Part shown: positions 1 to 36,868 of the stretch, in pieces
Layout: the number at the start of each line of letters is the position of its first letter
Numbering within the stretch: the stretch's first letter is position 1
DNA from: a virus
Taxonomy: Duplodnaviria; Caudoviricetes
Strand: one strand, 5' to 3'
Length of the DNA stretch: 36,868 nucleotides
Virus record (IMG/VR): IMGVR_UViG_3300047557_000313
Span: 1-36,868 of that record
The notes under the pieces: generated by a model
Told to the model about the DNA's origin: nothing
Seen by the model: only the letters and a program-made list of their open reading frames with translations
The model's database searches: none
Program-made: the position numbers and the translations under genes

Positions 1-134
1 CCAGAGCCTACGCTGTTCCGCGAGCGTTTGGGTTTTTTGCGTGTAATCAGTGCCAAGCTGGTAAGACTTGATCAGTTCATCCAGAGTAACCTCGCGTTCC
101 TCACCGGCTGCTTTCACCCGGTAGCGCGGAGGCT
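1..134 (+). repeat. Terminal direct repeat (circular-assembly overlap), copy 1
   Basis: 1-134 matches 36734-36868 except for one missing T (ccagagcct-acg versus ccagagccttacg); 9-134 is identical to 36743-36868. Confidence 0.95.
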
Positions 135-294
135 CCTCAATCTGCTCAGTCTGTTCCTGCTCCTGCTCAACAACCTCTTCCTGCGGTTCCTGCTGGTCGG
201 CCTGTGGAGCCTCAGCATCGCCCATCAATCCAAGAATTGCGGCAGCGCCCGTATTAACGTCAAGCTGTCCACTTCCTTGCGGAGTCGTGTCCAT
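135..294 (-). CDS. 5' part of the capsid scaffolding protein gene (continues across the join into 36868..36111)
   Basis: ATG at 294 gives MDTTPQGSGQLDVNTGAAAILGLMGDAEAPQADQQEPQEEVVEQEQEQTEQIEE, then runs in frame into PPRYRVKAAGEEREVTLDELIKSYQ; the joined ORF is 305 aa. Confidence 0.85.
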
Positions 295-302
295 AAACCC
301 TC

Positions 303-530
303 TTAAAGAATCTTCCATCGTTTAGATCGAATCTCAGTCGTTTCGGCAATCGCTTGGAAATGACCTTTGATTAAATCTATTGCGCGAATCATTCTATAGC
401 AATTTTCTCTTGCGTCAATCTCTTGATCACTAGAGTTAACAATCCTGTCAACAAAGCCTTGTTTCAGGCTTTCCAACTCCCTTACAAATTCATCGTCTCG
501 AAGCAGATTGGCTGCGCGTTCTGGACTCAT
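303..530 (-). CDS. Small helical hypothetical protein between portal and scaffold
   Basis: 75-aa ORF with an ATGA overlap with the portal stop; typical position in podovirus head modules. Confidence 0.75.
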   Translation of the reverse strand: MSPERAANLLRDDEFVRELESLKQGFVDRIVNSSDQEIDARENCYRMIRAIDLIKGHFQAIAETTEIRSKRWKIL

Positions 531-2533
531 CCTGGGATCTCTACGTTGGCACTAATACCAGCGCCGATCTTGGCAGCTTTCAGCTGTGCTTCTGCCTCAA
601 ACTCTGCTCGTTTAAGCTCCAACTCAGCAGCAGCCTTCTCTCGGGCAAGCTGAATATCGGCCTGAGCCTTCATCCGCTGCGTCTCGATTGCAGCCATTGC
701 CTTCTGCTGCTCAATCTGAATCTGCGCTTGAGCCTGGGCAATCATGGCATCGGTAGCAGGATTGGATTGCGGTTGCTCAGGTGGAGGGTTAGACAGTTGC
801 TGATCCTGCTCTGGAGTGATGTCCTTGAAGAACTCAGCGCTGTCCTTAAACCCAGCAGCCTCAACAAACCTGCCAAGAGTCGCGCGATACTGTCCGAGAC
901 TGACCAACGGGTTAGCAGGACCAGCCATCTGGAGAATCTGCTCCTGTTTAGCCAAAACCATCTGGAGCATTGCCATCTGTTCCTGCTTCGTACCAGTCCC
1001 AAGACCGACCCGAATGCTTACATCGTACTGATTGCTCCACTCTCGCGGGTCCATCGGCACAAACTTGCCACGCATCCGCAGCAAAACCTGCTTATCCTGA
1101 TACTTGCAGAGCAGGTGCAGAATGCCCTTGAACAGCGATTTAACGCCCGTCTCAGCGAAGATCCGAGCGATCAACTCAATCTTGCCCTGAGCAGCGTTGG
1201 TGACCGCAGCAACAGCCGCAGCAGTGACGTTTTGCAGGATGTTGGGATCTAGACCCTGTTGCGCGTCTGATACACCAGTGCGCTTCTGCTGAACCTGATC
1301 AAAATAACCCAGCATCGGGAAGATTTGATCGCCAACCGCGGGAACGGTGATCGGTGTGAGAGCACCGGGACTCTTCATCCTGACAACACCGCCAGGAGTG
1401 ACGTTGAGTAGGTCATCGATGTTTACCTGGCCCTCAACAACACCCATGCGAGCGTTGTTTGACAGATACAGGTTATCCAGCGATTGACGCACCAGAGTCG
1501 ATTTGATCAGTTGCAGATCCAGCGTCCTATCTGCCAGAGACTGACCGAAAAACTTATGCGGGATCGGGATCGGGCAAATAACGTGGAACGGGACGTAATC
1601 GGTCTTCTCGTTGCTCAGGATCTCGTTGTTGCTGTAGAAAATCTTACGCAGCTCAGCAAGACCATCACCGTCATAATCCACATAGATGTAGCACTCAAAG
1701 ACCTCAACCTCCTGCATCGACTCATCCAGCGAGGTAACCTCGAAAGGCTCCTCTCCAGGCGTGTATCGCGCAAGACGCTCCTCGGTGAAGTCCAGGCTGT
1801 TGAATGCTGGCAGACCGTCTACGATCTCTTTGTCGAATCCCATCTGGATCAGGATCGACCTGGGCACCAAAGTGCGGTGAGCGACGAACGGGGCATCCTG
1901 AATCGTGCGAGCTTTTTTGCTGACGATCAGCTCCTCTGGAGGAACATTCTCGACAACAACTCGACCCACCTTGTTGCGCTTCTGGACGACAACACTGCGC
2001 GTCTGCGTAACCTGACCGTCAATCTCAACTTCCTCGATCTGCTCCGCAACAACCTGCCGAGTACCGTCAGCCAGCAGCAGTGCAAGCTCGATCTCAGAGA
2101 GATTCTTGTAAACCTCCTCGATTACGTCCAGCTTCTCATCCCAGTACGCTTTGACCGTCCCAGTCTTCTGGAGCAGCGCATCCTTGAACCAGTGATGCAG
2201 GATGGTGAAACCAGGGTTTTGTTTGTAGAAAACCCAGTTTGCATAATCCGTTGCTTGCTTCGCGCCTTCCTCGTCACCTGGGCCTACAGGCTCATACTGG
2301 ATGATGTCGTCTGCGCGAGTGAATACCCGGATCAAATCCGGCAAAGCACCGTCTATAGCCTCTGCAACTTCAGCGGTAATGATCTGTGATCGACCTTCTA
2401 CCTCGTTGCCATAAGGCTTGCGGAGGTAGTAATCCATCGCTTTTGCGCGTTCAGCGGTGGTTTCTGTGTCCAGATAGCCGATTGCATCATCGATCTCAGA
2501 CGACAGAATGCCTTTGAGCTTACCCTCATCCAT
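527..2533 (-). CDS. Portal protein (P22-like podovirus type)
   Basis: 668 aa downstream of terL; N-terminal R.KAMDYY..KPYGNEVEGRS, WFKDALLQKTG, and a Q/A/E-rich C-terminal coiled coil resembling a portal barrel. Confidence 0.9.
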   Translation of the reverse strand: MDEGKLKGILSSEIDDAIGYLDTETTAERAKAMDYYLRKPYGNEVEGRSQIITAEVAEAIDGALPDLIRVFTRADDIIQYEPVGPGDEEGAKQATDYANWVFYKQNPGFTILHHWFKDALLQKTGTVKAYWDEKLDVIEEVYKNLSEIELALLLADGTRQVVAEQIEEVEIDGQVTQTRSVVVQKRNKVGRVVVENVPPEELIVSKKARTIQDAPFVAHRTLVPRSILIQMGFDKEIVDGLPAFNSLDFTEERLARYTPGEEPFEVTSLDESMQEVEVFECYIYVDYDGDGLAELRKIFYSNNEILSNEKTDYVPFHVICPIPIPHKFFGQSLADRTLDLQLIKSTLVRQSLDNLYLSNNARMGVVEGQVNIDDLLNVTPGGVVRMKSPGALTPITVPAVGDQIFPMLGYFDQVQQKRTGVSDAQQGLDPNILQNVTAAAVAAVTNAAQGKIELIARIFAETGVKSLFKGILHLLCKYQDKQVLLRMRGKFVPMDPREWSNQYDVSIRVGLGTGTKQEQMAMLQMVLAKQEQILQMAGPANPLVSLGQYRATLGRFVEAAGFKDSAEFFKDITPEQDQQLSNPPPEQPQSNPATDAMIAQAQAQIQIEQQKAMAAIETQRMKAQADIQLAREKAAAELELKRAEFEAEAQLKAAKIGAGISANVEIPG

Positions 2534-2693
2534 GTTGCACCTCTGCCCTGCGGATATATTGACGCTTCGGAGCAGGCTCTGCTTGTTTCAGCGCAGCAAT
2601 CTCCTGCTCTAGCTGGCGAATGCGCTCACGAAGCTCATAGACAACTTGGTCGAAATCTCGACGAAGGACGATATTTCCCTGCGGGACTAGCAT
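2526..2693 (-). CDS. Small coiled-coil hypothetical protein (55 aa, not in ORF track)
   Basis: MLVPQGNIVLRRDFDQVVYELRERIRQLEQEIAALKQAEPAPKRQYIRRAEVQHG; its ATG overlaps the terL stop (TGATG) and it fills the terL-portal gap. Confidence 0.7.
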   Translation of the reverse strand: MLVPQGNIVLRRDFDQVVYELRERIRQLEQEIAALKQAEPAPKRQYIRRAEVQHG

Positions 2694-3946
2694 CAGACCA
2701 CCCACTTAGTATTTGTTGCAATCGGTTTGCCCCAATCGTCATTGGACATCATTTCCAGTGACTCTGCAAGATAACGCCACGCATCAGCAGCGTGAGAATG
2801 TTCGTCGTGCAATGGCGCACCAGCCTCTTGCGTAACCTGATTGATTGATCTGCGATACCGTTTGAGATGGTTTACAAGCTCCATCGTTTTGTCAGCATCG
2901 AAATAAGCCCGAGGAAAGACCATACGCGCGATCCTGATGCCTTCCTCTGGATTACCCCTTGGCAGCACCGTTACGCGCCTCCCAAGCGTTTCTAGCAGGT
3001 TTTGCGTGGATCTACCGGTCTGGAAGTTTTTGTGCGCTCCATCGTGCGGGATAAAGTCTGTGCCCCAGCGCCATTTTCTCGACTCGATCTCCATGACATA
3101 ACTATCAATCGTCCGATGGCTGTCCTCGATGTAATCAATAACCCTGACCTCTGACGCGACCTTCTGGACAAAGATGATTGACATGGAATCGTTCCAACCC
3201 AGATCCCACACGGTATGAACTTTCAGCGTCGGATCATATGGCACAGACCTAATCCGACCTTCCCGCTGTAGCGCATCGATCTCATTGGCATAGATAGCAC
3301 CATCGACAGCAGGTCTGCATCGACCTTCCCAGACAGTGAGATAGCCCTGCGGGTCTCTGTCTAGCCAGTCTCTGCGCTCTTTATCGAGTTCTGGCGGGAA
3401 CCAAGGATTATCTGACCAGTTGACCTCGCACACCCATGAGTCTGACGGTGGATGCGCGACAAACCTTGTAAAGGTTTCATCCGTGTCTAGCTCAGGATTG
3501 AAGCTAACCCAGATTTCTGATCCCGGCTTGCGGATGGTTGGTATCAGTACATCCCACGATTTACGAGTGACAACCTGAGCCTCCTCAACCCAGCAGATGT
3601 CAGTGCCCTCGTAGGACTTCATATTTGCCACACCTTGCTGGCGAATACCTGCAAATGTGAACTCTGTCCCGTTGGAACCTATGATCCTGTTTTCTTGCAC
3701 CTCGTACAGGCTATCCAGTCCTAGCAGACTGATCTGATCCTTCAGCAGCCGGTGGACGGACTCTTGGATGGACTTCTGCGTCTCTCTGGCGCAGAGAACC
3801 CTGATCGGTTTGGATGCTCCTAGTGCTACCAATGCCCGAGCAATCGACCAGGACTTGCCTGAACCCCTGCCACCGTGCAAAACCTTGTAACGTCTTGGCT
3901 GGAACAGCGGCAGGAGTTTATTCGGCAGTTCGACTCTTTGCCTCAA
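2693..3946 (-). CDS. terL: Terminase large subunit (PBSX/Terminase_3-like)
   Basis: Walker A GGRGSGKS, Walker B CWVEEAQ, coupling motif SFNP, nuclease WDLGWND and HAADAWRY. Confidence 0.95.
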   Translation of the reverse strand: MRQRVELPNKLLPLFQPRRYKVLHGGRGSGKSWSIARALVALGASKPIRVLCARETQKSIQESVHRLLKDQISLLGLDSLYEVQENRIIGSNGTEFTFAGIRQQGVANMKSYEGTDICWVEEAQVVTRKSWDVLIPTIRKPGSEIWVSFNPELDTDETFTRFVAHPPSDSWVCEVNWSDNPWFPPELDKERRDWLDRDPQGYLTVWEGRCRPAVDGAIYANEIDALQREGRIRSVPYDPTLKVHTVWDLGWNDSMSIIFVQKVASEVRVIDYIEDSHRTIDSYVMEIESRKWRWGTDFIPHDGAHKNFQTGRSTQNLLETLGRRVTVLPRGNPEEGIRIARMVFPRAYFDADKTMELVNHLKRYRRSINQVTQEAGAPLHDEHSHAADAWRYLAESLEMMSNDDWGKPIATNTKWVV

Positions 3947-4292
3947 CCCCGACCACCTCTAAAACGGTTGCAGACTGGATTGGCCCACCATCAGCACCAA
4001 CAAGCTCATGGGTGGTCTTTTCCTTCCACCCTGCGCGAGTTTTCATCCAGAAGATCATTGCCGCGGTATTGCCTGACTTTGCCTGTTGGAACAAAGTCTG
4101 AGCAACCTGAGCGTTAGCGTCGATCCTTCCTTCCTCAAGTTCCTGCCGGTAATACTTCAGCACAGTGTCATGGCTGATGCCTAGCTTTGTGCCAATGTCA
4201 TCAACCCTTGCACCTACCGCGGCAAGCATCTTAACCAGCCTACGGTTCTCGTCTGTAGGCTTGTGATCCTTCGCTCCTATTTTTCTAGCCAC
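3918..4292 (-). CDS. terS: Terminase small subunit
   Basis: N-terminal HTH (VDDIGTKLGISHDTVLKYY), AMIFWMKTRAGWKE and ELVGADGGPI motifs; directly upstream of terL. Confidence 0.85.
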   Translation of the reverse strand: MARKIGAKDHKPTDENRRLVKMLAAVGARVDDIGTKLGISHDTVLKYYRQELEEGRIDANAQVAQTLFQQAKSGNTAAMIFWMKTRAGWKEKTTHELVGADGGPIQSATVLEVVGVEAKSRTAE

Positions 4293-5505
4293 GATTGTTT
4301 ACTACCTCATCGAACAATTGACCAGTAGACTCTAGCGTTGCTTTCTTTCCTGTAAAGTCTTGCCATCGCTTTACGATTACGTCGCAATACTTTGGATCGA
4401 GTTCCATTAAACGAGCGTAACGGCCATTCTTTTCTGCTGCAATCAATGTAGTACCTGATCCACCAAAACTGTCTAACACGACATCGCCACCCTTGGTGTT
4501 GTTGAGCATTTGATACTCAAACAATGCAACTGGCTTCATTGTTGGGTGCTCGCCGTTCCGGCTTGGTTTGTCAAACTCTAAGATGGTGGTCTGCTTTCGA
4601 TCCGACGCCCACAGGTGACCAGCGCCGTCCTTCCATCCGTATAGGCATGGCTCGTGTTGCCATTGATAGTCCTGCCTCCCAAGCACCAAACTGGACTTCT
4701 TCCATATCAAGCACTGGCGAACCGTCCAGCCAGCGTCCTTGGCCGCGCCGCGAAAGTTGTAACCCTCCGAGTCAGCGTGCCAGATGTAGAACACCGATCC
4801 GGCCTTCATCACAGCGTCAGCGGCTGTGTAGGAATCTCGGAGGAACTGACGGAATTGCTCATCGCCCATCGAATCGTTCTTAATTGTGAGCTTTTCCTTG
4901 GTTCCACCCTCGTAAGCCACGTTGTAGGGTGGATCTGTAAGCCACATATCGACCAACTGGTTAGAACAAAGCGTTTCTAGTGATTCAATGCTCGTGCTAT
5001 CCCCGCACATCACCCTATGCTTGCCTAGCAGCCAGATGTCACCTAATCGCGTGGCAGGCTCCTCTGGAACCTCTGGAGTCTCATCCTCGTCCGTCAATCC
5101 TTCCGTCACCTCTACAGGCTTCAGCGCATCCATTTCCTCTTGCGTGAAACCGGTAAGGCTAATGTCAAACCCGCTATTGACAAGCTCCTCTAGCTCGACA
5201 GATAGGAGGTTGTTCTCCCATCCAGCGTTTAGTGCGAGTTTGTTGTCGGCCAGGATGTAAGCCTTCCGTTGAGTCTCTGACAGATGACTCAACCTGATGC
5301 AAGGCACTTCTGACAGGTTTAGCTTTCGAGCAGCCATCACCCTGCCGTGACCGGCAATGATGCTGTTGTCGTCTGCTATCAAAACAGGGTTGTTAAACCC
5401 AAACTCTCGGATGCTGGCAGCAATCTGGGCAACTTGCTCGTCCGAGTGTGTACGCGCATTCCTGGCGTATGGAATCAGCTTGTCGATTCCAATCTTTTCT
5501 ATCAT
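4285..5505 (-). CDS. ParB-N-domain-fused DNA N6-adenine/N4-cytosine methyltransferase (beta class)
   Basis: N-terminal ParB/Srx-like domain (PYARNARTHS...IIAGHGR...ADNKL), catalytic TDPPY, HPTMKPV, SAM-binding VLDSFGGSGTT. Confidence 0.93.
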   Translation of the reverse strand: MIEKIGIDKLIPYARNARTHSDEQVAQIAASIREFGFNNPVLIADDNSIIAGHGRVMAARKLNLSEVPCIRLSHLSETQRKAYILADNKLALNAGWENNLLSVELEELVNSGFDISLTGFTQEEMDALKPVEVTEGLTDEDETPEVPEEPATRLGDIWLLGKHRVMCGDSTSIESLETLCSNQLVDMWLTDPPYNVAYEGGTKEKLTIKNDSMGDEQFRQFLRDSYTAADAVMKAGSVFYIWHADSEGYNFRGAAKDAGWTVRQCLIWKKSSLVLGRQDYQWQHEPCLYGWKDGAGHLWASDRKQTTILEFDKPSRNGEHPTMKPVALFEYQMLNNTKGGDVVLDSFGGSGTTLIAAEKNGRYARLMELDPKYCDVIVKRWQDFTGKKATLESTGQLFDEVVNNRG

Positions 5506-5529
5506 TCCGACTCCTAACGGGTCATCGGT

Positions 5530-6216
5530 TTACTTTACCTTTACTCGATCCTTAATCAGTTTGTCGATCTCTGGATCACCCATCTGCTCCGGTGTTGGTG
5601 CAAACAATGCTCGTTTTCTGTTGTCTGTCACCGCTGCCGGTTCAGACAAATAATATACAGCGATTGAGTTTCTGGTTACACCTGCTGGACATTTGATTGG
5701 ATCAGGCAGTCCATGCCATGAGCCTCTAGTGTCGAAGATCACTGCCCTGTTGAACTTCGGCTCAACGGTCTTAACAAGAGTTCGGCTGTCTTTGTACAGA
5801 CCAAGCCCACCACCCCATTCCTGTTTCCAATCAGAAGTAAGGTATACGATAAGGTTAAGACGGCGTTGTAGGTGTAGCTTTGGATGGATGTTGTAATCCA
5901 GGTGAACATTGAGCTTCCCTCCTCTGCTGTGCTGATGCCAGCCACCACCGTGCAGTCCTGCGTCAGCGAACAAGTCCTCGTCTACCATCGCCTCCAGGTT
6001 TGCTGTAAACCTGTCGCTGGTCAGCCATGCGAATGTCTTGTATGTCTCTGGTGGGAACTTGTGCCAGTCGTTGCAGGTGCGCTTGACCTCTAACGGACTG
6101 TCATACCGAAACCAGCATGGATCATCTGGCTGCGGGAAATCTTTTGCTAGCTGATCTGGATTGGTGAAAAAATCATCTATCACGCAATGCCAGTATGGAT
6201 CGTGGTCTACGATCAC
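5530..6216 (-). CDS. 2OG-Fe(II) oxygenase, prolyl-4-hydroxylase-like
   Basis: HxD (VHLDYN), RRLNLIVYL...WGGGL, PKFNRAVIF, distal His (SWHG) and 2OG-binding RxS (RNSIAVYY). Confidence 0.88.
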   Translation of the reverse strand: MIVDHDPYWHCVIDDFFTNPDQLAKDFPQPDDPCWFRYDSPLEVKRTCNDWHKFPPETYKTFAWLTSDRFTANLEAMVDEDLFADAGLHGGGWHQHSRGGKLNVHLDYNIHPKLHLQRRLNLIVYLTSDWKQEWGGGLGLYKDSRTLVKTVEPKFNRAVIFDTRGSWHGLPDPIKCPAGVTRNSIAVYYLSEPAAVTDNRKRALFAPTPEQMGDPEIDKLIKDRVKVK

Positions 6217-6509
6217 TTTTTATTGCGCTCGCTGATAGCTTTAGCTTTGGCCTTAGCGTCTGCCTTGGATGACGCGCCCCAGGCTCGCAGTGACAGCAAC
6301 AGGCGCGTTGGCTTGCCGTCCTTGTACTCTGGCCCAGGCATACCACCCATCCGAGCGAGGAATGATGCCCTGCGAGGATTGTCACCAGACTTCACCGGAG
6401 CTTTCAGGTCTGATCCTGGATTGGCTCGCTCGTAAGACTTCCTGCCAGCCTCATTCAGACCACCAGACGGGCTTTTACCGGCCTTGCGAGTCCATGCAGG
6501 TGACTTCAT
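6213..6509 (-). CDS. Small basic phage protein (resembles DUF6321-type)
   Basis: AWTRKAGKSPSGGLN..GRKSY...GSDLKAP....NPRRASFLARM pattern; Lys/Arg rich; overlapping start/stop at both ends. Family name from recall only. Confidence 0.7.
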   Translation of the reverse strand: MKSPAWTRKAGKSPSGGLNEAGRKSYERANPGSDLKAPVKSGDNPRRASFLARMGGMPGPEYKDGKPTRLLLSLRAWGASSKADAKAKAKAISERNKK

Positions 6510-6661
6510 TTCTTCTTGGCCGCCCTGATGTTATCCACCAGATTAGGGTATGGCCTGCCAGCAGCAGCCGCCATCGCCTTTGCAGACTTCTTCTGCTTCT
6601 TCGACAGCGGATCAGGTTTGCCAGCAGACTTAGGCCGAGGTTTGTCCCAGATTGGCTTCAT
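6506..6661 (-). CDS. Lys/Pro-rich micropeptide (51 aa, not in ORF track)
   Basis: MKPIWDKPRPKSAGKPDPLSKKQKKSAKAMAAAAGRPYPNLVDNIRAAKKK; ATGA overlaps at both ends. Confidence 0.75.
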   Translation of the reverse strand: MKPIWDKPRPKSAGKPDPLSKKQKKSAKAMAAAAGRPYPNLVDNIRAAKKK

Positions 6662-6735
6662 TTCTTCGGGTACTTTGGAGCGTTGTTCTTGGCAGGCTTG
6701 GGCTTTTTGTACTTCGGTTGATTGGTCGTACCCAT
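6658..6735 (-). CDS. Lys/Pro-rich micropeptide (25 aa, not in ORF track)
   Basis: MGTTNQPKYKKPKPAKNNAPKYPKK; TAATG overlap upstream, ATGA overlap downstream, GGAGG upstream. Confidence 0.65.
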   Translation of the reverse strand: MGTTNQPKYKKPKPAKNNAPKYPKK

Positions 6736-7079
6736 TAATCTTCCTCCATCATCTTAGCCATCTTGAGCATGATCTTGTGCTTCTCGGTCATGCCTTTAAC
6801 AGGACCACCTGACAGCCAGCGATCACAGACGTAATCCTCTGAGCAGCGAAAGTCCCATCGCGCACAGTAGCCGATGTCATCGTCATCAACGATGTCCTGC
6901 ATTTCCTCCGGCAGACCAGAGACCATGCACTCGATCATCTCTGGAGTTTGCAGGAACCGAGCACAGTTCCCACAGCTCGCGCTTTCGTCACCAGACTCCG
7001 CATATTTTGCTTTGGCCTCAGCCTCAGCCTTGTTGCGGTCGTTGACCTTTTGATCCTGCGTGGCGATAGGGCATTGCAT
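6735..7079 (-). CDS. Cys-rich protein with HiPIP-like metal/Fe-S ligand pattern
   Basis: Y26, C36xxC39, GYC72, C85xxW88; seven Cys in 114 aa; TAATG coupling at both ends. Confidence 0.7.
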   Translation of the reverse strand: MQCPIATQDQKVNDRNKAEAEAKAKYAESGDESASCGNCARFLQTPEMIECMVSGLPEEMQDIVDDDDIGYCARWDFRCSEDYVCDRWLSGGPVKGMTEKHKIMLKMAKMMEED

Positions 7080-7246
7080 TACATCTTCCCCTTCTTCTTG
7101 GCAGGCATCCGACTGTAAGCCTTTTTCGGCGTTTCTTCGATCATTTTTTTAGCCACACTCTGCGGAACACCCGTCTCTTTTGCGACCTTCTTGCTACCGG
7201 CTGCTGCGTACATCAACCGCTGTTGCTGCTTGCTGGTGATCGGCAT
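7079..7246 (-). CDS. Lys-rich micropeptide (55 aa, not in ORF track)
   Basis: MPITSKQQQRLMYAAAGSKKVAKETGVPQSVAKKMIEETPKKAYSRMPAKKKGKM; GAGGA RBS; its TAA overlaps the next ATG. Confidence 0.75.
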   Translation of the reverse strand: MPITSKQQQRLMYAAAGSKKVAKETGVPQSVAKKMIEETPKKAYSRMPAKKKGKM

Positions 7247-7247
7247 T

Positions 7248-7904
7248 TTAGTCCTCGACGATGTGCTCTAGGTGCCCAATACGGCCAATAACACCCATCT
7301 TATCAACTTCTTGCACACTTGTCTCCGGCAAGAATTTGAACAATCCATGCTCGATGTCGAACACTTTTTTGTCCTTCCACTGCGACCAATGGAATGCCAG
7401 TGAGCGCTTTAACGCCAGCTCAAGCGTAGGAATCTGGACGCTTGGTATTCCGTAGCACCGAGTCATGTACATATGCGTCGTGCCACACTCATCCAGACTG
7501 AACCCGGTTGGAATCCTGCGCTTGAACACCAGTTTTTCTGGGTCATGCGAGCGTGGATCAAAGTCATCCGTCAACTGATAGCGACCACTAACTTTATAGT
7601 TGTTCGCCTCAGTCAGCCAATCCAGAGACCGGATCATCACCTGCATCTCAATTGAGTTCTGGATGAACCCTCTTGGCAATCCACTGTCATGCGCCTCATG
7701 GATAAAATCGCAATCCCAGAACGGGACTAGATGCACCCTTCTTGGAATAGCCTCTAGGAAGGCTTTATCGGGCCTGTAGCGCGATGATTCTGTCAGGACG
7801 ATAGACGCCAGCGGGATTCGCCTCCAGATGCTCTCAAGCGTTCCTAGCAGCTCATAGCAGCGTCTTTCGTCGTTGTTTATCGCTGATGTGACCAAAAATC
7901 TCAT
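7248..7904 (-). CDS. Hypothetical protein, possibly glycosyltransferase-related
   Basis: Start re-called to ATG 7904 (ATGA overlap with the GT32 stop); FLVTSAIN...TLESI..RIP...IVLTES and YKVSGRY.L.D.F motifs; next to a GT. The function is an inference. Confidence 0.55.
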   Translation of the reverse strand: MRFLVTSAINNDERRCYELLGTLESIWRRIPLASIVLTESSRYRPDKAFLEAIPRRVHLVPFWDCDFIHEAHDSGLPRGFIQNSIEMQVMIRSLDWLTEANNYKVSGRYQLTDDFDPRSHDPEKLVFKRRIPTGFSLDECGTTHMYMTRCYGIPSVQIPTLELALKRSLAFHWSQWKDKKVFDIEHGLFKFLPETSVQEVDKMGVIGRIGHLEHIVED

Positions 7905-8512
7905 TGCCAGCCACCTCGCGTACTTTTCCATTCCTGCGTTGCAAAAACCTGTCCTTTGCCCGTGTAGCGGGATCCAGCAAAGTGTTCAGGTAGGAAATAG
8001 TGAGACGGATAAACAGTGAGATCGCTGAACTCATGCTCGTGCATTGTCTGAGTGATTCGTGCTGGCCCAGAGAACTCCCAGGCCATTCTGTCGCCTGGAG
8101 TGTCGTTTTCCAGGTCTTTGATGATCTGACCGATGAACGGATGGCGCGGGACTGATCCGACCACACCGTTTGCAATCAGTCCTGGACGCTTTGTCTCTGA
8201 CTCCCAACAGGCAAAGACATCCGGCTCCAGCAGCCAGTCCTCCAGCGGTCTGACGCACAGACTGTCAGCATCCAATGCGATACCGCCATGGTTGTAGAGG
8301 ATCTCCCAGCGCATACAGTCAGCAACACCGCAAAGCTCTCGCTGACTGAAGTGCCTCATGTGCTTGGCAAGTAGCCAGCCAGATTTGAGGTCGCTGTTAC
8401 CCCAAACTTTGACTTTGTAGTCTGGATTTTTGTCGATCCATGACTGGATCTCTGCGTCTGGACGTTTTGACTCATCGCCAACCCAGACGAAATGCAATCG
8501 TTTCGGTATCAA
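7901..8512 (-). CDS. Glycosyltransferase, GT32/OCH1-like (DxD sugar-binding)
   Basis: IPKRLHFVWVG, NPDYKVKVW, ADCMRWEILYNHGGIALDAD, HPFI, SGP; TTG start at 8512 with GGAGG 8 nt upstream. Confidence 0.85.
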   Translation of the reverse strand: MIPKRLHFVWVGDESKRPDAEIQSWIDKNPDYKVKVWGNSDLKSGWLLAKHMRHFSQRELCGVADCMRWEILYNHGGIALDADSLCVRPLEDWLLEPDVFACWESETKRPGLIANGVVGSVPRHPFIGQIIKDLENDTPGDRMAWEFSGPARITQTMHEHEFSDLTVYPSHYFLPEHFAGSRYTGKGQVFATQEWKSTRGGWQ

Positions 8513-8538
8513 AAAAAGTGCCTCCACGCAGGAGGCAC
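8511..8538 (-). terminator. Intrinsic terminator that also sequesters the GT32 ribosome-binding site
   Basis: Minus strand GTGCCTCC-TGCGT-GGAGGCAC-TTTTTTT: perfect 8-bp stem plus U7. Confidence 0.8.
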
Positions 8539-8580
8539 AACGGGGAGACACCCATGAAGGAGCGCCCCATTGTGCCAGAT

Positions 8581-8763
8581 TTATCGGGCTGACGGAAACA
8601 GCAGCTCAGTTTGTTTTTTTGCGCCTTTGACAAGCAGCTCTTGCGCTGTCATCTCGACTTTGTGTTTTCGTCCATACCCCGGTGAAACAAATTTACCCGG
8701 CTTCATCCAGTGCGGCACCCAGGTGATACCACGAATCACATAGCAGTCAGTAGGCAGTTTCAT
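8581..8763 (-). CDS. Hypothetical protein (60 aa)
   Basis: MKLPTDCYVIRGITWVPHWMKPGKFVSPGY...; ATGA overlap with the MazG-like stop. Confidence 0.7.
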   Translation of the reverse strand: MKLPTDCYVIRGITWVPHWMKPGKFVSPGYGRKHKVEMTAQELLVKGAKKQTELLFPSAR

Positions 8764-9080
8764 ACAATGGTCTCCTTGATGAATACACCGTTTGGCATTA
8801 ACGTGCCTTTTCGGTCTTTGATCTCGTTGTAAGCACCTTCCAAGCAATCAAGCATATCCAGCCCTGCAAGCTCGCAGAAGTTGATCATGCACACCAAGAC
8901 ATCACCCACAGCGTCAGCGGTGAGAGCAACATCTTTTTTTGCAATACCGTCTGCAAGCTCACCCATCTCACTGACCATCTTGAGGAATTGAGCGTTAGCG
9001 GTTGAGTTTGGGATGATCTGTCGCGCTCGTGACCAGCCTACAACTCGGACATACAGCTCATCGAAAGACATTGTTGCCAT
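8760..9080 (-). CDS. MazG-like NTP pyrophosphohydrolase
   Basis: LKMVSEMGELADGI.K.D....DAVGDVLV...CLEGAYNEIKDRKG, the all-alpha NTP-PPase acidic motif; AAGGAG RBS. Confidence 0.85.
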   Translation of the reverse strand: MATMSFDELYVRVVGWSRARQIIPNSTANAQFLKMVSEMGELADGIAKKDVALTADAVGDVLVCMINFCELAGLDMLDCLEGAYNEIKDRKGTLMPNGVFIKETIV

Positions 9081-9258
9081 GATCAGACTCCTTCTGGATT
9101 TTGATGAACTGCGACATTAGTCTGGCCTGTGTTGCTATTTCGACCAACAAACTTTGTGCTTCGTTGTAGTTTTTGTTCAAAAGATGGGTCCACAGATTTC
9201 CATTCATCTGATTCAGGATCAGCCAGTGGCTTGACCAGTCCACCGGATTGCTCAGCAT
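9058..9258 (-). CDS. Possible overlapping small helical protein (66 aa)
   Basis: MLSNPVDWSSHWLILNQMNGNLWTHLLNKNYNEAQSLLVEIATQARLMSQFIK..., amphipathic and protein-like, in a different frame inside the 3' end of 9083..9583. Confidence 0.4.
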   Translation of the reverse strand: MLSNPVDWSSHWLILNQMNGNLWTHLLNKNYNEAQSLLVEIATQARLMSQFIKIQKESDHGNNVFR

Positions 9259-9583
9259 CCCATAGTCGCTTGTTGAACCGGAATGCTCGTCTGTCTTCTG
9301 GTTTGAATGATCCAATCTTTTTCTCCGTGTCATCGTCCATTGTTTTGAGAAGAGCCTTACGAAAGTATCCCACCTCCACATCCAGATAATGAAGGTATGA
9401 CTCCAGCGCCTCAGTCCACAAGAAATCATGCGCTGTCATGCAGTCAAACGTCATCTTGAAGTGTTTTTCTCCGAATGGCTTGAATGGTTTTATGCAGGCA
9501 TCACGCATTGCAGTGACAACGACAGCCGCAACCAATCGCTGCTCTGGGATGCCGTGATACATCTGTTCAATTTCTGCTTCCAT
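9083..9583 (-). CDS. Hypothetical phage protein
   Basis: Start re-called to ATG 9583 with AAGGAG RBS; PEQRLVAAVVVTAMRDA helix motif. Confidence 0.7.
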   Translation of the reverse strand: MEAEIEQMYHGIPEQRLVAAVVVTAMRDACIKPFKPFGEKHFKMTFDCMTAHDFLWTEALESYLHYLDVEVGYFRKALLKTMDDDTEKKIGSFKPEDRRAFRFNKRLWDAEQSGGLVKPLADPESDEWKSVDPSFEQKLQRSTKFVGRNSNTGQTNVAVHQNPEGV

Positions 9584-9779
9584 TGAATAGCTCCTTCTTG
9601 ATTTGTTCTGGGATCTTTGGCAGCGGGAACCAGCCAACAAACCACTGGTCCGTCCCATTCCACCAGTCGATTGTTGATATTCCAGCCCGGTTCAGCAACT
9701 GCACCTTTTTGTTGATCGGGCAGGTGTCCATTGTGCGAAATAACAGCGTTGAGTCCGTCTCTGCGTTGTCTGTCTGCAT
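9567..9779 (-). CDS. Small phage protein (DUF551-like WxPLP motif)
   Basis: Start at 9779 by TAATG coupling; MDTCP..KKVQLL...G....W.G....FVGWFPLPK. Confidence 0.65.
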   Translation of the reverse strand: MQTDNAETDSTLLFRTMDTCPINKKVQLLNRAGISTIDWWNGTDQWFVGWFPLPKIPEQIKKELFNGSRN

Positions 9780-9970
9780 TAGTCGCTCAATAGTGTGCCG
9801 ATAGCGGTTTTTGGTTCCAACTTGCAGAGACCACACATACACTCAATAGGTTGTTCCGGCTGCTCCAACCTCTTGCGTAGGGCGGTGATGGTCTGGTCAA
9901 CGTCAGGTGAATTTGCGCCGTATATCTCCAGCGCATCTAGCGCCTGCTGCATCAATTCGCGGTCAATCAT
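9779..9970 (-). CDS. Hypothetical protein (63 aa)
   Basis: AAGGAG RBS, ATGA coupling; RELMQQALDALE...ITALRKRLEQPEQ motif. Confidence 0.7.
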   Translation of the reverse strand: MIDRELMQQALDALEIYGANSPDVDQTITALRKRLEQPEQPIECMCGLCKLEPKTAIGTLLSD

Positions 9971-10209
9971 GTGTTCTTCTCCTTCAGTTTTGCTTTGATG
10001 GCATCATAAAATGTATGGGCGTTAGCCAACCCACCAAGGCACCACTCTTTACCTGACACTTCGCAATAGGCTTGTCTCAATTCCTCATCCGTCAGCCCTT
10101 GCCATAGCTCGTCAGGTTTCCACGGCAGCGGGTGTCCTGCTGCTTCGTAGGCTTTGTTCCGCCACATTGCCGCACTTTTTTTATAACGTTCACAGTCTGG
10201 GCAGGTCAT
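9967..10209 (-). CDS. Hypothetical protein, WQGLTDEE...KLKEKNT module
   Basis: CxxC at the N-terminus, WQGLTDEE motif, coupled start and stop. Confidence 0.7.
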   Translation of the reverse strand: MTCPDCERYKKSAAMWRNKAYEAAGHPLPWKPDELWQGLTDEELRQAYCEVSGKEWCLGGLANAHTFYDAIKAKLKEKNT

Positions 10210-10433
10210 GATGCGTATCCGTCATGCACTACCTTGTGCAATGCCTCAGTCAAAGCTCCGATCAGTTGCAAACGATCTTGAGTTGCACTGGTCTTAATCT
10301 TGAACTGGCCACGATCTTTCCAAAACAAGATGATGATTGCTGTGTCTGGATTCTCGTCAATCGCTTCGTGCAGCATCTCCGCTGCGGCTTCTTTGTACTT
10401 GTCTGAGATTGTTACGGGTTGTAGTTTGCTCAT
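10206..10433 (-). CDS. Hypothetical protein (75 aa)
   Basis: GAGGAG RBS, ATGA coupling at both ends. Confidence 0.7.
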   Translation of the reverse strand: MSKLQPVTISDKYKEAAAEMLHEAIDENPDTAIIILFWKDRGQFKIKTSATQDRLQLIGALTEALHKVVHDGYAS

Positions 10434-10458
10434 GTGTTTTTCTCCTCAATGAAATTGC

Positions 10459-10536
10459 TCATTTAAAAACCCACCACAATGTGTAAGCAACACCAATTGC
10501 TGTTCCAATAACAGTTCCTAGTATTAAATTTTTCAT
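10459..10536 (-). CDS. Single-TM micropeptide (25 aa, not in ORF track)
   Basis: MKNLILGTVIGTAIGVAYTLWWVFK; AAGGAG RBS, ATGA coupling, AT-rich. Confidence 0.55.
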   Translation of the reverse strand: MKNLILGTVIGTAIGVAYTLWWVFK

Positions 10537-10874
10537 GTGTTCTTCTCCTTGAGTCTTGCTTCGATGGCGCGAGCAAACTCAATATGGCTGTTTGGTAAAC
10601 CATTCTCGTCCAGAGCTAGCTCGTCAATCTCCTCATCCGTCAGCCCTTGCCATTGGCGCGGTGCGGTGGATGCAAGCACTTCTTTGCCATCTGGGTAAAT
10701 GTCCCACTCAGCGCCGCATACGCACAGTAAGGAGTGCGGCTCCTGCTTCTCTGCCTGATCAATTGCAGCGCGGAGGGCGATCACCGCTTCTGCACGTTTG
10801 TTCAATGCGTGGCCCAACGCAGGACTCCATAATTTGAATGCCTCCAGCGCCTGCTTCATTGCGTCAAGGCTCAT
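10533..10874 (-). CDS. Hypothetical protein, WQGLTDEE...RLKEKNT module
   Basis: Start re-called to 10874 (MSLDAMKQALEAF); C-terminus paralogous to 9967..10209. Confidence 0.7.
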   Translation of the reverse strand: MSLDAMKQALEAFKLWSPALGHALNKRAEAVIALRAAIDQAEKQEPHSLLCVCGAEWDIYPDGKEVLASTAPRQWQGLTDEEIDELALDENGLPNSHIEFARAIEARLKEKNT

Positions 10875-11116
10875 TTCTCTCTCCTTGCTCTGATGTTGTT
10901 GGCAAGATAAATGGCGCAAGATGTCCACTCGCCCTCAGTCATTTCGTCAGCTTCAGCATCACACACCTTCGCACACGCCTCACGCTCGGCAGCAACAACA
11001 AGGCTTGCAAACCTATCAAATACATTTACATACTCCAGCCAGTCCATGCTGTCAGAATTAAACCATTCGACTGCTCTTGACTCATGCATCAATTGTTTTA
11101 TTTGTTCATTAGTCAT
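10871..11116 (-). CDS. Hypothetical protein (AAEREACAKVCD motif)
   Basis: Start 11116 with GGAG RBS; FASLVVAAEREACAKVCD...IRAR motif. Confidence 0.7.
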   Translation of the reverse strand: MTNEQIKQLMHESRAVEWFNSDSMDWLEYVNVFDRFASLVVAAEREACAKVCDAEADEMTEGEWTSCAIYLANNIRARREK

Positions 11117-11360
11117 TTTCGTACTCCATAGCACGATCCATCTGGACGTCAATGTTCATCCAATCCTGCTCAGTAGCCTTACGCTCTAGCCACGGAGCAG
11201 GCTTGCCTCTGCGATCACACACCTGATAGGTTGACTCGCTCCAGCCGTAGTAATCCAGATCCGATGCAGCGTTGCGAGAGAAAGATCCATTGACTCGCTC
11301 ATAGCTGACCAGCTTTACGATGCAAGGGATGCCTTGGATTCTTGTCTCAATTTCCATCAT
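11109..11360 (-). CDS. Hypothetical phage protein (83 aa)
   Basis: IETRIQGIPC...SDLDYYGW...DRRGKPAPWLERK; ATGA coupling. Confidence 0.7.
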   Translation of the reverse strand: MMEIETRIQGIPCIVKLVSYERVNGSFSRNAASDLDYYGWSESTYQVCDRRGKPAPWLERKATEQDWMNIDVQMDRAMEYEND

Positions 11361-11548
11361 CTGCGCTCCAATTTTCCGTCTGGGTTAGCAGGATCTGCTG
11401 TCAGTGACTGCGCTGGAACCTCGTAGGTTGACCAGATTGCTCCGCAGTCCTGACATTTTTTTCGTCTCCAGATCCACCAGTATCGAGTGTCTTTTCGTGT
11501 CTCTAAGGTTTTGGATGACCAAGAACCACACTCAACACAAGTGCTCAT
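11357..11548 (-). CDS. NrdR-N-like zinc-ribbon protein
   Basis: CVECGS...LETRK......RRKKCQDCGAIWSTYE matches the NrdR N-terminal zinc ribbon; no ATP cone. Confidence 0.75.
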   Translation of the reverse strand: MSTCVECGSWSSKTLETRKDTRYWWIWRRKKCQDCGAIWSTYEVPAQSLTADPANPDGKLERR

Positions 11549-11705
11549 CCTCAACCTCTACCTGCAATGAATCTAAGACAACCCTGATGTTGACCTGCGC
11601 GTCTAGGGTGGCAAGAAACTTGAGATGATCAGGACAATCTTTCTGGTTCTGCGCCCACTTGAGAGCCTGGAGTGCGATTGCAAGTGTTGATGCTTTGACA
11701 TTCAT
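11532..11705 (-). CDS. Hypothetical protein (57 aa)
   Basis: AAGGAG RBS then MNVKASTLAIALQALKWAQ... Confidence 0.65.
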   Translation of the reverse strand: MNVKASTLAIALQALKWAQNQKDCPDHLKFLATLDAQVNIRVVLDSLQVEVEDEHLC

Positions 11706-11718
11706 GTTGTGCTCCTTT

Positions 11719-11904
11719 TTATGCCGACAGAATATCTTGCAGTTGCTGCACAGATTGGGAACGTCCAAACCACACGCTAATGATCTTGACTCCATTGCTA
11801 CGAGTGACCGCAATCTGCACACCACCACCAGATCTATTAGGCCAGACTTGATGGTTTGGTTTTGCATTAATGGCGTCTACAAGCTGTTTTTCCTGTGGTG
11901 TCAT
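11719..11904 (-). CDS. Hypothetical protein (61 aa)
   Basis: TAGGAG RBS then MTPQEKQLVDAINAKPNHQVW... Confidence 0.65.
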   Translation of the reverse strand: MTPQEKQLVDAINAKPNHQVWPNRSGGGVQIAVTRSNGVKIISVWFGRSQSVQQLQDILSA

Positions 11905-11929
11905 GTTTGCTGCTCCTATTGTGTGTGTC

Positions 11930-11990
11930 GATGGAGTAACTTTACATGAACCTTGCAGACTTGTGTGAACTTTCTGCAAAATATTTTTTA
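11930..11990 (-). promoter_or_regulatory. Putative promoter/operator region for the small-gene array
   Basis: AT-rich intergenic gap with -10-like TAAAGT; inverted repeat ttgcaga (11953-11959)/tctgcaa (11973-11979); repeated tgaac(c/t)tt. Confidence 0.4.
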
Positions 11991-12527
11991 ATCGACAGAC
12001 ACAGGTCTATAGATTTCTTTTATAGCCAGCAGTTGACCCCTAGCCTCTGGTGTGCAATCCCGTCCATCTGTGGCGATGTGGTGATCCCAGATGTCTCTCA
12101 GCCTGGAGTCTTGCTTGACACCTCTCCAGAGCAGCATGACAGCCTGTGCTGACTTTGGATGCTTTGCCCAATGCAACGGATCGTATGCTGGTGTCCTGAT
12201 CTGCCTGACTGCTGACTCTATGATCCGCTGGCCTTCTGGAGTGATCTCTTTCGCCGGTGGTGGCAGCGCAGGTTTGTGTTCTGCCCTGTTGTGTTCCTTG
12301 CAGAGCTTGATCCACTGCGCGAGTGATGGAGGCCAATCCGGTGGATCTGTCCTTAGATGGTCTAGGACGCGCTTGATGACCTCTGGTGGCGTCGATCTGA
12401 GCTGATCCTCCCAGGCATCCTTAGCGGCAGCAATCTCGGCTGGAGTCGATCCAAACTGAGTGAGAACTTTTTGCCTACCCCAGAGCAGACCAAACCGCTC
12501 AATCAACCGTTCGCAATAGCTCTGCAT
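11988..12527 (-). CDS. Replication protein P-like (putative helicase loader)
   Basis: ERLIERFGLLWG....QF.......KDAW...L and DWPPSLAQWIKLC resemble lambdoid P-like proteins; directly follows the O-like domain. Confidence 0.6.
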   Translation of the reverse strand: MQSYCERLIERFGLLWGRQKVLTQFGSTPAEIAAAKDAWEDQLRSTPPEVIKRVLDHLRTDPPDWPPSLAQWIKLCKEHNRAEHKPALPPPAKEITPEGQRIIESAVRQIRTPAYDPLHWAKHPKSAQAVMLLWRGVKQDSRLRDIWDHHIATDGRDCTPEARGQLLAIKEIYRPVSVD

Positions 12528-12793
12528 CTTGCTTGCTCCATGTCAATGATGTTGCGCCCGGTGAGCTGATCCCAGAGATCCTGCTTTTGGGTCTTTTTTC
12601 CTACCCAGTCAGCCTTAAAACCTCTCCAGCCCATCAACACCATGTGATCTAGAGCCTGCTCTAGCGTCCATCCTGCTTTGTGAGCTTCATCCCTGATTTT
12701 TTTCACTACTCGAACAGTGATGATTGCTCGTTTGGCTTTTCTGTGGGCAATGAAGTCATCCCAACACTCTTGCGTGACATCTTCTGGTTTCAT
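12503..12793 (-). CDS. Stand-alone C-terminal domain of a lambdoid replication initiator (O-like)
   Basis: ATG 12793 with CAGGAG RBS; KPEDV..ECWDDFIAHRKAKRA.IT......I.DEA.KAGWTLEQAL......GWRGFKADW pattern; no N-terminal HTH. Confidence 0.65.
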   Translation of the reverse strand: MKPEDVTQECWDDFIAHRKAKRAIITVRVVKKIRDEAHKAGWTLEQALDHMVLMGWRGFKADWVGKKTQKQDLWDQLTGRNIIDMEQARCRAIANG

Positions 12794-12869
12794 GGTTGCT
12801 CCTGTGAGAGTGCGTAGCATAGTGCTTTCACTGCTCGATGAGTGATGATTTTTTTGTATTGATTTCTGA

Positions 12870-13160
12870 TGATCTATAGCTTTATTTCTACTTAGGTATA
12901 GATCCCCCAGGGTGGTAGCCATTGTCTAGCTTCCCACCTCTCCCACCACTGCCTATGCTGACAGGGCCAGAGTACCTAGCGGCTGCGATTCATCCATCAC
13001 TGCTGGGTCTACCACCCTATCAGCAATGATGTTGTCCAGTACCTCGCAGAGAGTCTGGTCGGCAACAATTCGGGTGAGGATTGGCCGGTGTTTTCTTCCG
13101 CGCAGCCCATGCAGGCTCTTGCTGTCGTGCGGAGTACGCCCAGCAGTTGCTGGGATCGAA
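12870..13160 (-). ncRNA. Candidate large structured RNA / replication-origin element
   Basis: At least seven hairpins and two long-range loop pairings; stem mismatches are G-U wobbles on the minus strand; no ORF of 60 aa or more except an RBS-less in-frame extension of the O-like ORF. Confidence 0.6.
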
Positions 13161-13166
13161 TAGTCC

Positions 13167-13439
13167 TTACTTCATTGACTCATCAACAGGCTTTCCACGC
13201 TCAATGCCAACACGATGCTTGATCTCAATGGCATAGTAGGTAAAGTCAAAATGACCGTGACTGATTGCATTGGATGCGTATTCCCTGCATCTCTCGATGG
13301 CCGTTTCTAAGCTGTCGTGCAGGAATTTAAACTTTGCTGATTGACCAGACTCAGATCGCATAAAGACTGCAAACTTAGGGTCTGTCGCACTGTGCAATTG
13401 CTGCACAGTCTTTTTGTTTGTACTAGTCTCGCCTTCCAT
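13167..13439 (-). CDS. Hypothetical protein (90 aa) embedded between two structured non-coding blocks
   Basis: ATG 13439 preceded by GAGGTAAGG; MEGETSTNKK...KFAVFMRSESG...HDSLETAIERCREYA...YYAIEIKHRVG. Confidence 0.65.
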   Translation of the reverse strand: MEGETSTNKKTVQQLHSATDPKFAVFMRSESGQSAKFKFLHDSLETAIERCREYASNAISHGHFDFTYYAIEIKHRVGIERGKPVDESMK

Positions 13440-13475
13440 GACCTTACCTCGTGCGGTTGACTTGGAGTGGCGCGG

Positions 13476-13584
13476 AACAAACAAAAAAGCCCTTAGTGCT
13501 ATCCCCTCGATGGAAACCCAGACCGGAGAGACTGGGCGAGAGGTAGCATTAAGGGCTTTCAACTGTCGGTTTCCATGCCAACAG
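13476..13584 (-). ncRNA. Structured leader RNA (hairpin, multi-stem, pseudoknot) ending in a U-tract
   Basis: 5' hairpin CTGTTGG-CATGGAAA-CCGACAG; long stem AAAGCCCTTA/TAAGGGCTTT with nested TGCTA/TAGCA, CCTCTCG/CGAGGGG, CCCAG/CTGGG; loop ATGGAAA complementary to the TTTCCAT bulge; followed by a U-rich tract. Confidence 0.7.
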
Positions 13585-13588
13585 AGCA

Positions 13589-13617
13589 ATCTTACAACAT
13601 TGGACGACACATTGCAA
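13589..13617 (-). promoter_or_regulatory. Sigma70-type promoter for the replication-region transcript
   Basis: TTGCAA-17 nt-TAAGAT, placing +1 near 13582 at the start of the leader hairpin. Confidence 0.7.
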
Positions 13618-13924
13618 AAAACGGGTCAAACACCTGTCTGGATTTTTTTACCTCCCTGAACCTGCGCTGCACAAGGTAGTTAGGCTGTCTCTGCGGCCTG
13701 GGAACGTCTCTGCCAGCCCCAAACCTGTACATCGGGAGCTTGATCCTGCCGTTCAGAATGATCTCCCAGTCATTGATATAGACCATCTTCCGCTGGTGCA
13801 GTTTTTTGAGCAGCCCCCTGACAGTCTCGATTGACATCCCAGTCTGCCGTGCAATCTCCTGTGCAGTGACAGCCTCACGCTGCAACATTGCCAACACATC
13901 CAAGAATGACTCAGTGATGCTCAC
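13592..13924 (-). CDS. Winged-helix DNA-binding protein
   Basis: GTG 13924 (GTGA overlap); TAQEIARQTGMSIETVRGLLKKLHQRKMVYINDW...MYRFGAGRD.PRP. Confidence 0.75.
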   Translation of the reverse strand: MSITESFLDVLAMLQREAVTAQEIARQTGMSIETVRGLLKKLHQRKMVYINDWEIILNGRIKLPMYRFGAGRDVPRPQRQPNYLVQRRFREVKKSRQVFDPFFAMCRPML

Positions 13925-14205
13925 TTTGGCGCGACGAGGTTTTGCTCGAACAGCACCAGTATTGTTTTTCTCCATGCGGCTTCCCATAGCTCTTTTCGCT
14001 CTCCGTAGTTGAGTTTTGATCCCTGGTCGATGTTGTGATGGCACGACACACACAGAGCTGCGACATAGCAGTCGTGAGCTTTGATAGCCATGCCTTTGCC
14101 GTACTCAGACCAATTAGCATGAGCAGCCTGGGTCTCGTGTTCCTTGCCACACAACTGACAAGGCAGACTGGCGACTGCTCTCAACAAAGCCTTATTTCTG
14201 TACAC
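13921..14205 (-). CDS. HNH/zinc-finger nuclease-like protein (DUF968/DUF1364-like)
   Basis: LPCQLCG....QAAHAN....GKGMAIKAHD...AALC.SCH..ID. Confidence 0.75.
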   Translation of the reverse strand: MYRNKALLRAVASLPCQLCGKEHETQAAHANWSEYGKGMAIKAHDCYVAALCVSCHHNIDQGSKLNYGERKELWEAAWRKTILVLFEQNLVAPK

Positions 14206-14446
14206 GATGCCACCTCATGATTTCAGCCTGCAACGCCTCTCTGTCACCCATGCCGCGAGCCTTCTCTACTAGCTCAAGATAGGCTCTACGTCTATCCTTC
14301 CCGCGCATCTTCAACACAAATTGAGCCTCACAAAACGCTGCATAGGCTCTGGACTGCAACGGGACTACGCTTCCGTCTGGTAGATGCTTGGGAGCTGCAT
14401 TATCGTGTCGCGTTCCACACGCATCGCACTCAAGTCCTCCGTCCAT
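14192..14446 (-). CDS. Hypothetical protein (84 aa)
   Basis: CDACG...; CEAQFVL......RRAYLELVEKARG....LQAEI motif; overlaps both neighbours. Confidence 0.6.
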   Translation of the reverse strand: MDGGLECDACGTRHDNAAPKHLPDGSVVPLQSRAYAAFCEAQFVLKMRGKDRRRAYLELVEKARGMGDREALQAEIMRWHRVQK

Positions 14447-14799
14447 ACAAATCCTCGTTCAGTAGCCCATGCAATGACCTTTTCAACATACTCGCTGAAT
14501 GCAGCAGTCGTCATCCCTGTCGTTGTCGGCTCCAGCTCAACCATCTGCCCACCCGGAAGCTCACGCATCCGTCCAGGCAGGAACAGAGTTTTGAAGTAGA
14601 TGTGCCAAGTGTCCGGACAATGTCCCTGACCACCGGGCATGATCTGCTCGCTGATCGCTTGCAAGACTGCCCAATAAAGCGAGTTCTGAGCGGTTGAGCG
14701 GTTAGGTTTGGAGATCGACACCACCCAACCCGGTTTAGCGGCTTGTACGGCCTCCAATGCCCTCCTACGGGCATCCTCGTTTGTCAGTGGGATCAGCAT
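14365..14799 (-). CDS. ninB: NinB/Orf-family recombination mediator
   Basis: ATG 14799 with GGAGGAG RBS; RSTAQNSLYWAVL..ISEQ...DTWH.YFK...TTGMT...FSEYVEKVIAWA.E.G. Confidence 0.8.
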   Translation of the reverse strand: MLIPLTNEDARRRALEAVQAAKPGWVVSISKPNRSTAQNSLYWAVLQAISEQIMPGGQGHCPDTWHIYFKTLFLPGRMRELPGGQMVELEPTTTGMTTAAFSEYVEKVIAWATERGFVWTEDLSAMRVERDTIMQLPSIYQTEA

Positions 14800-15104
14800 A
14801 GCTCCTCCACCTTGCACTGCCAGCGGTTGCCTTCCTTGTACCAGCCATGAATCTGGATGCGCCAACCTGCACGAACCATCTCAGGATAGGCGTCAGCATC
14901 CTGGATCTTGCGTCTGCGGCTGCTCATGTTGGACTTGCTGGTGGTCTGTACTGCAATGGTTTCACCGTCACCGATTGCCAGGATGTCGATGCAGCCAAAC
15001 AGGTCATGCTTGCGCTTTGTGAATCCGTTGTAGTGCTCGACGATGGCAACACGGTAACCGTCACCCTCAAGCAGCCACTTGCTGCGCGCTGTCAGTGTTG
15101 TCAT
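14793..15104 (-). CDS. PD-(D/E)xK-like nuclease / putative Holliday junction resolvase
   Basis: L..DGY.V.IVE.....RKHDLFGCIDILAI......AVQTTS; located in the nin-like region. Confidence 0.6.
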   Translation of the reverse strand: MTTLTARSKWLLEGDGYRVAIVEHYNGFTKRKHDLFGCIDILAIGDGETIAVQTTSKSNMSSRRRKIQDADAYPEMVRAGWRIQIHGWYKEGNRWQCKVEELC

Positions 15105-15303
15105 TGAAAAATCCTGGGACTAGCCACTCTTTTTTTACCTGTCCATCCGTCAGCTTCTCTATCTGTAGCGCACGACTGATCGGGACTCGACCAGCCTTCT
15201 TCCAGGAATAGAGGTTTTGACGGTGTAGCTGAAGCAAGACGCACAGCTTGCCTTTGCCGCCTGCGATGGCAGCCGCATAGTCGAGAGCATTTGAGACGTT
15301 CAT
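15067..15303 (-). CDS. Cro/YdaS-like HTH transcriptional regulator
   Basis: ATG 15303 with GGAGG RBS; AGGKGKL..LL..HRQNLYSW...GRVP..RALQIEKLT.GQV....L.P; first gene of the divergent operon. Confidence 0.8.
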   Translation of the reverse strand: MNVSNALDYAAAIAGGKGKLCVLLQLHRQNLYSWKKAGRVPISRALQIEKLTDGQVKKEWLVPGFFNDNTDSAQQVAA

Positions 15304-15322
15304 TGTGTTACCTCCTGTTCGC

Positions 15323-15351
15323 ATTACACCACACTAACAATCGCTTGACAA
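15323..15351 (-). promoter_or_regulatory. Leftward promoter (for the cro-like gene)
   Basis: TTGTCA-17 nt-TGTAAT with an extended -10 TGn. Confidence 0.6.
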
Positions 15352-15373
15352 CTGAAAAGGACTGGTTTACAGT
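15345..15373 (+). promoter_or_regulatory. Rightward early promoter
   Basis: Consensus TTGACA (15345-15350)-17 nt-TACAGT (15368-15373), followed by an AAGGAG RBS and ATG 15401. Confidence 0.8.
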
Positions 15374-15400
15374 GGCTTCACCTTCAACAAGGAGCACACA

Positions 15401-15547
15401 ATGGAAAACGATCAGGATCGCTGGGAATACGAGGTTCAGCGTCACCAGGAGAGTGACAACCTCAAGGCCAAAATCATTGACGGATTGTTGTGGAGCATTG
15501 CCGGTGCAATGCTGACTGTGCTGTTCTACTTTGCGCTCGCAGCATGA
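15401..15547 (+). CDS. Small membrane protein (48 aa, not in ORF track)
   Basis: MENDQDRWEYEVQRHQESDNLKAKIIDGLLWSIAGAMLTVLFYFALAA; AAGGAG RBS; C-terminal TM helix. Confidence 0.75.
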   Translation: MENDQDRWEYEVQRHQESDNLKAKIIDGLLWSIAGAMLTVLFYFALAA

Positions 15548-15744
15548 TCAATGACCCCGATTTCGTCTGGAGAAGCAGCGCCGCCACAGACGTAACAATT
15601 ACATGGCGCAAACACGGTTGGAAACCCATCTCAGAAAGGACAGACCATGAAGCAGATCGCATCCGCACTCGTCAAAGCACAGCGCGAGTTTGGGCCAGCA
15701 CTCAAGACCAGTCGCAATCCTCACTTCAAGAGCAAGTACGCTGA
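15544..15744 (+). CDS. Hypothetical protein (TDV..TWRK.GW.P motif)
   Basis: ATGA-coupled start at 15544: MINDPDFVWRSSAATDVTITWRKHGWKPISE...; tail overlaps erf. Confidence 0.6.
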   Translation: MINDPDFVWRSSAATDVTITWRKHGWKPISERTDHEADRIRTRQSTARVWASTQDQSQSSLQEQVR

Positions 15745-16195
15745 TTTGAGCGCAGTCGTAGAGGCTGTCATTGACGGTCTGAACAACAACGGGATCATGC
15801 TAATGCAGCAGACCCACGAGTGTGCTGACGGTGTGATTGTAGAAACAATGTTTATACATGAGTCTGGAGAGATGCTGTCTGCTGGGAAACTGCATATGCC
15901 AGCAACCAAACAAGATGCCCAGGGCTTTGCGAGCGCTCTGACCTATGCAAGAAGGTACTCGCTCATGTCAGCCTGCGGCATTGCCCCGGAAGATGACGAT
16001 GGCAACGCTGCCAGCAAGAAGGAGCCGCTGAACCCGGATGTCATCGCACAGATCATCCTCAACACACAGTCGATGGATGACCTCAAGTCCTGCTATGCCA
16101 AAGCCTTTAAGCAGTTCCAGGGTGATCAGCAAGCATTGACTGTGATCGAGGACGCAAAGAACCGCAGGAAGGCTGAACTGATGGAGATCAAGTGA
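15647..16195 (+). CDS. erf: ERF-family single-strand annealing protein
   Basis: ALVKAQ......K...NPHFKSKYADL, HESGE, QGFASALTYARRYSL...GIAPEDDDG. Confidence 0.92.
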   Translation: MKQIASALVKAQREFGPALKTSRNPHFKSKYADLSAVVEAVIDGLNNNGIMLMQQTHECADGVIVETMFIHESGEMLSAGKLHMPATKQDAQGFASALTYARRYSLMSACGIAPEDDDGNAASKKEPLNPDVIAQIILNTQSMDDLKSCYAKAFKQFQGDQQALTVIEDAKNRRKAELMEIK

Positions 16196-16800
16196 TGGAA
16201 CAGCGCAGCCCAGAATGGTTTGCTGCGCGTCTCGGGTCAGTCACTGCATCCAGGGTATCGGATGCTCTGGCTGGCCCAGAGACTGCTGCCAGACGAAACT
16301 ACCTCGTGCAGCTAGTCACCGAGCGACTGACAGGACAACAGCAGGAGTCATTCACCAACGCAGCAATGCAGTGGGGGACAGAGACTGAGCCTCTGGCGCG
16401 TGTGGTGTATCAAGCCACACTAAAGGGTGACTCGTTCGTCTCAGATGCTCCGTTTGTCAAGCACCAGACAATAGCGTGGTTTGGCGCATCACCGGATGGC
16501 TATGTCGAGGATGGACTGGTCGAGATCAAGTGTCCTAACTCAACAACGCACATCGACTACCTGATGGCTGGCAAGGTTCCAGCAAAGTATCAGAAGCAGA
16601 TGCTGGCTCAGTTAGCTTGTACAGGCAGGGAATGGTGCGACTTTGTGTCGTTCGATCCTAGAGTTCCAGATCACCTGCAACTGTTTGTTGTACGGTTTCA
16701 ACCCAAGAAGGAGGAGATCAAAAAGCTAGAGGAAGGAGTGACGAAGTTCTTGGATGAAGTCAACAAAGCAATGGAGAGCTTGAATGCCGGTAAAATTTGA
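16192..16800 (+). CDS. YqaJ/lambda-type exonuclease
   Basis: QRSPEWFAARLGSVTAS, MQWG.ETEP.AR, GASPDG, VEIKCP, Q..AQL.C..REWCDFVSFDPR. Confidence 0.92.
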   Translation: MMEQRSPEWFAARLGSVTASRVSDALAGPETAARRNYLVQLVTERLTGQQQESFTNAAMQWGTETEPLARVVYQATLKGDSFVSDAPFVKHQTIAWFGASPDGYVEDGLVEIKCPNSTTHIDYLMAGKVPAKYQKQMLAQLACTGREWCDFVSFDPRVPDHLQLFVVRFQPKKEEIKKLEEGVTKFLDEVNKAMESLNAGKI

Positions 16801-17014
16801 TGTAGTAGCTGCGACTGGAACCTACACCGCAAAAGACGGTTCAGAGAAAAAGTCTTGGATGAAAATTGGGTCAGTCATCCAGACCCAGAAAGGCATGAGT
16901 CTGAAGCTCAACGCTGTCCCTGTTGGCTGGGATGGCTGGGCTATGCTGGCTGAACCGAAAGACAAACCACAGAAGGCAGATTATGACGATGGAGACAGTT
17001 CTGTTCCTTTCTGA
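16784..17014 (+). CDS. Putative miniature single-stranded DNA-binding protein
   Basis: 76 aa, beta-rich core with aromatics (GTY..KDG.EK..W.KIG...VPVGWDGW) and SSB-type acidic tail DYDDGDSSVPF; follows exo/erf. Confidence 0.6.
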   Translation: MPVKFDVVAATGTYTAKDGSEKKSWMKIGSVIQTQKGMSLKLNAVPVGWDGWAMLAEPKDKPQKADYDDGDSSVPF

Positions 17015-17222
17015 CCCAATCAATCCATCCCACTACAAACAGGGTGGGATCGAAGCGATTGACGGAATTACAGCAGCCTGCACAGGCTTAGACGGAGTCG
17101 AAGCCTACTGCACTGGCAACGCAATCAAATACCTGTGGCGCTGGAAACACAAAAACGGGATCGAAGATCTCAAAAAAGCTCAGTGGTACATCAACAAGCT
17201 CATTGAGATCAACACGAAATAA
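16983..17222 (+). CDS. DUF3310 (T7 gp1.7 nucleotide-kinase-like) protein
   Basis: DPINPSHYKQGGIEAID...GNAIKYLWR..HKNGIEDLKKAQWY. Confidence 0.85.
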   Translation: MTMETVLFLSDPINPSHYKQGGIEAIDGITAACTGLDGVEAYCTGNAIKYLWRWKHKNGIEDLKKAQWYINKLIEINTK

Positions 17223-18150
17223 TCTCACCTTTGTACTCGACCTCGCCCTCTGCCCGTACCTGCGCCACCTGCGGGTAGAGGAGCTTTCCTTCGTTGATCG
17301 ATAGAACAATAAATCCTGATCGCCAGTCAACAGGACTATCCTCGTTGTAGGCAAACTGTGGCCCGTACAGATCGGCCAGCGTACCAGTGTCGATTCCGTA
17401 TCTAACGCCGTTGTAATCCGAAAACGGCGTAACCTTCAACTGATGCAGGTGGCCCGTGACAGTTGTCCTGCCAGCGTTCAGAGTGTTGTTCCTGGTCGCG
17501 TGAATGCCGCCTTTGATGCGGTGCTTGATAACGATGTCATCGTTCACAAACAATGACCAGCATGGAGTCCAAAACGGGAAATGATCCTTGAGCTGGAATC
17601 CTTGCACACCCTCAAACTCTGAGACCTTGTTGCTCAGCGTGGTCTCAAACCGCGCATCGTGGTTGCCTAGCGGCCAGAACAACTTAGCTCCCTGTGCAAC
17701 CTTTTCGATCTCATCCAGCCGCTCTTTGACAGCCTTCAGCTCCTCCATAACAGTAGGAGCCTTGCCCCACATCTGCCTGCCGAATCTGCTGATCTGAGCG
17801 CCATCAAACGCATCGCCGTTGCAAACAATGACTGACGGTTTTTCAGCAGCAATGACCTTTAGCAGAGCGCGGTGCGCGGTGGAGATATACCCAGGCCAGT
17901 AGTGCGCGTCAGAGAAGATGACAATCTTGCCATTCGTGACCTCGACCTCAACCCGACCGGAGGCTTTTAATTTGGCGATAATGCGATTTGAAATAGTCGC
18001 CGGAGTTCCATCCATACCAGCGACACCGTTCCTCCTCAGACGATCCTGCACAGCCCTGATACTAATGCCCAACCTGCGTGACATTGCAGTCGGTGACGGA
18101 TTGCCATCATAAGCAGCCCAGAACTCAGCATCCTCAATCAACCGAGGCAT
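17209..18150 (-). CDS. Calcineurin-like metallophosphoesterase with N-terminal HTH
   Basis: DxH (SDAHY), GD (NGDAFD), GNHD, H (KHR) and GHxH (GHLH) motifs; N-terminal PTAMSRRLGISIRAVQDRL HTH. Confidence 0.88.
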   Translation of the reverse strand: MPRLIEDAEFWAAYDGNPSPTAMSRRLGISIRAVQDRLRRNGVAGMDGTPATISNRIIAKLKASGRVEVEVTNGKIVIFSDAHYWPGYISTAHRALLKVIAAEKPSVIVCNGDAFDGAQISRFGRQMWGKAPTVMEELKAVKERLDEIEKVAQGAKLFWPLGNHDARFETTLSNKVSEFEGVQGFQLKDHFPFWTPCWSLFVNDDIVIKHRIKGGIHATRNNTLNAGRTTVTGHLHQLKVTPFSDYNGVRYGIDTGTLADLYGPQFAYNEDSPVDWRSGFIVLSINEGKLLYPQVAQVRAEGEVEYKGEIISC

Positions 18151-18445
18151 TCTTAAACAACCATTTCCTGACGGTAGGGTTATCGGCTAGCATCGCGTAG
18201 ACGCCTCGCTCGACCTCACAAACCTGCTCTTCCGTCAGCGTAGGGCAGGAGGCATGAACCATCTCGTGAAACAGCGTGTCCTGGAGCTTGCCAGTAGACC
18301 CAAACTGTAGGTAAATCTTACGGTCGGCTGTATCGCACAGACCAACACAATCAGTCCCGTCAGAGTTGATCTGCTCAACTAACTCAATGGACCATCGACG
18401 ACCATTGATCCTGACAGACTTAAATGGAAGTTTGCTTTCTGTCAC
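18134..18445 (-). CDS. Small zincin-type metallopeptidase-like protein
   Basis: GLCD..DRKIYL...DTLFHEMVHA (HExxH) followed by EE.V. Confidence 0.75.
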   Translation of the reverse strand: MTESKLPFKSVRINGRRWSIELVEQINSDGTDCVGLCDTADRKIYLQFGSTGKLQDTLFHEMVHASCPTLTEEQVCEVERGVYAMLADNPTVRKWLFKNASVD

Positions 18446-18957
18446 GAATGCAGCATTAGCAAAGCCTGTTTACGCACATCATCAACCCTGCGACCCCAGC
18501 CCTTGCCAAAGGTGTCCCACGTTGCAAGTTCCTGCAAGAACTTCAATCGCGCAGCAGAGTAATCTTCAATAACCTGACGCGCATCAGCAGCCGCTACAGC
18601 CCTCAATGTCAACGGGCCAATAGCTCCGTCAGCCGTGACACCAATCGCCTCCTGTAGGAACTTTGAAGCCCTCCCAGGACCACTGTTGATCGCGGTATCA
18701 AACACGCAGTAATCGATCCCGGTCGGAAGATCATCAGCTTTGACAGCATCCCAGTATTTCTGTCGATACAGCGGCATGACATCAGCAGGGGTGAGGTTTT
18801 TCATGTCCTCTACAGTGACAGGATGACCACACCATTTTTCCCACGTTGCTTTTGTACATCCGAGGTTTGTAACACCACCAGGGTCTTTGGGATGATTAAC
18901 AAACCCCCCCTCGTGGTGCAGCACAAACTCCAAACACTGCGGGAAATTGCCTTTCAC
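18442..18957 (-). CDS. Endolysin, glycoside hydrolase family 108 with peptidoglycan-binding domain
   Basis: HEGGFVNHPKDPGGVTNLG, YW, FDTAINSG.GRA..LQ, DGAIGP.TL, FGKGW.RRV. Confidence 0.92.
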   Translation of the reverse strand: MKGNFPQCLEFVLHHEGGFVNHPKDPGGVTNLGCTKATWEKWCGHPVTVEDMKNLTPADVMPLYRQKYWDAVKADDLPTGIDYCVFDTAINSGPGRASKFLQEAIGVTADGAIGPLTLRAVAAADARQVIEDYSAARLKFLQELATWDTFGKGWGRRVDDVRKQALLMLHS

Positions 18958-19367
18958 TTTTTGCCTCGCATATCAATGATTTTTTCCAGCGTCCTGCCGC
19001 CGAAATAAAAGCTCATGATCAACATTCCCCACTGACCAAGCAGCTCGACATAGTTGGCGTTTGTGTCCTTGCCGAATGCAGACATCATTGCAAACGTAAA
19101 GTAGCCAGCAAGGATAAATATAAGTGTCATCGGCCTGATGTTTTTTGACAGCCATGAGTCACTACCCATGTCTGCCTTCAGCCGCTCAGTCAGATTATTC
19201 TGTTCTGTCTTAAACAGCTCGGTTTCGTTAGCCATTTTAGCTAGCTCACCGTTTTGCTGCATCAGTGCAAGCTCTGCTTGAGCTTTGGCCTTTGCCTCTG
19301 GATCTGGGATGACCTTATCAAGAATCTTCCCTGCAAACGGAAGCAGAGCACTAATCGCTGGCAGCAT
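18954..19367 (-). CDS. Holin (GTA-type holin of 3TMs family)
   Basis: ATG 19367; ILDKVIPDPEAKAKA, DMGSDSWLSKNIRP, two hydrophobic helices, YFGGRTLEK; immediately upstream of the endolysin. Confidence 0.85.
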   Translation of the reverse strand: MLPAISALLPFAGKILDKVIPDPEAKAKAQAELALMQQNGELAKMANETELFKTEQNNLTERLKADMGSDSWLSKNIRPMTLIFILAGYFTFAMMSAFGKDTNANYVELLGQWGMLIMSFYFGGRTLEKIIDMRGKK

Positions 19368-19611
19368 TGCGCTTCTCCAGTGCTGATGACAAAGACTTGC
19401 GACCGACGACACCGCCAATCGCGCCAATACACAAAAGCATGATGTCTTTCAGGATGGCGAGAAAAGCCTCGTCAATCGGACTGATGCGATCCATGTCATG
19501 CTCAACAAACAACACACCACCAAGGATCGTCAACACAGACACAACAAGAATGCCAGTTAATGACAACGTGATCACAGCCCAAACACGGACTTCAATCTCA
19601 TCGTTTGTCAT
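19351..19611 (-). CDS. Two-TM membrane protein in the lysis cassette
   Basis: Two hydrophobic segments; TAATG coupling upstream. Confidence 0.7.
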   Translation of the reverse strand: MTNDEIEVRVWAVITLSLTGILVVSVLTILGGVLFVEHDMDRISPIDEAFLAILKDIMLLCIGAIGGVVGRKSLSSALEKRNAASD

Positions 19612-20123
19612 TATGACTTCTCAATAATGAACGCAATCATGTGCCACAGAATAATGCTCGCCATGCCCAACACGACAGAAATAAAGATCGCATCGGCACT
19701 CATTCGCACTAATTTTTTCCTGCGCCGAATCTGATCGTATACCATCTTCTCACGCTGTTCTTTGATCTTCCGGCGCATCATAATGAACTCGTTATAACCG
19801 TCCTTGCCCAGCCACCAGAGTTCGCCCAGCGTGAACATATGCCGGATCTCCTCCTCCATCTGCGCTACCTTGATTTTGGCAGCGTAAGTGTCGAAGGCTT
19901 CCGCAGTTGCGCTCTTTTTGAATACTAGCTTCTTGAACAACGGAGGAGGCTTGTTGGCATTCTCCTCCTCTGTCCTAATCCACTCCTGCAAGTCAGCAAC
20001 AGCACCAGCCCACTTGCCAAGCTGACCGAATACATCTTCAGCTTCGCGCCCTACCTCAACGGCTTTTTTTAAGCCATTGAATACTGCGGTCGCAGTAGCA
20101 AGTAGGGTGACTGGATCGAGCAT
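19611..20123 (-). CDS. Membrane-anchored coiled-coil protein
   Basis: MLDPVTLLATATAVF N-terminus, helical middle, C-terminal TM helix. Confidence 0.7.
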   Translation of the reverse strand: MLDPVTLLATATAVFNGLKKAVEVGREAEDVFGQLGKWAGAVADLQEWIRTEEENANKPPPLFKKLVFKKSATAEAFDTYAAKIKVAQMEEEIRHMFTLGELWWLGKDGYNEFIMMRRKIKEQREKMVYDQIRRRKKLVRMSADAIFISVVLGMASIILWHMIAFIIEKS

Positions 20124-20317
20124 TACTTAATCCAGTTGTCCCATGCAGCTTTCATCACCAGCAGAGCAGCTCCGATACCAGCTAACCACTTCATAAACGC
20201 AACAAGCGCTTGAGCGGTCTTCCAGGCTTCAGCAAGGTCTTTGATACTGTCGTTTAGCGTATCGACCTTTTGCTCAAGTTTTTCAACGTGAGCGCGGAGT
20301 TGCTCTACATCGCTCAT
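20123..20317 (-). CDS. Small coiled-coil plus TM protein (64 aa)
   Basis: ATGA-coupled start at 20317; heptad region followed by a hydrophobic C-terminal helix. Confidence 0.65.
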   Translation of the reverse strand: MSDVEQLRAHVEKLEQKVDTLNDSIKDLAEAWKTAQALVAFMKWLAGIGAALLVMKAAWDNWIK

Positions 20318-21303
20318 GATGTCCGCTTCCACATATAAACCGTAATGTACGGCTGATAGTTGGCATTAGTACCGGACGAACCAGTGCTGCCGGTCGTACC
20401 AGATACCGAGTGCGTATGATCGCCTGAAGCGTTACCAGTTGTAAAGGTATGCGTGTGAGCGCCGGCAGAGTTGATACCGTCAGTAATGTTGCCAACCTGA
20501 TTAAGGCGCCCTTCAAAGAAGAAATCATTGCCGCCAAGCGAATTGCCAAAGTTTGCAGTATGAGTATGCGTACCAGCAGAATCAGTCGTTCCTGAATGCG
20601 TGTGCGTTGCGCTCTGACCGCCTGTCGTAGCACTGAACGAATGCGTGTGACTGACAACGATCGCATCAGCACTACCACCCGTCTCCTCTGCTGAGTCAAA
20701 CAGCGCATTACCACTGTCAAAACCAACAGGAACACGGCCAGCACCAAACGCTACCCATGTACCGAAGCCTAGTAGAGTGCCTGGGTTGGTTCCGTTAGTA
20801 GCGTTGAAATACAGACTTCCAACAGGATACAAGGCTCTTAGCGCAGCCTGAACAAATGCAGTTGTTGCTACTGTCGTGTTGTTTGTACCAGCAGCTTGGG
20901 TAGCAGCAGTCGGTGATGCAGCAGTCAAGTTGCCGTTCAGATCACCCGTTACATTGCCTGTAACATTGCCTGTAACATTGCCTGTAACATTTCCGACGAA
21001 TCCTACGCTGGTAAATCGACCAACAGCAGACCCGCCAGCAGCAACACCTAGCTCGTTTGCAGTGACTCGATACAAACCAGTGTCTGTGTCACCGTTGAAC
21101 GTCCAAGACGGAGCGGCAGCGGTTCCTGCCGGAGCGACATAAATGTCCTGAGCGCCGGATTGCCATTCCTTCAGGTCCGACATCAGCGTCCGAATCGCAT
21201 TGTTGATCGACGAAGGTGGGCACCCCTCCGCGATGTTAATGCTGTTGATGTCAGTGTTGAGGTCTGGATTAGTGTCGAACTCGCTGATCTTAGTCTTTGC
21301 CAT
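20314..21303 (-). CDS. Tail fibre/needle-like protein with T4 gp10-C-like domain
   Basis: INIAEGCPPSSINNAIRTLM N-terminus, GNVT repeats, ATTAFVQ, LYPVGSLY...GFGTW..FGAGRV.VG, HTH/HSH metal motifs, QPYITVYMWKRT end. Confidence 0.8.
   Translation of the reverse strand: MAKTKISEFDTNPDLNTDINSINIAEGCPPSSINNAIRTLMSDLKEWQSGAQDIYVAPAGTAAAPSWTFNGDTDTGLYRVTANELGVAAGGSAVGRFTSVGFVGNVTGNVTGNVTGNVTGDLNGNLTAASPTAATQAAGTNNTTVATTAFVQAALRALYPVGSLYFNATNGTNPGTLLGFGTWVAFGAGRVPVGFDSGNALFDSAEETGGSADAIVVSHTHSFSATTGGQSATHTHSGTTDSAGTHTHTANFGNSLGGNDFFFEGRLNQVGNITDGINSAGAHTHTFTTGNASGDHTHSVSGTTGSTGSSGTNANYQPYITVYMWKRTS
20948..20995. repeat. 12-bp tandem repeat x4 encoding (GNVT)4
   Basis: gttacattgcct gtaacattgcct gtaacattgcct gtaacatttccg. 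Confidence 0.9.
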
Positions 21304-21305
21304 GA

Positions 21306-22910
21306 TCACTGCTCTTTCAGTTGTTCAGATTGATAAAGCAAATTCAATATCGCTGGATAATTTGCTTCTGGAAGCATCTGACCAGCACCAAGCAGACCAC
21401 GAGTCAACTGACCAGTGCCAAATGCTGCCTCGCCAACAATACGAGGAGAAGACATTGCAGCACCAGCAGCAGCAGCAGGAATGCCGCCAAGCGAGTATAG
21501 ACCGATGCCACCAATTGGAGCAGTCGCTCGCTGAATACCTCTTGGAGCCATCTCACTTAGAGCCTGACCAGCTAAAGCTGGCAACATCTGCTGACCGCCT
21601 TGTTGCTCTAGTTCACGAGCCAAATTCAATCGGTTGCCATAATTTGTGGCTGCATTGTTCCGCATGAGCGATTGCAACTTACGCATCGCAGTGTCAGCAG
21701 ACGCCTTATCACCAAGTGACAAAGCTCGCTCAATCTCTCTGATTTGATCCGTAGCTTCAGAGTACGCTTGCATCGTCTTAGCGTATGTCGGAGCTTGCTT
21801 GCTGATCTCAGACTTTACGGCGTTGTAGACATTTTTAACAACCATGTCTGCCTGAGTTCTTGGCTGAACTCTTTCAACAACCTGACCAATGCTTTGTTTA
21901 AGCGCGTCCAAACCTTCGGCAGTATGGAAGTCAGCAGGATTCTGCGCCTTCCAATCATCGACCATCGTCTTGATTTCGTTCAGTCGATCAACCGCTTCTT
22001 GGTTTTTGACCTTGCCCTTAAAAGTCACCTTATCAAAAGCATTTTGCAGCGCGCTATCAATCCCAGAGAACGATAGAACAGTCTTATCGCCTTTGATGTT
22101 TGCAATGTTTGCTCGATACATTGCGCCACGATCAGCACGAAACTGCTCAAGATTTTGTTTTGCAATTCCAAGAACATCAGTCATTGGCACTTGACTGCGA
22201 AGATTCTCGGTAAATTGCTGCGCTCTAGCACCACCTTCTCGACCAGCTTGGAAGGCTTGTTCAATAGCCTCACGACCTGCGCCGGTAGTCATACCGAGCA
22301 TACTCGGGACAGCAGCACCAGCAGCTTGCAAACCTGTTCCTGCGGCTTTTGCAGTGAGAGACAACGGATCTACATAACTTGCAGCAGTGGATAGAGCGCC
22401 GGATACCGCAGGAACCCTGCCAGCGGCCATAGCGCCACCAGTCAACACCGTAGATACGTCTGCCATAAAAGATGCAGGATCGGTTGCAATCACTTTTTTG
22501 ACTGCATCTACAGACCCATACCGATCTGCATACATCTGTGCTACACGGCTAGCAGCCTCTCTCGAAGCTCGATCCTCTCCAATAGCCTGCACCAACCTTT
22601 CAGGCAGGATGTTCTGCAACGTACCAGCAGCAACGTCTAAAACAGCTTTGCCAGTCTGTACGGGACTCATTACCGCAGATGCAATATCACTAACCATCTT
22701 GCCAACTGATCGAGGTAATGCAGCGACACCACGCATCGCAACCTCACCCGGACCCATCTCTGCGTAGGAAACCCGGTTTACATCAATGACTTCTCGATTA
22801 GAAAAGTCTTTTGCAGCTCGCTGCATGACTTGTTCACGAGTCACAGACTCTGGAACATTCTCATACAGGTGCGTGGAGCCGTCTGTGAAGGTAACAGTAA
22901 TGTCTGCCAT
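21306..22910 (-). CDS. Putative internal virion / DNA ejection protein
   Basis: ~534 aa, Ala/Gln-rich helical protein in the podovirus ejection-protein position. Confidence 0.65.
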   Translation of the reverse strand: MADITVTFTDGSTHLYENVPESVTREQVMQRAAKDFSNREVIDVNRVSYAEMGPGEVAMRGVAALPRSVGKMVSDIASAVMSPVQTGKAVLDVAAGTLQNILPERLVQAIGEDRASREAASRVAQMYADRYGSVDAVKKVIATDPASFMADVSTVLTGGAMAAGRVPAVSGALSTAASYVDPLSLTAKAAGTGLQAAGAAVPSMLGMTTGAGREAIEQAFQAGREGGARAQQFTENLRSQVPMTDVLGIAKQNLEQFRADRGAMYRANIANIKGDKTVLSFSGIDSALQNAFDKVTFKGKVKNQEAVDRLNEIKTMVDDWKAQNPADFHTAEGLDALKQSIGQVVERVQPRTQADMVVKNVYNAVKSEISKQAPTYAKTMQAYSEATDQIREIERALSLGDKASADTAMRKLQSLMRNNAATNYGNRLNLARELEQQGGQQMLPALAGQALSEMAPRGIQRATAPIGGIGLYSLGGIPAAAAGAAMSSPRIVGEAAFGTGQLTRGLLGAGQMLPEANYPAILNLLYQSEQLKEQ

Positions 22911-22912
22911 GA

Positions 22913-24253
22913 TTACCACCGACTCCTTCCAGATTGAACCTGCGAAGGCTTAGGAATCTCATACTCAGTCGTAAACGCATCAGCATAAGATCGAGCTTCT
23001 TCAGGCAGAATCTTGCGAAGCGCATCAACCTGACGCTTGTGCGAACCAATCGTAAACTGAGAGGTTTTTTCCAGCGCATTAAGCAGCGTCTTAACCTCAC
23101 CAGAGGTGAACTGTGCAAGGTTGCCTCCAGCAGCACGAGCAATCAATGCACGCTCATTCTCAGTAATAGCACCCTGTCCGCGCATCGCTTCAGCAGCCTG
23201 AAGCTCAAGCCTTGCAAGACCCTGCATGGCTTCTGATGTACGGTTCAACAACTCTTGCGTATTACGACCGGTAACACCAAGAGTACTAGCCAATCGCGCA
23301 ACAACAGTCGCTTGACCGCTCAATGGGCCAGAGAAGACACCTTCTTCAATAAGCGGTTTAAGCCCAGCAGTGGTTCTAAGTGTCTGTGCAGCAGCATCTG
23401 CCGCAGCTTGAGTATTGTTGACGCGCTCAACTTGAGATTTGATCAACAAGTTAGCAGCACCCTCTCCAACTTTTACATCAACTGAGGGTCTACCAGCAGC
23501 AGCCACTGCCAGCCTTTGTTCTTGAATGAGCCTTGGGATTTGGGCCATCTGCTCCTGAGTCAACTGCCTTGGATCAGTGGTTCCAAAGTTTGAAAGGGCA
23601 ATCGTTGCAGCTTCACCAGTAAATTGAGCCGGTTTTTCAGGCTTTGGTGCAACCAACTGAGTTGCTTGACCACCAGCTACAGAATACAAACCACCGCCAG
23701 CTTCTCTAATTTCTGGCTTTGGGCCTTGCGTCAATTCAACACGAGTCTGCAATGCAGACATCAAATCCTTAAAGTCTTTTGGTGGCAGCAATGCGGAAAT
23801 CTGGCTTAGTGCCTGTTGATTCAACACAGGACGGTTCAGTGTACCTGCATCAGCAGACTGGATTAGCGCAGCCAATGGATCAGCAGCCTGTGCCCCAATA
23901 GTTAGTGCTTGCTGACGCTCAGTCGTCATCAACTGCGGCATGATGCCTTGCAAGGCTCTCTGCTGCTGCTGCAACCTCTGCTGTTCAGCCAGCTTCAGCG
24001 CCATCTGCTGACCCTGGATCTGCTCAGACAGCGCACCTCGATATGCCTGCTGCCCAGCCTGGAGACCAGCACCGATAGCCTGACCGATGTTGGTTCTCTG
24101 TCGACTGGGGCCACCGGCTTGCAACAGACCAGCAGCAAGACCTAGCAGACCCTGCTGGCGAGCCTGTTGCAGTGCGATCTGCGACTCATCTCCAAGCAAC
24201 CCAGACACATACTGAGGTTGCGGGAACAGTCGATCGAGGATTCCATCCATCAT
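22913..24253 (-). CDS. Putative internal virion / DNA ejection protein
   Basis: 446 aa; GLLGLAAGLL, Q-rich stretches, G.GAITENER motif. Confidence 0.65.
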   Translation of the reverse strand: MMDGILDRLFPQPQYVSGLLGDESQIALQQARQQGLLGLAAGLLQAGGPSRQRTNIGQAIGAGLQAGQQAYRGALSEQIQGQQMALKLAEQQRLQQQQRALQGIMPQLMTTERQQALTIGAQAADPLAALIQSADAGTLNRPVLNQQALSQISALLPPKDFKDLMSALQTRVELTQGPKPEIREAGGGLYSVAGGQATQLVAPKPEKPAQFTGEAATIALSNFGTTDPRQLTQEQMAQIPRLIQEQRLAVAAAGRPSVDVKVGEGAANLLIKSQVERVNNTQAAADAAAQTLRTTAGLKPLIEEGVFSGPLSGQATVVARLASTLGVTGRNTQELLNRTSEAMQGLARLELQAAEAMRGQGAITENERALIARAAGGNLAQFTSGEVKTLLNALEKTSQFTIGSHKRQVDALRKILPEEARSYADAFTTEYEIPKPSQVQSGRSRW

Positions 24254-24258
24254 TCACC

Positions 24259-24771
24259 TCACAGCAGAGACAGTCTGCGCGATTCAATCGGTTCGATGTA
24301 GCCAATGGGATTAATGAGCTGTCGGCCAAGCGGATCACGCATCATGGTGTACTCACGCATCATGCTCGGCGTATCAAACAACCCAGAATTAACCGCCTGG
24401 ATCTGCTCCAGCGACAACGGAACGTCTTTGCCCTGTCTCAATGGCAATGCCTGAGCAGGAGGCATCTGCGGTTGCATGGATGACGCCAGCCTAGATCCAG
24501 CCATCAATGCTTGTGGTGTAGCGGCTTTTGACACCAACCCAGACAGCGCAGAAGCCGGGGCAGCAGCCATTTGCGTCTCTAGTGCAGCAGCAGGCATGAA
24601 ACTACCTCCAGCGGCACCAGCAGCAGCACTGCTACCTAGCAGGGTAGGGGCGAGTTGACCACCACCGAATCCAAGCGTAGCGCCCATCAGAGCGCCCTTC
24701 AGCGGATCTTTTTTGTTGGTAGCAGCACCAGCGACAGCGCCAAACGCAGCAAGAGAAACCGGATCAGCCAT
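24259..24771 (-). CDS. Putative small ejection (pilot-like) protein
   Basis: MADPVSLAAFGAVAGAA...LKGALMGATLG, Gly/Ala-rich hydrophobic N-terminus. Confidence 0.55.
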   Translation of the reverse strand: MADPVSLAAFGAVAGAATNKKDPLKGALMGATLGFGGGQLAPTLLGSSAAAGAAGGSFMPAAALETQMAAAPASALSGLVSKAATPQALMAGSRLASSMQPQMPPAQALPLRQGKDVPLSLEQIQAVNSGLFDTPSMMREYTMMRDPLGRQLINPIGYIEPIESRRLSLL

Positions 24772-24773
24772 GA

Positions 24774-25925
24774 TTAACCTCCCTGAGCAGGAGCTTGCTG
24801 GGGTTGATTGAATGCGGATACGAGAGCCGCACCACCAAGCAGAGACGCAGCTGGATTCGTGTAGGACGGAGTGACCTGTTGCTGACCAGCAGGGAATCCA
24901 GACAGGAATGAGCTGAATTGTTGCAGCGCACGATACGGTGCCTGCTGCTGGAAGTTGTAGCGGTTGATTGCATCCTGGAGTTCTTGCATCCCGTAGCGTT
25001 CTTGGAGTTGCCCGAGCTGCAACATCCGCTGCGCTCCAGCGTAATCCTGTTCTGCAAGCGCAGGAGCCAACTGAGATGCTTGCAACTGAACACCAGCAGC
25101 ACCCTGAGCAGCACCAGTCAGACCCTGTGCAGCTTGGAGTTGAGCGGCCAGCATCTGCGCTTGAGTCTGACCCAAACCACCAGCAGCCGACAACTGAGTC
25201 GCCAATTGTTGCTGTGCAGCCTGTTGTTGACGCGCCAGAGCCTGTTCCTGGAGTTGACGCTCCATCTGGTAGCCCTGAAATCCAAGACGCTCACCCAGGC
25301 CAGTCAATCCCTCTGCCAATCGACCAGCAGCACCTTCCTGCAACCCAGACAAAGCACCAGACCCCAGGCGACCAGCACGAGATGCTGCGCTCAGATTCTG
25401 TTGGACTTGTTGCTGGAACTGCTCAGTGATCGGGCGAGCCATCGACTGGAACGCGCCCTGTAGGAACGGGTTTGCTCCGAGATACGCACCGCTAGCAGTA
25501 GCCTGAGTCCCGGCAGCAGCAGGATTGAATCCAGCACCACCATAAATGTCACCATACATTGCAGCGGCTGGGTTATATCCAGCAGCACCGTAGACATTCT
25601 GGAACATACCAGCACCGGGTGACTGGAAACCAGTTAACCCGCCGACAGCCTGTTGAGCTTGCTGAACTAGCGGAGATCCTGCCTGTGCGCGTTCAGCAGC
25701 AGACTGAATGCCCTGCTGTGTGTATTGCGATGGGCCGACAAACGTCTGACCAGGGAAATATTGCGGCACATAACCCGCTCGCATTTCACCGGTAGCAGGA
25801 TCTCGATATTGCAACTGCCCGGTCTGGAATAGACTCTGAGCACCACTCAGACCCTGCTCGACAAAAGGAACGAGCCTAGGATCAATCCTAGCTTCGGTAA
25901 CTTCCGGCCTGTTTCTGGAACCCAT
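24774..25925 (-). CDS. Putative DNA ejection protein (Gln/Ala/Gly-rich)
   Basis: 383 aa low-complexity Q/A/G, NPFL motif, GRLGSG, QQQAPY..L. Confidence 0.65.
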   Translation of the reverse strand: MGSRNRPEVTEARIDPRLVPFVEQGLSGAQSLFQTGQLQYRDPATGEMRAGYVPQYFPGQTFVGPSQYTQQGIQSAAERAQAGSPLVQQAQQAVGGLTGFQSPGAGMFQNVYGAAGYNPAAAMYGDIYGGAGFNPAAAGTQATASGAYLGANPFLQGAFQSMARPITEQFQQQVQQNLSAASRAGRLGSGALSGLQEGAAGRLAEGLTGLGERLGFQGYQMERQLQEQALARQQQAAQQQLATQLSAAGGLGQTQAQMLAAQLQAAQGLTGAAQGAAGVQLQASQLAPALAEQDYAGAQRMLQLGQLQERYGMQELQDAINRYNFQQQAPYRALQQFSSFLSGFPAGQQQVTPSYTNPAASLLGGAALVSAFNQPQQAPAQGG

Positions 25926-26322
25926 TTTTCACCTCTGCAATCCATTTAACCGGCTTAAATCCAAATTTACCGGCTATTTTCGCCCACCCAGGACGTCTGC
26001 TGTCGAATGAGATTTTACGCGCTCCACCTGCGAGCGCAATCTCGTGGGCATGACGGAATCCATCTTCCATCAGAAACTTGCCCCAACCAGCCCAGATATG
26101 CAGAGTGTCACCCATCGGTTGCAAAACTCCAAACCCGACAGGATTTCCGTCCTCTACCATTAACCAGAGCATTGACCGACCCTCAAAACAGTCGGCATAC
26201 ACATCCTCCGGTATCCACTGATCCCTGCTCGCCCTCTTAACCTCCAGCAGTCCAGGTCTTACAAATTCCCACACATCCCGCAGTCTCTGCGGCTCTACAA
26301 ACACTCTAACCAAGGACGACAT
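25888..26322 (-). CDS. GNAT-fold-like virion morphogenesis protein
   Basis: W..VRPGL, EDVY..C..G.S.LW, LHIWAGWG, GARKISFDS.RPGW; lies between tail hub and ejection genes as in P22-like phages. Confidence 0.55.
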   Translation of the reverse strand: MSSLVRVFVEPQRLRDVWEFVRPGLLEVKRASRDQWIPEDVYADCFEGRSMLWLMVEDGNPVGFGVLQPMGDTLHIWAGWGKFLMEDGFRHAHEIALAGGARKISFDSRRPGWAKIAGKFGFKPVKWIAEVKNGFQKQAGSYRS

Positions 26323-27085
26323 ATCTAAACGTCTTATCCGCAGTTGAGTTTGCAAAATGACTGATCGTTGCCTGACCGTATCCTATGGAAGACGCATATA
26401 CATCAGACGTAGATGACTCATCGATCTTGTTGACGGTAACGATAGCACTCGGTGTCGTTGGCCTAGTCGGATTGGTCTGCGCTGCTAGGTGTTCAATAGT
26501 AACCAGTATGCTACTCGTCGCCCACATGATTTGGACATAATCGTTTGCAGCGACCTGCACATAAAAGTTCAATGCAGCAATCAGGTGACCGTCTGTCCCA
26601 CCATGACTGTTTGGCACAGAAAACTTGGAGTTGCTTCCAGCAATGTCAGTCCCGTTCTTCCTGAACCAAATATCTACGTCCTGGATCTGCGTGTCGTCGT
26701 TTGCAAACTGAATCGAAAATTGGATGTTGTACACCCCAGCAGTCTCAAACGTGATCTGAGAGTTGCTGACAATGCTGACACCCTTGGAAAAATCCGTGGT
26801 GTTAAACGAAACAGCATAGGCCGTTGTCGTATTAGCAGCAGCCTGATCTGTCGTATCCTGAAACGCACCATAAGGCACAGGATCAGCCATTGCCGCAGCA
26901 GACGATGGCATCAGCAGAATCAAGCTCTCAGGACTGATCCGCGCGTCATACAGCGTGGTAGACGTAGCATCACCAGTTGCAAGAGTGATATAGCCGAGAC
27001 TGTTAATCTTCCCGTCAAGAATCCGATTGACGATCTCAGCAACCTCTCGCTGACTACCACCCTGCTGAGGCAACCGTCTGAACAT
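26306..27085 (-). CDS. Tail-associated protein with internal beta-sandwich domain
   Basis: REVAEIVNRILDGKIN N-terminus; central PYGAF.D.TDQ...GVYNIQFSIQ...DYVQIMW; C-terminal FRYVVLG. Confidence 0.65.
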   Translation of the reverse strand: MFRRLPQQGGSQREVAEIVNRILDGKINSLGYITLATGDATSTTLYDARISPESLILLMPSSAAAMADPVPYGAFQDTTDQAAANTTTAYAVSFNTTDFSKGVSIVSNSQITFETAGVYNIQFSIQFANDDTQIQDVDIWFRKNGTDIAGSNSKFSVPNSHGGTDGHLIAALNFYVQVAANDYVQIMWATSSILVTIEHLAAQTNPTRPTTPSAIVTVNKIDESSTSDVYASSIGYGQATISHFANSTADKTFRYVVLG

Positions 27086-28506
27086 CAGCGCATACCCGCG
27101 GGAACAAGGTCAACATCGACAGCGACAGCAGTGTCAAAGTTCCCTGTCGGAGTGATTGACAACCGATGATAGTTGCCGCGCGACCTGAGACTGACCCGAT
27201 TCTCGCTGTCAGCAGCAACGGCTGTAGAGTACGAAATAGCCCCATCTAGGCGATAACGAGACGCGACTGATACCGTAGCACTACCGTTGTCGATTTGTGG
27301 CCTAGCGAGCCGTATAAGCGTTTCCTGGCCCTCTAGTGTGATGTCGCCTGTATTGATCGTCCCGGTTAGATCAGACCCAGCAAACGTGACAATCCTGGCC
27401 CCGGATACACCACCAAGGATCAGCTTGCCACCAGTCCACAGACGCGAATCCAACGAGGCAGGCAGCGCATCCAGACTAGCGGAGATATTGTCGAGCTGCT
27501 CCAGCGTGGTCGATGCTGTAGCGATAGACGCCACATAATCCGCGCCAGAATCGCCATGCGTCCACTTGTCAACAGCCCAGTTGTACATCAGTAACTTCTG
27601 GACGTTGAAGATGTCACGAAAGCACCAGATAACAATTTTGTTAACAGGATCAACTGCCGTAGACATCTTGGAAAACTGAGACGGGTCTGCATTGGAGTAG
27701 AACCAGCGATCAACTCGCTCTGCGCCAATAGGTTTGACAGTCTGACCATCGGTGACAAAAAACCCGTCATCGCTCAGAAAAAACGTCATCGGGCCATACT
27801 GAGCAATCGACCGAGACTCATAGCAGCCAATGTTGCGAGCAATGTTGTCAAACTGGAAGAACAGCGGAGCGCCGATGTACGTCATGCGAACGACGCCACG
27901 CTCCATCAGCACAACACCAAACTCGCCTCCGGTAATCCCACGGATCTCACCACCGTCTGGGATGTCCTGAGTGTCAGATTGGCTAGCAGCGCCAGGAGTC
28001 CAATCAGTCTCGTCGTTTATATCTGACCAATAGACGCGATTGGGATAAGTTGACGTTTTGGCAGCAACAACAAAATCGCGCACAACAGTCACAAACGATG
28101 CGGTCGGAGCAGCAGCAGCCAAATCAGCAAACACTGTGCTGGATGCCATATTCCAGGCTTGCAGTTTGTCAACGCCGTTGGACGCAATGACCTGAGAACC
28201 AAACTGTGCAAACTGCCAGAAATCTGTCGTACTGTATGCAGTTGGCGTCCGGCTGACATCATCCAGATCAGAGTCAGCAGGGTCGAACTTAAATAGCTTG
28301 GTTGCGCCAGCACCGAATAGAGTAGTAGCGCCAGCCCACCGACCAGGAAATACAGTCAGCAAACTCTGGCTGGCAGCATCGGACAGATTCGCCGTGCCAT
28401 TCAGCGGTCCATAGCCTGACGCACTCGGGGTGATGTTTTTGGCTTCCGTCAGGTTGCCAGCAATCCCAGGCCGATCAGGGGTCCATTGACCAAAGACAAC
28501 TCTCAT
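27085..28506 (-). CDS. Tail hub/nozzle protein (P22 gp10-like DNA-stabilization protein)
   Basis: ~473 aa beta-propeller-like (RVYWS.IND.T.W, DGGEI.GI.GG, FFLSDDGF); FGQW.PD.P start; ATGA coupling. Confidence 0.75.
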   Translation of the reverse strand: MRVVFGQWTPDRPGIAGNLTEAKNITPSASGYGPLNGTANLSDAASQSLLTVFPGRWAGATTLFGAGATKLFKFDPADSDLDDVSRTPTAYSTTDFWQFAQFGSQVIASNGVDKLQAWNMASSTVFADLAAAAPTASFVTVVRDFVVAAKTSTYPNRVYWSDINDETDWTPGAASQSDTQDIPDGGEIRGITGGEFGVVLMERGVVRMTYIGAPLFFQFDNIARNIGCYESRSIAQYGPMTFFLSDDGFFVTDGQTVKPIGAERVDRWFYSNADPSQFSKMSTAVDPVNKIVIWCFRDIFNVQKLLMYNWAVDKWTHGDSGADYVASIATASTTLEQLDNISASLDALPASLDSRLWTGGKLILGGVSGARIVTFAGSDLTGTINTGDITLEGQETLIRLARPQIDNGSATVSVASRYRLDGAISYSTAVAADSENRVSLRSRGNYHRLSITPTGNFDTAVAVDVDLVPAGMR

Positions 28507-29180
28507 TGCGTCGTCCAAGTATTAGATCCGGTCGCTTTGGGCGTCCAGACATTGGATCCAGGAACAAGATCTGTCCACACATTAGCCTCGTCGTCCGGGT
28601 TGCTCCATACGCCGGTCAGTGTAACAGTCCCTATCAAACCTGTCGCCTGGAATCCGGTGACATCTAGGAAGTTGTTGCTCTGGAGAGTAATAGTCCCGAG
28701 AACAGTCGTTCCCTGCACACCAGTAACAGGAACAACCACAAGAACCGTGACTGTCCCAGTTTGGCCTGTTGCTGATACGCCAGTCAGCGGGACATTGGCA
28801 GACGCAGTGACAACAACCTGACCAGTCTGTCCAGTGGCAAAAACACCGGTGACAGGAGCAACCGCAGACCCAGATGCTGTGACAGTCCCTAGAGCTGTTG
28901 TCGCTGATACACCTGTAACAGGTACAACAACAGCAATAGTGACATTGCCAACTTGACCAGTCGCAGCAACACCAGTAACCGGGACTAATGCGCTACCAGT
29001 TACCGATACAGTCCCAACAAAACCAGATGCCGATACACCAGTCGGGAGAACTATCGTCTCTGTCGCAACAGAAACAGACCCGAGAAACGCGGTCGCAGAA
29101 ACACCGGTTACATTGGCATAGGCTCCTTGCCCTGCTAATGAAGAAAACGGTGCTTCTGAAAACGACCAATGACCAAACAT
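28503..29180 (-). CDS. Val/Thr/Gly-rich repetitive virion protein
   Basis: MFG..SFSEAPFSSL start, about eight VTGVSATG.VG.V.V repeats, C-terminal Trp repeats every 10 residues. Confidence 0.7.
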   Translation of the reverse strand: MFGHWSFSEAPFSSLAGQGAYANVTGVSATAFLGSVSVATETIVLPTGVSASGFVGTVSVTGSALVPVTGVAATGQVGNVTIAVVVPVTGVSATTALGTVTASGSAVAPVTGVFATGQTGQVVVTASANVPLTGVSATGQTGTVTVLVVVPVTGVQGTTVLGTITLQSNNFLDVTGFQATGLIGTVTLTGVWSNPDDEANVWTDLVPGSNVWTPKATGSNTWTTQ

Positions 29181-29479
29181 TACACGGCCTGCGAACCAGC
29201 CATATCAGCCTGAGTCATTACCCACGCATAGCACTTGTCGAGGAACGCAGCACCCTGTTGCGACTCAACATCTTCCAGCGCAACATGGTAGCGACGAAAG
29301 TCTACATCCCGCGTATCGTCACCAGGGTTAGCAGTGCCGTACCCAGCGACATCGATCATTACGTTGAACTTTGCGCCACCTGCTCGCTGACGACTGATCG
29401 CAGCAGTAACAATGCGGAAGTAGGCGCCGTTGAACGGGATACCGTACTGGGAGGTTTCAAGATTGATGCTGATTGCCAT
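29180..29479 (-). CDS. Putative tail-fibre chaperone/accessory protein
   Basis: 99 aa directly downstream of a fibre gene; AAGGA RBS; function inferred from position. Confidence 0.55.
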   Translation of the reverse strand: MAISINLETSQYGIPFNGAYFRIVTAAISRQRAGGAKFNVMIDVAGYGTANPGDDTRDVDFRRYHVALEDVESQQGAAFLDKCYAWVMTQADMAGSQAV

Positions 29480-29487
29480 GTTAGTCC

Positions 29488-30744
29488 TTATGCGTAAGTA
29501 ACTTCTGAAGTTTGAACAGTCGCTACCCAGCGAATGTTAGTTGATGCTGCTCCTGTTGCTTCTACTTTCAAACCACCGTTTGTGGTATCAGCAGACAGAG
29601 CAAGCGTCCATCCCGGCGTGTTATCGATCGCGGTGACAGTGCTAGCAACAAGAGTCGTGGTGTTTGCTGCGCCTTCCCTGCGGATCAAACCTTCAATCTT
29701 CCACGCTGCCGAATCTGTGCCACCAGATGCTTGCCGACGGGCTACAACAATGCCTGTAAATGCATAGGCTGAGTTGTTTGGAAGAATGACTTGATTGTTT
29801 GTGCTTGCTGTTGAGCTATTTGTTGTTAAAACAGTTGCGGTTGCATCTGTTGTTGCTCGACGAAGGACAAAAGTTCCAGTTTGGGCATCTCCTGCCGCTG
29901 AGAATTCTGCGCTGGCGTAAGCATACTTACCAATAATTGTTGATTTTGATGCACGACCTATTGCAACACCTGATTGTGCCGTTGCCTCCGCTTGAAAACC
30001 AATCGCGTATGAGTATTGCGCAGTTGCATATGCCGAACCACCAAATGCATATGAATACGATTGGTCTGCCCATGACTGCTGCCCAAAAGCAAACGCATAA
30101 GTCCCGTTCGCAAAAGCACTCCCCCCAATAGCAACGCAAGCAGAGTTTGCAGCTTTTGCATTTTGTAATAGCGCAGCCGAATTAGCACCGGTAGCACCAT
30201 AACTGGAGCTATTACTAGCTACTGCAGCAGCAAAACTATTAGATCCAGATGCATAACTGCCGCCGAGGGCCATTGCACCGGAGCCGGTGACGGCTTGCGA
30301 TCCTTGAGATGACGAATTACCGCCAATTGCGGTTGAATTATCAGCAGACGCTATTGGTCTTGTTGAAGTAGCGGCTATGTTTTCTGCATAGCCACGCATC
30401 GTCTTTTTGTCACCGATCTGCCAATTTGTACCATTACAAACTATTTGCAAACCTTCTCCACGCCGCAAAATCAGCGTAGAAACACCATCAATTGTTTCTG
30501 TACCGGCTGGATCAATAGTAATTGCATCGGTACTGGTAGAACTCGTATTCCAGATCCGACAATTAAACCCAACTGGTAATGTTCCAGCAGCAGGAAGCGC
30601 AATAGTAAATGCTCCGCTGGTGCAGTTAACAATCCAACCGTTGTCGTTTGGTTGAACTAAATATGCTGCCGTAACTGATTTGATAGGAAGGTTTGCATAC
30701 GGAGGAACTCCGTAATTAAACGCAGCCAGTTGATTACTGCTCAT
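29488..30744 (-). CDS. Tail fibre / receptor-binding protein 2 (YadA-head-like repeats)
   Basis: FTIALPAA...ITIDP.G.ETIDG N-domain, 14-residue A.A..S.AIG repeats, C-terminal domain ending TNIRWVA.V.TSEVTYA. Confidence 0.75.
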   Translation of the reverse strand: MSSNQLAAFNYGVPPYANLPIKSVTAAYLVQPNDNGWIVNCTSGAFTIALPAAGTLPVGFNCRIWNTSSTSTDAITIDPAGTETIDGVSTLILRRGEGLQIVCNGTNWQIGDKKTMRGYAENIAATSTRPIASADNSTAIGGNSSSQGSQAVTGSGAMALGGSYASGSNSFAAAVASNSSSYGATGANSAALLQNAKAANSACVAIGGSAFANGTYAFAFGQQSWADQSYSYAFGGSAYATAQYSYAIGFQAEATAQSGVAIGRASKSTIIGKYAYASAEFSAAGDAQTGTFVLRRATTDATATVLTTNSSTASTNNQVILPNNSAYAFTGIVVARRQASGGTDSAAWKIEGLIRREGAANTTTLVASTVTAIDNTPGWTLALSADTTNGGLKVEATGAASTNIRWVATVQTSEVTYA

Positions 30745-31226
30745 CAGTAATCTCCACCAATCGCATTGACAGCAAAAGCGATATTGGTTCCGCCAGCAGC
30801 AACGGTAGTCCCAGCATAAATCCTGTATCCAGCCGGTAGATTCAACCCACCCACAGGCAGAGGCAGAGCATTGACCGTTAGCGCACTTGTCCCAAGCGCC
30901 GTAACAGCCGTTGCTGCCATCGCAACTTCACCGAGAAAGATGTTATTAGTTGCTGTCGTATTTGCACTGCCGTTGTTGATCCAAAATCGGATCAAACTAG
31001 CCGATGATGTGCCAGATGCAGCAGCGCCGTTAGTAGATGCAAACCGACAAGTAATTTGATCAACCCGAGCGCCATTAGCGCCAGCGGTAAACACAAGAGC
31101 CATAGCAGTACCAGTTGCCTGCGTACCATCGAACGCTGACGTATTCGTCATCGCCGTCGATAGAATGGCATTGTTGGCACCGACATTAGGCGTCTGAGTA
31201 AAAATTGGGGTTGCGGTTACAGGCAT
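30744..31226 (-). CDS. Virion structural protein (beta-sandwich, fibre-associated)
   Basis: PIF.QTP start, FTAGANGARVD.I, IRFWINNG, L.LPAGYRI, end AIGGDY. Confidence 0.6.
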   Translation of the reverse strand: MPVTATPIFTQTPNVGANNAILSTAMTNTSAFDGTQATGTAMALVFTAGANGARVDQITCRFASTNGAAASGTSSASLIRFWINNGSANTTATNNIFLGEVAMAATAVTALGTSALTVNALPLPVGGLNLPAGYRIYAGTTVAAGGTNIAFAVNAIGGDY

Positions 31227-31529
31227 TTAGAAACCTCCAAAATTGACAGCGAGGTAGATGTTGCTACCAGCAGATGAGCCACCACCACCACCAGCAGTCG
31301 CCCATGATGTATTTGTGCCATCAGTTGTCAAGAATTTGCCGCTATTGCTTGCTTGACTTGGCAACAATGCATTGAGCGCAGCATTTGCCGTGGTTTGACC
31401 AGTTCCACCATCCGCAATGCCAATAGTCCCAGTTCTCGCAGCAGAACCACCAATTAACAATGACGAACCATCAGATGACAGTGTAATCGAACCACCGTTT
31501 CCTGTGTTGTCGATATTAACTGCGCCCAT
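31227..31529 (-). CDS. Short fibre-module protein (100 aa)
   Basis: Contains IADGGTGQTTANAALNALLPSQ...GKFLTTDG.NTSW shared with 31538..33079, then poly-Gly and IYLAVNFGGF. Confidence 0.65.
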   Translation of the reverse strand: MGAVNIDNTGNGGSITLSSDGSSLLIGGSAARTGTIGIADGGTGQTTANAALNALLPSQASNSGKFLTTDGTNTSWATAGGGGGSSAGSNIYLAVNFGGF

Positions 31530-31537
31530 TTTAATCC

Positions 31538-33079
31538 TTATGCGTAGGTCAATTCAGCAGTAGTTACTCTGGACACCCATCGAATGTTTGTAGCAGCAGC
31601 ACCGGTTACTGTAATAGCAAGACCGCCATTCGTAGTGTCAGCTGACAAAGATACCGACCATGCTGACGCTCCAGATGTTGCACTCAGCTTATTAATGTTG
31701 AATGACCCAATTGATGTGCTTGCAGCATTGGCATCACGGATGATCGCTCCTTTGATCTCCCAGGCTGCATAATTGCTACCATCAGACGTTTTCTGCCTAG
31801 CAATGATGGTTCCAGTAAATGAAAAAGCACTGTTGTTAGGAAGAATGATCTGATTTGTTGCGCCTGGAGAACCACCACCAGCAGTCAACACTACCGCAGC
31901 TCCATTGGTAGTGCTACGCATCAATACATATCGACCAGCCTGTGCGTCTCCGGTTGTTGTAAACCTTTCTGACGATTGACTAATCTTGGCTAAAACATCA
32001 CTTTTAGCATACTGACCAAAAGCAACTGACGATTGCGCGTTTGTCTCATTACCAAGACCTGCACCAACAAACGAATAAGCTGCATTGGCAGTATTGTTCC
32101 ACCCACCAATTACTGCACTAACAGCACCCTGTGCAATGTTATTTTCACCACCAACAACTACATCTTTCTGAAATCTTGCCCATGAATTCAATCCGATTGA
32201 AATTGCGCTAGCAGCACCAGCACCATAACTACTTGATGTTGTAGCAACAGCAGCAGCAAACGAGTCACTGCCACTAGCCCTAGAACCAGAGAGCGCGGCA
32301 ACACCACCGCCACTTACAACTGCCGCACCAACACCAGCAGAGTTACGGCCAATCGAAATGCTGTCGCCGCCGCTATTAGTTCCAAAAATAGCTAGGCTAT
32401 TACCTCCAGAGCTATCGCATGAAGCAAGTACTCCGATGGCAACAGAGTTTGTTGCAACAGAGGCTACACTCCCACCACCGATCGAGGTTGAATTAGACCC
32501 ACTCGCAACAGAATTGTCACCAATCGCTACAGCGTTTGTGCCGCCAGCAGTTGGTGTTGTGGGAGTTGATGGATTCTCTTTATACAAACCCAGAGTGCTT
32601 GACACCCAAGATGTATTAAACCCATCAGTTGATAAATAGTTGCCTGTTTTACCGCTTTGCGATGGAAGCAAAGCATTTAGTGCATTATTTGCAGTAGTTT
32701 GTCCTGTGCCACCATTAGCAATGGCAAGCGCAGCAGACGCATCAGTCTTGATGCTTGACCCGTCCGCATATACAGATCGCTCTGCTGGATAGGTCACAAA
32801 TATTTCTTTTGACCCAGCACCCCAAGACACCGGAGTAGCAGGGGTCACACCGTTGCTTGACTCTAAAATTCCAGTCCTAGCTAGCGTGGTCCCAGACGCT
32901 GTGTAAGTGCCTAAACCAACTTCCCACTGAATCCCATCTGTTACAGCGTAGTAGGTTGTATTACCATCTCCGATCACAGAAAACGACTGATAACCAGTAA
33001 CAGCACCCGCAAGCGTATAAGTGCCGGTGCCTGTCGTGGTTGTCGTTTCTTTTACCCGATCTTTCAGGACGAGGGCCAT
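31538..33079 (-). CDS. Tail fibre / receptor-binding protein 1
   Basis: MALVLKDRVKETTTTTGTGT anchor domain, GGTG shaft motif, S.AIG repeats, C-terminal domain paralogous to 29488..30744. Confidence 0.8.
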   Translation of the reverse strand: MALVLKDRVKETTTTTGTGTYTLAGAVTGYQSFSVIGDGNTTYYAVTDGIQWEVGLGTYTASGTTLARTGILESSNGVTPATPVSWGAGSKEIFVTYPAERSVYADGSSIKTDASAALAIANGGTGQTTANNALNALLPSQSGKTGNYLSTDGFNTSWVSSTLGLYKENPSTPTTPTAGGTNAVAIGDNSVASGSNSTSIGGGSVASVATNSVAIGVLASCDSSGGNSLAIFGTNSGGDSISIGRNSAGVGAAVVSGGGVAALSGSRASGSDSFAAAVATTSSSYGAGAASAISIGLNSWARFQKDVVVGGENNIAQGAVSAVIGGWNNTANAAYSFVGAGLGNETNAQSSVAFGQYAKSDVLAKISQSSERFTTTGDAQAGRYVLMRSTTNGAAVVLTAGGGSPGATNQIILPNNSAFSFTGTIIARQKTSDGSNYAAWEIKGAIIRDANAASTSIGSFNINKLSATSGASAWSVSLSADTTNGGLAITVTGAAATNIRWVSRVTTAELTYA

Positions 33080-33091
33080 AACAGCATCCTA

Positions 33092-33514
33092 TCAGGCAAT
33101 CCGAATGATCGCGTTCGAGGCATCTGCGGTCGGGAACTGGACGACAAAATTGCCATTCGTGCTGGTCTTGTCAGATCCAAAGTCAAGCACGGCAATCGCT
33201 CGATTTGATTTGCTGCTGTTGTAGATCAATGCACCGCGAGCCGTAAACGATGCGCTCGACCAAGTGCTGTCTGAGAAGTCTACGAATGCAGTCGTACCGC
33301 TGGACGAGATTGTAGCCCCTGAGAGCGTATTTCCTCCAGTGGTGTACCCGTTACCATTAGCGACCTCGTTTGAGCTGCTATAGGTCGTTGTAGCAGCATC
33401 CAGGCTGGCAGACGAAGTGAATAGCGCGATCTTGATGGTATCAGTATCCAGATCGTGGATGCCACCAAGAAGCTCCGTCTTGAAGCTGGTGCACATTGCT
33501 TGAGTGATAGCCAT
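33092..33514 (-). CDS. Virion structural protein (140 aa)
   Basis: MAITQAMCTSFK.ELL.G.H...KIALF...GY..GG..L...ARGALIYN...VLDFG.DK pattern in the structural module. Confidence 0.7.
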   Translation of the reverse strand: MAITQAMCTSFKTELLGGIHDLDTDTIKIALFTSSASLDAATTTYSSSNEVANGNGYTTGGNTLSGATISSSGTTAFVDFSDSTWSSASFTARGALIYNSSKSNRAIAVLDFGSDKTSTNGNFVVQFPTADASNAIIRIA

Positions 33515-33517
33515 AAT

Positions 33518-34138
33518 TTACCTCTTTTGAACTGTCATAACCATCGGATTGCCAGAATACTCTGCCTGCTCATCCGATGTAGTAAGGTCTTGCAAGGATC
33601 GCTGAAACAATGCTGCCCACGTCTGAATCCTGGCATCATTCATCAGATATGGCTCTGCTTCTGTCAGCGCACCATAAAGCAGAAGATCCGGACAAACACT
33701 CGTAAACGTGTTTGTGCTCGTGCTGTCACTCAAAAACGTCGGTGCAGCGTAATACAACATCCACAACGTGTAATTGCTGTCAGCCACAGGAGCGAATTGC
33801 ATCTCCTCTGACAGGATTGTGTAGTAATTTGGCCTGCCGCTCTCAGTTGCACGAGCGTTGCGCGTAAATGATGCGGGAGACAGATACGCAATCGGTAAAT
33901 CAGGATTGCCATCCAGATAGAGATTACGCATCTGTAGGAAGTCGCTTGGCAACCCAACAGTAGAATCACCGCCGGTCATCGTCGTGCTAGACAGCTTCAG
34001 CATCTCACGGATGCGAAGCTGCCTACGCAGACGGATCTCAGCCAGCCGGATAAAGTCAGGGATCTGGCTAGTGAGATCGCTTCTTGCGAGATAGTTTGCG
34101 ACCGTCGTTTTGAGGTCGCTGTAGGTTGCTAGGGCCAT
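33518..34138 (-). CDS. Head-tail adaptor protein
   Basis: TYSDLK..VANYL.RSDLT..IPDFI.LAE.R..R.LR, LPSDFL, G.P.YY, PDLLLYGAL.EA.PYL.ND.R...W. Confidence 0.8.
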   Translation of the reverse strand: MALATYSDLKTTVANYLARSDLTSQIPDFIRLAEIRLRRQLRIREMLKLSSTTMTGGDSTVGLPSDFLQMRNLYLDGNPDLPIAYLSPASFTRNARATESGRPNYYTILSEEMQFAPVADSNYTLWMLYYAAPTFLSDSTSTNTFTSVCPDLLLYGALTEAEPYLMNDARIQTWAALFQRSLQDLTTSDEQAEYSGNPMVMTVQKR

Positions 34139-34787
34139 GCTTTACGTCATCCCATCCAAAGGTCTTGACGCCAATATGTCCGATGTGCATCGACAATTCA
34201 TGGTCAACATACACCGGAATGTCATTCTCCATGCACCGGACGCAGAATGTTACATCCTCACCGATGACATTGCCGTGATCAGTCCAAATGACATCAAACC
34301 ACGGCCTAGGGATCTTCTCGAAAACTTCCCTGTTGACAAGTGTAACCGCAAAACCAACAGCGGTCACCTGTTCAATACCCTTCTTGCCACGGCTTTCAAC
34401 CTTATGCCAGACCTGATACGGCTCACCAGTAGGCTGTCCGTTGAGCATTTCACGCTCGATCTTCAGGTTCAACGCAGTCGGCAGAATAGGCTCCCTGCGT
34501 GTTGTTGCATTCACTCCGCAGATCGGCACATTCCTGGCCTGCAAAATCTCCAGCGTATTGGCGGGAAATCGCTGATCTGAGTCAATCCAGAGCAGTTGAT
34601 CTGCTCCCCACTCCAGAGATTCCTGAGCCAATTTCTCACGCTGCGTAAAGATCAGCGTTCCTGGCATCTGCAATAGTTGTAGTTCGTTCTCGCCCCGTTT
34701 TGCCTCGTATCCGACCAACCTAGCAAGGTCAAAACAGAACCCGCTCATTACCTCGTCCCTGCATGGGACACAGATTGCAACCTTCAT
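34068..34787 (-). CDS. Glycosyltransferase (GT2/GT-A fold-like)
   Basis: KVAICVP, R..LA, DxD in LLWIDSD, VGF..TLV.REVFE...PWF, GED..FC, VYVD......HIG; AAGGAG RBS. Confidence 0.8.
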   Translation of the reverse strand: MKVAICVPCRDEVMSGFCFDLARLVGYEAKRGENELQLLQMPGTLIFTQREKLAQESLEWGADQLLWIDSDQRFPANTLEILQARNVPICGVNATTRREPILPTALNLKIEREMLNGQPTGEPYQVWHKVESRGKKGIEQVTAVGFAVTLVNREVFEKIPRPWFDVIWTDHGNVIGEDVTFCVRCMENDIPVYVDHELSMHIGHIGVKTFGWDDVKHGPSNLQRPQNDGRKLSRKKRSH

Positions 34788-34795
34788 GCTCCTCC

Positions 34796-35104
34796 TTAAA
34801 CGCTTCCTGGGTAAGTCCTCCAGACTCGGTTATCAGGGTCATTCAACCAAGCCTTAAATCGTTTTTCGTCTGTCACCATGAATCCACGCATGATGCCCAT
34901 CTTGTTTAGGACATCGATCACGGTGTTTGGGATTCTGGCGACATGAGTCATTACGCTATCGACCTTTTTGGTCGCATTCGCAACTTGCTGCTTGTTTGCT
35001 TCAATGATCTCAGTGACGTCCTGCTTGGTAGTCAGAACGATTTGATCATCTTCTAGCGTCGCTACGGTGTAGCGAGTGTCACTGATACTAAATAAGTCTT
35101 TCAT
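34796..35104 (-). CDS. Conserved head-module hypothetical protein
   Basis: QDVTEIIEANK, HVARIP..V, KAWLNDPDNR.WRT.PG; directly downstream of the major capsid gene. Confidence 0.7.
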   Translation of the reverse strand: MKDLFSISDTRYTVATLEDDQIVLTTKQDVTEIIEANKQQVANATKKVDSVMTHVARIPNTVIDVLNKMGIMRGFMVTDEKRFKAWLNDPDNRVWRTYPGSV

Positions 35105-35106
35105 GC

Positions 35107-35137
35107 AAAAAGAGGGAGCAGGTTGCCCCACTCCCTC
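35107..35137 (-). terminator. Intrinsic terminator after the major capsid gene
   Basis: GAGGGAGTGGG-GCAA-CCTGCTCCCTC-TTTTT: 11-bp stem, GNRA loop, U5. Confidence 0.85.
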
Positions 35138-35154
35138 CCATCAGTCATTGCTGA

Positions 35155-36099
35155 TTACAGAGCCGGATTCAGGTCAGCCACGATACCGTGAGCCGCCTCA
35201 TTCCGCATCTCCAGCGTGAACTCAGCAATAAGCTGGGTCTTCTCGCTGTCACCGGTCTTAGCCAAATCATTCGTCGCAAACGGACGCAGATACGCAATCG
35301 CGGCATACTCAGGATCGAGCAGCAGCGCATCACGAGTCCGCATGAAGCGATCCGGCGTAACCGACAGCGTACCGAAATCGCTCATATAAACGTCCGCAGC
35401 ACCGATAATGGTCGTCGGCTGATCACCAGGAGCCATATAACGCTGAGCAGCGATACCAGCGAAACTCGATACCTTCTGCTTCAGACCGCTGTTGACAACC
35501 AGCAGCTTCGGATTTCCACCCGAAACAAAGCACTCAGCAACTACGTCTTTGAGCAGCGTCTCGGTGAAGGTGCGGGTAGCACCATCCGAGCGAGTCGAGA
35601 CACCAATCGTCGTGGGATCAGTGCCAGACGTACCAGCAGAGGTATTGGTCTTCAGCCAGGACAGAATCGCACCGAGTTTACGAGCGGTCGTGGACGAGCC
35701 AGCAGTCTGCCCTTGGTTGGCAGTAATGATGGTCTCCATGTCGCGCTTCAGCTCAGACGCAGCCTTGGAAAGCTGATACGCCTTCTCCGACTTCCGGCCA
35801 GCCTTGTTAACGGCTTCCAGCGTGTTGGAGATGCTGATCGTCTTTTGAACGATCTGCGTATAGTTGCCAAGACGGGTGGTCGGGCTGATCGTGCTTGCAA
35901 CCGCGTCTGCACCTTCGACGGCCGCATTCGCCGTGGTCGCGGAGGCAAGTGAATCACTCTGCCACTCGTGATAAACCGCAGTCGCCTTCGTGCGAGCAAG
36001 GGTCGACAGAATCGGGGTTTCGGTAGGACTGATGTCGTAGATAACATCAATCAGGTCTTCGCGCATACCGATTGCGCTGTGTGCGGTAAAAGTGCTCAT
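35155..36099 (-). CDS. Major capsid protein (DUF5309/SU10-type, HK97 fold)
   Basis: G.REDL.D.IY.ISPTETP, HEWQ.D.L, NYTQI, ELKRDME, Y.SDFG, LAKTGDSEK..L.AE.TLE..NEAAHG; follows the scaffold gene and is followed by a terminator. Confidence 0.92.
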   Translation of the reverse strand: MSTFTAHSAIGMREDLIDVIYDISPTETPILSTLARTKATAVYHEWQSDSLASATTANAAVEGADAVASTISPTTRLGNYTQIVQKTISISNTLEAVNKAGRKSEKAYQLSKAASELKRDMETIITANQGQTAGSSTTARKLGAILSWLKTNTSAGTSGTDPTTIGVSTRSDGATRTFTETLLKDVVAECFVSGGNPKLLVVNSGLKQKVSSFAGIAAQRYMAPGDQPTTIIGAADVYMSDFGTLSVTPDRFMRTRDALLLDPEYAAIAYLRPFATNDLAKTGDSEKTQLIAEFTLEMRNEAAHGIVADLNPAL

Positions 36100-36110
36100 C
36101 TCAATAATCC

Positions 36111-36868
36111 TTACAAGAATCGTTCAAAAATGGCAGCAGCATCTCGTGCTTTGCCGGTCTTTTTCAGGACTTTGCGCTGATCACGGATTGACTGCTCCTC
36201 AACATTGACCGGCCTACTGGTTCCCGGTTTCAACACCTTCGGAGCCTCTGTCACCTTCTTCTGGATAGCAGGCTTTTGCGACACCAGTTTGTCGTATTGC
36301 GCGGCTTTCCAAAGAGTCAATACAGCGCGTGAATCGTAAACCTGGGCAAGTTCCTGATCCGTGAAACCGAGTTGTTTGGCGTAAGTCCTGATTTCGCCAC
36401 GAACGGCCTCACCTTTTTGTGGATCTGCAAACTCAGGGATCGCTTGAACCAGCTTCTGCTGTTCCTCGGCAACCAATTGCGCCAGTCTCTGCTGCTGCTC
36501 CGCTTGTTGCTGGTAGGCAATGCGTTGCTGTTCAGCTTGAACCGCTGCTAGTTGCTCTCGGCGCTGCTGTAACTCTGCGACCTTGACCGCATATCCAATC
36601 GGATCAGACTCTTTCAATGCCTCAAGGTTTTCGCCCTTTGACTGTTCTGCCAATACCTGCTGAATTGCTTGCAGACGCTCGGCATATTGGTCTCGGAGCG
36701 TTTTCGCCTGCTCGACAGCCTGTCTCTCTGCTTCCAGAGCCTTACGCTGTTCCGCGAGCGTTTGGGTTTTTTGCGTGTAATCAGTGCCAAGCTGGTAAGA
36801 CTTGATCAGTTCATCCAGAGTAACCTCGCGTTCCTCACCGGCTGCTTTCACCCGGTAGCGCGGAGGCT
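36111..36868 (-). CDS. Capsid scaffolding protein (3' part; 5' part at 135-294)
   Basis: VK..GEE.EVTLDEL...YQ...DYTQKTQ.LAE, Q/E coiled coil, IPEF.D, YDSR, K.LKKTG...DAA..F end; upstream of the capsid gene. Confidence 0.85.
   Translation of the reverse strand, partial: PPRYRVKAAGEEREVTLDELIKSYQLGTDYTQKTQTLAEQRKALEAERQAVEQAKTLRDQYAERLQAIQQVLAEQSKGENLEALKESDPIGYAVKVAELQQRREQLAAVQAEQQRIAYQQQAEQQQRLAQLVAEEQQKLVQAIPEFADPQKGEAVRGEIRTYAKQLGFTDQELAQVYDSRAVLTLWKAAQYDKLVSQKPAIQKKVTEAPKVLKPGTSRPVNVEEQSIRDQRKVLKKTGKARDAAAIFERFL
36734..36868 (+). repeat. Terminal direct repeat (circular-assembly overlap), copy 2
   Basis: Matches 1-134; this copy keeps the scaffold reading frame intact. Confidence 0.95.

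Follow-up and report, generated by a model that had tools for sequence, protein, structure and literature searches.

A predicted four-pseudoknot RNA of freshwater phages located upstream of headless replication initiators

Introduction

The O initiator of phage lambda binds iterons through its N-terminal half and P through its C-terminal half. Lambda replication requires transcription over an origin that consists of iterons and an AT-rich tract (PMC5043065, PMC3349717), and ColE1, as described in PMC5043065, opens its origin via a persistent RNA-DNA hybrid. According to PMC4825925, an RNA attenuator acts as the gate to the replication genes of P4. The plasmid motifs ARRPOF, GEBRO and PAGEV are structured elements of 220-350 nt tied to replication regions; ARRPOF, 255 nt long, contains four pseudoknots, and its region replicates without a rep gene (PMC5737381, PMC12990946).

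Here we analyze a virus genome of 36,868 bases, the whole of which is referred to as the window. It is a complete virus record (completeness estimate 100%) with the gene content of a tailed phage, and its matches come mostly from freshwater metagenomes. A sequence-only reading of the window had proposed that a folded RNA encoded on the minus strand stands in place of the DNA-binding half of the initiator and might mark the replication origin. The window does not encode a lambda-type full-length O with an N-terminal DNA-binding domain: the O protein matches only profile positions 219-291, and DUF1376 was not found in the window's own record. The features of the locus are listed in Table 1.

Table 1. 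Features of the replication locus in the window
Feature	Position	Strand	Basis or remark
Attenuator-like leader, long hairpin ending in U tract	13484..13582	-	5' word 13576-13568 complementary to bulge 13518-13510
90-aa ORF between leader and RNA	13167..13439	-	most relatives lack this ORF
Predicted structured RNA, whole conserved core, ~235 bases	12904..13138	-	homolog alignments, covariation; match of its own covariance model 12898-13147
5' double-pseudoknot domain	13089..13138	-	covarying pairs
P1 13138-36/13128-26; pseudoknot 13133-30/13100-097; single pair 13129-13122	within 13089..13138	-	
Hairpin 13118-14/13107-02, loop pairing 13109-08 with 13090-89	within 13089..13138	-	
Hairpin P3	13060..13087	-	loop word CACCC 13076-72 nearly invariant
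Hairpin P4	13036..13058	-	loop 13049-44 pairs with 12988-83
Hairpin P5	12996..13031	-	loop 13016-12 pairs with 3' tail 12915-11
2-bp hairpin 12982-75, crossing pair 12979-12968, helix P7 12972-66/12946-40	12940..12982	-	
Conserved 3' tail	12904..12915	-	CCACCC word, then G run
AT-rich tract, candidate unwinding element	12845..12900	.	
Stand-alone C-terminal domain of O-like initiator, 96 aa	12503..12793	-	phrog_678, positions 219-291 of 346 only
P-like helicase loader, 179 aa	11988..12527	-	weak match to phrog_109, E 4e-05

Results

Genes adjoining the element

Among the cluster representatives searched, the O domain nearly always forms the C-terminal end of longer proteins (200-300 aa), and the short form accounts for the top three matches. 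A 139-codon frame (12503-12922) overlaps the 3' part of the element; its N-terminal extension (12794-12922) is not kept in relatives and was dropped as a coding candidate. Joining of the upstream ORF to the O domain by an intron or by read-through was likewise dropped, because this ORF is missing from most relatives, where the O domain has its own start. The 90-aa ORF, which in the window is inserted between the leader and the RNA, had no PHROG or Pfam match. Other insertions lie on the opposite side of the RNA: a PAPS-reductase-like gene of ~307 aa separates it from the headless O gene in L019, L020 and L008, and small ORFs or methyltransferases occupy this position in other relatives. Family A polymerase was found in none of the 28 near-complete records; therefore, host enzymes are apparently used.

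A new family of probable structured RNAs

Relatives of the element were gathered first via the O-domain protein and subsequently by DNA pattern searches of viral, metagenomic and genomic collections; chance pattern matches (L040, L048, L052, L054, L067, L071, L072, L081 and similar ones) were removed by profile search. The profile detected the element in 550 of the 789 collected loci, with 220 distinct full-length sequences and at least 109 versions under 90% identity, all these counts being lower bounds for the family, with many loci representing one contig collected more than once. The 100 representatives of an earlier set had a median pairwise identity of 51%. A search of Rfam 15 yielded no matches at or above the gathering threshold in the window, with four chance matches at E 3-10 near the element, and none in 20 family loci; among the 40 loci scanned in all, no match fell on the copies of the family. 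No description of the family was found in Rfam or in the papers searched, and the consulted text of bioRxiv 10.64898/2026.07.01.735769 contains nothing on it. Judged by these sequence comparisons, the element belongs to a real and new family, most likely of RNAs, that is common in freshwater phages.

The only match in GTDB genomes came from a river metagenome bin, and the element was not found in INPHARED (three queries) or PLSDB (one query). All 20 records inspected for copy number contain one copy, and one of these, G032, adds a partial 5' duplicate, a second copy of the 5' domain (43792-43846) that directly precedes the full element. A version in L192 (902-1113) lacks most of helix P7 and keeps the tail; with this internal deletion, it was left out of the 108-version covariation set. 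In one freshwater DNA run, the summed contig depth over 12914-13115 was 66-105 vs 0-34 in the flanks, which is consistent with many different phages sharing the element.

Secondary structure and pseudoknots

All seven stems and both loop complements described in the sequence-only reading are present in the window. The minus strand folds better than shuffled sequences (z -3.09, with 1 of 100 shuffles as good), compared with z -2.06 for the plus strand, and a 10-nt long-range complement arises by chance in 17 of 500 shuffles of the stretch. Covariation was assessed with our own R-scape-like script, in which an APC-corrected G-test is compared with a null obtained by shuffling substitutions along the tree. 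Across the 108 versions, 23 column pairs reached E <= 0.05, all of them canonical. In a 65-row alignment, a 55-pair model was 94% paired, with 40 pairs changing on both sides, and slid controls dropped to 34-42%, although the scoring favours the model, which was drawn from the same 65 sequences.

Compensatory changes were observed for the previously proposed stems 13097-101/13129-33, 13104-07/13114-17, 13060-69/13080-87 and 13036-39/13055-58 and for the 11-bp stem. Of the remaining three, the 13139-54 hairpin falls within the 5' flank, which is variable, the 12949-64 stem belongs to a variable arm and has one pair at E ~6, and the 12871-904 stem is beyond the extent of the alignment. Three other pseudoknots and two single crossing pairs had been missed. 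Taken together, the alignments predict a conserved structure with four pseudoknots.

Both long-range loop pairings of the earlier reading could be examined by covariation, with opposite outcomes. Pseudoknot 1, between the P5 loop and the tail (core 13016-12 with 12911-15), is paired in 107 of 107 versions and undergoes a G-C/A-U swap, the pair 13012-12915 being G-C in 78 and A-U in 29 of the 107. Conservation extends to only about 5-6 of the 10 pairs, and the halves are exactly complementary in 97 of 100 representatives. The early search patterns required both halves of this pseudoknot; when the scan was rerun without that requirement, about one third of the new versions had GGTGA with TCACC. 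Pseudoknot 2 (13079-72 with 12944-37) found no support: it shows no covariation, and 12940 and 12941 covary with 12972 and 12971, placing the 3' strand in P7. The pseudoknot formed by the P4 loop is represented by 8 complementary word pairs in 99 of 100 representatives, and all 108 versions pair 13048 with 12984. No RNA partner covaries with the P3 loop word CACCC, a copy of the 3' tail word. All five versions with a C-to-U change after ACC in the tail have U in the P3 loop, vs 5 of 103 otherwise, a joint change that amounts to about two independent events.

The compact multi-pseudoknot fold, the invariant unpaired nucleotides and the single crossing pairs would also suit a ribozyme or another element that processes the transcript by cutting it, perhaps so that a defined 3' end forms at the tail. 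We consider this quite improbable, given that neither the window nor the 40 scanned loci gave an Rfam match and that the helix order is unlike that of HDV-type ribozymes in a by-eye comparison of topologies. Such an activity would be compatible with the origin model set out below and does not exclude it.

RNA versus single-stranded DNA

G-U outnumbers A-C by 299 to 29 at 28 paired columns. This excess establishes the strand, although on its own it does not distinguish RNA from single-stranded DNA. The C(UUCG)G loop, the stability of which is RNA-specific, caps the 12982-75 hairpin in 14 of 107 versions. These loops, the G-U excess and the position behind the leader together indicate that the element is most likely RNA rather than DNA. 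Under the alternative explanation, a folded single-stranded DNA would be exposed during replication as a priming or assembly site. G-T wobble suits DNA hairpins too, and comparative methods, as stated in PMC5737381, cannot reliably separate structured RNA from folded single-stranded DNA; however, the C(UUCG)G loops, the invariable location of the element behind a promoter-like leader with a U tract and the dense tertiary pairs all make a DNA structure very unlikely.

Two metatranscriptome runs contained one RNA contig at the locus, covering 13243-13461 only, and no RNA contig over the element, an absence that proves nothing. No sigma-70 consensus was found in the window region around the element. 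The 80 nt after the element are AT-richer than the local background in 103 of 108 versions. GC skew does not switch at the element in 20 records and is uninformative for the origin.

Association with headless initiators

Two protein families link the element to initiators that lack the N-terminal half. In family 1 (O domain, 94 loci), the element lies 100-1,300 nt upstream of all 36 short forms, one of which is cut by the contig end, and is found at none of the 58 other loci (56 with at least 120 open codons upstream and 2 cut by the contig end); the covariance model agrees with these counts. The 36/36 association may be one event, because these cases form essentially one clade; in addition, many loci are near-copies. 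Family 2 is a different stand-alone C-terminal initiator domain (positions 172-249 of phrog_9474/9327/270), for which the best 80 of 559 loci were examined, 72 headless and 8 full-length. An element is present at 64 of the 72 headless loci, namely this RNA (36), Betaproteobacteria-1 (21), a third type (5) or a fourth type (2), and absent from 8 (4 of which have less than 700 nt of flank), and the 36 carriers of this RNA include an AT-rich subtype with further compensatory changes. None of the 8 full-length loci carries any of these RNAs and, over both families, none of the 66 control loci with full-length initiators (2 of them cut off) carries the RNA. This RNA and Betaproteobacteria-1 share no locus among the 789. 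Fold and sequence searches with the two retained initiator domains gave nothing clear: the best Z values in the fold search were 5.0 and 5.7, and the DnaD-domain entry 2i5u had Z 3.5 and rmsd 3.1 with 54 aligned.

The third type (L670:2049-2272, L671, L672, L675, L680 and L375:1199-1373) shares the 5' double-pseudoknot domain; its 3' half differs and ends in a hairpin and a G6 run, and L375 contains both the third type and the main family. The possible fourth structured element was seen twice upstream of a headless initiator (L728:3301-3490 and L689:2156-2346). Betaproteobacteria-1 (L720:3137-3260 and 20 similar ones, for example, L725, L732 and L748), also upstream of headless initiators, runs ~75-80 nt past the Rfam model, with more conserved hairpins in this extension. 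Headless domains in L701, L716, L735 and L741 have flanks of 3.5 kb in which none of the four element types occurs; these loci may harbor further RNA classes or be exceptions.

Thus, the idea that a folded RNA takes the place of the DNA-binding half is supported by two protein families in which the element is linked almost exclusively to headless initiators, but it does not hold always: the element also precedes capsid, terminase and helicase genes, and 27 carriers that are at least 90% complete, when read manually, comprised 12 with a headless domain, 7 with a full-length initiator-like protein, 7 with neither and 1 unclear case. In G017 and G032, an intact O protein consisting of DUF1376 and the C-domain is encoded 10-12 kb from the element. 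Stand-alone DUF1376 ORFs of ~106-120 codons occur near the replication region (G003:6139-6378, G004:37804-38046, G017:49883-50122). It is doubtful that those of G003 and G004 are the split-off head, because G017 has one beside an intact initiator.

The attenuator-like leader

The element is preceded by a leader with a long hairpin, and in 87 of 106 cases a U4 tract lies immediately upstream of the element. The 5' word of the leader is complementary to the bulge over at least 7 nt in 63 of 88 leaders, vs 2.6 expected, and the word varies; in the window, it is phage-specific and 7-10 nt long. Such a word could encode incompatibility or immunity groups. The leader had no Rfam match. By eye, a leader with a hairpin and a U tract is recognizable in the same slot before many full-length O genes of related phages. 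The distribution of contexts on the RNA tree shows that the leader and the RNA travel as one cassette.

Other genomic contexts

Among 151 distinct elements with enough flank, the next gene encodes the O domain in 40 cases, the second domain in 34, a ParB-like protein and helicase in 14, the major capsid protein in 27, another virion protein in 8 and other products in 28, the share of the O domain being inflated because the first searches were seeded with the O-domain protein. Replication genes are thus downstream of 88 elements and capsid or virion genes of 35, and several elements precede terminase. The O-domain cases make up essentially a single clade of the RNA tree, in which the virion and terminase cases are nested; family 2 contexts appear in at least four places, and non-O contexts recur at several places. 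The capsid-type loci have a separate TTGACA-type promoter after the element, a pattern found in 22 of 108; in G001, G008 and G013, such a promoter and a conserved structured capsid leader of ~150 nt come after the element.

These contexts bear on two further explanations. The put RNA makes RNA polymerase terminator-resistant, and the element could similarly be a cis-acting transcription element, either put-like or a leader that controls the downstream operon. Consistent with this possibility, the element opens early or late operons whose genes share its strand, and it is present in phages with intact initiators. However, a role in transcription leaves the N-terminal loss of the adjacent initiators in two families unexplained, the RNA sits after the U tract of the leader, the capsid-type loci have their own promoter after the RNA, and the downstream genes have no common function; on balance, we regard this explanation as unlikely. 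The second one is a trans-acting structural RNA, for example an RNA of the packaging motor, of which phi29 pRNA is a case, or one that forms oligomers, as ARRPOF does. The virion- and terminase-associated copies agree with it, and the conserved unpartnered loop could pair between molecules, but replication modules hold more copies and the link to headless initiators would go unexplained, so that the chance of such a role appears very small.

Discussion

The RNA occupies the slot of the O head, is under replication-type control, occurs once per genome and leads into a G run and an AT tract. For these reasons, we propose, with moderate confidence, that it is part of a transcription-gated RNA origin that replaces iteron binding and still uses the C-terminal half of the initiator and the loader. 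The RNA would be made from an upstream promoter upon read-through of the attenuator-like leader and would act on its own DNA as an origin marker, replacing the missing DNA-binding half of the initiator. The nascent RNA would fold behind RNA polymerase and might remain attached to the DNA, forming an R-loop or bubble at the CCACCC/G-run tail beside the AT-rich tract, where the C-terminal domain of the initiator would load the helicase together with the P-like loader or, in other members, a phage helicase. The RNA might in addition supply the primer, like RNA II in ColE1. A cassette with its own promoter and control would work elsewhere in the genome, which would explain the copies among virion genes.

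A more elaborate and rather doubtful possibility is a hybrid RNA-protein initiator in which the RNA forms a two-loop clamp on its own origin, with several unrelated RNAs serving as interchangeable initiator heads. In this clamp, loop L5 (GGUGR) would base-pair to the tail word on the non-template strand, and the partner of loop L3 (CACCC) would be the template strand, so that a bubble would be held beside the G run and the AT tract and would be used by the headless initiator and the loader. The interchangeable RNA heads of phage initiators would include Betaproteobacteria-1. The compensatory change observed for pseudoknot 1 is expected whether the loop pairs with the RNA tail or with non-template DNA and is thus compatible with the clamp. 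The joint change of the tail and L3 in a few versions is a hint in its favour.

If the RNA is indeed an origin, phages would have repeatedly handed origin recognition from a protein domain to an RNA, an intermediate between the protein-iteron origin of lambda and the protein-free primer of ColE1. A testable function would thereby be available for a large new RNA family and for the orphan Rfam family Betaproteobacteria-1, and the variable word of the leader suggests a built-in copy-control or immunity code. Whatever the function, a 235-nt RNA that has four predicted pseudoknots and exists in more than 100 diverged versions is an attractive subject for structure determination and ribozyme assays.

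Comparison with known systems

The leader resembles the P4 CI RNA and the P1 c4 attenuator (PMC4825925): it carries a variable word that is complementary to part of a terminator-like hairpin, and it lies ahead of replication functions. This likeness concerns the leader only, not the structured RNA.

ARRPOF resembles the phage RNA in size and pseudoknot count. Unlike ARRPOF, GEBRO and PAGEV, the RNA described here belongs to a phage rather than a plasmid, is linked to truncated initiators and has no Rfam match; the ARRPOF covariance model (RF02933) gave no matches at E up to 10 in the window's record. Betaproteobacteria-1 (RF02932) takes the place of this RNA at 21 of the 72 headless loci of family 2. 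It is unrelated in sequence to this RNA: RF02932 misses the window and the family, and 11 matches on other loci show that the model works.

ColE1 RNA II, like the proposed phage RNA, is a non-coding transcript from an upstream promoter that opens its own DNA and needs no sequence-specific initiator domain (PMC5043065). RNA II is 550 nt long, compared with ~235 nt for the phage RNA, and is controlled by a small complementary RNA (PMC5043065). In place of an antisense RNA I from the opposite strand, the phage has a same-strand attenuator-like leader. Furthermore, ColE1 replicates without an element-encoded initiator, whereas the phage keeps the initiator C-terminal domain and the P-like loader and, in this respect, is not of the ColE1 type. 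The phage locus shares with the lambda O/P origin the O-like C-terminal domain, the P-like loader, the AT-rich tract and, under the proposed model, the need for transcription (PMC5043065, PMC3349717). Lambda O, however, keeps its N-terminal DNA-binding half, whereas the phage lacks that half and has the putative RNA in its place.
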